Shown piece after piece: positions 1-64,000 of a DNA stretch of 64,000 nucleotides. The first letter of the stretch is position 1. Each line of letters opens with the position of its first letter. The translations under genes were made by a program, and so were the position numbers. The notes beneath the pieces were generated by a model. It was given only the letters and a program-made list of their open reading frames with translations, searched no databases and was not told the origin of the DNA. The stretch lies in contig CAVOML010000024.1 of NCBI GenBank assembly GCA_963697015.1, positions 12,227-76,226 on the forward strand, given 5' to 3'. The stretch is from an uncultured Alphaproteobacteria bacterium. GTDB lineage: Bacteria > Pseudomonadota > Alphaproteobacteria > Rhizobiales > Xanthobacteraceae.

Positions 1-1444
1 CCGTCCTTGATCGCGCCGAAATCGGCCGCGAGCCTTGGCCGCGAGCGCCAGCACCGCCGCGCCGTCGTGCCGCGCCAGCGCGCCGGCGCCGACCAGCACG
101 ATCGGATTCTTGGCATCCTTGAGCACGTCGGCGAAGGAGTGCTTGCCGGCCGCGAGATCGCTGAGCGTGTCCGTGCCCGCGCCGAGATAGTCATAGTCGT
201 AGGTGAGATCGGCCTTGGCGCCGATCACGCCGACCTTGAGCTGGCCGGTGCGCCAGCGCTTGCGGATGCGCGCGTTGAGGACGGCGGCTTCCTTGCGCGG
301 GTTGGAGCCGATGATCAGCAGCGCATCGGCCTGGTCGATGCCGGCGATGGTCGGATTGAAGATGTAGGACGCGCGGCCGAGCCTTGGGATCGAAGGCGTC
401 GCCGCCCTGCACCGCGAGATTGGCCGAGCCGCATTTCGCCAGCAGCTCCTTCAGCGCGAACATCTCTTCGACACCGGCAAGATCGCCGGCAATGGCGCCG
501 ATGCGCTTGCCGTCGATGCGGCCGGCCTTGGCCGCGATCGCAGCGAACGCTTCGGGCCAGGAGGCGGCGCGGAGCTTGCCGTTCTCGCGGATGTAGGGCC
601 GGTCGAGCCGCTGCGTACGCAGGCCGTCGACGACGTGGCGGGTCTTGTCGGAAATCCACTCCTCGTTCACGGCCTCGTTGATGCGCGGCAGGATGCGCAT
701 CACCTCGCGGCCGCGGGTGTCGACGCGGATCGCCGAGCCGACGCCATCCATCACGTCGACCGACTGGGTCTTGCCGAGCTCCCAGGGCCGCGCCGCGAAG
801 GCATACGGCTTCGAGGTCAGCGCGCCGACCGGGCAGATATCGACGAGATTGCCCTGCAGTTCGGATGTCAGCGCCTGCTCGAGATAGGTCGTGATCTCCA
901 TGTCCTCGCCGCGGCCGGTCGCGCCCATTTCCGGCGCGCCGCAGACTTCGGCGGAGAAGCGGACGCAGCGCGTGCATTGGATGCAGCGGTTCATCGAGGT
1001 CTTGACCAGCGCGCCCAGATATTTGTCCTCGACCGCGCGCTTGTTCTCGGCGAAGCGGCAGGTGTCGACGCCATAGCCCATCGCCTGGTCCTGCAGGTCG
1101 CACTCGCCGCCCTGGTCGCAGATCGGGCAGTCCAGCGGATGGTTGATCAGCAGAAACTCCATCACGCCTTCGCGCGCCTTCTTCACCATCGGCGAACGCG
1201 TGGAGATTTCCGGCGGCTCGCCCTTGGGACCTGGACGGCAATCGCGCACGCCCCAGGCGCAGCTTGCGACCGGCTTCGGTCCGCCCTTCACCTCGACCAG
1301 GCACATCCGGCAATTGCCGGCGATCGACAGCCGCTCGTGGTAGCAGAAGCGCGGGATCTCGGCGCCCGCGGCCTCGCACGCCTGCAGCAGCGTGTATTCC
1401 GGCGGAACATCGATCTCTTTGCCATCGACGATGATTTTGGTCAT
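1..1444 (-). CDS. nuoG: NADH-quinone oxidoreductase subunit G (runs off left edge; +1 frameshift near 380)
   Basis: N-terminal Fe-S motifs ([44 protein letters not shown]). After ...GAT CCC AAG an extra G shifts the frame; removing it restores [25 protein letters not shown]. Confidence 0.95.
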
Positions 1445-1450
1445 TGCTTC

Positions 1451-1938
1451 TCAAGTCTTTCCCAGCTTGCAGTCGGGCGGTGTAACGCTGGCGGTCTTCA
1501 GCGACGCCTTCGACCCATTGCTGGGTCTCGGCGCCGTAGGTGGCGAGATAGGCCGGCTGCGCCTGCGTTCTTCTCGCAGAGGAACGGCAGATGCGGCTTC
1601 AGATCGTAATCGCAGGAGGCCTGCCATTCGCGCTTGTCGGCGAAGGCGGCGATCGTTTCCTCGCAGGCGTAGAGGAAGTAGGAGACGAAGCTCTCGTACT
1701 GGACCTGCTCGTCGCGGCTGCCGGCCTTGATCGCATCGTAATCGGGATGCGAGAATTTCGGATTCTTGAACGCGCAGATCGGTATAGCCGAGAAACGCCT
1801 GCCGCGCGCTGGCGGCGCGATTGTTGGTGCGGATCTCGTTGATCTGGAACAGGATCGCAACAAAGCCGAGCAGCGCCACGGCCGCCTGCGCCATCTGCGC
1901 CAGCGTCCCGTATCTCTGCCACCAGAAATGCTCGTTGC

Positions 1939-1942
<4 letters not shown>
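1451..1942 (-). CDS. Small membrane-anchored hypothetical protein inserted between nuoF and nuoG (apparent frameshifts near 1770 and 1500-1560)
   Basis: GTG start overlaps the nuoF stop (GAGTGAGC). N-terminal hydrophobic helix [17 protein letters not shown]. The soluble part ([15 protein letters not shown]...[14 protein letters not shown]) is split across frames. Confidence 0.65.
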
Positions 1943-3265
<1,323 letters not shown>

Positions 3266-3314
3266 GACTAAACAGCTTCTCCAATCAGCGGTTTGCGTTT
3301 CGCGCGAGCCCGCA

Positions 3315-3926
3315 TCAGGTGACTTCCTTCAGCGTGGTCGGCCCGGTGATGGGCGCGGAAAACTGGCGGCCGTTCTGCGGACCCGGCTTGGGTGGATTGC
3401 CGGACGCAAAGCCGTCGAGCACCTTGCCAAAGTTCTCCTTGGTCAGGTCCTCATAGGTATCCTTCCAGATCAGCACCATCGGCGCGTTCACGCAGGCGCC
3501 CAGGCACTCCACTTCCTCCCAGCTGAAATTGCCGTCCTTGGAGAGATGGAAGGGATCGTGATGAATGCGGCTCTTGCAGACGTCGATGATGTCGCCCGCG
3601 CCGCGCAGCCGGCAGGGCGTGGTGCCGCAGACCTGGACATGCGCCTTCTTGCCGACCGGCGAGAGCTGGAACATCGTGTAGAAGGTCGCGATTTCCAGCA
3701 TGCGGATGTGGGGCATTTCCAGCAGATCGGCCACCGCACGGATCGCAGCTTCCGATACCCAGCCCTCATGCTGCTCCTGCACTCGCCACAGAATGGCAAT
3801 TGCCGCCGACGCCTGGCGTCCCGGCGGATATTTGGCGATCTCCTTCCTGGCCCAGGCGAGGTTCTCGTCCGAGAACGCAAAACTCGCGGGCTGCACTTCC
3901 TTGGGCGCTAGGCGGCGGACGGACAT
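3315..3926 (-). CDS. nuoE: NADH-quinone oxidoreductase subunit E
   Basis: 2Fe-2S ligands VCGTTPC...[10 protein letters not shown]; position in the nuo operon. Confidence 0.97.
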
Positions 3927-3940
3927 CGTGCTCTAGTCTT

Positions 3941-4903
3941 TCATTGCATGCGGCGCGCGGCATTCGCATTAAGCGCATTGATCCGGTTTTGCCAGAACGC
4001 GCTTGCGGTGCCGAACACATTGTAGCCGACGTGGGACGAAACCTTGATGCGGTCGAGGATCGAGAGTTCCTTGACGGTCTCGAGCCGGCTCGAGAGCGGA
4101 TCGTAGACCATCAGCGTGAGCGGCGTCTTTTCCAGGATATAGCGCGACACCGTGTGCTCGCGGTCATTGCCGTGTTCTTCGCACAGCACGACGCTGTCGG
4201 TCTGCAACAGCCGCGACCCGCCCTTGATCGCCTCGATCTCGACACCCTCGACGTCGAGCTTGATGAGATATTTGCCGTTGGCCGAAACCCTGCCGTCGTC
4301 GATGAGGTTGTCGAGCGCAATGACCGGCACTTTCTCACCGCCGCTGCCCGCGCCGGCGATGCTAAAGGCTTCGTGCTTGGTACCAGTGAGATGCGCCGTG
4401 CCACGAACCGAGCCAATCGCGCATTTCATCAGCTCGAAACGGTTGTCGTTGACGCGCGCATTGTTGGCGAGCTTTGGAAAATTCTGCCCTGAAGGCTCGA
4501 TCGCGATCGCCTTGTGCGCGCCGAACGGCTTGCTCGACACCAGCACGGACCAATAGCCGTAATTGGCGCCGCAATCGACGAAGGTGTAGTCGACGTCAAC
4601 GGAGTCGCGGAACAGCAGCTCCAGCTCGTCTTCATAAGAGTACGAACGGTTGAGCAGCTTGCTCCAGTAGCCGTCGCCATAGGGAAACTCGAACACGGCG
4701 TCCGAGTTCAGCTTGATCGCGATATTGCGCTCCGGCAGCGTCTTGCGCAGCAAATTGGCGCAGGAATTGTAGCCGCGATGCGAGAAGTGCGAGGAGATTT
4801 TCGAACCTGTGGCGAGCGCCAACGCAGCCGTCCGCTCCCACAGGTTGGCCCCGTCGAGGGCCCCCGAGGCGCGATCAAACTGGATGGGCGCTGGCGCCAT
4901 CAC
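3941..4903 (-). CDS. FkbM-family SAM-dependent methyltransferase
   Basis: [12 protein letters not shown]-binding motif, [13 protein letters not shown]; ATGA overlap with the nuoD stop. Confidence 0.88.
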
Positions 4904-6096
4904 CGATCGACCTCACCGAACACGATATCGAGCGAGCCGAGAATGGCCGAGACGTCGGCGAGCAGATGACCGCGGCAGATGAAGTCCATCGCCTGCAGAT
5001 GTGCAAAACCCGGCGCGCGGATCTTGCACTTGTAGGGCTTGTTGGTGCCGTCGGAGACGAGGTAGACGCCGAACTCGCCCTTCGGGGCCTCGACCGCGGC
5101 ATAGACTTCGCCGGCCGGCACGTGGACGCCCTCGGTGTAGAGCTTGAAATGATGGATGAGGGCTTCCATCGAACGCTTCATCTCGCCGCGGCGGGGTGGC
5201 GAGATCTTGTTGTCCTGGACAACGACCGGCCCCTGCCCATCCGGCGCTTTGAGCTTCTGGATGCACTGCCTCATGATGCGCACGGACTGGCGCATCTCTT
5301 CCATGCGAATGCAGTAACGGTCGTAGCAGTCGCCGTTCTTGCCGATCGGAATGTCGAAATCCATCTCGGCATAGCACTCATAGGGCTGCGCCTTGCGCAA
5401 ATCCCAGGCCGCGCCGGACCCCCGCACCATCACGCCGGAGAAGCCCCACTCCCACGCCTGCTGCAGCGTGACCACGCCGATGTCGACGTTGCGCTGCTTG
5501 AAGATGCGGGTACCGGTGAGCAGCCGGTCGAGGTCATCGACCACCTTGAGGAACGGATCGCAGAACATCTCGATGTCGTCGATCAGCTTCGGCGGCAGGT
5601 CCTGGTGCACGCCGCCGATGCGGAAATAGGCCGCATGCATGCGCGAGCCCGAGGCCCGCTCGTAGAACACCATGAGCTTCTCTCGCTCCTCGAAGCCCCA
5701 CAGCGGGGGGGTCAGCGCGCCGACGTCCAACGCCTGCGTAGTGATGTTGAGCAGATGAGAAAGCAGCCGGCCGATCTCGCAATAGAGCACGCGGATGAGC
5801 TGGCCGCGGCGCGGCACCTCGATGCCCAGCAGCTTTTCGGCCGCGAGGCAGAAGGCGTGCTCCTGATTCATCGGCGCGACATAGTCGAGCCGATCGAAAT
5901 ACGGGATCGCCTGCAGATACGTCTTGTGCTCGATCAGTTTTTCCGTGCCGCGATGAAGCAGGCCGATATGGGGATCGACGCGCGCGACCACCTCGCCATC
6001 AAGCTCCAGCACCAGGCGCAGCACGCCATGCGCCGCCGGATGCTGCGGGCCGAAATTGATGGTGAAGTTGCGCAGGTTTTGCGGTTGCTCGTTCAT
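4900..6096 (-). CDS. nuoD: NADH-quinone oxidoreductase subunit D
   Basis: [28 protein letters not shown] and terminal DIVFGEVDR. Confidence 0.98.
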
Positions 6097-6098
6097 GG

Positions 6099-6707
6099 TC
6101 AGGCCTTCGGTCCCGCCTTCTCATCGCCGGGCAGCACGGGATAGTCCGCCCCCTCCCACGGCGAGAGAAAATCGAATTTGCGGAATTCCTGACTGAGCCG
6201 AACGGGTTCGTACAGCACCCGCTTCTCCTGGTCGTCGTAGCGCACCTCGACAAAGCCGGTCAGCGGGAAATCCTTGCGCAAAGGATGGCCTTCGAAACCG
6301 TAGTCCGTCAGCAGGCGGCGCATGTCCGGATGGCCGATGAAGATCACGCCGTAGAGGTCATAGGTCTCGCGCTCGAACCAGTCGGCTCCCGGAAACACAT
6401 CGATGATCGAGGGCACCTGGGTGGTTTCGTCGGCCTCGGCGCGCAGGCGGATGCGCGTGTTCAGCGTCGGCGACAACAGATGATAGACGACGTCAAAACG
6501 CTTCTCGCGGCCGGGATAATCGACCGCGGTGACGTCGGTGATATTGACGAAGCGGCAGCCCGCGTCGTCGCGCAGATATTTGACGACGTCGACGATCTGT
6601 TCGGCCTGCACCGTCACCGTGAGTTGATCGAATGCAACCGAATACCCGATCACAGCCTGCGGCAATGCCACCTTGATGGATTCACCGAGTTCAGCGAGCT
6701 TGCTCAC
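6099..6707 (-). CDS. nuoC: NADH-quinone oxidoreductase subunit C
   Basis: [30 protein letters not shown]. Confidence 0.97.
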
Positions 6708-6955
6708 TTGTGACCCTCTAATTCTTTTACCTTATTCTCAAGGGCTTCGATCCGCTCCTCAAACTCGCCCGTTACGAGCTTGCTCAACCGTGTGTCGGCT
6801 GTCAGCGCCTGCCTATAGCTCTTCTGCGCGTCTTCCACCCCACCCGGCCGCTTGTCGAGCGCGGCTATCATCGCCCGCGTCTGCTCATGCTGCGCGAGGT
6901 TTTCAGCGCGCGTTTCACGCAGCAGCGGCACGATCATGTCTGCCGGATCCGTCAT
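6704..6955 (-). CDS. Hypothetical coiled-coil protein between nuoB and nuoC
   Basis: 83-aa ORF with heptad-like C-terminus ([16 protein letters not shown]); its stop overlaps the nuoC GTG start. Confidence 0.7.
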
Positions 6956-6965
6956 GATGCCTCGT

Positions 6966-7550
6966 TCAGCGTTCGATGGTGCCCGTGCGGCGGATCTTTT
7001 TCTGCAGCAGCAGCACGCCGTAGAGCAGCGCTTCCGCCGTCGGCGGGCAGCCAGGCACGTAGATGTCGATCGGCACGATGCGGTCGCAGCCGCGCACTAC
7101 CGAATAGGAATAGTGGTAGTAGCCGCCGCCATTGGCGCAGGAGCCCATCGAGATCACGTAGCGCGGTTCCGGCATCTGGTCGTAGACCTTGCGCAGCGCC
7201 GGCGCCATCTTGTTGGTGAGCGTGCCGGCCACAATCATCACGTCGGACTGTCGCGGCGAGGCGCGGGGCGCGAAGCCGAAGCGCTCGACGTCGTAACGCG
7301 GCATCGAGACCTGCATCATCTCGACCGCGCAGCAGGCGAGACCGAAGGTCATCCACATCAGCGAGCCCGTGCGCGCCCAGGTGATCAGGTCATCGGCTGC
7401 GGCAACGAAGAAACCCTTGTCGGAAAGCTCGTGGTTGACTTCGAGAAAGTAATGGTCATTGGCGCCGACCGGCCGGCCGGTGGCGTGATCCAGAATGCCC
7501 TTCGGGGCCGGCGCGACCGCCGGCTGGGTGGCAGCGGGACTCAATCCCAT
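6966..7550 (-). CDS. nuoB: NADH-quinone oxidoreductase subunit B
   Basis: [30 protein letters not shown] (N2 cluster ligands). Confidence 0.98.
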
Positions 7551-7906
7551 TCGAGCGCGCCTTTCTTCCATTCATAGGCAAAGCCGACCGTCAGCACGGC
7601 CAGGAACACGACCATCGACCAGAACCCGGTGGCGCCGAGCTTGCCGAACGCGACCGCCCAGGGGAACAGGAACGCCACTTCGAGGTCGAAGATGATGAAA
7701 AGGATCGCAACCAGGTAGAAGCGGACGTCGAACTTCATGCGGGCGTCGTCGAAAGCATTGAAGCCGCATTCATAGGCTGACAGCTTTTCCGGATCGGGCT
7801 GCTGGAACGCGACCACGAACGGCGCGATCAACAGCACGGTGCCAATCAAGGCTGCTACGCCGACAAACACCACGAGGGGGAGATAATTCTGCAGGATGCC
7901 CGTCAT
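7541..7906 (-). CDS. nuoA: NADH-quinone oxidoreductase subunit A
   Basis: [38 protein letters not shown]. Confidence 0.98.
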
Positions 7907-8105
7907 CGGCACTACCTTCTTCCGCGGTTTCGGGGGCCGCAGATTCGTCGATTTGGAATTGTTCTTGAGGCTTAGCGCAGCGCAACAGAGCGCGCAAGAC
8001 AAGCTATTTTGACGCCATCCACGGCACGGGAAAACTTCATCCGCCGGATGTCATCGATGCGCGTGGGCTTGCTGGACGCCGCGCAGCCTCTGATCTTCAG
8101 GTAAG

Positions 8106-8633
8106 TCAGCCCAGCTCTTTTTCAACCGCCAGCATGTCTTCGGCCTTGCGGGTCAGGCGGTCAATATGATCGAGCAGATCGGCAACTTCCTGCGGATCGA
8201 GCTGTTCCAGCAAGCGCTGATTGCGTTCCAACGCGCCCGCCACAATAGCGTCATGGGCGGCGAGCCCAGTCCGGGTCAAACAAACCAGCACTTCCCGATT
8301 GTCGTGGGGGTTCACCGCCCTGGCGACCAATTTTCGCGAAACCAAACCTGCCAACGCCCGGCTGATCTGCCCCTTGTCCTGGCCCACGGCTTCGGCCAGC
8401 CGGACCACACTCATCGGCGGCCGGCGGCCGAGCGAAGCGACCAGACCGAACTCCACCGAGGATAGCCCGGCGAGGCGCTTGTAGCGCAGGATCGCCCCCC
8501 GCTTGAGCAGATTGGCGAGCACCATCAGCCGCGACGACATCATCGCCGTGATCGGCGCCAGCTCGGCGGCGGTGCCGATTGGAGGCTCCGGCTCCGCGCG
8601 CAGCTCGGCGGCACGTTTCAATTTCCTGCTCAT
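8106..8633 (-). CDS. MarR-family transcriptional regulator
   Basis: Winged-helix signature (LAEAVGQDKGQISRALAGL...NPHDNREVLVCLT); divergent from the Rieske gene. Confidence 0.88.
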   Translation of the reverse strand: MSRKLKRAAELRAEPEPPIGTAAELAPITAMMSSRLMVLANLLKRGAILRYKRLAGLSSVEFGLVASLGRRPPMSVVRLAEAVGQDKGQISRALAGLVSRKLVARAVNPHDNREVLVCLTRTGLAAHDAIVAGALERNQRLLEQLDPQEVADLLDHIDRLTRKAEDMLAVEKELG

Positions 8634-8677
8634 CCAAAACCTTTGCCAACAAAGGAGGCCGATGGAAAGCGCAAATC

Positions 8678-8692
8678 GTTGATATTGTCATC
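8678..8692. promoter_or_regulatory. Candidate MarR operator (imperfect palindrome GTTGATATTGTCATC)
   Basis: TGA-N5-TCA dyad in the short divergent intergenic region between marR and the Rieske gene. Confidence 0.35.
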
Positions 8693-8748
8693 GATCTACC
8701 CTTTCCTTCTCGCCAAGCAAGACAACAAGCAGCCGGGAGGAAACGGCG

Positions 8749-9940
8749 ATGACCATCACCCAGCAGGACCGCGATCTCGGCACGGCCTATGCCATGAAGC
8801 CGTCGACGACACGGACCGAGCTGACCGCGGTCGGCCGCGGGACGCCGATGGGCGAGTTGTTGCGCCGTTACTGGCATCCGGTCGGGCTGGTCTCAGACGC
8901 GACCGATATCCCCAGGAAAGTGAGGGTGTTAGGCGAGGATCTGATCCTGTTTCGCGACCGGCTTGGCCGGGTAGGCCTGTTGCATGCGCGATGCTGCCAT
9001 CGCGGCACCACGCTCTATTACGGCAAGGTCGAGGATGACGGCATCCGCTGCTGCTACCACGGCTGGAAGTTCGACATTGAAGGCCGCTGCCTCGAGCAGC
9101 CCTGCGAGACCGACGGCGGGATGTTCAAGAACAAGGTGCGCCAGCCCTGGTATCCCGTGCAGGAGCTTTACGGGCTGATCTTCGCCTATATTGGCCCGGC
9201 CGACAAAAAGCCGGTGCTGCCGCGCTACGAGTGCCTCGAAAACATGGACGCCGGCGAGTTCGTCGAAGCCGACGATACCTCGATCGGCGGCGGCGGCCCG
9301 GCCATCATCCCCTGCAACTGGCTGCAGCATTTCGAGAACGTGGTCGATCCCTATCATGTGCCGGTGCTGCACGGCTCATTCAGCGGGCCGCAATTCACCA
9401 ACATGATGGCCTCGATGCCCGAGGTGAAGTTCGAGATGTCGCCGCGCGGCGTCACCGTGCGCTCGATCCGCAAGCAGGACGACGGCAAGATCTTCTACCG
9501 GGTCACCGAAGCCGCCCTTCCCACTCTCCGCGTCGTGCCGAACCCGCGCGTGGCGCAATTTGCCCGCGTCGAGTTCGATCGGCTGGACACTGCCGATCGA
9601 CGACACCTCCTTCCGCATCTATGTCGCCGGCCGGGTGAAGAACTCCGGCGACATCTCCCGCATGCGCTCCAAGTTCAACGGAAAATTCTGGTGGGACATG
9701 ACCGAGGAAGAGCACCAGCGCTTTCCCGGCGACTACGAGGCGCAAGTCGGCCAGGGAACGATGACGTTGCATTCGGAAGAACATTTCGGCCAGAGCGACC
9801 GCGGCATCCTGATGGTGCGGCGGATGCTGGGCGAACAGCTCGAGGCGCTGGCCGCGGGGCGCGATCCCGTCAGCGTATCCTTCGATGCGAACGCCAAGCC
9901 GATCGAATTCGAAGCGGGGAATTTCATTCGCGAGGCGTGA
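8749..9940 (+). CDS. Rieske non-heme iron oxygenase alpha subunit (phthalate 4,5-dioxygenase-like); +1 frameshift near 9575
   Basis: Rieske motif CCHRG...CCYHG and mononuclear Fe motif ENVVDPYHVPVLH. GAGTTCGATC has one T too many; the true C-terminus is in ORF 9560..9940. Confidence 0.9.
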
Positions 9941-9975
9941 GACTTCGCGTCAAGGAAAAACATCAGGGGGAAGCC

Positions 9976-11268
9976 ATGGTCGATCTCGCGCCGCAGGCGG
10001 CCGCGTCAATGCAAGCTCAAGCCGTGCCCTCCGCGAAACGCTATTACGTGCTCGGCGTCCTGACCGTCGTCTATGCCCTGAACTTCCTCGACCGCACGAT
10101 CTTCAATGTCCTGATCGAGCCGATCAAGAAGGAGTTTGTCCTCAGCGACACCACCATGGGCCTGCTCGCGGGCTTCGGCTTCGTGCTGTTCTATTCGCTG
10201 CTCGGCATTCCCATCGCGCGCATCGCCGACCGGCTGAACCGGCGCAACATCGTGGCGATTGCGTTTGCGTTCTGGAGCGTGATGACCTTCCTCTGCGGCA
10301 TGGCCACCAGCGTCGCCACGCTCGCCCTGGCGCGGATCGGCGTCGGCATCGGCGAGTCCGCAGGTACCCCGGCGTCGCAATCGCTGGTCGCCGATCTCTT
10401 CAGCAAGAACGAGCGTCCCCGGGCCCTCGGCATCTACGCCATCGGCACCTATCTCGGCGTGTTCATGGGCTATTTCATCGGCGGCTGGGTCAACCAGCAC
10501 TATGGCTGGCGGATGGCGTTCTTCTCGGCCGGTCTGCCCGGCATGGCGCTGGCCGCGGTGCTATGGCTGACGGTTTCCGAGCCCAGGCGCGGCGCCATGG
10601 CCGAGAGCTTTGTGCCGGAGCCGCTCGGACCGACGTTGAGCTTCCTCGCGACCCAGCCGAGCTTCATCATCGTGTTGATCGGGTTTTGTCTGACCACCTA
10701 TACCAATTACGCCACCGCCGCCTGGATCCCGCCGTTTCTCGCGCGTGTGCATCATTTGTCGAGCGTCGAGATCGGCACCTATGCCGGCACCTTCAAGGGC
10801 CTGGCCGGCATGGCGGGCACGCTGGTCGGCGGCCTCCTTGTGGCGGAGATCAGCAAACGCGACGACCGCTGGAAACTATGGGCGCCGGCGATCATGTCGG
10901 GTCTCGCGGGCCCGGTGTTCGCGGTCTGCATGCTGACGCAGGACTTCGCGACCATGGTCGCGATGCTTGCGCTGACTTCCTTCATGGTCGGCTTTCACCT
11001 GGGGCCGATCTTCGCGATCGCCCAAACCGTGGCGCGGCCGAGCATGCGAGCGCTCGCCTCCGCCTTCATCCTGTTGACCGCGACCTGTTTTGGCCAGGGC
11101 GTCGGCCCGCTCGCCGTCGGCATGATCAACGACGCACTGAAGGCAACCTACGGCAACGACGCCGTGCGCTATTCGTTGCTGTCGGCCGCGGTCACGACCA
11201 CGCTCGGCGCGCTCTTGTTCATCTGGGCAGCGCGCTACATCCGCGCCGACATCAAGCGGGCGGTTTAG
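9976..11268 (+). CDS. MFS transporter (spinster-like)
   Basis: LNFLDR TM1, motif A IADRLNRRNI, about 12 hydrophobic segments; own RBS (GGGGGAAG) before ATG 9976. Confidence 0.92.
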   Translation: MVDLAPQAAASMQAQAVPSAKRYYVLGVLTVVYALNFLDRTIFNVLIEPIKKEFVLSDTTMGLLAGFGFVLFYSLLGIPIARIADRLNRRNIVAIAFAFWSVMTFLCGMATSVATLALARIGVGIGESAGTPASQSLVADLFSKNERPRALGIYAIGTYLGVFMGYFIGGWVNQHYGWRMAFFSAGLPGMALAAVLWLTVSEPRRGAMAESFVPEPLGPTLSFLATQPSFIIVLIGFCLTTYTNYATAAWIPPFLARVHHLSSVEIGTYAGTFKGLAGMAGTLVGGLLVAEISKRDDRWKLWAPAIMSGLAGPVFAVCMLTQDFATMVAMLALTSFMVGFHLGPIFAIAQTVARPSMRALASAFILLTATCFGQGVGPLAVGMINDALKATYGNDAVRYSLLSAAVTTTLGALLFIWAARYIRADIKRAV

Positions 11269-11564
11269 GTCAAAGGCCCGGTGTACGTCTCCAGCGCCGA
11301 TCAGGCCTCCGCACGGCAGTGGAAGCAGTTCCACACAGACCCCTTCGGGGTCATATTTATTGATTTCATTATTGTTTTTGTCCCGAGGGCCGACAGCGCC
11401 CGGGTCTTGTTGCGGCCGGGCCGGCGCTCCCCGCGAGCTTCAACACGAAATCAATTCAGGCGGGCAACGAAACCATTTCGTGGAACCCACGAAACCGGCC
11501 TGAAACAGAGGAGGCGTAGTCCTACGGCCAACGAAGGGCGTCATCAGGCGCCGGGAGGCTGAAG

Positions 11565-11759
11565 ATGAACCACTCCATTCACTCCGCTGATCGTGCGACC
11601 CACCTGAAGATCGTGGCGGTGGCGCTGGTGGCCGGCATCGCGGTGGCAGCATTCGGTATCGCTGCTCGCACCAATGTGGATTACAGCCAGACCGCCCATG
11701 TCATCAAAGCCGGCAAGCCGGTGGTCGTGACCAGCTCGGACACCTCGATGGTCCGCTGA
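11565..11759 (+). CDS. Small single-TM hypothetical protein
   Basis: 64 aa, RBS GGGAGG, one hydrophobic helix, followed by a terminator. Confidence 0.75.
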   Translation: MNHSIHSADRATHLKIVAVALVAGIAVAAFGIAARTNVDYSQTAHVIKAGKPVVVTSSDTSMVR

Positions 11760-11786
11760 CCCGAACAACAGGAATTACGTAAGAAC

Positions 11787-11809
11787 GGCCGCCTTCGGGC
11801 GGCCTTTTT
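11787..11809. terminator. Rho-independent terminator
   Basis: GGCCGCC-TTCG-GGCGGCC followed by TTTTT. Confidence 0.85.
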
Positions 11810-11841
11810 GCGATTATGACGCTTTATTTGATGAAAATGCG

Positions 11842-11918
<77 letters not shown>

Positions 11919-12129
11919 ATGATCGGATGATCCGCAGAGGTGTGGGACTTAAAGGGGCCACCATTACAAGTCAAGGATGTTAAAAGCTCCTGTCTGGCAA
12001 GGCTTTTTGCGATGCCGACGCAAATAATGCCTTGTTTTCAAGGCAAATCGACATGGTCGGTTTCGGCCGAATCGTTTAAGGCCTGATACGTCTCAGGTTC
12101 CGAGCCATTAATTAACGAGGAGGGCTAAC

Positions 12130-12429
12130 ATGGCGAAGAAAGCAGCGTCCCCGGCAACCATCACGCTCAAGCACCTGGCGGCGGCCATTGCCGAAGAACA
12201 GGAGCTATCCAAGAAGCAGGCCGAGGCTATTCTCACCGACATGGTCACCATGATCACCAAGCACCTCAAGAAGGGCGAGCGGATCCGTATCGTGGGCCTG
12301 GGCATCCTGCAGGTGCGCAAGCGCGCCGCGCGCATGGGCCGGAACCCCGCTACCGGCGAACCGATCCAGATCAAGGCTTCGAAGAAGGTCGCCTTCCGCG
12401 CCGCCAAGGAGCTGAAGGAAGCCGTCTAG
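12130..12429 (+). CDS. HU/IHF-family DNA-binding protein
   Basis: IVGLGILQVRKRAARMGRNPATGEPIQIKASKKVAFRA histone-like signature. Confidence 0.95.
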   Translation: MAKKAASPATITLKHLAAAIAEEQELSKKQAEAILTDMVTMITKHLKKGERIRIVGLGILQVRKRAARMGRNPATGEPIQIKASKKVAFRAAKELKEAV

Positions 12430-12450
12430 GCCGGTATTCTGCCGACAGGA

Positions 12451-12494
12451 GCGTCATTCCGGCTGGCATACGCCGCCCCGGAATGGCGCTTTTT
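12451..12494 (+). terminator. Terminator-like hairpin resembling a CGTC-REP remnant
   Basis: GCGTCATTCCGG...CCGGAATGGCGC followed by a T-run. Confidence 0.6.
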
Positions 12495-12542
12495 GTTTAT
12501 GATGCCCGCAAACATCCACCTCCTAGCCGCGGTTCAAGAAAA

Positions 12543-13796
12543 GTGATTCCTGCCTCTGCGTTCACGCACACCGTCACCGAGCGCTTCCTGCGCTACGTGG
12601 TCATCGACACCCAGTCGGACGTCTCGTCGCCGACCTGCCCTTCCACCGAAAAGCAAAAAGACCTCGGACGGCTACTCGCCAGCGAGTTGCAGGCGATGGG
12701 GATAGCCGACGCCCATCTCGACGAACACGGCTATGTCTATGCGACCATCCCGGCCAACACGACCAGGAAAGTGCCGGTGATCTGCTTCTGCTCGCACATG
12801 GACACGTCACCGGATTGCACGGGCAAGAACGTCAAGCCACAGATCGTCAGGAATTATCGCGGCGGCGACATCGCGCTCCCCGCCGATCCCGCCCAGGTGA
12901 TCCGCGTCGCCGAGCATCCGGAGCTGAACAATCAGATCGGCAACGACATCATCACGACCGACGGCACCACCCTGCTCGGCGCCGACAACAAGGCCGGTGT
13001 CGCCGAGATCATGGATGCCACGCATTTCTTCCTGAACAATCCGCAGGTGAAGCACGGCACCATCAAAATCCTGTTCACGCCGGACGAAGAGATCGGCCGC
13101 GGCGTCGACAACGTCGATCTAAAAAAGCTCGGCGCGGATTTCGCCTACACCATGGACGGCGAGACCGCCGGCTATGTCGAGGACGAGACCTTCTCCGCCG
13201 ATGGCGCCACCATCACCATCGAAGGCGTCTCCACCCATCCGGGCTTTGCCAAGGGCAAGATGGAGCACGCGATCAAGATCGCAGCCGCGATCGTCGATCG
13301 CCTGCCGAAAGCCACTTGCTCGCCGGAAACTACCGAAGGCAGAGAAGGCTTCCTGCATCCGATCGGAATTTCCGGCGCACTTGAGCAGGCGACGATCGGC
13401 TTCATCGTGCGCGACTTCACCGACGAGGGACTGAAGGAGAAAGAAACGCTTCTGGAGAATATCGTCAAGGACGTGATCAAGGACTATCGGCGCTCCACAT
13501 ACCGCATGGAGGTCACGGAGCAGTACCGCAACATGAAACGGGTGATCGACGAGAATCCCAAAATCGTCGACTACGCCATCGAGGCGATCCGTCGCGCGGG
13601 CCTGGAGCCGGTGCGAGGCTCGATCCGCGGCGGCACCGACGGCTCACGGCTCTCGTTCATGGGACTGCCCTGCCCCAACATCTTTGCCGGCGAGCACGCT
13701 TTCCACTCCCGCCTGGAATGGGTCAGCCGTCAGGATATGGAAAAGGCGGTCCAGACCATCGTGCATCTCGCCACGATCTGGGAAGAACGGGCGTAA
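12543..13796 (+). CDS. pepT: Peptidase T (tripeptide aminopeptidase, M20B)
   Basis: SHMDTS, LGADNKAG, FTPDEEIGRG, IRGGTDG, FHSRLEW. Start placed at GTG 12543, downstream of the terminator. Confidence 0.93.
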   Translation: MIPASAFTHTVTERFLRYVVIDTQSDVSSPTCPSTEKQKDLGRLLASELQAMGIADAHLDEHGYVYATIPANTTRKVPVICFCSHMDTSPDCTGKNVKPQIVRNYRGGDIALPADPAQVIRVAEHPELNNQIGNDIITTDGTTLLGADNKAGVAEIMDATHFFLNNPQVKHGTIKILFTPDEEIGRGVDNVDLKKLGADFAYTMDGETAGYVEDETFSADGATITIEGVSTHPGFAKGKMEHAIKIAAAIVDRLPKATCSPETTEGREGFLHPIGISGALEQATIGFIVRDFTDEGLKEKETLLENIVKDVIKDYRRSTYRMEVTEQYRNMKRVIDENPKIVDYAIEAIRRAGLEPVRGSIRGGTDGSRLSFMGLPCPNIFAGEHAFHSRLEWVSRQDMEKAVQTIVHLATIWEERA

Positions 13797-13801
13797 GGCC
13801 C

Positions 13802-14662
13802 TCAAGAGGCGCGCGCCGTCACGATCCAGATTGATCCGGCCAGCGGCACGCTGTCGCCACGAACGAATGGCGTCAGCATTTCCTTCACGGATTTCGCGGC
13901 CGCGGCCCGGGTCTCGGGCGAATGCCCGTCCAGTGCACGGCTCCCCGGCCCGATCTGCAGCGCGGCCTGCACCGCCGCGTCGAGCCCCCGTCCGATCGCG
14001 ATATCGAACGAAAGCGCGACCGGCTCCATCTCGATCGCCTTGTAGCCGGCTTCTCCGAGAATGCGGTTCACCCGCTCCTCCGAGGCAAAGGCGAAGGGAC
14101 CGGGATCCTCCGGGGTCTGCGGCGGCAGCTTTGGCACGTGCTGGTAGATGGCCGCCAACGGCGCCATCATCCACGGATTCTCGCGCGGCTCACGCCAGCA
14201 GGCAAAGGCCACGCGGCCCGATGGCCGCAGCGCCTGGCGCAGATTGGCAAAGGAGATCGCGGGCTCCGCGAAGAACATCACCCCGAAGCGCGAGACCACG
14301 AGATCGAAACTTCCGGGATCGAAGGGATAGACGGTCGCGTCCGCCTGCACGAAATCGACCGGAAGCCCTTTCGGCGCCAGTTGCCGTGCCCGCGACAGCA
14401 TCGGACCGGAGATATCGACGCCGAGCACGCAGCCATTGGGCGCCACCCTCTCGGCGAAGGCGATGCTGGTTGAGCCGCAGCCGCAGCCGACATCGATGAC
14501 ACGGTCGCCGGTCTTGGCGGCGGCACGGTCGATCAAGGCTTTCGAAGCTGGCGCGAGCAAGACGTCCTGTTCGGCCTGGCGATCGGTCCAGCGCTGCCCA
14601 TTTGCGCCGTTCCAATAGGCGATCTGGTCGGCGTTCTTGTCGTGTCCTGTCGGCGTATCCAT
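13802..14662 (-). CDS. Class I SAM-dependent methyltransferase
   Basis: VIDVGCGCG, VDISGPML, FDLVVSRFGVMFF. Confidence 0.92.
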   Translation of the reverse strand: MDTPTGHDKNADQIAYWNGANGQRWTDRQAEQDVLLAPASKALIDRAAAKTGDRVIDVGCGCGSTSIAFAERVAPNGCVLGVDISGPMLSRARQLAPKGLPVDFVQADATVYPFDPGSFDLVVSRFGVMFFAEPAISFANLRQALRPSGRVAFACWREPRENPWMMAPLAAIYQHVPKLPPQTPEDPGPFAFASEERVNRILGEAGYKAIEMEPVALSFDIAIGRGLDAAVQAALQIGPGSRALDGHSPETRAAAAKSVKEMLTPFVRGDSVPLAGSIWIVTARAS

Positions 14663-14828
14663 GAGGTGGATGGTATCGCGCCCGCCGCGACGGGTAAATT
14701 ACTAGGTTTCCAAACATTTAAAATTCATCAACCAAATGCTCAAAATTGACCAAAGGGATAAACTGCATCGCAGCGAACTGGCGTCACAATGGGCTCGCAA
14801 CGGTGGCACCCGAAACGAGTTCGCGGTC

Positions 14829-15077
14829 ATGGATTATCCCCGACTATACCCACGCCAGCGGCCTCAAGGCCGAATCTCGAGTGTAGCCAAGCTGCTCTTT
14901 GGACCGAAAGCACCTGCTGTCGAGTGCATCCTGGTCGACTACTCCGCAGGCGGTGCATGTCTGCAGCTGCAAAAATTCATCGACCTGCCGGCGCGCTTCG
15001 ATATCCTCTATGGCACGACGCGTAAGCGCTGCCGCGTCGTCTGGAAGCGCGGCATGCGCATCGGGGTTGCGTTCTAG
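14829..15077 (+). CDS. Single-domain PilZ protein
   Basis: RxxxR (RLYPR) and DxSxxG (DYSAGG) motifs; C-terminal CRVVWKRGMRIGVAF. Confidence 0.8.
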   Translation: MDYPRLYPRQRPQGRISSVAKLLFGPKAPAVECILVDYSAGGACLQLQKFIDLPARFDILYGTTRKRCRVVWKRGMRIGVAF

Positions 15078-15147
15078 ATTTTTGTTTGCGCATGGTCTTT
15101 TCGGAGAACCGCTACAAACTTTCCCGGATCATCATGCGCTGCGAAAC

Positions 15148-15178
15148 AAAAAAACCCGCCTCGAAGGCGGGTTTTTTT
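15148..15178. terminator. Bidirectional rho-independent terminator
   Basis: A-run, CCCGCC-TCGAA-GGCGGG, T-run between convergent genes. Confidence 0.9.
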
Positions 15179-15182
15179 GCTG

Positions 15183-15488
15183 TTAGCGCCGGACGCCGGC
15201 GTTCGGCGTGGCCGTCCCGGGAGCCGGATTGATGTAAGAATTGCCGGACGGATTCACGGCGCTGTTCGCACCGGCCGCCGCGCTCCCGGCGCTGTTGCCG
15301 AGGCCGCCATTGGCCGTGCTGCCGGTTGTCGATCCGCTCATTCCTGTCGTGGTACCGCTTGAAGTGTTACCGCTCGAGGTGGATCCGCCTGCAGCGGCGG
15401 CGCCGCTCGAGCCGGTGCCACTCTGCGCGAAAGCGAGTGTGTTGGTCAGCACAAGTGCAGTGGTCAGTCCCAGCGTCGCGAGTTTCAT
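15183..15488 (-). CDS. Secreted Gly/Ser/Thr-rich low-complexity protein
   Basis: Signal peptide MKLATLGLTTALVLTNTLAFA, then GSS/GST repeats; RBS GGGAGA. Confidence 0.75.
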   Translation of the reverse strand: MKLATLGLTTALVLTNTLAFAQSGTGSSGAAAAGGSTSSGNTSSGTTTGMSGSTTGSTANGGLGNSAGSAAAGANSAVNPSGNSYINPAPGTATPNAGVRR

Positions 15489-15637
15489 CGCTGTCTCCCT
15501 TTGCTTGACCAGACACAAACGGCCCTGACGCGGAATGTTTCCTGCGCTCACGCAAACGTTGGGGAACACTGGGGATCAGCCCGTCTCCGCCCCGCGGGCC
15601 GACTTGCCCAGCCGGAGCGCGCGAAGCGAGCGAAGGC

Positions 15638-15712
15638 TGGTGGGCGGTGAGAGGATCGAACTCCCGACCAATGGTGTGTAAAACCAGTGCTCTACCGCTG
15701 AGCTAACCGCCC
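15638..15712 (-). tRNA. tRNA-Val(TAC)
   Basis: Reverse complement GGGCGGTTAGCTCAGCGGTAGAGCACTGGTTTTACACACCATTGGTCGGGAGTTCGATCCTCTCACCGCCCACCA. Confidence 0.95.
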
Positions 15713-15764
15713 TTCGGGCGCCTCTTTAGCCTCAGCCCGCCCGTTCGTGCAAGGTCGCAAGCGC

Positions 15765-16166
15765 CTATTCGGTCACCATTCCCGGCAACTTCCTCAGGTC
15801 GTTGATCCAGGGTGCCGCCGAGCGGCACCAGATCTGGCGCGCGGGCGCGAGTTCTGCACGCTGGCAAATACCGCCCCAACGAATCCCGAAATCGCCCGGT
15901 CCGCCCTCGCCGCTTGTGAACAGGGGCGAGCCGCATTCGCCGCAAAAATGCTGAAATCGCGGGCGGCCATTGTCGCCGGTCTTCACGTAGATCTTCGGCG
16001 CCTCGCCCGTCAATCGTATCTGTTCCACTGAGCAAATCACCGTGACCCGATAGGGCGAACCGGTGAGCGACTGGCAATCCGTGCAGTGGCAGATCGAAAC
16101 GTTGTCGGGATCGATGTCGGCCTCGTAGGTCACGCGGCCGCAATGGCATTGACCGTCGATGTGCAT
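15765..16166 (-). CDS. GFA-family (glutathione-dependent formaldehyde-activating) Zn protein
   Basis: GQCHCG, CHCTDCQ, FCGECGSP; start MHIDG with GAGGAG RBS. Confidence 0.9.
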   Translation of the reverse strand: MHIDGQCHCGRVTYEADIDPDNVSICHCTDCQSLTGSPYRVTVICSVEQIRLTGEAPKIYVKTGDNGRPRFQHFCGECGSPLFTSGEGGPGDFGIRWGGICQRAELAPARQIWCRSAAPWINDLRKLPGMVTE

Positions 16167-16233
16167 GGTGCTCCTCGCCTGACCTGGCATCGGCGGTGGC
16201 AAAATAGCAGATGTCGCGCGAGAGCGTGCTGCA

Positions 16234-18172
16234 ATCGGGTAGGAGGACGCCTTGCGGCGTCCCCCTCCCACACCACCGTACGTACGGTCCCGTATACGGC
16301 GGTTCGTCAAGCACGATTGAGGTGGCGGTGCAGTCCGATGAGGGACGGCAAACCGAGTTGTACGAAGAAGGCGGCGCGATAGGCATCGTTCATGTGGCTG
16401 GCCCCGGCATTCCACCAAGGACCGCGGCCGTTATAGGCCGATCGCCATGCCCGCTCCGGATCGAGCCCGCGTTGCATCAAGCGTTTGCGGCGCGTCCGTG
16501 GTCGTTTCCACTGGCGCCAGAGGACACAGCGCAGTTTGCGCCGCATCCAACCGTCAAGCTCCTCGAACACCCCTTTGGCCTGCGCCAGCCGGAAGTATTG
16601 CAGCCAGCCGCGCAGGATGGGGGTCAGGGTTCTGACGGTCGTTGCCAGTGTTCGTCCACGCCCTTGGCGCAGCGTCGTCCTCAGCTTGCTCCGCAACCGT
16701 TTCACGCTTTTGGCCGCCACCCGAAGGCGCGGTTGTTGGTGAGCGGTCATGGTGTAGCCGAGGAAGGTCCGTACCCAAGGACGGTCAACCGCGCTCTTCG
16801 CTGCGTTGACCTTGAGCCGCAGCCGCTCGGTCAGGAATCGCGTGATCGACGCCATCACCCGATCGCCGGCCCGCCGCGTCCGAACATAAATGTTGCAGTC
16901 GTCGGCGTAACGGCAGAAGGCATGGCCCCGTCGCTCGAGTTCCTTGTCCAGATCGTCGAGCAGGATGTTCGACAGCAGCGGCGACAAAGGACCGCCTTGC
17001 GGCGTGCCTTCGCTCCGTGCCGTCGTGATCCCGCCCGTCATCAATCCAGCCCGCAGGTAGCGGCGGATCAGCCGCAGCACCCGTCTGTCCGCGACCCGGC
17101 GCACCACCCGTGCCATCAGCACGTCATGGTTCACCCGGTCGAAGAACTTCTCCAGGTCAAGGTCGACGACGAAGCGTCGGCCTTCGACCACATGCGCCCG
17201 TGCGGCAAGCACCGCATCGTGCGCACTGCGCCCCGGACGGAAGCCGTACGAGCCCTTAGAGAAGCCTGGATCGAACAGCGGCATCAACACCTGATGCATC
17301 GCCTGCTGGATCAGCCGATCCACCACCGTCGGAATGCCCAATTGGCGCATCCCTCCGCCGGGCTTGGGGATATCCACCCCGCGCACCGGCTGCGGCCGGT
17401 AGCGGCCTTCCAGCAGTTCTTCCCTGATGCGCGGCCAATGCTCCTTCAGATGCGGCTGCAATTGCTCCACGCTCATCCGATCGATGCCCGCAGCGCCTTT
17501 GTTCGCCATCACCCGATGGTAGGCCGCCATCATGTTATCTCGGCTGACGATCTCCTCCATCAGCCGCACTTCCACCTCCGGAGGGGAAGGTTGCGGTCTT
17601 GCCGTGGCGATTGATGCACTCATTCCCTGCTCTGGCGGCTTCCGGCCGCTGCCCTCGGGGTGAGCACAACGCATCTCAGCGTCATCGTCTGCATCTGTTG
17701 CCACCATCGACAGACCGGCCTCCTCCGGTACTCGACGTTCGGCCCTTCGCCGGCTTGGTGCTGCCGACTACTACGGCCTCTGCTGACTTCTGCCGTCCCA
17801 TCCCGACGCCTTGCGACGCCGGTAGCACACCCGTTGCCGGGGGCAGGACGACAGACCTCCCAGGGTCAGTCGCGTGACCTTCGTGCCATATACCTGTCGC
17901 ATCTACGGCCGCATCCTCCGGGTGATATCGGGCTTCGGGTATTTGGGCTCCCTCGCCCGGATGCGGACGCCTCTTATGCGCTGGCTGTTCGTCAGGCCGG
18001 CACTTTGCTTACAGCTTCCTTCAGACCCCGCCTCGCGGCGACAGCCCTTGCTGTTCGGCTAACGGTTCCCATCACCAGGGTCCGTAGAGGACTCTCACCT
18101 CCAAGTCATCGACCGGACACCACGCCGGTCAAATCGCGCCAGTCACGGCGCTCCGCGCCATGCCTGGCGCAC
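16234..18172 (-). mobile_element. Group II intron, class C (IIC), full length (~1.94 kb)
   Basis: 5' end GTGCG at 18172. Domain V GAACCGCCGTATACGGGACCGTACGTACGGTGGTGT, domain VI hairpin ending CCTACCCGAT at 16234. Located 2 nt after the U-tract of the lon terminator. Confidence 0.93.
16307..17707 (-). CDS. ltrA: Group II intron reverse transcriptase/maturase (no endonuclease domain); true start uncertain
   Basis: KGAAGID, IPKPGGGMRQLGIPTVVDR, GTPQGGPLSPLLSNI, RYADD, domain X (LRGWLQYF). Confidence 0.96.
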   Translation of the reverse strand: MVATDADDDAEMRCAHPEGSGRKPPEQGMSASIATARPQPSPPEVEVRLMEEIVSRDNMMAAYHRVMANKGAAGIDRMSVEQLQPHLKEHWPRIREELLEGRYRPQPVRGVDIPKPGGGMRQLGIPTVVDRLIQQAMHQVLMPLFDPGFSKGSYGFRPGRSAHDAVLAARAHVVEGRRFVVDLDLEKFFDRVNHDVLMARVVRRVADRRVLRLIRRYLRAGLMTGGITTARSEGTPQGGPLSPLLSNILLDDLDKELERRGHAFCRYADDCNIYVRTRRAGDRVMASITRFLTERLRLKVNAAKSAVDRPWVRTFLGYTMTAHQQPRLRVAAKSVKRLRSKLRTTLRQGRGRTLATTVRTLTPILRGWLQYFRLAQAKGVFEELDGWMRRKLRCVLWRQWKRPRTRRKRLMQRGLDPERAWRSAYNGRGPWWNAGASHMNDAYRAAFFVQLGLPSLIGLHRHLNRA

Positions 18173-18174
18173 CC

Positions 18175-18202
18175 AAAAAAGCGGCGCCCGAAGGGGCGCC
18201 GC
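18175..18202 (-). terminator. lon rho-independent terminator (intron target)
   Basis: Minus strand GCGGCGCCC-CTTC-GGGCGCCGC-TTTTTT, then GG and the intron start GTGCG. Confidence 0.92.
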
Positions 18203-18223
18203 TCTCGTCATATTCGCTCCGGC

Positions 18224-20650
18224 CTAGTGGGCGGTCAGGCCGCCACCCGCTTCATCCGAGGCATCCGGGGTGACGGCCACCTTGGGATCCTCTTCCCAGA
18301 CGATCGGCACGGGCACGCGAACCAGCGCCCTGGCAACGACCTCGTCGAGACGGGAAACCGGAATGATCTCCATGCCGCCCTTGATCGCATCGGAAATCTC
18401 CGTGAGATCCTTGGCGTTGTCCTCGGGGATCAGCACCGTCTTAATGCCGCCACGGGCAGCGGCGAGCAGCTTCTCCTTCAAGCCGCCGATCGGCAGCACA
18501 CGGCCTCGCAGCGTGATCTCGCCCGTCATCGCGACATCATGGCGGACCGGAATGCCGGTCATGACCGAGATGATCGCGGTAGCCATGGCGACGCCGGCCG
18601 ACGGTCCGTCCTTCGGGGTCGCCCCCTCCGGCACGTGGACGTGGATATCCCGCCTTTCGAACAGCGGCGGCTCGATGCCGTAGACGATCGCGCGCGAACG
18701 GACATAGGACGCCGCCGCCGAGATCAACTCCTTCATCACGTCGCGCAGGTTGCCCGTCACCGTCATCTTGCCCTTGCCGGGCATCATGACGCCTTCGATG
18801 GTGAGCAACTCGCCGCCGACATCGGTCCAGGCCAGACCGGTAACGATACCGATCTGATCCTCGCTCTCGATCTCGCCAAAGCGGTATTTCGGCACGCCAA
18901 GAAAATCTTCCAAAGTCTTCTCGGTGACCTTGACCGACTTCTTCTTGGAGATCATCAGCTCCTTCACGGCCTTGCGGGCCAGCGTCGAAAGCTCACGCTC
19001 CAGGTTGCGCACGCCGGCTTCGCGGGTGTAGCGGCGGATCATCAGAAGCAGCGCGTCGTCGTCGATCGACCATTCCTTGGAATCCAGGCCGTGCTTCGAC
19101 AGCGCGTTCGGGATCAGATGCTTGCGCGCGATCTCGAGCTTCTCGTTCTCGGTGTAGCCTGCGATCCGGATAATCTCCATGCGGTCCATCAGCGGGCCCG
19201 GAATGTTCAGCGTGTTCGCGGTCGTGATGAACATGACGTTGGAGAGATCGTAATCGACCTCGAGATAGTGATCGTTGAAGGTCGAGTTCTGCTCGGGGTC
19301 CAGCACCTCAAGCAGCGCCGACGACGGGTCGCCGCGGAAATCGGCGCCCATCTTGTCGATCTCGTCCAGCAGGAACAGCGGATTCGAGGTCTTCGCCTTC
19401 CGCATCGACTGGATGACCTTGCCGGGCATCGAGCCGATATAGGTGCGGCGGTGACCGCGAATCTCGGCCTCGTCGCGAACACCGCCGAGCGAGACGCGCA
19501 CGAATTCACGCCCTGTCGCCTTCGCGATCGACTTGCCGAGCGAGGTCTTGCCGACGCCGGGAGGCCCGACCAGGCACAGGATCGGTCCGGTCAGTTTGTT
19601 GGCGCGCGACTGCACGGCGAGATACTCGACGATGCGGTCCTTGACCTTCTCGAGCCCGTAATGGTCGTTGTCGAGGATGGTCTGCGCGGCCACCAGATCC
19701 TTCTTCACCTTGGATTTCTTGTTCCACGGGATCGACAGCAGCCAATCCAGATAGTTGCGCACGACGGTCGCCTCCGCGGACATCGGCGACATCTGGCGCA
19801 GCTTCTTCAGCTCATGCTGTGCCTTCTCGCGGGCTTCCTTGGAGAGCTTGGTCTTGGCGATCTTCTCCTCGAGATCGGCGAGCTCGTCGCGGCCGTCCTC
19901 GTCGCCCAGCTCCTTCTGGATCGCCTTCATCTGCTCGTTCAGGTAATACTCGCGCTGGGTCTTCTCCATCTGGCGCTTGACGCGCGAGCGGATGCGCTTC
20001 TCGACCTGCAGGACAGAGATTTCGCTCTCCATCAGGCCCAGCACCTTCTCGAGGCGCTGCGGCACCGACAGCGTCTCCAGGATGGCCTGACGATCGGCGA
20101 TCTTGACCGCGAGATGGGAGGCAACGGCGTCACCAAGCTTGGCGAAATCGGTGATCGCCTGCACGACGCCGACGACCTCGGCCGAGATCTTCTTGTTCAG
20201 CTTCACATAGCTTTCGAAGTCGGACACCACCGAACGCGCCAAGGCTTCCGCCTCGACGGATTTGGCGTCGGCATCGGCGAGCGCGACCGCAGTCGCCTCG
20301 TAGTATTCGGTGCGCGGCGAATATTTCTCCACGCGCGCGCGCTCAAGGCCTTCGACCAGCACCTTCACGGTGCCGTCGGGCAATTTCAGCAACTGCAGGA
20401 CGCTCGCCAGCGTACCGGTCTCATAGATCGAGTCCGGCGCTGGATCGTCGTCCGACGCATTCTTCTGCGTCGCGAGCAGCACCAGCGCGTCATTCTTCAT
20501 GACCTCTTCGAGCGCGCGGATCGATTTCTCGCGGCCGACGAAGAGCGGCACAATGTTGTGCGGAAAAACCACGATGTCGCGCAGCGGCAGCACCGGGTAG
20601 GAATGGGTTTCGCCGTAGGCGATAGTTGGCCGGGGTTTTGGGGTAGTCAT
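18224..20650 (-). CDS. lon: ATP-dependent protease La
   Basis: GPPGVGKTS Walker A, PKDGPSAG catalytic Ser, TGEITLRG. Confidence 0.99.
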
Positions 20651-20959
20651 GGCCTGTTCCTTTTGTTGTGCCCCCTTGCACGCAGCCCGCCCGATTGCGC
20701 AACCGCCACAAGGTGCCGAAATGACCGGACCTGGCTCGACCCTGAGTTTGGAGGCCGGGCTTTGTCCCGATCGTTATTCTGGCGAATCCAGCGAAAGTTT
20801 TTCATCGCCGACAGCATTAGGTGGCTATCGGGTGGGGGGGTGTCAAGTGTGAGGAAACCCCCGCCAATTGCGGCTTCTACGCTATCGAAGGCTACGCAAA
20901 GGGGCCGCGAAAAACACTCTTCGCGGCCTTGATTTGTGGGCAGGACGCGCCCGCAGCGA

Positions 20960-22234
20960 TCAGGCGCTGGCGCTGCTTTCCACCGCGCGATCGGAACGAT
21001 CGGCGTAGATGTAGAGCGGACGCGCGGTGCCTTCGACGACCTCGCGCGAGATCACCACTTCCTCGACGCCTTCCAGGCCAGGAAGGTCGAACATGGTTTC
21101 GAGCAGAATGCTTTCGAGGATCGACCGCAAACCACGCGCACCGGTCTTGCGCTCGATCGCCCTGCGCGCAACCGCGCCAAGCGCTTCGTCGGCGAAGGTG
21201 AGCTCGATGTTCTCCATCTCGAACAGCCGCTGGTACTGCTTGACCAGCGCGTTCTTCGGATCGGTCAGGATCTTCTTGAGCGAGGCCTCATCGAGGTCTT
21301 CGAGCGTCGCAACGACCGGCAAGCGGCCGACGAACTCCGGAATGAGACCGTACTTGAGCAGATCCTCCGGCTCGACATGGCGGAAGATTTCACCGGTACG
21401 GCGGTCCTCCGGCGCGAGTACCTGCGCCGCGAAACCGATCGAGGTCGAACGGCCGCGCGCGGAAATGATCTTCTCCAGCCCTGAGAACGCACCACCGCAG
21501 ATGAACAGGATGTTGGTGGTGTCGACCTGCAGGAACTCCTGCTGCGGATGCTTGCGGCCCCCCTGCGGCGGCACGGAGGCCACCGTGCCTTCCATGATCT
21601 TGAGCAGCGCCTGCTGCACGCCCTCGCCCGAGACGTCGCGGGTGATCGAGGGATTGTCGGACTTGCGGCTGATCTTGTCGATTTCGTCGATGTAGACGAT
21701 GCCTCGCTGGGCGCGCTCGACATTGTAATCCGCCGACTGCAACAACTTCAGGATGATGTTCTCGACGTCCTCACCGACATAGCCGGCTTCGGTCAGCGTC
21801 GTTGCGTCCGCCATCGTGAAGGGCACGTCGAGGATGCGCGCCAGCGTCTGGGCCAGCAGCGTCTTGCCCGAACCGGTCGGACCGATCAGCAGGATGTTCG
21901 ATTTCGCGAGCTCGACATCGTTATGCTTGGTCTGGTGATTGAGCCGCTTGTAGTGGTTGTGCACGGCGACCGAGAGCACCTTCTTGGCGTGGCTCTGGCC
22001 GATCACGTAGTCGTCGAGGACCTTGCAGATTTCCTTCGGGGTCGGGATGCCGTCGCGCGACTTGACCAGCGAGGATTTGTTCTCCTCGCGGATGATGTCC
22101 ATGCAGAGTTCGACGCATTCGTCGCAGATGAAAACCGTGGGACCCGCGATCAGCTTGCGGACTTCGTGCTGGCTCTTGCCGCAGAAGGAGCAATACAGCG
22201 TGTTCTTGGAGTCGCTCGTGCCGACCTTACTCAT
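20960..22234 (-). CDS. clpX: Clp protease ATP-binding subunit
   Basis: Zn finger CSFCGK...[15 protein letters not shown] loop. Confidence 0.99.
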
Positions 22235-22647
22235 TCATTGTCTCCGTCCGCCGTTCGACTTCGCTCGATCGCTCCATATCGGGTCGGTGCCGTCATGGAA
22301 ATTGTAGATAGAGCAAATTCCGTACCAAAAAAGACCCTACGCCTGACATGCCGTGCGAATCACGGCTTTGTTCGAATCTCCCGCGATCATAACCGATCAC
22401 TGGTAGCCAACCATGCTGACACCCGACTATCAAGAATTCGCTAACCGCGCCTGGCGCGCAACACCGTGACAATACCGTGATTTACGGAATTGGCACGGTC
22501 TGAATTTGCGGAAATCGGCCAGGCGTTGCGCGATTGCCACGCCATCAACGGGCACGAAAGCGGAACTTTTTGGCCCGACGCCGGGCAAAGGCCCCGGTTC
22601 GGGCCTAAAGCCGCCTTCCACCGTAGTATACCGGTAACCTTGCCGCG

Positions 22648-23283
22648 CTACGCGGCCTTGGCGGTTGCCGGATCCTCCGGTCGCTTGTCGATCACCTTGT
22701 CGACAAGGCCGAACGCCCTCGCATCCTCGGCGGTGAGGAACTTGTCGCGCTCGAGCGCGTCCTCGATCGTCTTGTAGGCTTGGCCGGTGTGCTTGACGTA
22801 GATCTCGTTGAGCCGCTTCTTCAGATTCAGGATTTCCTGCGCATGCAGCATGATATCGGTGGCCTGGCCCTGGAAGCCGCCGGAGGGCTGATGCACCATG
22901 ATGCGCGAGTTCGGCAGCGAGAAGCGCATGTCCTTCTCGCCGGCGCAGAGCAGCAGCGAGCCCATCGAGGCCGCCTGCCCCGTGCACAGCGTCGACACCG
23001 CCGGACGGATGAACTGCATGGTGTCGTAGATCGCGAGGCCCGATGTCACCACGCCGCCGGGCGAGTTGATGTACATCGAGATTTCCTTCTTCGGATTGTC
23101 GGCTTCGAGGAAGAGAAGCTGGGCTACGACGAGCGTCGACATGCCGTCCTCGATCGGACCGGTGACGAAGATGATGCGCTCTTTCAGGAGGCGCGAGAAA
23201 ATGTCGTAGGCGCGTTCCCCGCGGTTGGTCTGCTCGACCACCATCGGAACGAGGTTCATGTAGGTTTCAACGGGATCGCGCAT
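22648..23283 (-). CDS. clpP: Clp protease proteolytic subunit
   Basis: [27 protein letters not shown]. Confidence 0.99.
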
Positions 23284-23331
23284 GATGCACCCAAGAGTTG
23301 GCAGGACAAGGGTTGGGAAGACAGGTTGACA

Positions 23332-23358
23332 AATATGGACCCGTTTCCCGGCGGCAAG
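23332..23358 (-). promoter_or_regulatory. Candidate RpoH (sigma32)-type promoter for clpP
   Basis: Minus strand CTTGCC-N14-CCATATT upstream of clpP resembles the rhizobial RpoH consensus. Confidence 0.4.
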
Positions 23359-23484
23359 ACCTAGCCGAAAGAGCAGGTCGAATTGAGGCCGGATCAGTCA
23401 AGCCGATTCGGCAAAAGCCGCCTAGCGCCAGAACTCGCCGTCAGGCTGCTTTCACCGTTCATCATTAATACCGGACTGATCCGA

Positions 23485-24846
23485 TCAGGCCGCGCTCTTC
23501 TCCGCGTCCTCGTCCTTGTAGAGTTCCTCCTTCGAGACTTTCTTCTCGGTGACGTTGGCGAGTTCGAGGATGAAGTCGACGACCTTGTCCTCGAAGATCG
23601 GTGCACGAAGCTGGGCCAGCGCATTGGCGTTGTTCCGATAATAGTCCCAGACTTCCTTCTCGCGGCCCGGCATCGAGCGCGCGCGCTCGATCACCGCGCG
23701 GCTGACCTCGTCGTCGGTCACGGTGATCTTGTTCTTCTCGCCGATTTCCGAGAGCACGAGCCCGAGCCGCACGCGGCGGTCGGCGATCCCGTGATACTCC
23801 TCCTTGGCCTTCTCTTCGGTAGTGTTCTCGTCGGCAAAGGTCTTGCCACCCAATTCCATCTCGGCCTTCACCGAATTCCACATCAGGTTGAATTCTTCCT
23901 CGACCAGCGTGGGCGGTGCCTCGAACTTGTGGGTTTCATCAAGGCGATCAAGGAGTGTGCGCTTCAACCGCTGACGCGTCGCGCCGGCGAACTCGGCCGC
24001 GAGCCGATCGCGCGCCGCCTGCTTCAGCTTGTCGAGCGATTCCAGCCCGAGGGTCTTGGCGAACTCGTCGTTGATCTCGGTCTTCTGCGGCACCTCGATC
24101 GCAGTCGCCGTCGTTTCGAACTCCGCCGCCTGGCCGGCGAGATTTGGTGCCGCGTAATTCTTGGGGAAGCTCGCCTTCAGCGTGCGGGTTTCACCGGCGC
24201 CGATGCCGATCAACTGCTCTTCAAAGCCCGGGATGAACTGACCCGCACCGATCACGACCTGGATGCCCTCGCCGGTGCCGCCGTCGAACGGCGTGCCGTC
24301 GATGGTGCCCTTGAAGTTGATGGTGACGCGGTCGCCGGATTCGGCCTTGGCGCCCTCCTCTTTCGCGGCATAGTTGCGGCTCTGGTCGGCGATGCGCTGG
24401 ATGGCCTCGTCGACGTCGGCGTCGCTCACTTCGGCGACCGGCTTGTCGACATTGAAGCTCTTGAAGTCGGCGAGCTTGATCGCAGGCACGACTTCGATCG
24501 CCACCGTGTAGGTGAGATCGGATTTGCCGGCGAGCAGTTCCTCGACCTCTTTCTGCTCGGTCGGCATGGTGATCTTCGGTTCGGCCGCGAGCTTGAAGCC
24601 ACGCTCGGTGAAAAGCTGGGTGTTGGTGTCACGGATGGTCTGGTCGATCGTCTCGGCCATGACCGAGCGGCCATAGACCTTCTTCAGATGGCTGACCGGC
24701 ACCTTGCCCGGACGAAAACCGTTGAGACGGACCTTGTCCTTGAGGTCGACGAGGCGCGCGTCCGCCTTGGCATCGAGATCCGATGCGGGAACGTTGATCT
24801 TGAATTCGTGCTTCAGTCCCTCATTGAGGGTTTCGGTGACCTGCAT
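23485..24846 (-). CDS. tig: Trigger factor
   Basis: GFRPGKVP ribosome-binding signature and FKBP domain (FIPGFEEQL). Confidence 0.98.
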
Positions 24847-24998
24847 GGCGTCAAATCTTCTTTTCGCTCTCGTGCCCAACGCCTAATGGCGGAGGACATT
24901 TTCCTTGTGATCGACACGCGGCCAGAGCCGTGCGCCCGGTTGGTTTGGCGAACCTGCTAAAATCAGCAGGCTCCCCAGAAATTCGTCGGGCAAACGCT

Positions 24999-25083
24999 TG
25001 GTGCGGGCGGAGGGACTCGAACCCCCACAACTTTCGTCACTGGAACCTAAATCCAGCGCGTCTACCAGTTCCGCCACGCCCGC
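24999..25083 (-). tRNA. tRNA-Leu(TAG)
   Basis: Reverse complement GCGGGCGTGGCGGAACTGGTAGACGCGCTGGATTTAGGTTCCAG...GGTTCGAGTCCCTCCGCCCGCACCA; long variable arm. Confidence 0.97.
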
Positions 25084-25235
25084 TTTGATAGCATCAAATC
25101 CGGCCGCGATGCCGCGGGCGGCGGCTTATAGCATGAGGCTATTCGTTCGCAGCAAAAAAATGGTCTTTTTGCCGACCGTCCCGCGGCCCAGCGCCGGCTG
25201 GACTTCTCACGCTAAAAATGGTCCGCATCGGCCTG

Positions 25236-26546
25236 ATGGCAAGCCGGATTTTCACAAGCAACCGACGCGAGTTTCTGGCCGGATTGGGCGCGGCCGCGCT
25301 TGGTGAGATCCTGCCGGGAAATGCGGCCGTGGCAGGCGCCCAAGCCGTTCCGATCCGGGCCAGGACCACGAGCCTCACCCTTCGGCCGGGCCAGGCCGAA
25401 ACGCAGGTCTGGTCGCTTGAGGGCCCGAGCCCGTCCCTTCGCTTCAAGCGCGGCAACGAACTTGCCATCGCGCTGCAGAACGATCTGCCGGCACCGCTCG
25501 GGCTCAGTTGGTACGGGCTGGATGGCGTACCCTCGGCCGAACCTCTCATAGGTCAGGCTCCTGCAGCGCCCGGAGCGAAAGCCAGTGTGACGGCCGCTCT
25601 GCGCCATGCCGGGACCCTCTTTGCCGATCTTCGGCTTTTCTCCGACGGCGCGGGGCACCTGTCGCGGGCGCTCGCATTGATCGTCGAGGAAAGGGAGCCG
25701 CCGGCGGTCGACCGTGACGAGATATTTCTGATTGAGGATTTTCGGCTGAGGACGGATGGAACCGCCGTCAGTCCGGGTTCCGACGCGAAAGACACCACTC
25801 CGTTCTATGCCGTCAATGGACGGATTCTACCAGATATTGCAGTGCAATCGAACCATCGCCTGAGGCTACGCTTCATCAATGCGTGCCAACGCCATGTGGT
25901 CGCGGTGAAAATCGATGGCTTGGAAGTCCGGGTCATGGCGATGGACAGCCAGCCGGCCGAGCCGTTCCCGGCCCGAAACAGCGCACTGGTACTTGCGCCG
26001 GGCGGTCGCGCCGATGCCTTTGTCGATGCGGCCTCGCCGCCGGGCTCGACCTCGCAAATCCTGCTCCATGACGGCAAGGAGGCCCGCCCGATTGCGCGGC
26101 TGGTCACTTCCGCCGCCCCCGTGGCCCGAACCGAACCGCTGCCTATCGCTCCTCCGTTACCTCCAAACCGACTACCAGCTCAACTCGATCTCAGGAGCGC
26201 CCAGCGTATCGAGTTTTTCCTCCAGGGCGCGGAATGGGTCGCGCCCACAAACTTCAGCGCGACCGCGTCACCAGCGTTCCGCGTCAGGCCGGGCCGCGTC
26301 GTGGTAGTCGCGCTGACCAACCGCGCCAGCATCGCAACCGTCTTCCATCTGCACGGCCATCATTTCCGTCTGCTCGACCGGCTGGACGATGGCTGGAAGC
26401 CTTATTGGTTGGATACGCTGGCGCTCGAACCCGGCGAGACCCAGCGTATCGCCTTCCTCGCCGAGTATGCCGGGCGCTATCTCCTGGAATCCACCGCGAC
26501 CGATTGGGCCGCACCCCGGCTCGTGCGATGGTACGCTGTCGAATAA
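25236..26546 (+). CDS. Tat-exported multicopper-oxidase-fold protein with degenerate copper ligands
   Basis: Tat motif SNRREFL, cupredoxin-domain patterns (LRLRFINA, MDSQPAEP, APGGRAD) and FHLHGHHF; the other His/Cys motifs are missing. Confidence 0.8.
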   Translation: MASRIFTSNRREFLAGLGAAALGEILPGNAAVAGAQAVPIRARTTSLTLRPGQAETQVWSLEGPSPSLRFKRGNELAIALQNDLPAPLGLSWYGLDGVPSAEPLIGQAPAAPGAKASVTAALRHAGTLFADLRLFSDGAGHLSRALALIVEEREPPAVDRDEIFLIEDFRLRTDGTAVSPGSDAKDTTPFYAVNGRILPDIAVQSNHRLRLRFINACQRHVVAVKIDGLEVRVMAMDSQPAEPFPARNSALVLAPGGRADAFVDAASPPGSTSQILLHDGKEARPIARLVTSAAPVARTEPLPIAPPLPPNRLPAQLDLRSAQRIEFFLQGAEWVAPTNFSATASPAFRVRPGRVVVVALTNRASIATVFHLHGHHFRLLDRLDDGWKPYWLDTLALEPGETQRIAFLAEYAGRYLLESTATDWAAPRLVRWYAVE

Positions 26547-26564
26547 GAACAAGAGGAAACGCAC

Positions 26565-27650
26565 ATGAGCAAAAACACGCCCTCCATAAAGAGCGTCACG
26601 GCGCGCGCCGTGGTCACGCCGATGGCGCGGCCGGTAAAGAACGCGTTTGGCGTGATCGACGTCGCGCCGCTGCTGCTGATCGATGTCGAAACGGACCAGG
26701 GCGTCACCGGGCACTCGTATCTCTTTGCCTACAGCAAGCTGACGCTGAAGCCGTTCGTCCATCTGGTGGCGGAGATCGGTCGCGATCTGGTTGGCAAACC
26801 GGTCGTACCCTACGATTTGATGGCCGCGATGGATGCGAAATTCCGGCTGCTCGGCTGGCAGGGCCTCGTCGGCATGGCAATCGCGGGTCTCGACATGGCG
26901 TTCTGGGACATATTGGGCCAGGCTGCGGGCAAGCCGGTGGTCGAGCTGCTCGGCGGATCACCGAGACCGATCCGCTGCTATGACAGCTACGGCGCGGTCG
27001 AAGCCGATACCGACGAGAAGGCGCTACGGCGCTCGCTCGACCAGGGATTTCGTGGCATCAAGATCAAGGGCGGCGATGGCGATGCAGCCAATGACGAGCG
27101 CCGGGTCAAAGCGTTGCGCAAGCTGCTCGGCCCCGACGTCGCGCTGATGCTCGACTTCAATCAGTCGCTGGATACGGCGGAAGCGAAGCGACGCATCGCG
27201 CGGCTCGCTCCCTATGACCTCACCTGGATCGAGGAACCGGTACCGCAGGAGAACCTGTCGGGGCATGCCGAGGTACGCGAAGCCTCGGAGATCCCGATCC
27301 AGGCCGGCGAGAACTGGTGGTTTCCGCGCGGCTTTGCGGAAGCGATCGCCGCGGGCGCCAGCGACTTCATCATGCCCGACCTGATGAAGGTCGGCGGCAT
27401 CACCGGCTGGCTCAATGTCGCGGGCCAGGCGGACGCCGCGTCAATCCCGATGTCGAGCCACATCCTGCCCGAGGCGAGCGCGCATGTGATGGCCGTGACG
27501 CCCACCGCGCACTGGCTCGAAGTGCTGGATTTCGCCAGCCCCATCCTCGCCAACCCGATCAAGATCGTCGACGGCACATTGACGGCGCGCGGGCCTGGCC
27601 TTGGCATCGAATGGAACGAGGCGGCGATCGCGAAATTTCAGGTGACTTAA
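26565..27650 (+). CDS. Mandelate racemase / enolase-superfamily enzyme
   Basis: KIK catalytic motif, LDFNQ, WIEEP, GEN, PDL..VGGITG, SSH. Confidence 0.92.
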   Translation: MSKNTPSIKSVTARAVVTPMARPVKNAFGVIDVAPLLLIDVETDQGVTGHSYLFAYSKLTLKPFVHLVAEIGRDLVGKPVVPYDLMAAMDAKFRLLGWQGLVGMAIAGLDMAFWDILGQAAGKPVVELLGGSPRPIRCYDSYGAVEADTDEKALRRSLDQGFRGIKIKGGDGDAANDERRVKALRKLLGPDVALMLDFNQSLDTAEAKRRIARLAPYDLTWIEEPVPQENLSGHAEVREASEIPIQAGENWWFPRGFAEAIAAGASDFIMPDLMKVGGITGWLNVAGQADAASIPMSSHILPEASAHVMAVTPTAHWLEVLDFASPILANPIKIVDGTLTARGPGLGIEWNEAAIAKFQVT

Positions 27651-27710
27651 CAAATGCCGCTGGAGGGAGGAGCGAAGTAATCACCGTCACGTCTTGATGA
27701 GGGTGAGGTT

Positions 27711-28001
27711 TCATTGAGTGTGTGGCTTCGCCGCCAGTTCGATTCCCAACGCCTTCATAACGGCAATTGTTGTCTTCAAGGTCGGATTACCGTTCGCGCT
27801 GAACGAGCGATAGAGCTGCTCGCGTGAAAGTCCGGTCTCCTGGGCAATCTGTGTCATCCCCTTGGCGCGCGCAATAACGCCGAGGGCGTGAGCGATATAG
27901 CCAGCGTCTTCGGTCTTGAAGGCTTCCTCCATGAACACGGCAATCCCCTCATCGGACAGCAGATCCTCGGCAGGATCATAAACCGTCAACTTTGCGCCCA
28001 T
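27711..28001 (-). CDS. Putative addiction-module antitoxin (HTH)
   Basis: ALGVIARAKGMTQIAQETGLSREQLYRSFSANGNPTL; immediately downstream of the toxin. Confidence 0.9.
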   Translation of the reverse strand: MGAKLTVYDPAEDLLSDEGIAVFMEEAFKTEDAGYIAHALGVIARAKGMTQIAQETGLSREQLYRSFSANGNPTLKTTIAVMKALGIELAAKPHTQ

Positions 28002-28002
28002 C

Positions 28003-28299
28003 TCATTCGCTCCGTTCCGCGGCAAGACGCTTTGCCGCTTTGATGTCTTTTGCCTGCGTGCTCTTGTCGCCACCGCACAGCAGAACGATGATTGTGTTTC
28101 CCCGCTTCTGAAAATAGACGCGGTAGCCAGGGCCGTAGTGGATGCGCAATTCGCTGACGCCTTCGCCAACCGGCTTCACATCGCCAGCATGTCCTTGAGC
28201 CAACCGATCCAGCCGTGAGGCGAGTATTGCTCGCGCACGGTGATCCCCGAGCCGCAATCGCCACTTTCGAAACGTCTCTGTCTGTTTCAGCTCAAGTAT
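28003..28299 (-). CDS. RelE/ParE-fold addiction-module killer protein; begins with ATA rather than ATG
   Basis: ELKQTETFRKW...GDVKPVGEGVSELRIHYGPGYRVYF...LLCGGDKSTQ. An in-frame stop lies upstream and no ATG precedes the N-terminus. Confidence 0.85.
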   Translation of the reverse strand: MLELKQTETFRKWRLRLGDHRARAILASRLDRLAQGHAGDVKPVGEGVSELRIHYGPGYRVYFQKRGNTIIVLLCGGDKSTQAKDIKAAKRLAAERSE

Positions 28300-28303
28300 G
28301 TAG

Positions 28304-28332
28304 TTTATAAATCACGTACACTTAAAAATCAA
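28304..28332 (-). promoter_or_regulatory. Sigma70-type promoter of the TA operon with overlapping palindrome
   Basis: TTGATT-N17-TATAAA; imperfect dyad GTGA-TTTATAAA-CTAC. Confidence 0.6.
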
Positions 28333-28376
28333 GCCGATCAACTTGCTTGGACTGAAGCGCAGGTCAGAGCGAACCC

Positions 28377-29876
28377 CTAATAGTCGATGCCGAACTCGTC
28401 GTAGATGTGCCGTGTCACCGCGGGCATCACTTCCGGCAAATCTTCCGCGATCAGGCCGGGGCCGGCCTCGCGCGCGGCCTCGCCATGCATCCACACGCCG
28501 ATGCTGGCGGCCTCGAACGCGGCAGCGCCCTGCGCCATCAGCCCGGCGACAATGCCGGCGAGCACGTCGCCGGAGCCGGCGGTGGCAAGCCAGGGCGGCG
28601 CGTTCGCCGCGACCGTCGCGCGGCCGTCGGGTGCGGCGATCGTCGTATCCGGCCCCTTGAGCAACACCACGGCGCCGGAACGCTCGGCTGCCGCGCGGAC
28701 GCGATCGAGTTTGGAGCGGCCGGGATTCTTGTTGCTGATATCGCTGAACAGCCGCGGAAACTCGCCCTCGTGTGGCGTGAGCACCACCTGCGGATCGGGC
28801 GACGCCTTGATCAATTCAAACAGCCGCTCGGGCGCTTGCGCAAAACTCGTCAGCGCATCGGCATCCAGCACGAGATGCCGCCGGGCCGAGAGCGCCGTGT
28901 GAACGAAATCGGCGGTGCGCGCACCGACGCCGGCGCCGGGCCCGATCACGCAGGAATTGTACCGTTTGTCGTTGAAGAGCTCGGCGAACTGGATGGCATT
29001 GTCGACAGCGCGCACCATGACGGCGGTCAGGGCGGCAGCATTAACCTGGAGCGCATCGCGCGGAGTTGCGAGTGTCACCAGCCCCGCGCCGGCGCGCAGT
29101 GCCGCACGCGCCGACATGCGCGCGGCTCCCGTTGAAGCCATCTCCCCTGACAGCACGAGGACATGTCCGCGGGCATATTTGTGGCCGTCGATGCGCGGCA
29201 CGGGAAACGATCTGCGCCAGTACTGCGGGGTGTTCTCGAACGTCTGCGGACGTATCTCGTCGAGCACGTGCGCGTCGATGCCGATGTCGGCGACGCGGAC
29301 GCGGCCGCATTGCATACGGCCGGGCAGCAAGAGATGCGCCGGCTTCTTGCGGAAGAAAGTCACGGTCTCGGTTGCCCGTACCGCGGTACCCATGATCGCC
29401 GCAGTGGTGCCGTTGACACCGCTTGGCAGATCGACCGCCAGCACCGGCGCGCCGTTGACGTTGATCGCCTCGATCATCGCAAGGGGTTCGCCGCCGACTT
29501 GCCGGCTCAAGCCGGCCCCGAACAACGCGTCGATGATCAGCGCGGGTTTGCCGATCGCCTGCGGATTGAACGGCAGTACCGGAAATTTCCAGCCCCTGGC
29601 CGCGGAAGCCGCATCGCCCTGCAAGGCGTCGCGCTCGCACATCAGGATGATCGAGACTTCGCGCCCTTGCGCCGCGAGTTCGGCCGCGGCCACAAAACCA
29701 TCGCCACCATTATTGCCGGGACCGGCGACGACCAGGATCGGCCCCTCCTCCACGAGATCGGCTGCCGCCTCCGCCACCGCCTGGCCGGCGCTCAGCATCA
29801 GCGCAAAGCCAGGCATGCCGGCGGCAATGCTAAGCCTGTCGGCGCGCTCCATCTCGGCGGTGGTCAAGACTTCCAT
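28377..29876 (-). CDS. nnr: Bifunctional NAD(P)H-hydrate epimerase/dehydratase
   Basis: GPGNNGGDG, DALFGAG, DLPSG (YjeF-N); KYARGHV, TPHEGEF, LATAGSGDVLAG. Confidence 0.96.
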   Translation of the reverse strand: MEVLTTAEMERADRLSIAAGMPGFALMLSAGQAVAEAAADLVEEGPILVVAGPGNNGGDGFVAAAELAAQGREVSIILMCERDALQGDAASAARGWKFPVLPFNPQAIGKPALIIDALFGAGLSRQVGGEPLAMIEAINVNGAPVLAVDLPSGVNGTTAAIMGTAVRATETVTFFRKKPAHLLLPGRMQCGRVRVADIGIDAHVLDEIRPQTFENTPQYWRRSFPVPRIDGHKYARGHVLVLSGEMASTGAARMSARAALRAGAGLVTLATPRDALQVNAAALTAVMVRAVDNAIQFAELFNDKRYNSCVIGPGAGVGARTADFVHTALSARRHLVLDADALTSFAQAPERLFELIKASPDPQVVLTPHEGEFPRLFSDISNKNPGRSKLDRVRAAAERSGAVVLLKGPDTTIAAPDGRATVAANAPPWLATAGSGDVLAGIVAGLMAQGAAAFEAASIGVWMHGEAAREAGPGLIAEDLPEVMPAVTRHIYDEFGIDY

Positions 29877-30170
29877 GCAGCAAAGCCCCCTGTTGCCTCA
29901 TGCCCCTAGCACGAAGTTCGGAAACAAAACGGCATCAGCAAACCTACGATTTCTGGGCCCAGAATGATTTCCGGCCAAGAGCCCGCGGAAACTGTACAGG
30001 AACCGCTGTCCTCCGCCTTATCCTGAGGCAATTTTTACGGAATGGGCTGCATACGATTTGATCTATTTGCCTATTTCGCAGGCTCAGCTATTCTGCGGCA
30101 GCAGCAGAAAGCATGACAAAATGTCGGTTAACGTCCTGATAGGACTAGTAAATAAGGCCTGTTAACGACT

Positions 30171-30186
30171 TGGCATAGAGCCTGCT
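30171..30186 (+). promoter_or_regulatory. Sigma54 (-24/-12) promoter upstream of glnB
   Basis: TGGCATAGAGCCTGCT has GG-N10-GC spacing, upstream of a nitrogen-regulated operon. Confidence 0.8.
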
Positions 30187-30307
30187 TTTGAGGATGCCAC
30201 TTCGGTTCGTCGTGCTCGCCGGGCGTCCAGGCTTAAGGCTGGCCGTCGCCGGACAGTCGGGCAAAGTCCGGAAACAGACGATCGAGGAGCCTTGTCGGGA
30301 GCCTTGA

Positions 30308-30709
<402 letters not shown>

Positions 30710-30895
30710 CCACATACCATCAACGGTCAGCCCGACCCTGGCTGCGGATCAACCCAGACGTCTGCTGAAAGGGCGTGCAGATGCCGGTTTCTCCGGCGCT
30801 GCTTATTGTCTTGCGTCCAGCCCAACGGTATTGAGCATTACTCCCGCGGCCGGGCCGCGGCCGGATCACATGACCTGTAGCCAAGAGGGGTATCC

Positions 30896-32305
30896 ATGAA
30901 GACCGCCAAAGACGTCCTCAAGTCGATCAAGGACAACGACGTCAAATACGTCGATCTGCGTTTCACCGATCCGCGCGGCAAGTGGCAGCACGTCACCTTC
31001 GACATCGGCATGATCGAAGAGGATTTATTTTCCGAGGGCCTGATGTTCGACGGCTCCTCGATCGCCGGCTGGAAGGCCATCAACGAGTCCGACATGTGCC
31101 TGATGCCCGATCCGGTCACCGCGACGATCGACCCGTTCTTCGCCGAAACCACCATGATCCTGGTCTGCGACGTGCTCGAGCCGACCACCGGCGAGCCCTA
31201 CAACCGCGACCCCCGTGGCATCGCCAAGAAGGCGGAAGCCATGGTGAAGTCGATGGGTGTCGGCGACACCGTGTTCTTCGGCCCCGAGGCCGAGTTCTTC
31301 GTGTTCGACGACGTCCGTTACTCCGCGCTTCCTTACAACACCGGCTTCCGGCTCGACTCCTCGGAATTCCCGACCAACTCCGATACCGAATATGAAGGCG
31401 GCAATCTCGGTCACCGCATCCGCACCAAGGCCGGCTACTTCCCCGTTCCGCCCCAGGACTCGGTGCAGGACATGCGTTCCGAGATGCTCGGCGCGATGGC
31501 CAAGATGGGCGTCAAGGTCGAGAAGCACCACCACGAGGTCGCTTCCGCCCAGCACGAGCTCGGCATGAAGTTCGACACCATGACGCTGATGGCCGACCAG
31601 ATGCAGATCTACAAATACTGCATCCACCAGGTCGCCCACATCTACGGCAAGACCGCCACCTTTATGCCCAAGCCGGTTTACGGCGACAACGGCTCGGGCA
31701 TGCACTGCCACCAGTCGATCTGGAACGGCGGCAAGCCGGTGTTCGCCGGCAACAAATATGCCGACCTGTCGGAGATCTGCCTGTCCTACATCGCGGGCGT
31801 CATCAAGCACGCAAAGGCGATCAACGCTTTCACCAACCCGTCCACCAATTCCTACAAGCGTCTGGTGCCGGGTTATGAAGCTCCCGTACTGCTCGCCTAT
31901 TCAGCCCGCAACCGTTCGGCTTCCTGCCGCATCCCCTACACTTCCAACCCCAAGGCCAAGCGCGTCGAGGTGCGTTTCCCCGACCCGATGGCCAATCCCT
32001 ATCTCGGCTTTGCCGCGATGCTGATGGCGGGTCTGGACGGCGTCAAGAACAAGCTCGATCCCGGACCGGCGATGGACAAGGACCTCTACGACCTGCCGAA
32101 GGAAGAGCTGAAGTCGATCCCCACCGTCTGCGGTTCGCTGCGCGAGGCGCTGGAAAATCTCGACAAGGATCGCGCGTTCCTCAAGAACGGCGGCGTGTTC
32201 GACGACGACTTCATCGACGCCTATATCGAGTTGAAGATGACCGAGGTCGAGCGCTTCGAAATGACGCCGCACCCGATCGAGTTCGAAATGTACTATTCGC
32301 AGTGA
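30896..32305 (+). CDS. glnA: Glutamine synthetase type I
   Basis: [32 protein letters not shown], adenylylation motif DKDLYDL. Confidence 0.99.
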
Positions 32306-32330
32306 TCCTGCGAAGCATCGCCGACAAAAT

Positions 32331-32361
32331 AAAGGCGCCCTCCGGGGCGCCTTTCGTTTTT
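32331..32361. terminator. Rho-independent terminator after glnA
   Basis: AAAGGCGCCC-TCCG-GGGCGCCTTT then CGTTTTT. Confidence 0.88.
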
Positions 32362-32365
32362 GCAG

Positions 32366-33136
32366 CTACGCCCGCTTCTGTGTCGTCAGCGCCTCGCCGA
32401 ACGCCTTGAACAGCGCACGGTTGATCGGGTTGCGGTGCGGGTCGTATTCGGCATGCCACTGCACACCGAGTGCGAAGCCGGGCGCGTCCGCGATGCGGAT
32501 CGCCTCAATGGTGCCGTCCTCGGCCACCCCCTCGATCACGACACGTTTTCCCGGCTCAAGGATGCCCTGGCCGTGCAGCGAATTGACCTTGATCTTCTCG
32601 CAACCGAGGATCATTGCGAACGCGCCGCCCGGCACCAGGCTGACCTCGTGGCGGTCGGCAAAGATGACCTGCGGATCGGGATGAATTTCGCCGTTCTCCA
32701 GCCGCGGCATGCGGTGGTTCATGCGTCCCGGAATTTCCCGGATCTCCGGATGCAGCGAGCCGCCGAAGGCGACGTTCATCTCCTGCAGGCCGCGGCAGAT
32801 ACCGAACAGCGGAACCCCGCGTGTGACGCAGGCTTCCGACAGCGCCAGCGCGACCTCGTCGCGGAGAATGTCGTAGGGCTCGTGCTTGGCGTGCGGCTCC
32901 TGTTTGAACCGCGTCGGATGCACGTTGGCGCGCGCACCTGTAAGCACGACGCCGTCGACCGTGTCGAGCAAGGCGCCGATATCCGTGATCTCCGGACAGC
33001 TCGCAAACATCAGCGGCAGTGCGCCCGCCACCTGGGCCAACGCCCGAAGATTGCGCTCGCCCACCATCTGCACCTGAAATCGATTTTCGACGCGACTGGC
33101 GTTTCCAATCACCCCGACGACCGGCTTCCTTCGCAT
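32366..33136 (-). CDS. Gamma-glutamyl-gamma-aminobutyrate hydrolase-like (peptidase C26) glutamine amidotransferase
   Basis: GICRGLQE nucleophile elbow, VNSLHGQG, GVQWHAE. Confidence 0.92.
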   Translation of the reverse strand: MRRKPVVGVIGNASRVENRFQVQMVGERNLRALAQVAGALPLMFASCPEITDIGALLDTVDGVVLTGARANVHPTRFKQEPHAKHEPYDILRDEVALALSEACVTRGVPLFGICRGLQEMNVAFGGSLHPEIREIPGRMNHRMPRLENGEIHPDPQVIFADRHEVSLVPGGAFAMILGCEKIKVNSLHGQGILEPGKRVVIEGVAEDGTIEAIRIADAPGFALGVQWHAEYDPHRNPINRALFKAFGEALTTQKRA

Positions 33137-33304
33137 AATCCTTCTCAAATCACCTGTCCCAAGAGCAAATCATGCCTGCGTCGCGGCGCCGGATCAACCG
33201 TTTGCAGCCGCTCCTCACACCTCGCTGCCCTGCAATTATCTCAGGGGACGGATGAGGGTTTGTCATCCCGATTTCGGGGGGACCGCCCGAGCGGCCTTCA
33301 GCCG

Positions 33305-34000
33305 CTACTTCCGCGTGAAGACTTCGCGGGCGTCGATCGGCTCGCTGCTCTTCAAGCCGGCGGACTTGAGCGCGGCTGCAGCTGCGTCGTCTGTCCCCTT
33401 CAACCACGGTAATTTTGCTTCGATACCCCTCGTCACGGGTTCGCCCAGCACACCGCCGAAATCAATCGGCCAAAAGCCGTTCGGCACCACTTCGGCCGTG
33501 ACCGCGTGAAGGCGAACGCCGCTGCCGAGGACTGCTTGCAGATTCGCCGATGGCACCAAGCGCATCGTGCCGGGGTCACCGGGATCGGAGAAGGTGGCGA
33601 GCACGGGAATCAGTTCTCCGGTCACCGGCACTATGCCCTTCATCCGGCTCATCTCGTTGAACGACACCCGCTGTCCGCCGGCCGCACCATAGGCGCGCAG
33701 CGCCACATAGTTGATGCCGTCGAGATCGAGCGTCTTGTCGACATGGGCGAGCAGCGCCACGAGATTTTTGCCGCCGCCGAGATCGACGTACAGCGCATCA
33801 CCGCTGGTTTGGGTATGCCCGTGACGGCTATAGCCGCGGTCCGGCGTCACCGCCATGACACCGCTCGCCGATTTGGTCCCTTCCGGCGTCTCCACCTCTA
33901 CCGTGAGCCGATATTTGTGGCCGGGCCGGTTGATCCTGACCTGGTCGCCAATAACGAGCACGGCCAATAGCGCCAACGGCCCGAGCCATTTGGAAATCAC
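33305..34000 (-). CDS. Hypothetical protein with N-terminal membrane anchor
   Basis: GTG start, hydrophobic N-terminus, YRLTVEVETPEG...ASGV motif; typical codon usage. Confidence 0.72.
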   Translation of the reverse strand: MISKWLGPLALLAVLVIGDQVRINRPGHKYRLTVEVETPEGTKSASGVMAVTPDRGYSRHGHTQTSGDALYVDLGGGKNLVALLAHVDKTLDLDGINYVALRAYGAAGGQRVSFNEMSRMKGIVPVTGELIPVLATFSDPGDPGTMRLVPSANLQAVLGSGVRLHAVTAEVVPNGFWPIDFGGVLGEPVTRGIEAKLPWLKGTDDAAAAALKSAGLKSSEPIDAREVFTRK

Positions 34001-34137
34001 GCTCAAATTCCCTCTTATTGTCGTGCTGGCTTTGCACGATGGCGCGTCCAGCGTCAAACGAGCGCGCGTTACCAGCTTGATCCCGGGTACGTTTGGCGAA
34101 AGAGTGTTGTTGCGAGAGCGAGGAAGCGGGGACCAAC

Positions 34138-35259
34138 GTGAAAGAGGCAAGTGATCAGCGCCGGTTGGCGCGCAACGATCTGGCGTGGGCGATAGCGGTC
34201 GGCGGCATCGGCGTGGTGCTGTTTTGGGCGCTGTTGTGGTTCGCCTGGCATTTTGCTGCCACGCTGTTCCTGATATTCGCCGGCATGCTGCTCGGCGTCG
34301 GGCTCAACGCCATGACCCAGCTGCTCGGCCGCGCGATCCGGCTGCCGCAACCGTTGCGGCTGGCGATCGTCTGCCTCACGCTCGCGGTTCTCCTGTCGGG
34401 GGTGCTCGTGCTCGGCGGCGCCACCATCGCCGAGCAGGCGACGGTGCTGAGCAACACGATCAAATCGCAATTGACCAATGTCAAATCCTTCCTCGAGAAG
34501 AATGGCGTCGACACCAGCTATTTCGAGCTCGGCAATCCGAGCGAGGCTGCGAGCGACGCGGCCGGCTCCGCCACACCCGGCGGCACACCAAGCACACACA
34601 ATCTCCCGAGCGCCAGCACGCTCGCCTCCAGCGGCGGCGCGATCGTAAGTCGGACCGTGAAAGTGCTGCTCGGCACCGTGAGCGCGGTCGGTAACTTCTT
34701 TATCGTGCTGTTCCTCGGACTTGCTTTTGCCGCGCAGCCCGCGATCTACCGCGCCGGCTTGATCTTCATGGCACCCAGCAAATATCGCACACACATCATC
34801 GCCATCGTTGATCGCATCGGCGACACGCTGGAGCGCTGGCTGCTAGCGCAGCTGCTCACCATGTTCGCAGTGTTTGCCGTGACCTCGATCGGGCTGGCGC
34901 TGATCGGAATCCCCAGCTCGTTCATCCTGGGCATACAGGCCGGCCTGCTGGCCTTCATTCCGACGGTGGGCGCGCTGATCGGCGGCCTCATCGTCGTGCT
35001 CGCAAGCTTCGCATCAGGCTGGGTCGCGGCGCTGAGCGCCTTCATCCTGTTCCTCGGCGTCCATGTGCTGGAAAGCTACATCTTGACGCCGATCATCCAG
35101 CGCCAGGCACTCGACATTCCGCCGGCAACGCTGTTCGCATTCCAGATCCTGCTCGGCGTCGTCTTCGGCATCTGGGGCCTGGCGCTGGCGCTGCCGCTAA
35201 TGGCGGTCGGCAAGGTCGTGATCGACTATTGCAAGGGCGATGAGGCCGTCGCAGCCTAA
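34138..35259 (+). CDS. AI-2E (PerM) family transporter
   Basis: Multiple TM segments, FIPTVG, ESYILTP, GIWGLALALP. Confidence 0.9.
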   Translation: MKEASDQRRLARNDLAWAIAVGGIGVVLFWALLWFAWHFAATLFLIFAGMLLGVGLNAMTQLLGRAIRLPQPLRLAIVCLTLAVLLSGVLVLGGATIAEQATVLSNTIKSQLTNVKSFLEKNGVDTSYFELGNPSEAASDAAGSATPGGTPSTHNLPSASTLASSGGAIVSRTVKVLLGTVSAVGNFFIVLFLGLAFAAQPAIYRAGLIFMAPSKYRTHIIAIVDRIGDTLERWLLAQLLTMFAVFAVTSIGLALIGIPSSFILGIQAGLLAFIPTVGALIGGLIVVLASFASGWVAALSAFILFLGVHVLESYILTPIIQRQALDIPPATLFAFQILLGVVFGIWGLALALPLMAVGKVVIDYCKGDEAVAA

Positions 35260-35558
35260 CCCGCCGCGGTCACCACTGTCTCGGTGTGCTCGACCTCGGG
35301 CGGGGACGCAAAATACTGTCCGACCAGTCCGCGCCATTCGGCAAAATTCTCCGAACCACGGAAGTCGACAGTGTGGTTCTCCAAGGTCTCCCATTTCACC
35401 ATCAGCCGGTAACGCTGCGGCTTCTCGATCGAGCGATGCAGCTCAAAGCCGTGAAAGCCTTTTGAGCGGCCGAAGGCGGCACGGGCCTTGGCGACCGCCG
35501 CCTCAAAATCCTTCTCGCTGCCGGGCTTGACGTCGATCTGTGCGATTTCGGTGACCAT
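35256..35558 (-). CDS. Antibiotic biosynthesis monooxygenase (ABM) family protein
   Basis: VKPGSEKDFE, LHRSIEKPQRYRLMVKWET..H. Confidence 0.88.
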   Translation of the reverse strand: MVTEIAQIDVKPGSEKDFEAAVAKARAAFGRSKGFHGFELHRSIEKPQRYRLMVKWETLENHTVDFRGSENFAEWRGLVGQYFASPPEVEHTETVVTAAG

Positions 35559-35625
35559 GATAGCCTCTCTCCCAACGAACCCCGCGCTTCTACCGTGCCA
35601 GGCGCCGTCTTGGAAAGAGCGGCGG

Positions 35626-35826
35626 CTAATTGCAACAGTTTCCCGCCTGCATCGGCGGGCATTTCATCGAGCCATAGGAGCAGAACACACAGCAATCGCC
35701 CGGCCGGGGCTTCAGCCTTTGGCCGCACGCCTTGCAGTCATAGAAGAACCGGCAGGCGTCGGTCGGCATCGTCTCGCGCGCCTGATGGGCGCAGTGCGGA
35801 CAGGTGATGGTCGATTCAAGCTGCAT
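35626..35826 (-). CDS. GDCCVxC-domain cysteine-rich small protein
   Basis: STITCPHC...MPTDAC...DCKAC...GDCCVFCSYG..CPP. Confidence 0.85.
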   Translation of the reverse strand: MQLESTITCPHCAHQARETMPTDACRFFYDCKACGQRLKPRPGDCCVFCSYGSMKCPPMQAGNCCN

Positions 35827-35888
35827 CGGCACGACGATATCGTGACGCGACGGAGGAGAATACCGCTAATCCGGGATCGACAGCCTCA

Positions 35889-36125
35889 TCAGCCGAGTAA
35901 AATCGCCGTGCCCAGCATCAGCAACGCGCAGCCACCAAACACCACCAGCGGCCAGGGGCTGATTGGCCGCGCGTAACGGCCCTCGGCGCGCCGCTCGCTG
36001 ATCAGCGCGTTCTCGTATTCGTCCGACGTGGAGAACATGCAGGCAAAACCGCCGCGGGCGGAAGCGGCATCGGCTTCAAGGGAGAGCAGCGCGGCTTGGA
36101 CGCTGCGATTGCGGCGTGTATCCAT
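35889..36125 (-). CDS. Small hypothetical protein with C-terminal TM helix
   Basis: 78 aa; hydrophobic tail WPLVVFGGCALLMLGTAILLG. Confidence 0.65.
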   Translation of the reverse strand: MDTRRNRSVQAALLSLEADAASARGGFACMFSTSDEYENALISERRAEGRYARPISPWPLVVFGGCALLMLGTAILLG

Positions 36126-36180
36126 GGAACCGATGATGGGACCGAACGGTAAATGAGACGTTACCATTCGCCTCGCCCCA

Positions 36181-37404
36181 TCATGCGACCGCCGGATTCT
36201 CTCGGGCAGCCGACAGCCCGGCGGTTTTCCGCCGCCAGTTCTCCAGCGACAGCGGCAGCTCTTCCGCTGCCTCGACGCGGTTACGGCCGCTGCGCTTGGC
36301 CTGATAGAGCGCGGTGTCGGCAGCCGCGAGCAGCACCTCGAGCTCGGTGCCGGCGGGCCCGCCTGCGACGCCAATGCTGACCGTGGTATCGACCGGCCCC
36401 TGCTCCGACACAATTCCCGAGGCCTCAAAAGCCTCGCGCACACGCTCGGCCGCCAGCACGCCCTCCTCCAGCGGACAGGGCAACAGTGCCGCGAACTCCT
36501 CGCCGCCGATCCGGCCCGACAGGTCGGAGATACGCAAGCTGCTCAGCACGATCGTTGCGAACAGTTTCAACAGCTCGTCGCCCGCCGGATGACCGAAACG
36601 GTCGTTGATGCCCTTGAAATGGTCGATGTCGAAGATCAGCACCGTCGCGGGTCGCCCGGCATTGGCCTCGCGCTCGATCAGCCGCGCGCAGGCTTCGGAG
36701 AAGCCGCGGCGATTGAGCATGCCGGTCAGGGGATCCATCGATGCCGCGGTCTTGTGCGCGGTCACCGTGCGCTCCGACACCAGCATGAAGATCACGAAAA
36801 CGGTGCCGACCGCATAAAGCACGAGTTCAACCGAGAACATCGTGACCCAGATGCTCGAGCCGAATTTCTCATCGGTGCCGTGCAGGAGATCGCCGAGCAG
36901 GATCGGCAGCATCAGCACGCAGCCGTGCAGCACCGGCACCACGATCGCGGGCCAGCGGCGCTTCAGCGATTTGCGCCGCTCCGTCCACAATTCGGCGGCG
37001 GTCAGCGCCGCATAGATCGCGACGATCGCCGCACCTGTGGTCAGGCGGAGCGCGGTCGACCTGGGATCGAGCGTCACCGCCGCCGCGATCCAGACTACCG
37101 CGCCCAGCACGAGCCCCACGAGATTGGGCTTGCGGCCATGGAAGACGCGCGCGGCGTTCCAGACCATGCCGCAGGCAAGAAAGCCGACGGCGTTGAGCGC
37201 GAGCGAAATCATGGCGCCGAGCGCATGACCGGCGAGCGTCCACAGCGCGACCGACGCCGCGCCGAGCAGATAGGCCGTGCCCCACCAGATCAGCGCAGGA
37301 TTGTTCTCCTGCCTGCCGAAAAACAGCAGCATGGCGCCGAGCAGCGCCGCGACCATGGTGGCGACCAGATAAAGCGTGATGCTGTCGAGCGACATTTCGC
37401 TCAT
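36181..37404 (-). CDS. Membrane-bound diguanylate cyclase
   Basis: About 7 TM N-terminus, DPLTGMLNRR, DIDHFK, I-site RISD, active site GGEEF. Confidence 0.95.
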   Translation of the reverse strand: MSEMSLDSITLYLVATMVAALLGAMLLFFGRQENNPALIWWGTAYLLGAASVALWTLAGHALGAMISLALNAVGFLACGMVWNAARVFHGRKPNLVGLVLGAVVWIAAAVTLDPRSTALRLTTGAAIVAIYAALTAAELWTERRKSLKRRWPAIVVPVLHGCVLMLPILLGDLLHGTDEKFGSSIWVTMFSVELVLYAVGTVFVIFMLVSERTVTAHKTAASMDPLTGMLNRRGFSEACARLIEREANAGRPATVLIFDIDHFKGINDRFGHPAGDELLKLFATIVLSSLRISDLSGRIGGEEFAALLPCPLEEGVLAAERVREAFEASGIVSEQGPVDTTVSIGVAGGPAGTELEVLLAAADTALYQAKRSGRNRVEAAEELPLSLENWRRKTAGLSAARENPAVA

Positions 37405-37627
37405 CCCGATTGATGCAATCTATCCGGTTGATCCGGATTAGCGTTGCGCGCCTCTAACAGCAGGACTCTAGCGATGTCCGCCTTCGAAATGCGTTTGTAC
37501 CCGGCCCCAAGTTTTCGCGAAAAACCGGATCGACTTGTCTGCAAAGAAGCAACAAAAAAGGGCGCAAACCTTGCGCCCTCTTTACTATTCGTAAACGCGG
37601 TTTTTGCCGCGATTTGTCGCGAAACGA

Positions 37628-38104
37628 TTAGCGCTTCGAGAACTGGAACGACTTGCGCGCCTTGGCGCGGCCGTACTTTTTGCGCTCGACGGTGCGGGAG
37701 TCGCGGGTGAGGAACCCACCCTTCTTCAGGACACTGCGCAGTTCCGGCTCGAAGTTGGTTAGCGCCTTGGATATGCCGTGCCGCACCGCACCGGCCTGGC
37801 CCGAGAGGCCGCCGCCGGCGACCGTGCAGATCACGTCGTACTGGCCATTGCGGGCGGCTGCGACCAGCGGCTGCTGGATCATCATGCGCAGCACCGGACG
37901 GGCGAAGTAGATTTCGACGTCGCGGGTGTTCACGGAGATCTTGCCAGCGCCGGGCTTGATCCAGACGCGGGCGACCGCGTCCTTGCGCTTGCCGGTAGCA
38001 TAGGCGCGGCCCTGCTTGTCGACCTTCTTGACGTATTTCGGCGCTTCGGGAGTGGCCGGCTTGAGCTGGGCGAGCTGATCGAGCGATTGCATGCTTTCGG
38101 CCAT
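37628..38104 (-). CDS. rpsI: 30S ribosomal protein S9
   Basis: [31 protein letters not shown]. Confidence 0.99.
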
Positions 38105-38105
38105 G

Positions 38106-38570
38106 TTATGCGGCCCTCATGTTCTTGCGGTTCATCTTGGCGATATCGACCTTTTCCGGCTGCTGCGCCTCGTGCGGGTGCTCGGCGCCGGGATAGACAT
38201 GCAGGTTACTCATCTGCATGCGGCCGAGCGGACCACGCGGGATCATGCGTTCGATCGCTTTCTCCACGACACGCTCGGGGAAACGGCCCTCCAGGATTTC
38301 GCGCGCCGTGCGCTCCTTGATGTGGCCGACATAGCCGGTGTGCTTGTAATAGACCTTCTGCTCGCGCTTGCGGCCAGTCAGCACCGCATGCGCGGCGTTG
38401 ACGATAATGACGTTGTCGCCGCAGTCGACATGGGGCGTGTAGGTCGGGAGGTGCTTGCCGCGCAGCCGCATGGCGACGAGCGAAGCGAGACGGCCGACCA
38501 CCAGACCCTTGGCGTCGATCACAACCCACTTCTTCGTCACCTCGGCAGGCTTTGCCGAAAACGTTTTCAT
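38106..38570 (-). CDS. rplM: 50S ribosomal protein L13
   Basis: [29 protein letters not shown]. Confidence 0.99.
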
Positions 38571-38728
38571 CAGAGGCATCCGTGAAATGAAAATCGGCAC
38601 GCAAGACCGCGCGCCGAACTGGGCGGCTTTCTAGAGAACGACCTCCTGCGCGTCAATGCCGAATGAAGATGAATATGTTAGTAAAAACAGTATCTTATAA
38701 ATATGGTGTAATATTACCTCCAAAAAGC

Positions 38729-39157
38729 CTATTTAGTTGGAATGGAATAGGTTGCCGTGACATGGGCAATCGGATCGGGCGAATTGCCTGACAGCAGCGT
38801 CACTTCGCCGACCGCGAGCCGCTTGCCGAGCTTCAGGATCTTCGCGGCCGCCAGCACATCCTGCCCCGCCTGGCCCTTGCGCAGGAAATTGATGTTGAGG
38901 TTGGTGGTGACCGCAAGACCGACCGGGCCGATCGCCGACAGCAGCACGACATACATGGCGCAATCGGCAAGCGCCATCAGCGTCGGCCCCGACACCGTAC
39001 CACCCGGACGCAGCATCCGGTCGCTGTAGCGCTGGCGCACCAGGCAGGTCTCGCCATCGGCATGCTCGATCGTAAGATCGTCATCGCTAAACATTTGTGG
39101 AAGCTCGGTGCGCAGGAAAGCATCGAGTTCAAGCGCAGTCATTCGTGCTGCTGTCAT
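38729..39157 (-). CDS. PaaI-family thioesterase
   Basis: RPGGTVSGPTLMALAD, TTNLNINFLR. Confidence 0.9.
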   Translation of the reverse strand: MTAARMTALELDAFLRTELPQMFSDDDLTIEHADGETCLVRQRYSDRMLRPGGTVSGPTLMALADCAMYVVLLSAIGPVGLAVTTNLNINFLRKGQAGQDVLAAAKILKLGKRLAVGEVTLLSGNSPDPIAHVTATYSIPTK

Positions 39158-39170
39158 CAACGACCGGCTG

Positions 39171-39983
39171 CTATATCTTCGCAAAATCGCCGTGCCGGCC
39201 GAGCCCGTCGCTGAAACGACCTGCTCCCGCCACGCCGTTTTCAATCAATGCCTCGCGCCCGTTGTACCACTCCTGAATCAGAGCCTCGCGGACAGTAAGT
39301 CCATGGCTCTTGATGGCAGAGCGTCGGTCGGCACGGACGCAAACCTGAGGAAAGCGCGCGATCTCCTGTGCGAGGGCCTCTGCCTTCGCGCGCGCTCCCC
39401 CCTTCGGGGTGAGGTATTCGCACAGGCCAATGGACATGCACTCCTCGGCAGGCACTTTGCGTCCCGTTAGGATGATCTCGAGCGCGCGGCCCTGGCCCAC
39501 AATACGCGGCAATCGCACCGTGCCCCCATCGATAAGCGGCACCCCCCACCTACGGCAATAAACGCCGAAATAAGACCCTTCGGCCATCACCCGAAAATCG
39601 CACCATAGACCTAGTTCCATGCCGCCGGCGACGGCAGGCCCCTCGATCGCAGCAATCACCGGTTTGTCCAGCTCAAGGCGAGAAGGCCCGAGCGGGCCGC
39701 GTGGAATTTCGCCGCCGTTGCCGCGTGGCCGGGCCGTCGCAATATCAAGCTCGCCCAGCGGATAAGCGGCGTTGAGCGTGCTGACATATTTCAGGTCCCA
39801 CCCCGCGCAGAAGGCGCCGCCGGCGCCATAAAACACCGCAACGGAGGCGTCCTTTTGAGCATCGAACTCCAGAAAAGCAGTTGTCAGGGCGTCAGCGCTT
39901 TGAGGGTCCATGGCATTGCGAGCTTCCGGCCGGTCGTGAATGATCGTCCATACCGGTCCGGCTTTCTCTATTCTGACGGTCAT
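39171..39983 (-). CDS. Crotonase / enoyl-CoA hydratase family protein
   Basis: FCAGWDL, AVAGGMELGLWCD, RRWGVPLIDGGT. Confidence 0.92.
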   Translation of the reverse strand: MTVRIEKAGPVWTIIHDRPEARNAMDPQSADALTTAFLEFDAQKDASVAVFYGAGGAFCAGWDLKYVSTLNAAYPLGELDIATARPRGNGGEIPRGPLGPSRLELDKPVIAAIEGPAVAGGMELGLWCDFRVMAEGSYFGVYCRRWGVPLIDGGTVRLPRIVGQGRALEIILTGRKVPAEECMSIGLCEYLTPKGGARAKAEALAQEIARFPQVCVRADRRSAIKSHGLTVREALIQEWYNGREALIENGVAGAGRFSDGLGRHGDFAKI

Positions 39984-40023
39984 TTGCAGCCTCCTCGCAA
40001 GGCAAATCGCTAATTTCATATGA

Positions 40024-40040
40024 CGTTAAATAATTTAACG
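40024..40040. promoter_or_regulatory. Candidate TetR operator, palindrome CGTTAAA-TAA-TTTAACG
   Basis: Perfect 7-bp arms in the 97-bp divergent region between the crotonase gene and tetR. Confidence 0.7.
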
Positions 40041-40080
40041 CTGTTCAAATTATCGGTCAACTGTGCTATTGAGAATCACG

Positions 40081-40725
40081 ATGGCGAAAGAGCGGAAAAT
40101 CAGCCGGCAGAAGGCTGTGAGCGACCTGAAGCGCGAGCTGATCCTGGATGCAGCGCGGAGGGTATTCGAAGCGGACGGTTTGGAAGGCGCGTCGTTGCGT
40201 TCGATTGCCGCCGGTGCGGGCTACACGCCCGCCGCGCTCTATTTTCACTTCGAGTCCAAGGAAGCGATCTACGCAGAGGTTCTCAGAAGTTCGCTCGCTA
40301 ATCTCCAACAGACCGTCAACCGATCGATCGTCCGCGCCAAGGCGCCGGCCGACCGGCTGCGGGCCGCGGCGATGGCTTTCTTTGGCTATTATGCTGACAA
40401 TCCGGGGGATCTCGATCTTGGCTTCTACCTATTTCGTGGCGGCATGAAGCCACAAGGTCTCGGTAAGGAGCGGGACGACATACTGAATGCGGCGCTGGAG
40501 TCAGCCCTGCAGCCGATCGCCGATGCCGCGCAGGCTCTCGGCGCGCAGCGCGCGGAAGCGAGATCGTTGACGGCGGATATATTTGCGCATGCGGCCGGGC
40601 TTTTGCTATTGGCTCACACTGGCCGCATCCGCATGTTTGGAGCTTCGGCCCCGCTGCTTATGGAACGCTTCATCGAGGCCAAAGTCGCGGCCCTGACCGA
40701 AAAAACAAAAGAGCGAAGCCCTTAA
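40081..40725 (+). CDS. TetR/AcrR-family regulator
   Basis: ILDAARRVF..DGLEGASLRSIA..AGYTPAALYFHFESKE. Confidence 0.93.
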   Translation: MAKERKISRQKAVSDLKRELILDAARRVFEADGLEGASLRSIAAGAGYTPAALYFHFESKEAIYAEVLRSSLANLQQTVNRSIVRAKAPADRLRAAAMAFFGYYADNPGDLDLGFYLFRGGMKPQGLGKERDDILNAALESALQPIADAAQALGAQRAEARSLTADIFAHAAGLLLLAHTGRIRMFGASAPLLMERFIEAKVAALTEKTKERSP

Positions 40726-40851
40726 ATCGCAATCCGCGAGGGCTCACTCTACCGAGTGAACCGCGTTCACCTCGGATAATCTTCGGCCAGGATGGTAGCC
40801 CGGCCCCGGATATGGAATCCCCGAATGTCTGCTCAGCCCGCCCGCGTTCCA

Positions 40852-41649
40852 ATGTCAGACGCTCCAATCCTGTTGCGCGAGACCGTCGGCAGCGTTGTCA
40901 TCCTCACCTTCAACCGTCCGGAAAAGCGCAACACGCTGTCGGAGGAAGTGATTGCCGCGCTGCATGCGACACTCGACGAAATCGCGGCCGACAAGAGCGT
41001 ACGCGCGCTTGTCATCGCATCCCAGGGACCGGCTTTCTCCTCCGGGCATGATTTGAAGCAACTGACCTCCCATCGCAGCGATGGCGACGGCGGGCGCGCC
41101 TATTTCGCCAGGACCATGAATGCCTGCAGCGCCATGATGCAGGCGATCGTCAACCTACCGAAGCCGGTGATCGCGGCGGTCCAGGGCATCGCCACCGCCG
41201 CCGGCTGCCAACTGGTCGCGACCTGCGATCTCGCCGTCGCCTCCGACGCCGCACGCTTCGCCACGTCGGGTATCGACAACGGCCTGTTCTGCTCGACGCC
41301 GATGGTGGCGCTGTCGCGCAACGTGCCGCGCAAGCAAGCCATGGAAATGCTGATGACGGGCGAGATGATTCCGGCCGAACGCGCGCGCGAAATCGGCCTC
41401 GTCAATCATGTGGTTCCCGCCGGCCATGAGCGCGACACCGCAATTGCGCTGGCGCAAAAGATCGCGCGCAAATCTGCACTCGCCGTCAGGCTCGGCAAGC
41501 AGGCGTTCTACCGCCAGGCCGGGATGGACCTTGCCGACGCCTATCGTCTCACGGCAGAAGTGATGACCGAGAACATGATGGCGTTCGACGCCATCGAAGG
41601 CATCGGTGCCTTCATCGAGAAGCGCGAGCCGAAGTGGCAGGATAAATAG
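40852..41649 (+). CDS. Enoyl-CoA hydratase family protein
   Basis: FSSGHDL, ATAAGCQLVATCD, FCSTP, EKREPKW. Confidence 0.92.
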   Translation: MSDAPILLRETVGSVVILTFNRPEKRNTLSEEVIAALHATLDEIAADKSVRALVIASQGPAFSSGHDLKQLTSHRSDGDGGRAYFARTMNACSAMMQAIVNLPKPVIAAVQGIATAAGCQLVATCDLAVASDAARFATSGIDNGLFCSTPMVALSRNVPRKQAMEMLMTGEMIPAERAREIGLVNHVVPAGHERDTAIALAQKIARKSALAVRLGKQAFYRQAGMDLADAYRLTAEVMTENMMAFDAIEGIGAFIEKREPKWQDK

Positions 41650-41653
41650 TCAT

Positions 41654-41750
41654 CCTCATCCTGAGGAGCCGCGAAGCGGCGTCTCGAAGGATGAGGCCCG
41701 ACCGTGGCCTCATGGCTCGAGACGCGCGTTCCGCGCTCCTCACCATGAGG
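41654..41750. repeat. REP-like inverted palindrome pair (CTCATCCTGAGGAG family)
   Basis: CCTCATCCTGAGGAGCCGCGAAGCGGCGTCTCGAAGGATGAGG followed by an inverted degenerate copy CCTCATGGCTCGAGACG...CTCCTCACCATGAGG. Confidence 0.8.
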
Positions 41751-41769
41751 GTCCGGGAAGAAAGAACTC

Positions 41770-42354
41770 ATGAATCACGACGCCTACCCCGACGACTACA
41801 TCCGCGGCATCCTCAACAGCGTCAAATCGATCGCCATGGTCGGCGCGTCTCCCGTTGACGTCCGGCCGAGCTACTTCGCGTTCAAATACCTGGTGCAGCG
41901 CGGCTACGACATGATCCCGGTCAATCCCGGCCATGTCGGCAAGAGCCTGCTTGGCCGGCCGTTTGTCGGCCGGCTTGCCGAGATCGGTCGCCCCATCGAC
42001 ATGGTCGAGATTTTCCGCAGCTCTGCCCACATCACGCCGGTGGTCGACGAGGCGCTGAAACTCTCGCCGCTGCCGAAGGTGATCTGGATGCAGCTCGGCG
42101 GGCGCGACGATGCCGCGGCCGCCAAGGCCGAGGCCGCGGGCATCGAGGTCGTGATGAACCGCTGCCCGAAGATCGAATGGGGAAGGTTGTCGTCGGAGAT
42201 TTCCTGGATGGGCGTCAATTCCCGCACCATCTCGGCCAAGCGCGCGCCGATTCCGACGCAGGGCATGCGGCTTTCGCTGAACCGGACGAGCGTCGGCGGC
42301 GGCGCTACTGCGGCCTCCGACCGCGCGGCAAAAAACCGAAACGATCCTGCCTGA
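41770..42354 (+). CDS. CoA-binding protein (YccU-like)
   Basis: IAMVGAS, PVNPG, WMQLG, MNRCPKIE. Confidence 0.9.
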   Translation: MNHDAYPDDYIRGILNSVKSIAMVGASPVDVRPSYFAFKYLVQRGYDMIPVNPGHVGKSLLGRPFVGRLAEIGRPIDMVEIFRSSAHITPVVDEALKLSPLPKVIWMQLGGRDDAAAAKAEAAGIEVVMNRCPKIEWGRLSSEISWMGVNSRTISAKRAPIPTQGMRLSLNRTSVGGGATAASDRAAKNRNDPA

Positions 42355-42564
42355 CGCAACTGCGAAACAATTGTTTCCAAACCGTGGTGCCGCCAAGCAC
42401 GATCGTTGCGAAGTTCTATCGCGCCATCGAGTCTCCTTGACGGCGGTTTTCCCTGACGCGATTGTCCCCTGTTGAGGGGAGGCGCACGCGCGCTGCCCCG
42501 ACTACAAGATCGGCGCGCAGTGGCCCGCCGCCCACCGCCATATTGCCACGATGAAGGAAACAGA

Positions 42565-43845
42565 ATGAACGATCGTGTCCCGGGATTTTCAACCCTTGCC
42601 GTGCATGCCGGCGCACAGCCCGATCCCACCACCGGCGCGCGCGCCACGCCGATTTATCAAACCACGTCATTCGTATTCAACGACGCCGATCACGCCGCCT
42701 CGCTGTTCGGGCTGCAGGCGTTCGGCAATATCTACACGCGCATCGGCAACCCGACCAATGCCGTGCTGGAAGAGAGGGTCGCCGCGCTCGAAGGCGGCAC
42801 CGCCGCGCTCGCGGTCGCTTCCGGCCACGCCGCTCAGGTGGTCGTGCTGCAGCAGCTTCTGAGGCCGGGCGATGAGTTCGTGGCCGGGCGAAAACTCTAT
42901 GGCGGATCGATCAACCAGTTCACCCACGCCTTCAAGAGTTTTGGCTGGAACGTGGTGTGGGCTGACAACGATGACGTCGCAAGTTTCGAGGCGGCGGTGA
43001 GCCCGCGCACCAAGGCGATCTTCATCGAGTCGATCGCCAACCCCGGCGGCACCATCACCGATATCGAGGCGGTCGCCGCCGTCGCGCACAAAGCCGGCGT
43101 GCCCCTGATCGTCGACAACACGCTGGCGTCGCCCTACCTGATCAAGCCGATCGACCACGGCGCCGACATCGTCGTGCACTCGCTCACCAAATTCCTTGGC
43201 GGCCACGGCAACTCGATTGGCGGCATCATCGTCGATGCCGGTACCTTCGACTGGTCGAAGGGCAATAAATATCCGATGCTCAGCGAGCCGCGGCCGGAAT
43301 ATCACGGCATCAAGATCCACGAGACTTTTGGCAATTTTGCCTTCGCGATCGCCTGCCGCGTGCTGGGTCTGCGCGACCTCGGACCCGCGCTGTCGCCCTT
43401 CAACGCGTTCCTGATCCTCACCGGCATCGAGACCTTGCCGCTGCGCATGCAGAAGCATTGCGAGAACACCAAGGCGATCGCTGAATTCCTGCAGGGTCAT
43501 TCCGCGGTGGCGTCCGTCAGCTATGCGGGGCTCGCCGGCGACAAATACAACAACCTCGCGCGCAAATATGCCCCAAAGGGCGCGGGCGCAGTGTTCACCT
43601 TCTCGCTCAAGGGCGGCTACCAGGCCGGCGTCAATCTGGTGTCGAAGCTGAAGCTGTTCTCGCATCTGGCCAATGTCGGCGACACCCGCTCGCTGGTGAT
43701 CCACCCGGCTTCCACCACGCACAGTCAGCTCGACGATGCCGCCAAGGTGAAGGCAGGCGCGGGGCCGGACATCGTGCGGCTGTCGATCGGGATCGAGGAC
43801 AAGGAAGACCTGATCGCGGACCTCGATCAGGCGCTGACCGCGTAA
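42565..43845 (+). CDS. metY: O-acetylhomoserine aminocarboxypropyltransferase (sulfhydrylase)
   Basis: TPIYQTTSF, YTRIGNPT, PLP lysine SLTKFLGGHG, NVGDTRSLVIHPASTTH. Confidence 0.93.
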   Translation: MNDRVPGFSTLAVHAGAQPDPTTGARATPIYQTTSFVFNDADHAASLFGLQAFGNIYTRIGNPTNAVLEERVAALEGGTAALAVASGHAAQVVVLQQLLRPGDEFVAGRKLYGGSINQFTHAFKSFGWNVVWADNDDVASFEAAVSPRTKAIFIESIANPGGTITDIEAVAAVAHKAGVPLIVDNTLASPYLIKPIDHGADIVVHSLTKFLGGHGNSIGGIIVDAGTFDWSKGNKYPMLSEPRPEYHGIKIHETFGNFAFAIACRVLGLRDLGPALSPFNAFLILTGIETLPLRMQKHCENTKAIAEFLQGHSAVASVSYAGLAGDKYNNLARKYAPKGAGAVFTFSLKGGYQAGVNLVSKLKLFSHLANVGDTRSLVIHPASTTHSQLDDAAKVKAGAGPDIVRLSIGIEDKEDLIADLDQALTA

Positions 43846-43981
43846 TCTGCCGGCGGCACGGCGATTATTTCGCCGTCCGCAGGGCGCGCAGCGCCGCCCG
43901 TTAACCTTCCGTTCACCATACTCCGCAAGCATGCGCGGGTAGGGAATGAGCGCGTGAACGGAAGGGATTCGGAGCCAAGCG

Positions 43982-44308
43982 ATGTTACGATGGACGCTGC
44001 CCCTGTTGCTCACGATCGCGACGACCGGCGCGGCGTTCGGCGCTGATTTGGCCTACAAGCGCCGCTATGCCCCGGCGCCTCAGGTCTATGTCGCGCCGGC
44101 GCCACCGCGGCCGGTCTATGTCGAAGACCCCGCGCTGATTTCGCCGCCGACCACGCCGATCCTGCCGGGCTCATCGACCTTGCCCGGCTATTACGGGCGG
44201 CCGTTCGATTACTACTATCAGGGTGACTATTACGGCGGCGGGCCGTACCCGAGCTATTTCTTCCGCCTGCCCTACGCCTGCGGCGTCACCGGCTACTGCG
44301 AATACTAG
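43982..44308 (+). CDS. Secreted Pro/Tyr/Gly-rich hypothetical protein
   Basis: Signal peptide ending AFG-AD; Pro-rich middle; terminal [12 protein letters not shown]. Confidence 0.75.
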
Positions 44309-45396
44309 CTGACCTGCGCTGCCGGCGCGGCGATCTCTCGCGGCTCGGCTTCGACCTGCCCCGCGGCGAGCCGCTCGGCCTGCATCACCGCCAGCGCCAG
44401 CACCGCAATCGCGACGGCCTGATGCAATAGCGCGAGCCCGATCGGCACCTGATTCAGCAGCGTCAGAATCCCGAGCGTCGCCTGCAGCGTAACCGCGCCG
44501 ACCAACCAGAGCGCGCCGTTCATCACCACAGTGCCAGCGCGCGAGCGCACCGCATCCACGGCATGAAAGACCGCCAGCGCAAACAGCGCATAAGCGATCA
44601 TCCGATGCTCGAACTGCACGGTGAGGGTATTTTCAAACAGATTGCGCCACCACGGCTGCTCGAACCACAGCCGGTCGCCCGACGGAACCAACGCGCCGTC
44701 GATTTCCGGCCACGTGTTGTAGACGAGCCCCGCGCGCAGGCCCGCGACCAGCGCGCCGAGATAGAGTTGGACGAACGTCAGGCCGACCAACACAGTGCCG
44801 GTGATCTTCAACCCCGCGGATGCAACGAGCGGCGACCGCTCGCCGAGCCGCCGCAAGGTCCAGACAATCGCCGCGAAAATCAACAGCGCCAGCACCAGAT
44901 GCGTGGCGAGCCGATATTGCGAGACCTCGGTGCGCTCGGAAAGGCCCGAGGCCACCATCCACCAGCCGACCGCGCCCTGCAGCGCGCCGAGACCGAAGAT
45001 CAGCCACAGCCGCCGTTTCAGTTCGCCGCTCATCCCGCGGCGCCACAGGAAGAACAGGAACGGCAACAGATAGACCATGCCAATCACGCGGCCGAGCAGC
45101 CGATGGCTCCATTCCCACCAGAAGATGGTCGTGAATTCCGACAATGTCATCCCGGCGTTGAGCGACTTGTATTGCGGGATCAGCTTGTAGGCGTCGAACG
45201 CCCGCTCCCACTCCGCCTGGCTGAGCGGCGGCAGCGCGCCGGTGACCGGCTTCCACTCGGTGATCGACAGCCCGGACTCGGTCAGCCGCGTCGCGCCGCC
45301 GACCAGCACCATCAGCGCGATTAAGGCCGCGACCGTGAACAGCCAGACGCGGATCGCGCGGTTTGACGGGGCTTGCCTTGCTTGTATGGCGATCAT
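44305..45396 (-). CDS. ctaA: Heme A synthase (COX15/CtaA type 2)
   Basis: [39 protein letters not shown]. Confidence 0.95.
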
Positions 45397-45492
45397 CTCA
45401 CGTGGAACTTGAATGAATTGTCGCGCCCCTTATAGTCCGCCGCGATATCAGCGCAAGCAACGCTTTGAAGCGAAATCCCGCACATTTCCGTC

Positions 45493-45699
45493 ATGACCAT
45501 CCGCACCCGCAAATTTCTTGGAGCCATCGCCCTGATCGTGCTGGCGGCCGTGTGGGCGCTGGTCGGGATGGCAGTTGCGCAGATGCCGTTTCTGGTGCAA
45601 TCAGGCCTGCTGCAGGCGATCTTCTATGTGGTCGCCGGAATGGGCTGGGTGCTTCCGGCCATGCCGATCGTAAGCTGGATGTCACGCCCGGACGCTTAA
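45493..45699 (+). CDS. DUF2842-like small membrane protein
   Basis: RKFLGAIAL...GMGWVLPAMPIVSWM, two TM helices. Confidence 0.8.
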   Translation: MTIRTRKFLGAIALIVLAAVWALVGMAVAQMPFLVQSGLLQAIFYVVAGMGWVLPAMPIVSWMSRPDA

Positions 45700-46744
45700 A
45701 TCTCGGCCTTTGGTGTCGGCCTCACCGGCGCAAAGCTCGCCCCCGAGAGCACCACGCGCATCGCACGCAACGATGTGATCCGTCCGTCCCAGGCAATGCG
45801 CGGCAATGCGTGCAGGTTGGTACGGCCCGCGGTGTCGACGATGCCCGCAATGGTCGAGACGGCGCTGGAAAATCCGGCATCCCGTGCCATCATCACATGG
45901 GTGCGCCGGAACGAGTCGCGATCGCCGAACGGAAAAGCGAAATGCGTGACGTTGCGATGGAACGCCGCTTCCGCCACCGCCTTGCCCATGGTCATCTCGC
46001 GCAGCGCATCGCTTTCCTTCAGATTTGACAGCGCCGGGTAATTCACCGTGGCGCAGCCGATCGTCGCCAGCGGGTCGGCGGCTATTCTGGCAAGGTCACT
46101 CCAGTCCATCATGGACTCGCGCGTGAGCGCGGCGAGGTCAACGGAATAGCGCTTGCAGAGATCACCGATCGCGGCCGAGAGTTCCGGCGGCGGCAACTGG
46201 CGCAGCCAGCTCGAGAGGAACTCGTAAGTCTCGTTCTTTTCCGTAAGCGTCCGGGTCGAGAAACGCTGCTCGTTCCGGTCGATCATCAGACTGACGCGGT
46301 TCTCCTTCGCGATTGTCCTTTCCAGCGCGAGCCACCAGGCCGCGCCGACGCCGTCGGGGAAGGCGGTCGGCACATAGACCGTGAATGGAACGTGGTGGTA
46401 CACGAGGATCGGATAGACCGCGCGGACGACGTCCTTGTAGGCGCCGTCGAATGTCAGGCAGACGAAACGCCGCGGCTGCGGCAGGATAACCGCGCGCCGG
46501 CAGGCCTCGTCCATGGTGACAAAGTCGTATTTCCAGCGTTTGAGCGCACGCACGGTGCGATCGAGGAATTTCGGCGTGATCTCGTTCGCCTTCAGCGGCT
46601 GGAACCGCCCCCGCGCCGCGAAAGCACCCGCTCGAAACGCAGAATCGCGCCGGCCCCGCCGATCTCGCGGCTCTGCCAGGCGCGCCCGCTGAAATAGGCG
46701 AGTTCCAGCTTCAGGCTGGTCAAAAATGAGCTCTCGGACGGCAA
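45696..46744 (-). CDS. Polysaccharide deacetylase (NodB-like); frameshift near 46610
   Basis: LTFDGAY, FAFPFG. The N-terminus (LELAYFSG...GAILRFERV) rejoins FQPLKANEITPKFL after a shift at a G-run. Confidence 0.85.
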
Positions 46745-46851
46745 GATCTCACCCCTCTGCGGTCGGACTGTCATTACCCTTTGTTGACACTTCTTTGCAA
46801 AGGTCGGCTGACGCTCAAAAGTGTAAATTTTTTCCTATCGAAGGTTTCGCG

Positions 46852-48036
46852 ATGACCATCGTTGCGGCGATCGACAGCCGAAAGGCAGAGGCGCCGGCGC
46901 GGTCGAGAACGAGCCGCATCGCGCGCGTCGACATCATCAGCGATCTCGCCGCCGCCGAAACGGCCTGGCGCGAGCTCGAGACGCAGCAATTGGCCACGCC
47001 CTATCAGCGCTTCGACCTGCTCTCGAGCTGGCAGCGTGAAGTCGGCGCCCGCGAAGGTGCACTCCCTTTCATCGTGATCGCGGTCGATGCCGACGGCCGG
47101 CCGCTGATGCTGCTGCCGCTTTCGATCCGGCGCGAAAATGGCATTCGCATCGCCTCCTTCATGGGCGGCAAACATGCCACCTTCAACATGGCGCTGTGGG
47201 ACAAGGACTTCGCCCGCGATGCCACCGCGGCCGACCTCGCTGTGGTGCTCTCGGGCCTGCGCGCGAAGGACGCCGCCGATGTTCTCTCGTTCACGCAGCA
47301 GCCGCGGCACTGGCAGGACTTTTTGAATCCCCTCGCCGTGCTGCCGAGCCAGCGCTCGGTCAACGACTGCCCGGTTCTGACCATGGTTCCCGGCGATCCC
47401 CCGACCAACCGGATCAGCAATTCGTTCCGCAAGCGATTGAAGATCAAGGAGCGAAAACTGCAATCGCCCGGCTATCGCTGTCACGTCGCCGACAGCGATG
47501 CCGATATCGAGCGGCTCTTGAACTGGTTCTTCCACGTCAAGCCGATGCGGATGGCCGAGCAGAAACTGCCTCACGTGTTCGCCGAGCCCGGCGTCGAGGA
47601 TTTCCTCCGCAAGGCGTGTCGGGCGAGGCTCGCGGGCGGCGGGCACGCAATCGACATCCACGCGCTCGAATGTGACGACGAAGTGATCGCGATCTTCGCG
47701 GGCGTCGCCGACGGTCATCGCTTCTCGATGATGTTCAACACCTACACCATGTCCGGCCGGACGCGTTACAGCCCCGGACTTATCCTGATGCAGCACATCA
47801 TCGATCATTATGCCGAGCAGCGTTATCGCGCGCTCGATCTGGGGATCGGCTCGGACGAATACAAGCGGCTGTTCTGCAAGGGCGACGAGCCGATCTTCGA
47901 CAGCTTCATCCCGCTCACCGCGCGCGGCAAGATCGCGGCGGTTGCGATGTCAGCTATGAGTCGCGCCAAGCGGCTGGTGAAGAACAACCAGCTGCTGCTT
48001 CAGGTCGCGCAGCGGCTGCGCCACGTATTTCATTGA
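46852..48036 (+). CDS. GNAT/FemAB-like acyltransferase (CelD/BcsL-like)
   Basis: TPYQRFD, YSPGLILM, DLGIGSDEYKRLF. Confidence 0.85.
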   Translation: MTIVAAIDSRKAEAPARSRTSRIARVDIISDLAAAETAWRELETQQLATPYQRFDLLSSWQREVGAREGALPFIVIAVDADGRPLMLLPLSIRRENGIRIASFMGGKHATFNMALWDKDFARDATAADLAVVLSGLRAKDAADVLSFTQQPRHWQDFLNPLAVLPSQRSVNDCPVLTMVPGDPPTNRISNSFRKRLKIKERKLQSPGYRCHVADSDADIERLLNWFFHVKPMRMAEQKLPHVFAEPGVEDFLRKACRARLAGGGHAIDIHALECDDEVIAIFAGVADGHRFSMMFNTYTMSGRTRYSPGLILMQHIIDHYAEQRYRALDLGIGSDEYKRLFCKGDEPIFDSFIPLTARGKIAAVAMSAMSRAKRLVKNNQLLLQVAQRLRHVFH

Positions 48037-48038
48037 AA

Positions 48039-50240
48039 TCAGGCCGCCGCGCGCGGGCCCGCCTCGGCGGCGCTCGCCGACGCCGGCTTCTCCAGCATGG
48101 TGACATCGGAAAAGCCGACCGACTTCAGCTGCTCGCTCATCAAGGCGCGAGCGTCCGGCGGCATCGCGGCGTCCGGCACCACCACGGCGCGCGCCTGCGC
48201 GGTCAATAGCTCGGCCGGCAGATCGGACGCCGTGCCGGCATCGAGCAGCACGTGATCGTAGACGCGCAGCAGCGCATCGATGGCGAGCGTCATGCGCGGC
48301 GACTGCAATTGTGTCCGGTCAAAGCCAGGGCGTCCCGCATTGACCAGATGGACGCGCGACAGCCGGTCCCTGGTGATCACCTGCGAGAACGAGGCCTCGC
48401 CCTTCATCAATTCCGCCAGTCCCGGCGCGTTGGGATCGACCGAAATCGCCGGGATCGAGGCCGTAGATGCCGCGAGATCGACCACCACGACGCGGGCGTC
48501 GCGCGCAAGCTGCCGCGCCAGCGTCAGCGCCGTCAGGGTGATTTTGTCGCCACCTGCCGTGCCGAGAATCGTCACCTTGTGGCCGGCCTCGCCGGCATGA
48601 CGGAGCCTGTCCGCGAGCTGATCGATCTCGTTCAGCGGCGCGGAGACTTCCTGCCGCGTCTCGCTCAACGGGGGAGCGGCTTCGGGGCCAACCGTAGTGG
48701 TGCCGACCGTGGCGGCGACGGGCGCGCGAACCGCAGCCACTGCCGATGAAGCGATGGCCGCCACCACCGCCCGCGGCGCCGTCATCGCCAGGAGCTCTCC
48801 GGTCACGATCAGGCCGGAGGAAAGCAACAACGTCGCTAGCGTCGCAATCAGCACGACTGGCAGTTTCTTCGGATAGGCCGGCGTGTTGGAGACGATGGCG
48901 CGGGAAATGATGCGGCCGTCGGCCGGGGCGGCATCGATGTTCTCGCGGGTATTGGCCTCGCGATATTTCGCCAGATAGGATTCAAGCAGGTCGCGCTGCG
49001 CCTTGGCCTCCCGCTCAAACGCGCGGAGCTGCACGTCCTGGCCATTGGTCGAGGACGCCTGCTTCTTCAGCTGATCGAGGGCGGCACTAAGACTCTCGAC
49101 CCGGCCGCTGGCGATGCGGGCGTCATTGTCGAGCGAGCGGGAGATTTTGGCGGCTTCGTCGCGGATCTGATGGTCGAGATCGGCGATTTGTGCCTTCAAC
49201 TCCTTGATGCGCGGGTGGTTGTCGAGCAAGGTCGACGACTGCTCGGCGAGCTGCGCGCGCAGCGTCACCCGCTGCTCGGACAGGCGTCGCATCAATTCGG
49301 AATTAAAGACTTCCGATGCCTCGATCGGCTTGCCGCTCTGAAGCATCTCGCGGATCAGCCGCGCCTTGGCTTCGGCATCGGACCTCAGCGCACGTGCATT
49401 GTTAAGCTGGGTGTTCAGCTCGCCCATCTGCTGGTTCGACAGCGTAGTGTTGTTGGTACCGACAAACAGGTTCGACTTCGAGCGGAAATCCTCGACGCGA
49501 GCCTCGGCATCCGCGACCTTCTTGCGCAAATTCTCGATCTCGCCCGACAGCCATTGGCTCGCCGCCTTGGCCTGCTCCTGGCGCGCATTCTGCTGCTGCA
49601 CCAGATAGCCGTCGGCGATCGAGTTGGCGACCTTGGCGGCAAGATCGGGATCGCGCGATTGAAACTCGATGACGATGACGCGGGACTTGTCGACGGCATA
49701 GGCGGTGAGGCGATCGAAATAGGCATCGAGCACCCGCTCTTCCGGCGTCATCGAGAACGGGTCGCGGCCGATCCCGAACAGCGCCAGCAGCGACCGTACG
49801 GGCGACATGCCGCGCAGCACGGGATCGAATTCCGGCCGCTCGGCAAGCTTGTTCTTCTTGATGACCTCGCGCGCCAGATCGCGCGACAGCACGAGCTGAA
49901 CCTGGCTGGTCACAGCCTCGGGATCGAGCGCGGTGCGCTCCTCGTTGCGCTCGCCGCTCGGGCGCAGGAACACGTTCTCGCGCCCGTCGATCAGGATGCG
50001 CGCTTCGGACTTGTAGCGCGGGGTAATCATGTTGACGATCGCGACAGAGACAACGAGCGCCAGCACCGTCGGGACGATGATCCAGCTTCGCTTGCGCGAC
50101 AGCGCGTCACCCAGCGACCGCAGGTCGATGTCACCGGACTGCGAAACCGCCACTGCCTTGACGGGAGCCGGCGCAGGCTTTGCGACGGGCGTTTCGGCCT
50201 GCGCCTTCTCCCCAGCCTTACGCCACAACGCAAAACGCAT
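48039..50240 (-). CDS. GumC/Wzc-like polysaccharide co-polymerase
   Basis: Wzz-type N-terminal TM and PRYKSEARI, long coiled coil, second TM after PAYPKK, degenerate C-terminal P-loop domain. Confidence 0.92.
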   Translation of the reverse strand: MRFALWRKAGEKAQAETPVAKPAPAPVKAVAVSQSGDIDLRSLGDALSRKRSWIIVPTVLALVVSVAIVNMITPRYKSEARILIDGRENVFLRPSGERNEERTALDPEAVTSQVQLVLSRDLAREVIKKNKLAERPEFDPVLRGMSPVRSLLALFGIGRDPFSMTPEERVLDAYFDRLTAYAVDKSRVIVIEFQSRDPDLAAKVANSIADGYLVQQQNARQEQAKAASQWLSGEIENLRKKVADAEARVEDFRSKSNLFVGTNNTTLSNQQMGELNTQLNNARALRSDAEAKARLIREMLQSGKPIEASEVFNSELMRRLSEQRVTLRAQLAEQSSTLLDNHPRIKELKAQIADLDHQIRDEAAKISRSLDNDARIASGRVESLSAALDQLKKQASSTNGQDVQLRAFEREAKAQRDLLESYLAKYREANTRENIDAAPADGRIISRAIVSNTPAYPKKLPVVLIATLATLLLSSGLIVTGELLAMTAPRAVVAAIASSAVAAVRAPVAATVGTTTVGPEAAPPLSETRQEVSAPLNEIDQLADRLRHAGEAGHKVTILGTAGGDKITLTALTLARQLARDARVVVVDLAASTASIPAISVDPNAPGLAELMKGEASFSQVITRDRLSRVHLVNAGRPGFDRTQLQSPRMTLAIDALLRVYDHVLLDAGTASDLPAELLTAQARAVVVPDAAMPPDARALMSEQLKSVGFSDVTMLEKPASASAAEAGPRAAA

Positions 50241-50525
50241 CGCACACTCCCGCCGACGCCACGACTCTACCTGACCACTTCCGATTACACTCCATTAAGG
50301 TTGCCGCTGGGTTAATCCGGCGGTTTTGAGGCCGACAAATGCTGCTCGCAAAACAACGCCGGTCATGTTTTGTTAACCATCAAAGCCCTTAATCGGAATC
50401 AGGATTTTCCCTGAAGGTTGTCTCATGCCCGGCGCGCTTGCCGCCGTCTGTTGCCTTGTTGCGATGCCGGCTCTGCCGGGCTGCATTCGGACGGCTGCCT
50501 TCGACGGCGAAGGCAGGTTCTGAAC

Positions 50526-51656
50526 ATGCCCGCGCCAGACAAGCCGTTGCGTATCCTGCACGCGACGCGTGCACCGGTCGGCGGCATTTTCCGTCACATC
50601 ATCGATCTCGCCAACGGCCAGGCTGGCCGTGGCCACGAGGTCGGGATCATCGCCGACAGCCTCACCGGCGGCGAACGCGCCGACAAGGCGCTGGCCGAGA
50701 TCGCCCCTCGCCTCAAGCTCGGCGTGCATCGCCTCGCCATTCATCGCGAGCCGTGGCCGACGGATTTCCTGGTCTGGCTGCGCTTCCGCAGCCTGATCCG
50801 GCAGTTGAAGCCTGACGTGATGCATGGCCATGGCGCCAAGGCCGGCGCCTTCGCCCGTCTGCGCGCGCGCGCCAACGACACCATTCGCATCTACACGCCC
50901 CATGGCGGCTCGCTGCACTACCCGTCCTCGACCTTCAAGGGCGCACTTTACAGCCGGCTCGAGCGCGCGCTGATGAACAGCACCGATCTGTTCCTGTTCG
51001 AAAGCACCTTCGCGCGCGACACCTACCAACGCATGATCGGCACGCCGAAGGGCCTGGTGCGCTGCGTGTTCAACGGCGTCACCGCGGATGAATTCGACCC
51101 CGTGCCGAAGGCCGATGATGCCACCGACGTCGTCTATGTCGGCGAGTTCCGCCGCATCAAGGGCGCCGATCTCCTGGTCGATGCGGTGGCGCGGCTGCAT
51201 GCCGATGGCAAGCCGGTCACGCTCACGCTCGCCGGCGACGGCGAGGAGATGGCCGCACTGAAGGCGCAGGTCGAGCGGCTTGGACTCTCGCATTCGGTGC
51301 GCTTCATCGGTCATGTCAAGGCGCGCCACGGTTTCTCCAGAGGCCGGTTGCTGGTCGTTCCGTCGCGCGGCAATTCCATGCCTTATGTCGTGATCGAAGC
51401 CGGAGCCGCGGGAATCCCCATGGTGGCAGCCAATGTTGGCGGCATTCCCGAAATCTTCGGAACCCACAACGACGCGCTGTTCGCCCCCGGCATCGTCGGC
51501 GCCATGGCGGATGCGATCGAGATCGCGATGGAGGATCCGGAGGCTGCGCTTGCGCGCGCCAGGGCGCTGCGCGAGCGTATTTTCCTGCACTTCTCGCAGA
51601 AGGCCATGGTCGAAGGCGTGCTGGCGGGCTATCGCGACGCTTTTGCCAATCAGTAA
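50526..51656 (+). CDS. Glycosyltransferase family 4
   Basis: RAPVGGIFRH, HGHGAK, YVGEFRRIKG, EAGAAGIPMVAANVGGIPE. Confidence 0.93.
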   Translation: MPAPDKPLRILHATRAPVGGIFRHIIDLANGQAGRGHEVGIIADSLTGGERADKALAEIAPRLKLGVHRLAIHREPWPTDFLVWLRFRSLIRQLKPDVMHGHGAKAGAFARLRARANDTIRIYTPHGGSLHYPSSTFKGALYSRLERALMNSTDLFLFESTFARDTYQRMIGTPKGLVRCVFNGVTADEFDPVPKADDATDVVYVGEFRRIKGADLLVDAVARLHADGKPVTLTLAGDGEEMAALKAQVERLGLSHSVRFIGHVKARHGFSRGRLLVVPSRGNSMPYVVIEAGAAGIPMVAANVGGIPEIFGTHNDALFAPGIVGAMADAIEIAMEDPEAALARARALRERIFLHFSQKAMVEGVLAGYRDAFANQ

Positions 51657-51774
51657 CCATCGTTTACCAAGCTAACCGTTTCTTCCGAATTGTCCTCTAA
51701 GCCGTCACTGTAGGGGATTTCCGCCTCAACACGTGCGCACCTATGTGCGCGTGGAAGCACGGATTTGGACGACA

Positions 51775-53325
51775 GTGGAACCGATCAACGCGCGCTCGAT
51801 GCTGGATGCCGGAACTTCCGCCGCGGCGATGCCGGCCGAAGGTCAACCGCCGATCGAACGGCGGCGGCGCCTGTCGCCGGCGGCGCTTGCCGTCACCAAC
51901 CAAAAGGTACGCCCGGCCTATTCGCCGATCGTGATCGCAGGCGTGGTGCGCGTGATCGATTTCCTGCAGCTCGGCTTCGTCGGCGTCGGAATCTACCTTT
52001 ACTACGTGATGCCGCTGTCCGGCTTTCACTGGCAATACGTCGCGGCGATCCTCGGCATGAATGCCGCCGCGGTTATCTGCTTCCAGGCAGCCGACATCTA
52101 CCAGGTCCAGGTCTTCCGCGGCCAGCTCCGGCAGATGACGCGGATGATCTCGTCCTGGGCCTTCGTGTTCCTGCTGTTCATCGGCGTCTCGTTCTTCGCC
52201 AAGCTTGGCGGCGAAATTTCGCGGCTGTGGCTGTCCGCATTTTTCTTCATCGGCCTCGCGGTGCTGATTACCGAGCGGTTGATCCTCCGCACGCTGGTCC
52301 GCCGCTGGGCGCGCCAGGGCCGGCTCGACCGCCGCACCGTGATCGTCGGCTCCGACAACAGCGGCGAACAGCTCGTCGAAGCGCTGAAGAACGAGTATGA
52401 CAACGACATCGACGTGCTCGGCGTATTCGACGACCGCAACGACAGCCGCGCGCTCGACACTTGCGCGGGCAGCCCGAAACTCGGCAAGGTCGACGACATC
52501 GTCGAATTTGCCCGCCGCACCCGCGTCGACCTCGTGCTGTTCGCACTGCCGATCTCGGCGGAGACGCGCATCCTCGAAATGCTGAAGAAATTGTGGGTGC
52601 TGCCGGTCGATATCCGGCTCTCCGCCCACACCAACAAGCTGCGCTTCCGCCCCCGCTCCTATTCCTATCTCGGCAAGGTGCCCACCCTCGACGTGTTCGA
52701 GGCGCCGATCACCGACTGGGATCTGGTGATGAAATGGCTGTTCGACCACATCGTCGGTTCGCTGGTCCTGCTCGCGGCGTTGCCGGTGATGGCGCTTGTG
52801 GCGCTCGCAATCAAGCTCGACAGCTCCGGCCCGGTGCTGTTCCGCCAGAAGCGGTTCGGCTTCAACAACGAGCGCATCGACGTCTACAAATTCCGCTCGC
52901 TGTACCACCACCAGGCCGACCCGACCGCGTCCAGGGTCGTGACCAGGGACGATCCGCGCGTCACCCGCGTCGGCCGCTTCATCCGCAAGACCAGCCTTGA
53001 CGAGCTGCCTCAGCTCTTCAACGTCGTGTTCAAGAGCAACCTTTCCCTCGTCGGTCCGCGCCCGCATGCGTTGCAGGGCAAGCTGCAGGCCCGCCTGTTC
53101 GACGAAGCCGTCGACGGCTATTTCGCGCGCCACCGCGTCAAGCCCGGCATCACCGGCTGGGCGCAGATCAACGGCTGGCGCGGCGAGATCGACAACGAGG
53201 AGAAGATCCAGAAGCGTGTCGAGTTCGACCTCTGTTACATCGAGAACTGGTCGGCGCTGTTCGATACCTACATCCTCCTGAAGACGCCGCTGGCGCTTCT
53301 GACCAAGAACGAGAACGCGTACTGA
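51775..53325 (+). CDS. Undecaprenyl-phosphate glucose phosphotransferase (WcaJ/UppE-like)
   Basis: KFRS, DPRVTRVGRFIRKTSLDELPQLFNV, SLVGPRPHA, VKPGITGWAQ. Confidence 0.95.
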   Translation: MEPINARSMLDAGTSAAAMPAEGQPPIERRRRLSPAALAVTNQKVRPAYSPIVIAGVVRVIDFLQLGFVGVGIYLYYVMPLSGFHWQYVAAILGMNAAAVICFQAADIYQVQVFRGQLRQMTRMISSWAFVFLLFIGVSFFAKLGGEISRLWLSAFFFIGLAVLITERLILRTLVRRWARQGRLDRRTVIVGSDNSGEQLVEALKNEYDNDIDVLGVFDDRNDSRALDTCAGSPKLGKVDDIVEFARRTRVDLVLFALPISAETRILEMLKKLWVLPVDIRLSAHTNKLRFRPRSYSYLGKVPTLDVFEAPITDWDLVMKWLFDHIVGSLVLLAALPVMALVALAIKLDSSGPVLFRQKRFGFNNERIDVYKFRSLYHHQADPTASRVVTRDDPRVTRVGRFIRKTSLDELPQLFNVVFKSNLSLVGPRPHALQGKLQARLFDEAVDGYFARHRVKPGITGWAQINGWRGEIDNEEKIQKRVEFDLCYIENWSALFDTYILLKTPLALLTKNENAY

Positions 53326-53347
53326 GCTGATTTCAAAAAAACGCTCT

Positions 53348-53448
53348 CGTCATGCGCCGCGAAAGCGAGGCATCCAGTACGCCGGGATGCTGGCGTCGGA
53401 CGGGGAGGCCTCGGGTTACTGGATCGCCCGGTCAAGCCGGACGATGAC
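53348..53448. repeat. CGTC-type REP dimer
   Basis: CGTCATGCGCCGCGAAAGCGAGGCATCCAGTAC...TACTGGATCGCCCGGTCAAGCCGGACGATGAC. Confidence 0.8.
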
Positions 53449-53492
53449 AGCGACGGTTGTGTGTACGAGTTGCGTAAGCGTGTGAGTCCCTG

Positions 53493-54770
53493 ATGGCCTA
53501 TGCGGCAACAGCCGAAGGTTCGTTTCCGAAGATTGCGGCGCCAGGCGTGTTGGCGCTGCAGCGGGCGCTGGTGTGGCTGGCCGGCGCGTCCGGCGCAGTC
53601 GTCTTCATTGAGCCCAGCCCCTATGAGCTTGTCACGCTGCTCGCGGCGGTCCTGTTCTTTGCCACCGGCATGCGCTTGCGGCTGGTCTTCATGCCGTTGC
53701 TGCTTTTTATCGCAGCCCTCAATGTCGGCTACAGCATAGGCGCCATCCCGCTGATCGAGGATTCCCTCGTCTTCAGCTGGATCGCGACCTCCTGGTACAT
53801 GGCGGTCACCGTGATCTTCCTCGCGATGGTGATCGCGGAAGACACCGCCGCAAGGCTCGACATGCTGCGCCGCGGGCTCATGGTCGGCGCGATGGTCGCC
53901 TCGCTCGCGGCGATCGGCGGCTATTTCAACCTCGTTCCCGGCGGCCATGACCTCTTGACGCTCTATGAGCGCGCGCGCGGCACCTTCAAGGACCCGAACG
54001 TGCTGGGCGCGTTCCTGATCCTGCCGGCTCTGTTTGCGCTGCAGGCTGTCGTCACCGCGCGGTTCTTCAAGGCATCCCGCAACGCCATCGCCTTCGGCAT
54101 CATGTCGCTGGCGATCCTGCTCGCCTTCTCCCGCGCCGCCTGGGGCGGCCTGATCCTGACATCGGCGTTCATGCTCGTGCTGATGGTCCTGACGAGCCGG
54201 ACCCGCGGCGAACGCTCGCGCATCGTAATCATCACTGTCATCGCCGTGCTGGGCGCGGTGCTGCTGCTCGCCGTGCTGCTGTCGTTCGACTCCATCGCCG
54301 AAATGTTCCGCCAGCGCGCGAGCTTCGACCAGAGCTATGACGAAGGCCGCTTCGGCCGCTTCGGCCGCCACATCCTCGGCGCCGACATGGCGCTCGATCT
54401 GCCGTTCGGCATCGGGCCGCTGCAGTTCCATCGCTACTTTCCGGAAGATACCCACAACTCCTATCTCAACGCCTTCATGTCCGGCGGTTGGCTTTCCGGC
54501 ATCTGCTATCCCGCACTTGTCTTCGCCACGGTGATCATCGGCTTCAGGCACGTCTTCGTCCGCGTGCCCTGGCAACGCGCCTATCTGGCGATCTTCGCCG
54601 CCTTCCTCGGCACCGTCGGTGAAAGTTTCATCATCGACACCGACCACTGGCGGCATTTCTGGATGATGCTGGGCGCCATGTGGGGCATGTTTGCCGCCGC
54701 GCAGCCTTACCGGGCAGAAGCCGAGCACACGCGATCTCAGGGCTCCACCGCAAATGTCAGGCCGGCGTGA
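53493..54770 (+). CDS. O-antigen ligase / Wzy-like polymerase
   Basis: Multi-TM; RARGTFKDPN, SRAAWGG, THNSYL. Confidence 0.88.
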   Translation: MAYAATAEGSFPKIAAPGVLALQRALVWLAGASGAVVFIEPSPYELVTLLAAVLFFATGMRLRLVFMPLLLFIAALNVGYSIGAIPLIEDSLVFSWIATSWYMAVTVIFLAMVIAEDTAARLDMLRRGLMVGAMVASLAAIGGYFNLVPGGHDLLTLYERARGTFKDPNVLGAFLILPALFALQAVVTARFFKASRNAIAFGIMSLAILLAFSRAAWGGLILTSAFMLVLMVLTSRTRGERSRIVIITVIAVLGAVLLLAVLLSFDSIAEMFRQRASFDQSYDEGRFGRFGRHILGADMALDLPFGIGPLQFHRYFPEDTHNSYLNAFMSGGWLSGICYPALVFATVIIGFRHVFVRVPWQRAYLAIFAAFLGTVGESFIIDTDHWRHFWMMLGAMWGMFAAAQPYRAEAEHTRSQGSTANVRPA

Positions 54771-55918
54771 TCGACTAGCCGCTTGATGAGCTTGTGCTGC
54801 ATCGCCGCCCCCGGCGTCCAGAAACCCGCCGGCACGTCGGGCGTGTCGCGCACGAGGCAGATCGCGCATTCGGAGATGATCTTCGAGGTCGAGCCATAGC
54901 CGGGATCGCGGTCGCCCTTCACGGAGATGTGGACCTCGCGATTATCGGGCGCGACCGCGACATAGAGCAGGTCGTAGAGCCCATTCTCCTGCTCCTCCTT
55001 CGAGGGCCCCTCGCCGGGCTTTAGAGCGTTCGGTCCGGTCTTCCCGGCGTTGGCGGCCATCACCTTCCTGGCGTTGGCCTCGCCCTTTTCGCCAGGGCCG
55101 GTCAACACCATCTCGTCGTAGATGAACTCCTTGCTGTAAGGAAAGCCCATCAGCATGTTGGAGCGATGGACATTGCGGGTGTTGATCAGCGCCATCGTGA
55201 ACGGCGCTGTCCATGAGCGCATGTCGTCCTCGTAGACCGGCTTGTTGCCCTTCGGCTGCTTTGCACCCTTGAAACCCGGCGTCAGCGCAAAGGGATCGTT
55301 CAGAATCGCAACCAGGCTGAGATCCTTGGAGACGGCTTCGAACGTGGCGCGCCCGCTTGCCGCGGTGCCGCCCGAAAACGTGCCGCGCATGTCGCGCACG
55401 CGGCCCTTGACGCGCGCGGCCGGCGCGCCGAACACGCGTTTGGCTTCTTCCTGAACGTAGAACGTCCCAAGCTCGAACGGCACCGAATCGAAGCCACAGG
55501 AGAAGACGATGCGCGCGCCGCTCGCTTTCGCCTCGGCCTCGTGCTTGTCGATCATCTGCCGCATCCAGACCGGCTCGCCGCAGAGATCGAAATAATCCGT
55601 ACCCGACGCAGCGCAGGCCGCGATCAGCTCGTTGCCGTACCATTGATACGGGCCCACGGTCGTGAGCACAGACCTGGTCTGATCGACCATCGTCTTCAGT
55701 GCGCCGGCATCACTCGAGTCGGCCGCAATCAGCGGCGTATCCGCCGGCGCGCCGATCGCATCGCGGACCGATTTGAGCTTGTCGAGGCTGCGGCCGGCCA
55801 TCGCCCATTTCAGCTCCTTGTCGTTGCTGTAGTGCGCGGCGAGATATTCGGCGACGAGTTGGCCGGTGAAACCGGTCGCGCCATAGACCACGATGTCGAA
55901 TTTTTTCGCAGCGCTCAT
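54737..55918 (-). CDS. Saccharopine dehydrogenase-like / trans-acting enoyl reductase family oxidoreductase
   Basis: YGATGFTG, TVGPY, YFDLCGE, CGFDSVP, DPGYGSTSK. Confidence 0.9.
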   Translation of the reverse strand: MSAAKKFDIVVYGATGFTGQLVAEYLAAHYSNDKELKWAMAGRSLDKLKSVRDAIGAPADTPLIAADSSDAGALKTMVDQTRSVLTTVGPYQWYGNELIAACAASGTDYFDLCGEPVWMRQMIDKHEAEAKASGARIVFSCGFDSVPFELGTFYVQEEAKRVFGAPAARVKGRVRDMRGTFSGGTAASGRATFEAVSKDLSLVAILNDPFALTPGFKGAKQPKGNKPVYEDDMRSWTAPFTMALINTRNVHRSNMLMGFPYSKEFIYDEMVLTGPGEKGEANARKVMAANAGKTGPNALKPGEGPSKEEQENGLYDLLYVAVAPDNREVHISVKGDRDPGYGSTSKIISECAICLVRDTPDVPAGFWTPGAAMQHKLIKRLVDHAGLTFAVEP

Positions 55919-55935
55919 TTCGATTCCTTGTTACT

Positions 55936-56073
55936 CCGTCATCGCAAGCGAAGCTTGTAGGGGGGCAAAGCGCAAGCGTGCCCACCATCTCGAAACCACG
56001 CTGCCGATAGATGGTGGGCACGGCGCAAATGCGCCTTTGTCCACCCTGCAAGCTTCGTTCCTCGCCATGACGG
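55936..56073. repeat. Nested REP element: GTAG-type dimer (55957-56049) inside CGTC-type arms
   Basis: CCGTCATCGCAAGCGAAGCTT [GTAGGGGGGCAAAGCG...GTGCCCACCAT ... ATGGTGGGCAC...CCTTTGTCCACCCTGC] AAGCTTCGTTCCTCGCCATGACGG. Confidence 0.82.
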
Positions 56074-56080
56074 TACTGAA

Positions 56081-56866
56081 TCATTTCTTCCCGTAGCTCA
56101 CGCCCATGCCGGCGCGCACATCGGCCTGGATGCCGTAGGGCGCGATCGGATAGCGCAAACCGTTTTTGGCGAGTTGCTTCATCCCCACGATGGCCTTCAC
56201 GAGGTGCTCCGGCCTGAGCGCCATTAGCATCTCCTCATCGGGCACGCCACCATAACGCCGCTCGGCAAAACACGGCAGCGAGAGCGACGGCTCACCGGTC
56301 TTCAGCGCCCGCCCCCACGAATCCGCGCACGCGGTCTCGCCGACCACACCCCATTCGAACTTCTTGTAGCCGGTATATTGCAGGCCATTGATCAGGATAA
56401 TCATCTGGCCCGGCGTCGCGTAGACGAGGCAAATGTCCGGCGGATTGAGCCTCCCGCTGGTAAGCGGACTCACCGCCATCGCCTGGTAGCGGCCAAACGG
56501 CACGACATCCAACGCCTCCTGCCGCTTGCGTGCATCTTCCGCGGTACCATGCCAGACGCCGACATAGTTCGCGCCCTCGAGCCATTTCTCATCCGTCGGG
56601 CTGAGGCCAATCACGGCGCGGCATTGCGCGCCCACGAGATCGTCTGCGGTGATGCCCACGGTCCAGCCGAGCCGCGAGGCCATGCTGACGATCTGGTCGG
56701 TGGTATGCACCGCATTCGGCCGGCGGATCTTCGGGATCGCCTCCATGTCCTCGACGCGGGCAAACATCTTGATGCCCGTGACCGTCGTCCTCAGGCGCAA
56801 CAGGCTGTTGAGATCGGCGACCATGCCGGCGAGATCGAATTGTTCCGGCGGTGTCTGCTGTTGCAT
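56081..56866 (-). CDS. DUF169-like protein
   Basis: QCRAVIGL, PPDICLVYATPGQM, ETACADSW, SLPCFAERRYGG..EEM; start MQQQTPP after GGAGA. Confidence 0.8.
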   Translation of the reverse strand: MQQQTPPEQFDLAGMVADLNSLLRLRTTVTGIKMFARVEDMEAIPKIRRPNAVHTTDQIVSMASRLGWTVGITADDLVGAQCRAVIGLSPTDEKWLEGANYVGVWHGTAEDARKRQEALDVVPFGRYQAMAVSPLTSGRLNPPDICLVYATPGQMIILINGLQYTGYKKFEWGVVGETACADSWGRALKTGEPSLSLPCFAERRYGGVPDEEMLMALRPEHLVKAIVGMKQLAKNGLRYPIAPYGIQADVRAGMGVSYGKK

Positions 56867-56959
56867 GGCGTTGTCTCCCAAAAGCGGCTTTGCGGTGATC
56901 CTAGTGCCGCCGCGACGCTCCGGGAAGAGTGTTCCGTGCCGGCAACGACAAGCGGCCAC

Positions 56960-57450
56960 GTTCCCGCGGCGGGATTCGCCCGGGTGATGCAGCAAGCGAG
57001 GCCCTCGAAAATCGAGAGGGCGCAGGGAATGCCGGATGCCGAAACGCACCCGCAGCCTTGCGTGCAAAATGGAAGAAAGCACGCACGCAAGTCGTGACAG
57101 GTACGCCGAACATTCCGGCATTCCCTGCGCAATGGTTTACGACTTATAGCGCGCTCTCCCCGGTGTCCGGGCTTTTTAGCCACCGTCGCCCGTGAAAGAA
57201 AGTCCACGGGCTTGATCCCAGCGTCGGGAGATCAGGACCACACGCCTTTGCCGTCCGCATCGGCAGCGTTCGTCAACTGCACCAATGCGTCCATCGCATC
57301 CCGCACCACGTTTCGTGACGATCTAGAAGCGCCCCTCTGTCGGCGCGGAATGGCACACCATATACACCCGATCGCGCGTTCTGAAAAACAGAATCTTTTT
57401 CATCGAAGGGCTTGACACGAATTCGGAAAATCAGCCCGTCGGGCAAATCA
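56960..57450. repeat. Long structured interspersed element of Bradyrhizobium type
   Basis: Perfect 17-bp inverted repeat GCGCAGGGAATGCCGGA (57020-57036) / TCCGGCATTCCCTGCGC (57114-57130) plus several nested hairpins; overlapping ORFs look non-coding. Confidence 0.7.
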
Positions 57451-57766
57451 GTTGGCGCGTGACGCCGCCGCGGCACGTTTTAAGGCGGCGAGTCCGAGAA
57501 TGGAATTCCGAGTCGCAGCGATGTATTGATCGTCCCCACCTGTGCTCTGAATTCACTTCCGCCTTCGGCGGTACAGCGGACGTAGCTGGACTCGCTGCTG
57601 GCTTGACCCGGTCCAGAATGACCCAACTCGGACATCGGGCGTGACCGAACAGCAGCCCGTCCTGCTTTGATTTGGGGTTATCGCAGAATCTGTCCAGACC
57701 CTGTACGCTAAGGGCTCATGCGTTCGGTCGGCGTCCATGTTCGACGTTGAGACGAGGCGGGGAAGC

Positions 57767-59125
57767 ATGCGTCTTGTTCTGAAGATGTTCAAATTTCTTG
57801 TCGCGATTGTGCTTCTCGGGATTTTGGGGTTCAGCGGCTGGCTAACCTTCAGCCCACCCGATGGGCTGCTGTCCGCCTCGGCCTATGCGGCAAAAATGGT
57901 CTGCTCAAACGTGTTCATTGCCAAACGCGACGCGACTGCGGTCATTGGAACCGACGTGGAGTTTGCACTTCCTCGTATCGTCAAACGTATGAAAATCAAC
58001 GTGGACACCGCCAACCAGCGTGTCGGGGTGGCATATTTAGGCCTGTTTGCCAAACGCTACGCCCAATATGAGGGGGGACGCGGTTGCACATTGGTCTCAA
58101 AGAACGAAATCCCCCACCGCGCCGCGCCGCCTTTGCCCCCAGCAACGTCTGACGCGCTCTGGCCGGCTGGCGCGAGGGTACAATTATCCGACGACAAGCG
58201 TTTGCTGGCAGCGCTGAACGATCCGGCTCTCCAGGGACCCGGCATGCGCGCGATCGTCGTGGTCCATGACGGGCGCATTGTCGGCGAGACCTATGGCGAA
58301 GGCTTCGACGCTTCGACGCCCTTACTCGGCTGGTCGATGACGAAGACCGTGAACGCTGCCCTGGCCGGCATGGCGATCAAGGACGGAAAGCTTTCGCTGG
58401 ATCAGAAGAATCTGTTTCCGCAATGGGCCGGCGACGCGCGCGCGGAGATCTCGGTGGCCGATTTGATGGCCATGACAAGCGGATTGGAATGGAATGAAGA
58501 TCAGGGCAATTCTCCCGACCCTGGACCATTGGAGAATCTTGCAAGGGATGCGGTGGCTTTCGCGAGGGACCGCGCGCTTGTCACCCCGCCTGGAACGAAA
58601 TTCAATTATTCCGGCGGTTCGTCCGTCCTATTGGCGCGGCTCTGGCAGAACGCGATTGGAGCGGAAGCGCGAGCTTATCCGCAAGAGCGATTGTTCAAGC
58701 CTTTGGGCGTGACCAGCGCTGTTCTCGAATCCGACCCTTCAGGCACGTTCCTTGGAGAAGGGTTTCTCTACGCCAATGCGCACGATTGGGCGCGCTTCGG
58801 CGAATTGTTGCGCCTGGACGGAGAATGGAACGGCGAACAGCTTTTGCCGATGGGCTTCGTCGATTACATGCGTTCGCCCGTGCCAGCGTCCGACGAGGGA
58901 CATGGCCCGGTCTACGGTCGCGGAGGGGTTTGGTTGGCGCGGGGCGAAGGATTCAACCTCCCTGCCGACACCTTCATGTTGCAAGGGCACCTCCGCCAGG
59001 TGATCGCGATCATTCCCTCGCGTAAACTGGTGATCCTGCGCATGGGTTTAACGCGGGAAGATATTGGGTACAGCGTCGCGAAACTGCTGTACGCGATTGT
59101 CGCGGCGCGCCGATCGAATAAATGA
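57767..59125 (+). CDS. Serine hydrolase, beta-lactamase class C-like, N-terminal membrane anchor
   Basis: SxxK motif WSMTKT, LMAMTSGL, FNYSGG, ARFGEL. Confidence 0.9.
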   Translation: MRLVLKMFKFLVAIVLLGILGFSGWLTFSPPDGLLSASAYAAKMVCSNVFIAKRDATAVIGTDVEFALPRIVKRMKINVDTANQRVGVAYLGLFAKRYAQYEGGRGCTLVSKNEIPHRAAPPLPPATSDALWPAGARVQLSDDKRLLAALNDPALQGPGMRAIVVVHDGRIVGETYGEGFDASTPLLGWSMTKTVNAALAGMAIKDGKLSLDQKNLFPQWAGDARAEISVADLMAMTSGLEWNEDQGNSPDPGPLENLARDAVAFARDRALVTPPGTKFNYSGGSSVLLARLWQNAIGAEARAYPQERLFKPLGVTSAVLESDPSGTFLGEGFLYANAHDWARFGELLRLDGEWNGEQLLPMGFVDYMRSPVPASDEGHGPVYGRGGVWLARGEGFNLPADTFMLQGHLRQVIAIIPSRKLVILRMGLTREDIGYSVAKLLYAIVAARRSNK

Positions 59126-59267
59126 TGCGATTACTTCCGCGATTGTGAAGGTTTGCGGATGTTGGCCCCATGAATTCGCGAAGGCCAGAGCTTAGCCGTG
59201 CTGAATTTGCTTTGTTCAAGGAGGTCGGCTACGAATGAGCAAAGGGCAGGACGACTTGGGAGGGGAC

Positions 59268-59672
59268 ATGTCCAGCACGGGCTATGCATTGACAGGCTTC
59301 GTCTCGTGGGCGCTCCTTCTGCTGGTAATGATGGAAGCCATCCGAACTCATTTTGTCGTGACCGGAAAGGTCGCGGCCAACGCCTTCACGCCAGACAACT
59401 CCGGATTATCGCCCTTCATGCAGCGCCTCGCCCGCGCGCATGCCAATTGCATCGAAGGTCTGCCAATTTTCGGTGGCTTGTTGGCGATTGCCATCATGAC
59501 ATCAAAAACAGGAATCACGGACCCTCTGGCGCTTTGGCTTCTTGGCGCAAGGATCGTGCAGTCGACTATCCATCTCGCCTCGACCAGTCCGGTAGCAGTA
59601 AGTCTCCGCTTCGCCGCTTTCGCCGTCCAGATGGCGATTGGTGTCTATTGGTCATGGAAGCTGATGGTCTAA
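59268..59672 (+). CDS. MAPEG-family membrane protein
   Basis: RLARAHANCIEGLPIF, ARIVQSTIHL; RBS GGAGGGG. Confidence 0.88.
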   Translation: MSSTGYALTGFVSWALLLLVMMEAIRTHFVVTGKVAANAFTPDNSGLSPFMQRLARAHANCIEGLPIFGGLLAIAIMTSKTGITDPLALWLLGARIVQSTIHLASTSPVAVSLRFAAFAVQMAIGVYWSWKLMV

Positions 59673-59688
59673 GGATTTGGCCAAGTAG

Positions 59689-60504
59689 CTATTTGGCTTT
59701 GCCGTCCCTGGCATTCACCGCCACGGAAGCCTCGCTCGTCAGCAACAGGAACGTGAACGTCTCCTGCAGATAGAGCCGCACCTTCTTGTCATCGTGGCTG
59801 AGATAGCCGATCGACACGTCCTCGCCGATATGCAGGGCGAAATCGCCGCCGCGCGTCGTCAGCACGAACGCGCCTGAGATTGCCGGCGCCCAGATGATCT
59901 CGCCGTCCACGAGCTCCCTGATGTGCTGCATGACGGGATGGCCGTGGTCGCTGCTCTCGCTCAGCTTTGTGTAGGCGTCCGCCCCGAGCAACACCGAATA
60001 GGGGCCGTTGACGCCCTCGAGGCGCAACTGGCTGAGCGCGTGCGCGATGACGTCGGGATAGGCGCGCACGTCTGACGGCAGCGTGAGGATCGGATTGCTG
60101 GTGCCCTCACGGATGCCGCCGATGCCGGCGGCGGCATATCCGTCGAAGATGGCCCGATCCTCGGCGAAGGCCAGAATCTTCGCAGCGTCTTTCGCGGGCT
60201 GCCAGTCGGAATCCTCGGCGCCGCGCTCGACGTCATCGATCTGCTGGCGACCGAGCTCGAAGGGAACGCGCAGCTCGACCAGCGGCTTGACCTCGCGCTG
60301 CCGCGCCAGGATTCCGTCTCCGGGCGCCTTGAGGTTCTGCAAATGGCCCGTGCCGATGGCGGAAAGCGCCGTACCGCCGGGCCCCTCCACGTCGACGACG
60401 CGCCGCCCGGCCAGATAGCGCTTGAGGGTGCGCGAGGTCTCTTCCTCGATCTCAGCCCAGGCCTCATCCGATATCGGGGCAAGCTCACGGTGAAGGTTAT
60501 TCAT
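59689..60504 (-). CDS. Family 1 encapsulin shell protein (linocin M18-like)
   Basis: MNNLHRELAPISDEAWAEIEEE, RRVVDVEGP, FAEDRAIF, GGDF.L.IG.D.SIGY.SH, YLQETFTF. Confidence 0.95.
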   Translation of the reverse strand: MNNLHRELAPISDEAWAEIEEETSRTLKRYLAGRRVVDVEGPGGTALSAIGTGHLQNLKAPGDGILARQREVKPLVELRVPFELGRQQIDDVERGAEDSDWQPAKDAAKILAFAEDRAIFDGYAAAGIGGIREGTSNPILTLPSDVRAYPDVIAHALSQLRLEGVNGPYSVLLGADAYTKLSESSDHGHPVMQHIRELVDGEIIWAPAISGAFVLTTRGGDFALHIGEDVSIGYLSHDDKKVRLYLQETFTFLLLTSEASVAVNARDGKAK

Positions 60505-61574
60505 GAGGCGGGGTCTCCTTTGAGCGAACCAATGTCGAGCGAGCCTTTGCGTTTTGGCGACGCCGTTGGCGCGGGCGCTGCATCAGCGGGCTCGTCCGGA
60601 ACCGCCGCGGCCGGCTCGTCGCCCGCGACGTTGTCGAGGAAGGTCGCCGACGGCACGAAGAACAGATTGCCGGTCCTGGCCACGCTGAAATCGAGCAGGC
60701 GGTCGTAATTGCCGGGCGGCCGGCCTACGAACATGTTCTCCAGCATCTGCTCGATGGTTCGCGGCGAACGCGCATAACCGATGAAATAGGTGCCGAACTC
60801 GCCCTCGGCGACGCGGCCAAACGGCATGTTGTCGCGGACGATCTTCATCTCCTTGCCGCCCTCTTCGATGATGGTGAGCGCGTTATGCGCGCAAGAGGGC
60901 TTTGTGGCGTCGTCGAGCTCGATGTCGGAAAGCTTGCCGCGGCCGATGATGCGCTCCTGGGTTTCCGTCGACAGCGCGTTCCAGCCGCCCATGTCGTGCA
61001 GATATTTCTGCACGATCACATAGCTGCCGCCGGCGAAGGCAGCGTCCTCGTCCCCGATATAGGCGGCGGCGTTCGCGGCTTGCGCCGTCGGGTTCTCGGT
61101 GCCATCGACGAAGCCGAGCAGGTCGCGGTCGTCGAAATAGCGAAAGCCATGCACCTCGTCGACTGCGGTCACGGCATCACCGAGCTTCGCCATGATCTGG
61201 GTCGCGAGCTCGAAGCACAAATCCATGCGCCTGGCACGAATGTGAAACATGAGATCGCCCGGCGTCGCCACCGCATGGCGCGGGCCGGCCTTGATCTCCT
61301 TGAACGGATGCAGCTCCGCTGGACGCGCTCCGCCAAACAGCCGGTCCCAGGCGTCAGATCCGATCCCCATCACGCAGGACAGATTTCCCTCGATGTCGCG
61401 GAAGCCAACGGCGCGCAACAGCCCCGGGAGGTCACCGCAGAACGACCGGACCGCCGTGCGGCTCGCGCTGCCGGGATTGATGGTCGCAACCAGGAAGATC
61501 GCGGCGCGCGTCAAGGCCCCGACCACCGACTGGGAATCGGGGGGCTGCCCGGATGGCGCAGGCGGTGCATTCAT
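60501..61574 (-). CDS. Dye-decolorizing peroxidase (DyP), encapsulin cargo
   Basis: GFVDGTENP (GxxDG), IVQKYLHD, proximal His in AHNAL, RDNMPFG; C-terminal targeting peptide GSLDIGSLKG. Confidence 0.95.
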   Translation of the reverse strand: MNAPPAPSGQPPDSQSVVGALTRAAIFLVATINPGSASRTAVRSFCGDLPGLLRAVGFRDIEGNLSCVMGIGSDAWDRLFGGARPAELHPFKEIKAGPRHAVATPGDLMFHIRARRMDLCFELATQIMAKLGDAVTAVDEVHGFRYFDDRDLLGFVDGTENPTAQAANAAAYIGDEDAAFAGGSYVIVQKYLHDMGGWNALSTETQERIIGRGKLSDIELDDATKPSCAHNALTIIEEGGKEMKIVRDNMPFGRVAEGEFGTYFIGYARSPRTIEQMLENMFVGRPPGNYDRLLDFSVARTGNLFFVPSATFLDNVAGDEPAAAVPDEPADAAPAPTASPKRKGSLDIGSLKGDPAS

Positions 61575-61682
61575 CGGATCGCCCCTGCCGGTCGCGCCCT
61601 GTCAACAGAAGTCATCGATGATGCGTCCAATCTCCACGAATTGACCTAACACTGTAGCGGCGGCCCGTCTTTCGTCTACGCA

Positions 61683-62492
61683 CTAATTTGTGGACGCGGG
61701 TCCTGGAAACAGCTCGTCGGTCCGTCCCGTCAGGCGATAGGCAATCAGCCCCAGCCATTCCCGCACCGCCAGATTGGTGTACTCAAGGCCATCCTCCGAT
61801 TGGATCGGAAAATGCGTGAGGTCCTTCTCTCCCGCAAGCCGCCAGTCGACGGGACATGGCTCAACCGCAAAGCCCACTTTCCGGAAAATCCCGACCGAGC
61901 GCGGCATGTGGAAGGCCGAGGTCACGAGCAGCCAGCGCTCGCCGGGTTTTGGATCGGCGAGCTTCTTCGAAAATTCCGCGTTCTCGAACGTATTGCGCGA
62001 CTCCCGCTCGATGATGAGCCGCTCTTTGGCAATGCCAAGGCCCTCAAACACCTTTGCGGCGTAATCGGCTTCCCTGGCGGAAGTGTCGTTGAGGTAATTG
62101 GCGCTGCCGCCGGAATAGAGGATGCGCGCGTTCGGAAAGCGATGCGCCAGCATGGCCGCGGAGATGATGCGGCCGGCCGAATTGGAGAACACCGCTTCGC
62201 CATGGGCGGCGGACGGATCGGCATCGATCCCGCCTCCGAGCACGACAATACCGTCGGGCGCGCCGTGCGAGGCGTCCCAGGGCGGAAAGCGCGACTCCAG
62301 CGGATACATCAGGAGACTTCCAACCGGCGTGAATCCGCAAATTGCGAACAGCAGCGCCGACGCAACCAGCAGTCCGCGGCCGAGCTTCGCCCATCGTGTC
62401 AGGAGCAGGAGCACGCCGAGCAGGCCGAGCTCGATCAGAAGATTGATCGGCAGCAGCATGATGCCGAGCGTCTTGGAGAAGGCGAAAAACAA
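61683..62492 (-). CDS. YdcF/DUF218 family membrane protein
   Basis: IVVLGGG, SRNTFENA, LVTSAFHMPRS. Confidence 0.9.
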   Translation of the reverse strand: MFFAFSKTLGIMLLPINLLIELGLLGVLLLLTRWAKLGRGLLVASALLFAICGFTPVGSLLMYPLESRFPPWDASHGAPDGIVVLGGGIDADPSAAHGEAVFSNSAGRIISAAMLAHRFPNARILYSGGSANYLNDTSAREADYAAKVFEGLGIAKERLIIERESRNTFENAEFSKKLADPKPGERWLLVTSAFHMPRSVGIFRKVGFAVEPCPVDWRLAGEKDLTHFPIQSEDGLEYTNLAVREWLGLIAYRLTGRTDELFPGPASTN

Positions 62493-62540
62493 GGGAAGCC
62501 TCTTGGGATATTTGGTAGTGGGTCATACGCTGTCCTTCCG

Positions 62541-62602
62541 CACAGCCCAAGTCCCTACCGCCCAAGTCCCTACAGTCCAAGTCCCCTACAGTCCAAGTCC
62601 CT
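62541..62602. repeat. 15-bp tandem repeat (CCAAGTCCCTACAGT, about 4 copies)
   Basis: Units at 62547, 62562, 62577 (16 bp, extra C) and partial at 62593. Confidence 0.9.
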
Positions 62603-62625
62603 CAATTCCTTGAAAGTCGCCGCCC

Positions 62626-63567
62626 ATGGCCCATCACCATCTGCATTCGAGCCCCGAAACCTGCCATTGGGGCTTTTTCGAAGCGAAGCTGAAGCCGGTG
62701 CTGACCATCGACAGCGGCGATGAGATCACCGTCGACACGATCTCCGGCGGCCCGGATCAGGTGCCTGACAAGAGCAAATTTCACGTCCCGCCCGAGCTCT
62801 TCGAGGTGCATGCGAAAAGCGAGCGCATGGTGCCCGGCCACATCCTGACCGGACCGGTCGCGGTGAAGGGCGCCGCGCCCGGCGATGTGCTGGAAGTCGA
62901 CATCCTCGATGTCAAACTCCGGCAGGACTGGGGCTACAACCTGATCCGTCCGCTGGCGGGCACCCTGCCCGACGATTTTCACGAGACGCGGCTGCTCAAT
63001 ATCCCGCTCGACACCAAGCGCATGGTCGGCCATTTGCCCTGGGGACTGGAGCTGCCGCTCGCGCCTTTCTTCGGCGTGATGGGGGTAGCACCTCCGCCGG
63101 CCTGGGGCCGCATCACCTCGCTGATCCCGCGCGCGATGGGCGGCAATCTCGACAACAAGGAATTGGGCGCAGGCGCCAAACTCTATCTGCCGGTGTTCGT
63201 ACCGGGCGCGCTGTTCTCCTGCGGCGACGGCCATGGGGTGCAGGGCGATGGCGAAGTCTGCGTCACCGCGATCGAGACCGCGCTGCGGGGCCATTTCCGG
63301 CTGACACTGCGCAAGGACATCAAGCTCGATTATCCCCGCGCAGAAACACCGACACATTACATGACCATGGCGATGGACCCCGACCTCGACCAATGCGTGG
63401 TCAGGGCGTTGCGCGACATGATCGTGCTGCTGGGCGAGAAGCGGAATTTGTCGCGCGAGGACGCCTACACGCTTTGCAGTCTCGCCGCCGATTTGCGGGT
63501 CACGCAGACCGTGAACGGCTCCAAGGGCATCCACTGCATGATCGCGAAGAGTGTCGTGCACGGCTGA
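62626..63567 (+). CDS. Acetamidase/formamidase family protein
   Basis: GHILTGPV, GGNLDN, GDGHGVQGDGEVCVTAIE, AYTLCSL. Confidence 0.9.
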   Translation: MAHHHLHSSPETCHWGFFEAKLKPVLTIDSGDEITVDTISGGPDQVPDKSKFHVPPELFEVHAKSERMVPGHILTGPVAVKGAAPGDVLEVDILDVKLRQDWGYNLIRPLAGTLPDDFHETRLLNIPLDTKRMVGHLPWGLELPLAPFFGVMGVAPPPAWGRITSLIPRAMGGNLDNKELGAGAKLYLPVFVPGALFSCGDGHGVQGDGEVCVTAIETALRGHFRLTLRKDIKLDYPRAETPTHYMTMAMDPDLDQCVVRALRDMIVLLGEKRNLSREDAYTLCSLAADLRVTQTVNGSKGIHCMIAKSVVHG

Positions 63568-63709
63568 CGACCCTCCGAGCCGGCCGAGGAACGCCGTCGC
63601 GCCGTCAAATAAACGCTGGCCTCACGCCGTGTCGTTCATGCTCGCGCCGCCGCAATCCGTGATAACATAGCGTTCAATAAGCGGCGCGCGGCCGTATCGG
63701 GAGGTGACC

Positions 63710-64000
63710 ATGACAACAGCGGCGGAAGGACGGGAGCTCACCCAGGTCGGCCCCGGAACCGTCATGGGCGAGTTGATGCGGCAGTACTGGATCCCCGCGG
63801 CGCCCTCCACCGAGCTCGTGCGCGACGGCGCGCCGATCCGGCTGATGCTGCTCGGGGAAAAGCTGATCGCGTTTCGCGACACGGAGGGCCGGGTCGGCGT
63901 GATGGACCATCGCTGCCCGCACCGCTGCGCCTCGCTGTTCCTCGGACGCAACGAGGAAGGCGGCATCCGTTGCATCTATCACGGCTGGAAATACGACGTC
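63710..64000 (+). CDS. Second Rieske oxygenase alpha subunit (truncated by window edge; not in ORF track)
   Basis: RBS GGGAGG; MTTAAEGRELTQVGPGTVMGELMRQYW...CPHRCASL...CIYHGWKYD. Confidence 0.9.
   Translation, partial: MTTAAEGRELTQVGPGTVMGELMRQYWIPAAPSTELVRDGAPIRLMLLGEKLIAFRDTEGRVGVMDHRCPHRCASLFLGRNEEGGIRCIYHGWKYDV

Follow-up and report, generated by a model that had tools for sequence, protein, structure and literature searches.

HEARO, the omega-RNA of IscB (RF02033), is an ornate RNA on a multi-copy unit, many copies of which are devoid of an ORF, and it was found as a dispersed repeat. Earlier members of this group of large RNAs proved to be guide RNAs or large RNA assemblies. Class C group II introns have a hairpin on their 5' side, insert beside hairpins and, if ORF-less, are mobilised in trans, and tRNA genes are conserved structured-RNA genes that occur by the dozens and serve as anchors of genomic islands. 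Among the shorter repeats, REP, REPIN and BIME sequences have been described (Di Nocera et al., 2013, PMC3733652; Hahn et al., 2016, PMC5082802), and the 2016 paper on repeats and sRNAs in Bradyrhizobium reports short REPs only, i.e., Br-REP1 and Br-REP2 of B. japonicum (Hahn et al., 2016, PMC5082802). A further kind of repeat are MITEs such as Correia, ERIC and RUP, and reviews on MITEs are available (PMC10969869; PMC3184786).

Here, we describe a family-specific, protein-free unit of 0.5–0.65 kb that looks like the carrier of a candidate multi-domain RNA of ~400 nt, encoded on the minus strand. Like HEARO RNA, this would be a large and ornate RNA with support from covariation, located on a mobile, multi-copy unit without an ORF, but there is no match to HEARO in sequence or structure, the copies are old and resident and the fold is larger (~400 nt). 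Furthermore, unlike for HEARO, no TnpB-type gene was detected: TnpB (PF07282) had no match in the genome of the repeat (G000) or in another complete genome of the genus (G076), with control genomes positive, and the IscB domain PF14239 had no match either, the control genome being silent for it as well. With ORF-less class C introns the unit shares the size of a ribozyme (~400–600 nt), candidate tertiary loop contacts, insertion adjacent to hairpins and the absence of a target duplication; unlike these introns it has no domain V or D1–D4, its ends are not GUGYG...AY, the hairpin lies on its 3' side and there is no sequence link to the resident introns. As for REP, REPIN and BIME sequences, the copies are intergenic, dispersed, hairpin-rich, often located past gene ends and targets of IS110-type elements; moreover, the terminal palindrome contains CGTC as in REPs, and REPs adjoin most copies. 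Unlike a REP or BIME, the unit is ten times longer (513–655 nt compared to 20–40 nt for the tagged palindromes of REP units), combines ~15 helices in a constant order with long-range pairs and with G-U pairs that are strand-specific, and only its terminal palindrome and its long hairpin are REP-like; Br-REP1 and Br-REP2 differ from it in sequence. The unit resembles MITEs in being non-autonomous, non-coding, multi-copy and intergenic with occasional bursts, and it differs from them by the lack of terminal inverted repeats, of a target-site duplication and of a parent IS with the same ends. Finally, by analogy to tRNA genes as island anchors, there are many conserved copies of a putative RNA gene with variable DNA at one end, although here this is the 5', promoter-like end and the variable blocks have no common integrase.

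Bradyrhizobium comprises major nitrogen-fixing symbionts and is very abundant in soil. The ~400-nt fold, backed by covariation, is among the largest bacterial RNA candidates without a function, and it poses the puzzle that dozens of copies are ~30% divergent while each of them is constant at the same columns across species. The element may help to explain where Bradyrhizobium genomes are plastic. Moreover, it yields spurious ORF calls and breaks assemblies, and a covariance model would let annotators mask it.

Genomic setting of the repeat

The window, i.e., the whole stretch of 64,000 nucleotides that was analysed, holds a copy in the spacer 56868–57736 between two divergent genes, a DUF169 gene on the left (56084–56866, minus strand) and a beta-lactamase-family gene on the right (from 57737, plus strand). 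The whole repeat unit comprises 513 nt at 56941–57453 with the minus strand as the RNA-sense strand (nhmmer profile match C24:69167–69679), and the limits 56960–57450 proposed in the preliminary description come close to these profile-defined ends. Conservation profiles of the unit were drawn for 37 and for 112 copies. On the left, homology to the intergenic region of a relative ends near 56912, and a degenerate REP-like stretch (56913–56940) lies between this conserved intergenic DNA and the element. On the right, an accessory block of 4.8 kb (57454–61699) directly abuts the element and encodes a beta-lactamase-family hydrolase, MAPEG, an encapsulin with a DyP peroxidase, and DUF218. In 11 related species this site lacks the element as well as the block, and the block is present in contigs of the same species.

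Throughout the genome the copies are intergenic and lie in either orientation to the neighbouring genes, 23 of 37 just beyond the 3' end of a gene that reads toward the left end of the element. In G000, 34 of 50 copies have the folded strand on the leading-strand side, i.e., on the lagging-strand template. With an origin near position 0, the same applies to about 14 of 17 copies in G076. The bias is mild and does not exceed the one seen for ordinary genes (p = 0.15 relative to a baseline of 60%).

The right end was observed to be a hot spot for the gain and loss of accessory DNA. In the genome of the repeat, all five comparisons revealed 0.8–5.2 kb of extra DNA directly adjoining this end, and links between species through the flanks number about 25 on the left compared to 7 on the right. 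The genes of these blocks are unrelated, and neither shared cargo nor a shared recombinase or integrase was found among them. Of four accessory blocks, one carries close to its far end a palindrome resembling the terminal motif of the element (see below), and another has a half-site in this place; this is too little to regard the motif as a site of recombination.

Copy number, age and distribution

The preliminary description had noted a resemblance to a sequence dispersed in Bradyrhizobium genomes, and the repeat was indeed found in many species and is multi-copy in its own genome. A single copy, raised there as a counter-argument, is not what the searches returned: in the 6.9-Mb genome, BLAST and an iterated nhmmer profile gave 58 matches, 37 of them full length and about 20 partial. 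These copies are 60–85% alike, with a mean pairwise identity of 69% and a maximum of 85%, one segmental duplicate aside, and judged by this divergence the repeat is old in its own genome. The exception consists of two copies which together with both flanks are 93–97% identical (C9:102852–103405 and C20:12200–12708), i.e., either a segmental duplication or a contig-level assembly duplicate. Across 112 copies from many genomes the conservation is blocky, and runs of 20–40 columns with 90–100% identity alternate with variable hairpins.

A 21-nt block of the element was found in more than 117 contigs, which belong to named Bradyrhizobium species and to unnamed alphaproteobacterial MAGs. Within the same family, a covariance model of the central domain detected the element in 32 of 151 genomes, representing 14 of 62 genera, and there were no matches in 147 genomes from 60 other families of the order. 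It occupies about 0.4% of each Bradyrhizobium genome. Neither a plasmid collection (72,556 plasmids) nor a phage collection (50,697 records) contained a match. A search of Rfam release 15 at E <= 1 with both strands of three subfamilies gave nothing real, as solely chance matches to miRNA hairpins appeared, far under their thresholds. The element matches neither a known IS end nor an Rfam family, either of which had been named as grounds for refutation. In the literature searched, the element and its sequence strings are unreported and the short Br-REP1 and Br-REP2 alone turned up; as far as these searches reach, the repeat is undescribed.

A conserved fold on the minus strand

The fold had been drawn on the plus strand in the preliminary description, while covariation and G-U pairs place it on the minus strand. 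The minus strand of the window copy folds with -237 kcal/mol (z = -5.9, with none of 100 shuffles as good), whereas the plus strand reaches z = -2.0 only, and the RNAalifold consensus energy is -267 for the minus compared to -220 for the plus strand. Over the 117 consensus pairs, G-U cells number 1587 for the minus strand as opposed to 238 for the plus strand, and several consensus pairs are kept as G-U across copies. The predicted fold is assigned to the minus strand because its G-U pairs are 6.7 times as frequent as those of the mirror image.

When mutual information was scanned in an unbiased way over every pair of columns, the Watson-Crick pairs of the predicted helices came out on top, and an analysis of the consensus fold in 57 copies gave 74 pairs, 31 of them compensatory. 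For the central domain, a covariance model termed R1 (173 positions) was used to align 97 copies, in which 96.5% of the cells are paired (84.8 +/- 0.4 in shuffles) and 24 of 35 pairs change on both sides (15.1 +/- 1 in shuffles). The covariation score is 0.384 compared to 0.175 for shuffled alignments and 0.04–0.10 for slid partners, and none of 500 shuffles reached the observed values. The absence of significant covariation, which had been named as evidence against a structured element, is therefore not what the repeat copies display. It was shown in these alignments that the minus strand keeps ~15 predicted helices by compensatory change, and more than 100 copies from different genera have these ~15 helices in an identical order.

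The structured core spans ~400 nt (56955–57352, minus strand) with ~117 consensus pairs in 15 helices, as defined by RNAalifold, covariation and G-U pairs. From 5' to 3' it is composed of the P1 hairpin domain, the P2 region, the long hairpin P8 and two 3' hairpins. The P1 domain (57298–57351, minus strand) is closed by P1 (57298–57307 with 57342–57351), which encloses P1a (57315–57320 with 57330–57335) and near-invariant single-stranded blocks. Six of the ten P1 pairs occur as at least two Watson-Crick types with both bases exchanged, and the pairs 57303/57346, 57305/57344 and 57306/57343 rank high in the mutual-information scan.

The adjoining domain (57129–57297, minus strand) is closed by the long-range helix P2 (57129–57135 with 57291–57297), which encloses P3 and a four-way junction. 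In P2, columns 68–74 are paired with columns 285–292 in 98–100% of cases and alternate between G-U and G-C and between A-U and G-U; its support is weaker because no pair changes on both sides. The variable hairpin P3 (57256–57268 with 57278–57289, in the domain 57256–57289; minus strand) corresponds to helix 2 of R1, and 7 of its 11 pairs are compensatory. The four-way junction domain (57139–57254, minus strand) contains helices 3–7 of R1, which are 95–99% paired in the 97 copies, and it holds top pairs of the mutual-information scan. Its closing stems are 57139–57143/57250–57254 and 57149–57160/57234–57245 (minus strand), and its arms, all on the minus strand, are P7 (57161–57165/57181–57185), P6 (57188–57195/57204–57211) and P5 (57214–57219/57228–57233), with changes on both sides at 7 of 7 pairs of P6 and 4 of 6 pairs of P5 in the same 97 copies. 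Instead of the second closing stem, an enclosing pairing of GAGAGGGCGC with GCGCGCTCTC had been proposed earlier, which contains a mismatch, overlaps with the 17-bp helix described below and finds no support from covariation; covariation pairs 57149–57160 with 57234–57245 in its place. A tentative tertiary contact on the minus strand, spanning 57167–57227, would join the loop of P7 (57167–57169) to the loop of P5 (57225–57227) in a loop-loop (kissing) interaction. A single pair of it clearly covaries, i.e., 57167/57227, which is C-G in 87 copies and T-A in 15 (94% Watson-Crick), its carriers being diverse with a median identity of 71%.

The long hairpin P8 (57022–57128, minus strand) consists of three parts (57022–57035/57115–57128, 57038–57053/57097–57111 and 57057–57066/57082–57091) and includes the 17-bp helix already noticed in the preliminary description, whose sides 57020–57036 and 57114–57130 are exact reverse complements. 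The arm motif of P8 occurs 87 times inside copies and 29 times outside, and P8 is the part most often standing alone in other genera. The region of the 3' hairpins (56963–57021, minus strand) contains P9 (57001–57006/57016–57021) and P10 (56963–56971/56977–56984), where positions 56971 and 56977 form G-C in 54 copies and A-T in 38, and 9 copies have A-C. The three inner hairpins listed earlier (TGCGTGC/GCACGCA, CCCGTG/CACGGG and TGATC/GATCA) were all recovered, each of them inside a covarying helix. A terminator-like hairpin can be drawn on the plus strand as well, and it is contradicted by the covariation, which favors P7 instead.

Protein coding was rejected, in agreement with the non-coding nature assumed from the start: no reading frame is conserved among the repeat copies, none being open in at least 80% of them beyond 32 columns, and the 3-base periodicity is weak and non-significant.

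Ends of the element

On the minus strand, the fold is preceded by a modular, A+T-rich right-end module (57353–57453) that has no consensus structure and occurs in three or more variants, as seen in an anchored read-out of 37 copies and with RNAalifold. The terminal string noted before, TCTGAAAAACAGAA...CTTGACA...CCCGTCGGGCAAATCA, is present here. Its outward-facing TTGACA (57412–57417, plus strand) is conserved as GGCTTGACA at a distance of 16–40 nt from the right end, and in subfamily Y of G076 the box is located 16 nt from the sharp right end. The terminal motif CCCGTCGGGCAAATCA (57435–57450) has the palindromic core GCCCGWCGGGC and is almost specific to the element, as 38 of its 62 genome-wide matches (at most 1 mismatch) are at right ends of the element, in either orientation. 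In the variants B and C of the module the motif is directed toward the interior of the element on the minus strand, and in variant A, to which the window copy belongs, it points outward, away from the fold. A simple sigma-70 scan detected no canonical sigma-70 promoter in the window copy. Because of the outward motif and the empty scan, we infer a promoter at this place rather than recognise one.

The left end of the element is the 3' end of the fold. In most other copies a REP/REPIN hairpin ending in ...ATGAC(A/G) precedes the anchor ATTCCCGCGGC by 20–27 nt, and such hairpins, which belong to several families, are found ~20–50 nt from the left end in most copies. At least four REP families adjoin this end, and in left flanks such as those at C17:24418, C14:144022 and C3:103368 the palindromes are nested, with one family inside the loop of another.

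The left and right ends of the copies in the genome of the repeat are unlike one another. No clean empty sites were found among relatives, where the orthologous intergenic DNA is either unalignable or lacks both element and block, and the site is occupied in all contigs of the same species. The ends of the element were taken from the recent copies in G076 and not from empty sites.

Mobility of the unit

G076 contains six copies of 655 nt which are 94–96% identical and have sharp ends on both sides, and in addition a second subfamily with 84–92% identity. The unit has been mobile, since these six near-identical copies are sharp-ended. On their left they end with ...AGACA(C/T)GCC and on their right with ...GACACAGGCG, the common part being a direct GACAC of 5 nt; there are no terminal inverted repeats at these ends and no duplicated bases in the flanks that would represent a target-site duplication. 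No version of the element in G076 contains an ORF. A mini copy of ~200 nt (G076:C1:5853635–5853828) possesses both ends of the 655-nt subfamily and lacks bases 136–580.

As the unit spread without terminal inverted repeats or a target duplication, it depends on machinery acting in trans. For the same reason it is not a strict MITE. Apart from this, the interpretation offered in the preliminary description (structured RNA or MITE) is supported, as the element is a dispersed, non-autonomous, once-mobile unit that at the same time carries a multibranch fold. Neither the genome of the repeat nor G076 contains a parent IS that has the same ends together with a transposase gene. The former encodes about 18 reverse transcriptases (RTs) of the group II type, 10 IS110 transposases and a few Y1/RAYT-like proteins, and none of these genes is found consistently beside copies. 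The search for a co-occurring transposase or RT suggested earlier thus came out negative for this genome, and nothing was found in support of the accompanying suggestion of a ribozyme-like or RT-mobilised element.

Several candidate mobilisers were rejected one after another. The RAYT-like genes share 11-mers with the element at background level, and the inverted repeats that flank RAYT genes are unrelated to it, e.g., the GTAG-type repeats around the single RAYT-like gene in G076. Mobilisation by a reverse transcriptase was rejected as the element shows no relation in sequence to the group II introns of its genome, and the RT genes in G076 are fragmentary. An ORF-less group II intron was discarded on the basis of both strands of three subfamilies, which gave no Rfam match to domain V or D1–D4 at E <= 1; furthermore, boundaries of the type GUGYG...AY do not coincide with the sharp ends of the recent copies on the folded strand. 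An element of the IS110 bridge type was rejected as its interior loops match neither ends nor flanks: a conserved complementarity of at least 8 nt between ends, junction or flanks and the interior was not detected. A TnpB/IscB guide RNA was dismissed as no TnpB gene was found in G000 or G076; for IscB, the domain PF14239 gave no match, as was the case for its control.

Insertions into the element

Three split copies in other genomes (L077:3312–4710, L074:3467–4758 and L066:845–3956) contain complete IS110-family elements of 1.3–1.4 kb. They are inserted at profile positions ~116 and ~220–235, which correspond to ~57052 and ~57157 in the window, and all three have one orientation relative to the element. 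Other split copies elsewhere carry IS4/5-like and rve-type insertions. In the genome of the repeat, one copy (C3:437106–440121) is split by a complete IS66-family element, whose genes were assigned by Pfam to the accessory protein HTH_Tnp_1, the Orf2 protein TnpB_IS66 and the transposase DDE_Tnp_IS66. Since the inserts are complete, separate elements, the repeat is a target of IS elements and not a derivative of one, and it seems to be a landing site for RNA-guided IS110 recombinases.

Selection on resident copies

Twelve sets of copies share a flank between species. In 4 of 7 loci of the genome of the repeat the copies that share a flank are not each other's closest relatives, and part of the between-species signal could therefore stem from replacement instead of change in place. 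For this reason, the test for constraint was restricted to nine same-locus pairs between species whose members are mutually closest relatives. In these nine pairs, 2.1% of the family-conserved columns differ compared to 22% of the other columns (Fisher p = 3e-79). Moreover, of the changes affecting both sides of a pair, 27 stay paired and 10 do not, and of the one-sided changes 76 stay paired and 49 do not. By this comparison it was shown that the resident copies are still under purifying selection after speciation. A dead transposon is unlikely, since conserved columns and pairing are held in the resident copies.

Interpretation of the repeat

We consider it probable that the element is a non-autonomous, once-mobile cassette with a large structured RNA as its payload, which selection maintains at every locus. 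The unit has spread as a discrete piece with fixed ends, as the copies in G076 show, and relies on machinery in trans for this. The alignments show that its minus strand keeps ~15 helices with a four-way junction and a long-range closing helix, and the resident copies remain constrained after speciation. The A+T-rich right-end module may constitute the promoter region, and the REP hairpin past the left end might terminate or stabilise the transcript. A lead for the promoter is the terminal motif, which stands behind a TTGAC box in three terminator-ended tandem units (see below) and is directed into the element in variants B and C. The RNA could be useful at each locus, or through copy-specific arms, and usefulness per locus would explain why dozens of copies are kept. 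At the same time, accessory DNA is exchanged at the right end and IS110-family elements land in the conserved body, as both were observed. A more ambitious version of this reading, in which the element constitutes a new class of large bacterial RNA, similar to OLE or HEARO in size and ornateness, with dozens of selectively maintained genes in each genome of Bradyrhizobium and related Xanthobacteraceae, acting as the core of an RNP or ribozyme or as a marker of sites for accessory exchange, is conceivable, and we regard it with some doubt. No partner protein or mobiliser was found in G000 or G076. Against an RNA cassette it can be argued that G-T wobbles form in single-stranded DNA too, for which reason the fold could belong to a DNA intermediate. 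Under this rival explanation the unit would move via a single-stranded intermediate in the manner of IS200/IS605 (peel and paste), IS91 (rolling circle) or recombination at integron attC sites, and the conserved structure would be the feature recognised by an enzyme or by the priming machinery. The absence of terminal inverted repeats and of a target duplication, the structure being kept by one strand alone, the palindromes at or near both ends, the location on the side of the lagging-strand template in most copies of G000 (34/50) and G076 (about 14/17) and the occurrence of Y1/HUH-type genes in both genomes would be in line with it. Yet short terminal hairpins suffice for the known elements of this kind, whereas here a 400-nt fold with a four-way junction and pairs kept specifically as G-U is maintained; the orientation bias does not exceed that of ordinary genes, the surroundings of the Y1 genes have no sequence in common with the element, and selection on copies that stay in place is unexpected for a substrate of transposition. 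Altogether, a single-stranded DNA origin of the fold seems unlikely to us.

The selection at each locus would also be accounted for by a role in cis, if the element were not a discrete RNA gene but a BIME-like mosaic, i.e., a fixed cluster of REP-type palindromes with an effect on adjacent transcripts or on the DNA nearby, possibly acting as a terminator, 3' stabiliser, insulator, outward promoter or binding site of a nucleoid protein. The intergenic position with most copies just beyond a gene's 3' end (23/37, toward the left end), the several adjoining REP/REPIN families and the plus-strand terminator-like hairpin together with the outward TTGACA fit such a mosaic, and the long hairpin resembles a REPIN; a mosaic origin is hinted at by the fact that this hairpin also occurs alone. 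In contrast to the variable BIME mosaics, the ~15 helices are in fixed order in more than 100 copies across genera, with long-range helices and the candidate loop-loop contact being kept. Moreover, the plus-strand terminator conflicts with the covariation of P7, the orientation relative to the neighbouring genes is mixed and the repeats around RAYT genes are unrelated, so that a cis-acting mosaic appears improbable. Even less credence is given to a remnant guide RNA or ribozyme of a known RNA-dependent element (group II intron, IS110 bridge RNA or TnpB/IscB omega-RNA) that is mobilised in trans. A large, structured, multi-copy RNA without terminal repeats and target duplication is the expected appearance of such a remnant, and the genome of the repeat offers its group-II-type RT and IS110 transposase genes (about 18 and 10). 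Against this stand the lack of an Rfam match to group II, HEARO or any other family at E <= 1, of TnpB in both genomes and of intact RT genes in G076, the absence of any part of the element beside such genes and of complementarity between ends or flanks and interior loops, the nature of the IS110 genes as complete, separate insertions that target the element, and the REP hairpin lying 3' of the RNA, while class C introns have their hairpin 5'. By these findings a membership in the named RNA-dependent families is largely refuted.

Related sequences elsewhere in the genome

The terminal motif of the element is shared with three tandem sRNA-like units (C6:237100–237700), in which it stands behind a TTGAC box. 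In these units TTGAC(A/C) is followed by CGTCGGGCAAATCAG, then by ~50–60 nt and an intrinsic terminator, and they have no Rfam match. They may be of the type of the sRNAs BjsR6a–c of Hahn et al. 2016. The units may correspond to published sRNAs with predicted RpoD promoters. Furthermore, one of the ~18 RT genes of the group-II-intron type is located in the window itself (16751–17371, minus strand). Among the RT genes of this genome, five copies with frames of 486 aa and eleven with frames of 551 aa have identical scores, and because of this identity two intron families look recently active.

Follow-up and report, generated by a model that had tools for sequence, protein, structure and literature searches.

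Could a single chromosomal gene bracketed by palindromes be a cassette of an integron-like system? The question is raised by a Bradyrhizobium serine hydrolase gene in a 64,000-nucleotide stretch of DNA from an uncultured Alphaproteobacteria bacterium (the whole stretch is called the window here), where similar dyads lie on both sides of the gene. The preliminary description suggested that they may be recombination sites of an undescribed integron-like cassette system. Part of this idea stands: the sites are no product of chance, and belong to a dispersed palindrome family that adjoins accessory genes. The integron reading does not stand. The account that we regard as likely is that both dyads are based on a palindromic unit (PU), that an IS91-type stump forms part of the right one, and that the surroundings are a mosaic islet; what this account counts as established is the identity of each piece, the junctions of the insertions, and the synteny. 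The PUs would be landing sites for mobile elements. If so, with the right dyad carrying an IS91-type stump, the locus is a patchwork of acquired genes and not a set of integron-like cassettes.

The dyads, the hydrolase gene and the islet

The left dyad reads ACTTCCGC-N13-GCGGACGT (57555-57583) and is followed, as described, by TGACCC-N4-CGGACAT (57619-57635), of which the genome holds 3 copies in total. The right dyad reads ACTTCCGC-N14-GCGGATGT (59133-59162), starts 7 nt past the TGA stop codon (59123-59125) of the PF00144 open reading frame, and is followed by TGGCCC (59163-59168). Both are 29-30 bp long with arms ACTTCCGC/GCGGAYGT, each with one mismatch within the 8-bp arms, and the GTTRRRY core is absent, as was claimed. 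The joint dyad pattern has 2 matches in the window and 0 in 100 dinucleotide shuffles; its sole additional copy in the genome (C21:113786-113814) lies 10 nt past another stop codon. A reversed control pattern gave 2 matches in the whole-genome search, which were taken as chance. That the likeness of the two dyads is itself accidental is barely credible. The pattern was defined post hoc and, within the window, the 8-mer ACTTCCGC by itself shows no enrichment (6 matches versus 3.0 expected), but the shuffles never yield the joint pattern, and both halves belong to well-populated families, which contradicts chance.

The enclosed gene (57767-59125, forward strand; PF00144, E = 2e-28) encodes a beta-lactamase-family serine hydrolase with a predicted membrane anchor. 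Translation probably begins with the ATG at 57767, for a product of 452 aa, and no NCBIfam equivalog was matched (best match 85 bits versus a cut-off of 800). The orthologues are patchy, occurring in Bradyrhizobium, Tardiphaga, Bosea, Rhizobium and MAGs. In the leader lies a small terminator-like hairpin with a T-rich tail (57651-57666, forward strand), the sole terminator-like site in 57400-59750; its sequence is retained in L071, and a similar hairpin is present in L075, L077 and L078. The adjacent gene encodes a MAPEG-family membrane protein (59235-59672, forward strand; PF01124, E = 2.2e-15). Since its orthologues occur in just 3 of 200 genus genomes, none of them beside the hydrolase, it appears to have been acquired separately. 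The G+C content is 0.55-0.60 across 57400-59800 and 0.63-0.69 in the flanks on both sides; therefore, the A/T-richer composition attributed to the enclosed and adjacent genes is real.

Together with an encapsulin (Linocin_M18) and DyP peroxidase operon (59689-61574, reverse strand; PF04454, E = 7.4e-98; PF20628 and PF04261), the two genes constitute a 4.7-kb mosaic islet that is missing from four relatives. On its left is a DUF169 gene (56081-56866, reverse strand; PF02596, E = 1.5e-39), kept at 81-87% DNA identity in 24 of 24 same-genus genomes of the sample, and on its right a DUF218/ElyC-like gene (61683-62492, reverse strand; PF02698 in L126; NCBIfam ElyC 122.6 bits, below the cut-off). 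These flanking genes directly adjoin each other in the relatives G041, G046, G012 and G011, and the islet, from about 56930 to about 61650, would have been inserted between them. At the left edge of the islet lies a dispersed non-coding repeat of about 500 nt (56948-57452, unstranded), which has more than 50 copies in the same genome at 70-84% identity, every copy ending in ...CGTCGGGCAAATCAG, and many copies in relatives. The encapsulin-DyP operon was considered as a PU module and rejected, because the orthologous operons, located elsewhere in five relatives (G012, G006, G024, G007 and G011), have no flanking PUs. As claimed, neither a PF00589 match nor any other recombinase gene was found inside the window; the nearest PF00589 match on the contig lies 8 kb past the window end.

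A palindromic unit, and a group II intron at its centre in other genomes

At the start of both dyads stands ACTTCCGC, the left arm of a 28-bp PU of low copy number, whose consensus is ATGTCCGCTTT-N6-AAAGCGGACAT. The canonical form, for example ATGTCCGCTTT-GTGCCA-AAAGCGGACAT, has 11-bp arms and a 6-bp centre, and the left arm is ACTTCCGC in a subfamily. The genome that contains the window has 21 copies at no more than 4 mismatches (0 for two control patterns) and 42 at no more than 5 (2-7 for the controls). Exact-arm copies occur in 21 of 61 genus genomes, at 0-8 per other genus genome. Within the order, 8 of 111 genera have them; the controls gave 0. Many copies lie just past stop codons or between convergent genes, and pairs about 45 nt apart are frequent. 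The PU would form hairpins in single-stranded DNA or RNA. With a copy number of about 20-40 per genome, far under that of classical REPs, it is best described as a REP/BIME-like repeat of low copy number that occurs between genes in Bradyrhizobium and other Rhizobiales. Literature searches with the PU motif strings gave no relevant paper.

Based on pattern search and alignment, the left dyad can be assigned as the first unit, PU1 (57555-57583, forward strand; consensus ACTTCCGC-N13-GCGGACAT), of a mosaic repeat of about 95 nt upstream of the hydrolase gene (57540-57636, forward strand; BLAST and alignment A1). In this repeat, PU1 is followed by a conserved linker and, by alignment, a degenerate PU2 (57610-57635, forward strand), which contains TGACCC-N4-CGGACAT. 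Two more copies are present in the same genome, and BLAST matches were obtained in 36 of 81 genus genomes; the mean column identity of the 23 copies in alignment A1 is 74%. No consensus RNA fold was obtained by RNAalifold on these 23 copies (-0.96 kcal/mol, essentially no covariation), nothing in Rfam matched 56500-60000 at E <= 1, and the single-sequence folds are ordinary. Consequently, a structured RNA or riboswitch was rejected. A miniature derivative of an IS91-type element was also rejected, because the inner parts of the repeat are unlike the IS ends (shuffle p = 0.35-0.99).

Might the palindromes be operators through which a dimeric transcription factor regulates the genes that they flank? 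The perfect 11-bp inverted arms, the conservation of sequence without conservation of an RNA fold, and the frequent PU pairs speak for such a role. However, many PUs lie past stops or between convergent genes, their distance to start codons is not fixed, and the coding strand has no promoter-like site that overlaps with a dyad. Moreover, no functional theme was found among the genes downstream of the 95-nt repeat, which are functionally unrelated. We therefore consider operators highly improbable.

The centre and right arm of PU2 (57619-57635, forward strand) are conserved upstream of the hydrolase orthologues, lying between -110 and -190 both in the window and in 8 of 9 Bradyrhizobium orthologous loci. 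In other strains, a group II intron is carried within PU2, between 57620 and 57621: three Logan contigs are 100% identical to the window from 57621 on and have the intron 5' end before it. The intron family (Rfam RF02003, 101.9 bits; RF00029, 37.1 bits) appears to home into the PU centre, where it would reverse-splice at GGGT|CA. Junctions of the form TGTCCG-N4-GGGT|GTGCGCC number 41 in 24 of 201 genomes (0 for the control), and the 5' exons are AATGTCCGCTnnGGGT-like in 11 of 11 inspected. The conserved 5'-exon positions reach out to about -14, which suggests pairing of IBS2 as well as IBS1. The same position in independent loci, the GUGYG 5' end and the D1-D6 RNA are all those of group II homing. 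Like the group IIC-attC introns and other group II introns that target palindromic repeats, this retroelement occupies the same place within a hairpin-forming repeat across many genomes; unlike theirs, its target is the PU, not an attC site or terminator, with conservation to about -14.

The right dyad and an IS91-family element

The right dyad is best read as two pieces, a PU left arm and, directly attached to it, the initial 31 nt at one end of an IS91-family element. The left arm ACTTCCGC with GATTG (59133-59145, forward strand) would have been inherited with the hydrolase gene, as eight Bradyrhizobium orthologues have ACTTCCG(C/G)...TTG/GTG 6-10 nt past the stop codon. The remainder is a truncated element end of just 31 nt (59144-59174, forward strand; the end downstream of tnpA, putative oriIS), in which 28 of 31 positions are identical to the ends of intact element copies in alignment A3. 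This stump supplies the right arm GCGGATGT and TGGCCC, so that the right arms of the two dyads differ in origin, that of the left dyad being a PU arm and that of the right dyad an insertion-sequence end. At all orthologous loci the right dyad as such is missing, and a plain PU is found at that position instead.

These pieces could have come together as follows. An IS91-family IS would insert between the left arm and the centre of a PU, here the PU past the stop of the orthologous hydrolase genes; the rest of the IS would then have been deleted, with MAPEG now after the stump. We infer that this insertion and deletion joined the MAPEG gene to the hydrolase gene. A short segment past the MAPEG gene, TTTGGCCAAGTAG (59676-59688, forward strand), noticed by inspection only, resembles the PU of L078, GGTTTGGCCCTTGCGAAGTAGC, with a 6-nt gap; it may possibly, at low confidence, be what is left of the original 3' PU of the hydrolase, namely its centre and right arm.

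A simpler possibility is that the dyads are passive REP-like hairpins, stabilisers or processing signals of mRNA 3' ends inherited with the genes, and that no mobile element contributed to the right dyad. The position of the PU 6-10 nt past the stop in the eight orthologues, and 10 nt past another at C21:113786, would suit this, and REPs of other sequence families are documented in Bradyrhizobium 3' UTRs (PMC5082802). However, neither dyad is followed by a T-tract, the dyad hairpins are not unusually stable (fold z-scores -1.27 to +0.84), and in the right dyad, spacer and right arm agree with the IS91-type end at 28 of 31 positions and have no counterpart in the orthologous loci. Such a purely passive role is very unlikely, and for the right dyad the agreement with the IS end already contradicts it.

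The IS91-family element, of which an intact copy lies at C16:463984-466549 in G000, is 2.56 kb long and encodes a Y2 transposase and, upstream of it, an Xer/IntI-like tyrosine recombinase of 292 aa. The transposase matches PF04986 (E = 2.6e-67), PF14319 (zinc-binding N-terminal domain, E = 9.5e-34) and NF033538, 'IS91 family transposase' (426.9 bits, cut-off 125). The recombinase matches PF13495 and PF00589, and its best NCBIfam match is the integron-integrase subfamily (TIGR02249), with 200.2 bits in two stretches, under the cut-off of 265. In the same genome there are 27 ori-type end motifs, the stump among them, nearly all preceded by PU left-arm-like sequence. At the other end, across the genus, about 41 of 46 ter-end junctions (22 of 121 genomes) continue with NNTG, then GCAC/ACCC/GCCC and a CGGACAT-like arm. 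The ori and ter ends were assigned by analogy with ISCR/IS91, by which the retained end would be ori. Three element copies are 99.8% identical to each other with different flanks, and in one copy the sequences on either side complement each other, down to a compensated TCTGC/GCAGA change. One copy has different tetranucleotides at its two junctions, so that a target duplication is probably lacking, with exact termini uncertain by about 2 nt; within the same uncertainty of about 2 nt, NTTG stands before TGAAGG at nearly all element junctions. An uninterrupted PU at an orthologous empty position was found for none of the IS or intron copies, and insertion into PUs is therefore deduced from the anatomy of the junctions. 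The positions in G000 that match the hydrolase loci of L078 and L079 have other REP types instead of an empty PU, and the one that matches the L076 locus has no recognisable palindromic repeat.

The element resembles the IS91/ISCR family in its Y2 HUH transposase (an NCBIfam equivalog). With termini uncertain by about 2 nt, it may also share the lack of terminal inverted repeats; the tetranucleotides next to the ends of a copy differ, so no direct target repeat was seen. One of its ends, placed with the same uncertainty, would abut an NTTG tetranucleotide, comparable with CTTG/GTTC, the target of IS91. It differs in the upstream tyrosine recombinase gene and in lying almost exclusively within one 28-bp palindrome family; moreover, at the window locus just the 31-nt stump is left, beside the MAPEG gene. 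The IS91/ISCR family moves adjacent DNA when termination fails (PMC5714925).

Cassette borders or landing pads

A resemblance of the dyads to attC sites found no support, since no attC-like structure, array or integron integrase was identified. The likeness to integron cassettes lies in imperfect palindromes right after the stops of single accessory genes and in the IntI-like top profile of the element's recombinase. However, the PU has 28 bp, compared with the 57-141 bp of attC with R''-L''...L'-R', and lacks GTTRRRY; the locus has no array with an attI/Pc platform, and the recombinase falls below the IntI cut-off. The pdif sites of Acinetobacter plasmids (XerC/XerD) are likewise 28-bp 11-6-11 sites, and bracket one- or two-gene modules in varying contexts, but the setting of the PU is chromosomal and no module was seen moving. 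Compared without alignment, the PU bears no recognisable resemblance to the dif consensus.

Then, are the PUs hairpin recombination sites of a cassette-like system, in which a tyrosine recombinase, perhaps IS91-borne, excises small modules such as hydrolase and MAPEG and integrates them at PU centres, so that hybrid PUs are left at both borders? The 11-6-11 layout of the canonical PU is that of a tyrosine-recombinase core site, and the recombinase has the integron-integrase subfamily as its top match. The block common to the Bradyrhizobium orthologous loci extends from PU centre and right arm to PU left arm and centre, with variable outer arms and unrelated sequence outside, and in several species homology is lost sharply at PU centres both before and after the hydrolase. 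The latter would also fit recombination at PUs, a process that the landing-site account does not need but with which it is compatible. Furthermore, a PU right half lies 60-105 nt upstream of the MAPEG orthologues in G124 and G201, one copy of the 95-nt repeat, that on C22, coincides exactly with a synteny break before an accessory gene, and eleven PUs separate blocks of 1-5 genes at C6:271-285 kb, beside an integrase remnant.

On the other side, the proposed pairing of the dyads as equal borders around a hydrolase cassette is not supported; the left one lies outside the common block and the right one as such is missing from the orthologous loci. Nor was the predicted precise loss at the dyads observed. 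Comparison with empty sites allowed borders to be mapped for two insertions, the window islet (outer borders, against the four relatives) and a 2.77-kb insert in L075 with a 75-bp duplication on its flanks, and in neither do the borders lie at palindromes. The sole crisp PU-centre junction proved to be the group II intron, and remnants of the 95-nt repeat upstream of several hydrolase orthologues suggest gradual decay instead of a sharp crossover. The sites were also expected to flank variable single-gene units, whereas all six other contigs that encode the identical hydrolase protein share the same gene order (6 of 6), by which recent mobility of the hydrolase was rejected. With a recombinase under the IntI cut-off (200 < 265), and without a GTTRRRY core or array at the locus, the cassette-like system is unlikely.

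The landing-site account nevertheless retains the broader idea of the preliminary description, namely sites used by recombinases acting in trans, and the co-occurrence with a specific recombinase was indeed found, in the form of the IS91-family element (HUH transposase and Xer/IntI-like tyrosine recombinase) within PUs. For the accessory tyrosine recombinase that some IS91-family elements carry, the PU is a candidate target that is well defined, 28 bp long and arranged like a tyrosine-recombinase site. A bolder reading, decidedly doubtful in our view, is that PUs are folded single-strand attachment sites, at whose centres the IS91-borne recombinase would act on rolling-circle ssDNA circles, moving the element and small cargo into any PU. 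The unit of 536 nt formed by the ori stump and MAPEG (59144-59679) would be an example of such cargo. If true, this would be a chromosomal, integron-independent cassette mechanism coupling an HUH transposase with a tyrosine recombinase.

As proposed landing sites, the PUs are comparable with REPs and BIMEs. They are short intergenic imperfect palindromes, often in pairs or mosaics and just past stops, with site-specific IS occupation; as 28-bp units with pairs and a 95-nt mosaic, they fall within the 20-40 bp of extragenic, often clustered imperfect palindromes by which REP/BIMEs are recognised. However, they number tens per genome, not hundreds (more than 100 being the criterion), and have neither a GTAG or CGTC tag nor a RAYT link. 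Genes for Y1 transposases (PF01797) exist in the genome, none of them flanked by PUs, and a REPtron was therefore rejected. The occupant differs as well, being an IS91-family rolling-circle element, and to our knowledge this family is not among the REP-targeting IS. The GTAG/CGTC families of REPs are defined by their tags (PMC3733652), and the PU sequence differs from Br-REP1 and Br-REP2 (PMC5082802). Among the IS targets mentioned there are the enterobacterial BIMEs occupied by IS1397 and ISKpn1 (Tobes and Pareja 2006, as cited in PMC5082802).

The PU would thus be a common landing pad for no fewer than two mobile elements that are unrelated to each other, namely a rolling-circle IS and a retro-homing intron, and the small palindrome may recur where Bradyrhizobium genomes stop matching because this landing pad is shared. 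For annotation, half-palindromes and IS stumps beside accessory genes can mimic cassette borders.

Palindromic units around the hydrolase gene

The serine hydrolase gene is flanked by two look-alike palindromes, which were located by a pattern search of the window: the left dyad at 57555-57583 (ACTTCCGC-N13-GCGGACGT), and the right dyad at 59133-59162 (ACTTCCGC-N14-GCGGATGT), which starts 7 nt past the TGA that ends a long ORF. The joint dyad pattern has two matches in the window and none in any of 100 dinucleotide-preserving shuffles; the 8-mer ACTTCCGC by itself is not enriched there (6 matches vs. 3.0 expected). The motif TGACCC-N4-CGGACAT lies at 57619-57635 and has 3 copies in the same genome (6.9 Mb, 62.6% G+C, 26 contigs; the window is C24:12227-76226), and the G+C content is 0.55-0.60 over 57400-59800 compared with 0.63-0.69 on either side. 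The ORF between the dyads encodes a PF00144 serine hydrolase with a hydrophobic N-terminus and a start probably at 57767, for which NCBIfam holds no equivalog, and the next gene encodes a MAPEG protein. Since the dyads and genes are as described and the joint pattern is unmatched in the shuffles, the observation made in the preliminary description is confirmed, including the TGACCC motif and the lower G+C content. However, its reading of the dyads as integron-like cassette sites failed the integron-defining tests.

A third dyad copy genome-wide is found on contig C21 (113786-113814), 10 nt past the stop of a gene whose product ends in ...ADEVIE. From this copy and the TGACCC motif, a canonical palindromic unit (PU) of 28 bp was derived, ATGTCCGCTTT-N6-AAAGCGGACAT. 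It occurs 21 times in the genome at no more than 4 mismatches to the consensus, compared with 0 for two control patterns, and 11 of the 21 copies are clustered at 271-285 kb of contig C6, amid accessory genes and an integrase remnant. Copies with exact arms are present in 21 of 61 genus genomes (0-8 per genome) and in 8 of the 111 genera sampled from the order, with controls at 0 throughout. Pairs of PUs about 45 nt apart are common, and the centres GTGCCA/TGGCAC, TGACCC/GGGTCA and ACCCCC recur across the order. A literature search by motif found no description of the PU sequence: Br-REP1 and Br-REP2 (PMC5082802) are unlike it, and neither of the tags defining the GTAG and CGTC REP families (PMC3733652) is present in it.

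In the C6 cluster (C6:271047-284833, at a contig end), the eleven PUs are distributed over 14 kb between blocks of one to five low-GC3 accessory genes, for cation efflux, an OmpR/TPR regulator, a methyltransferase, MFS, a truncated aminotransferase, a histidine kinase and an ABC substrate-binding protein. The integrase remnant near the cluster is a catalytic domain fused in frame to a dehydrogenase.

Two more copies of the stretch around the left dyad, 57553-57635, are present in the genome, and BLAST found matches to it in 36 of the 81 genus genomes. Alignment of 23 copies defined an element of about 95 nt, with the consensus AATGCTCTGAATTyACTTCCGCTTTCGGCGGCAyAGCGGACATGGCCGGACTTGCTGCTGGCTCGACCCGGTCGCGAATGACCCAAnnCGGACAT, composed of PU1 (arms ACTTCCGC/GCGGACAT), a conserved linker and a degenerate PU2. 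Judged by this alignment, the left dyad is PU1, and the TGACCC-N4-CGGACAT motif is PU2. The sequence of the element is conserved but its fold is not (-0.96 kcal/mol for the consensus); it has no match in Rfam, and the genes downstream of its copies are unrelated to one another. In eight other Bradyrhizobium orthologous loci the PU2 centre and right arm are kept at -110 to -190 of the hydrolase gene, in some together with linker remnants, while the DNA farther upstream is unrelated. Another copy (C22:591776-591856) lies 9 nt past a conserved gene of 524 codons, at the very point where synteny with 50 relatives breaks off; an extra NmrA-like gene with a paralogue at C3:322073 is found downstream of it.

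An IS91-type element end at the right dyad

In eight Bradyrhizobium hydrolase orthologues, ACTTCCG(C/G)..(T/G)TGGCCC starts 6-10 nt past the stop, and five of these eight 3' PUs read ...TTTGGCCC. Their right arms vary (GCGGACAT, CGGATCT, CGGACCT, GCGAAGT twice, GCGACAT, or none) and are followed by unrelated DNA; the spacer and arm GCGGATGT of the right dyad occur in none of the eight. A tyrosine-recombinase search brought up a multi-copy element of 2.56 kb, which in strain LMG 9283 is located 107 nt downstream of the hydrolase gene. Its transposase belongs to the IS91 family (PF04986 and PF14319; NF033538 at 426.9 bits vs. a cut-off of 125), and upstream of it is encoded a 292-aa Xer/IntI-like tyrosine recombinase (PF13495 and PF00589), whose best NCBIfam match, to the integron-integrase subfamily, reaches 200 bits and stays under the cut-off of 265. 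The element end downstream of the transposase gene is TGTGAAGGTTTTCGGATGCCGGCCCCATGAAGG, and 59144-59174 of the window (TGTGAAGGTTTGCGGATGTTGGCCCCATGAA) is identical to it at 28 of 31 positions and divergent beyond. The right dyad is therefore composed of the left arm of the hydrolase's own PU and a 31-nt stump of the insertion sequence. On this comparison, the arm GCGGATGT and TGGCCC are sequence of the IS91-type element.

The downstream-end motif occurs at 27 sites in the genome, and at nearly all of them a PU left arm stands directly before the element end (cacttccggctt, gatgtctgctgc and gatgtccgagtt are examples). For the other end, GAGCGGTTTAGTCC, the search of 121 genus genomes gave 46 occurrences, in 22 of the genomes. 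About 41 of the 46 junctions, counted by inspection, continue with NNTG, one of the PU centres GCAC, ACCC and GCCC, and a right arm resembling CGGACAT. Note that the ends are labelled "ori" and "ter" by analogy, and that the termini are exact to about 2 nt. Three copies of the element, 99.8% identical, have quite different flanks, and in one copy the two flanks are mutually complementary, including a compensated TCTGCTTT/AAAGCAGA variant. Therefore, the flanks are best taken as target PUs and not as termini of the element. For none of the copies of the insertion sequence, or of the intron described below, did an empty PU turn up at an orthologous site. The IS91 family prefers the tetranucleotide CTTG/GTTC, in line with the NTTG just before the element here. 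Members of the family transpose by a rolling-circle mechanism, without inverted repeats or target duplication, and neighbouring DNA can be carried along when termination fails (PMC5714925). The wider suspicion of the preliminary description, that the sites serve a recombinase which acts in trans, is thus borne out by an IS91-type element inserted in PUs.

We also found hairpin mini-elements of about 76 nt, in each of which the IS91-type end motif is present as two inverted copies (TGTGAAGGGTTTCGGATGCCGGCC ... GGCCGGCGTCCGAAAGCCTCCAAA); they are located at C2:35558-35633, C16:195110-195185, C16:199603-199678 and C26:3308-3383. At least some adjoin PU left-arm-like sequence, and they may be non-autonomous derivatives. 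In addition, a Y1 (IS200/IS605-type) transposase gene at C21:11648-12007, itself without a flanking PU, is separated by 2 kb from a copy of the ~95-nt repeat and has IS91-type end motifs next to it (C21:12524-12615).

A group II intron in PU centres

From 57621 on, the window is matched at 100% identity by three Logan contigs, taken from different runs, which differ from it upstream. The 57 nt before the junction match C25:14824-14880 at 94.7%, a region that forms the 5' end (GTGCG...) of a minus-strand group II intron (RF02003, 101.9 bits; RF00029, 37.1 bits), so that in other strains an intron occupies the PU2 centre. On the minus strand the junction reads 5'-ATGTCCGAGTTGGGT/GTGCG, at window position 57620/57621. 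There are 41 instances of the junction TGTCCG-N3-6-GGGT/GTGCGCC, spread over 24 of the 201 genus genomes, compared with 0 for the control; the spacer is N4 in every instance except one. All 11 of the 5' exons inspected are alike (AATGTCCGCTnnGGGT), ten of them picked without the PU pattern. As far as these junction sequences indicate, the intron family homes, genus-wide, into the centres of the 28-bp PUs. The C25 copy (C25:14100-14880, minus strand; L132:5101-5881) is ORF-less and inserted after ATGTCCGAAAAGGGT; a longer copy with an ORF-sized insert, C26:4508-6176, adjoins another PU.

The islet and its proposed history

The DUF169 gene (56081-56866) and the DUF218/ElyC-like gene (61683-62492) are 56-270 bp apart in four relatives (G041, G046, G012 and G011), so the window carries an islet of about 4.7 kb, at roughly 56930-61650. 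It contains a dispersed repeat of about 500 nt (56948-57452, with more than 50 copies in the genome), the ~95-nt repeat, the hydrolase and MAPEG genes and an inverted encapsulin (Linocin_M18) and DyP peroxidase operon (59689-61574). The ~500-nt repeat, at the left edge, is non-coding, shows 70-84% identity among copies and always ends in ...CGTCGGGCAAATCAG. Orthologues of the encapsulin-DyP operon are located at unrelated positions in other Bradyrhizobium species. The short spacers at the empty sites contain no palindrome of the PU family. The distribution of hydrolase orthologues (identity of 65% or more) is patchy, covering about ten Bradyrhizobium species, Tardiphaga, Bosea, one Rhizobium and several MAGs; MAPEG orthologues are present in only 3 of 200 genus genomes, in none of them beside the hydrolase gene.

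It is improbable, though worth weighing, that the PUs also mediate the exchange of gene modules. In several species homology stops sharply at PU centres both upstream and downstream of the hydrolase gene, MAPEG orthologues are flanked by PU halves, and the sites have an 11-6-11 layout. However, the mapped islet borders lie away from PUs, and no recent mobility is seen, as six other contigs encoding an identical hydrolase keep one and the same gene order.

The best-supported account is that of PU landing pads, followed by insertion and deletion. The PUs would be REP/BIME-like hairpin repeats on which mobile elements land, and the hydrolase gene would have come in with PU sequence in its leader and a further PU beyond its stop. 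This 3' PU would then have been the insertion site of an IS91-type element, and a later deletion would have left the 31-nt stump joined to the MAPEG gene. The 13 nt between the MAPEG gene and the encapsulin stop, 59676-59688 (TTTGGCCAAGTAG), are similar to the PU at L078, one of the loci compared, in its centre and right arm, the parts that are missing here; this sequence likeness gives a weak hint in favour of the account. If TTTGGCCAAGTAG is such a centre and right arm, 59144-59679 would be a unit inserted into the PU.

In B. japonicum SZCCT0153 (L075:2780-5549), the hydrolase gene is part of a 2.77-kb insert that also contains, upstream of it, an unannotated ORF of about 230 codons. The insert is bounded by a direct duplication of about 75 bp from the adjacent gene's 3' end. 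At the corresponding site, the genome studied here has a dehydrogenase gene (C23:67282-68279).
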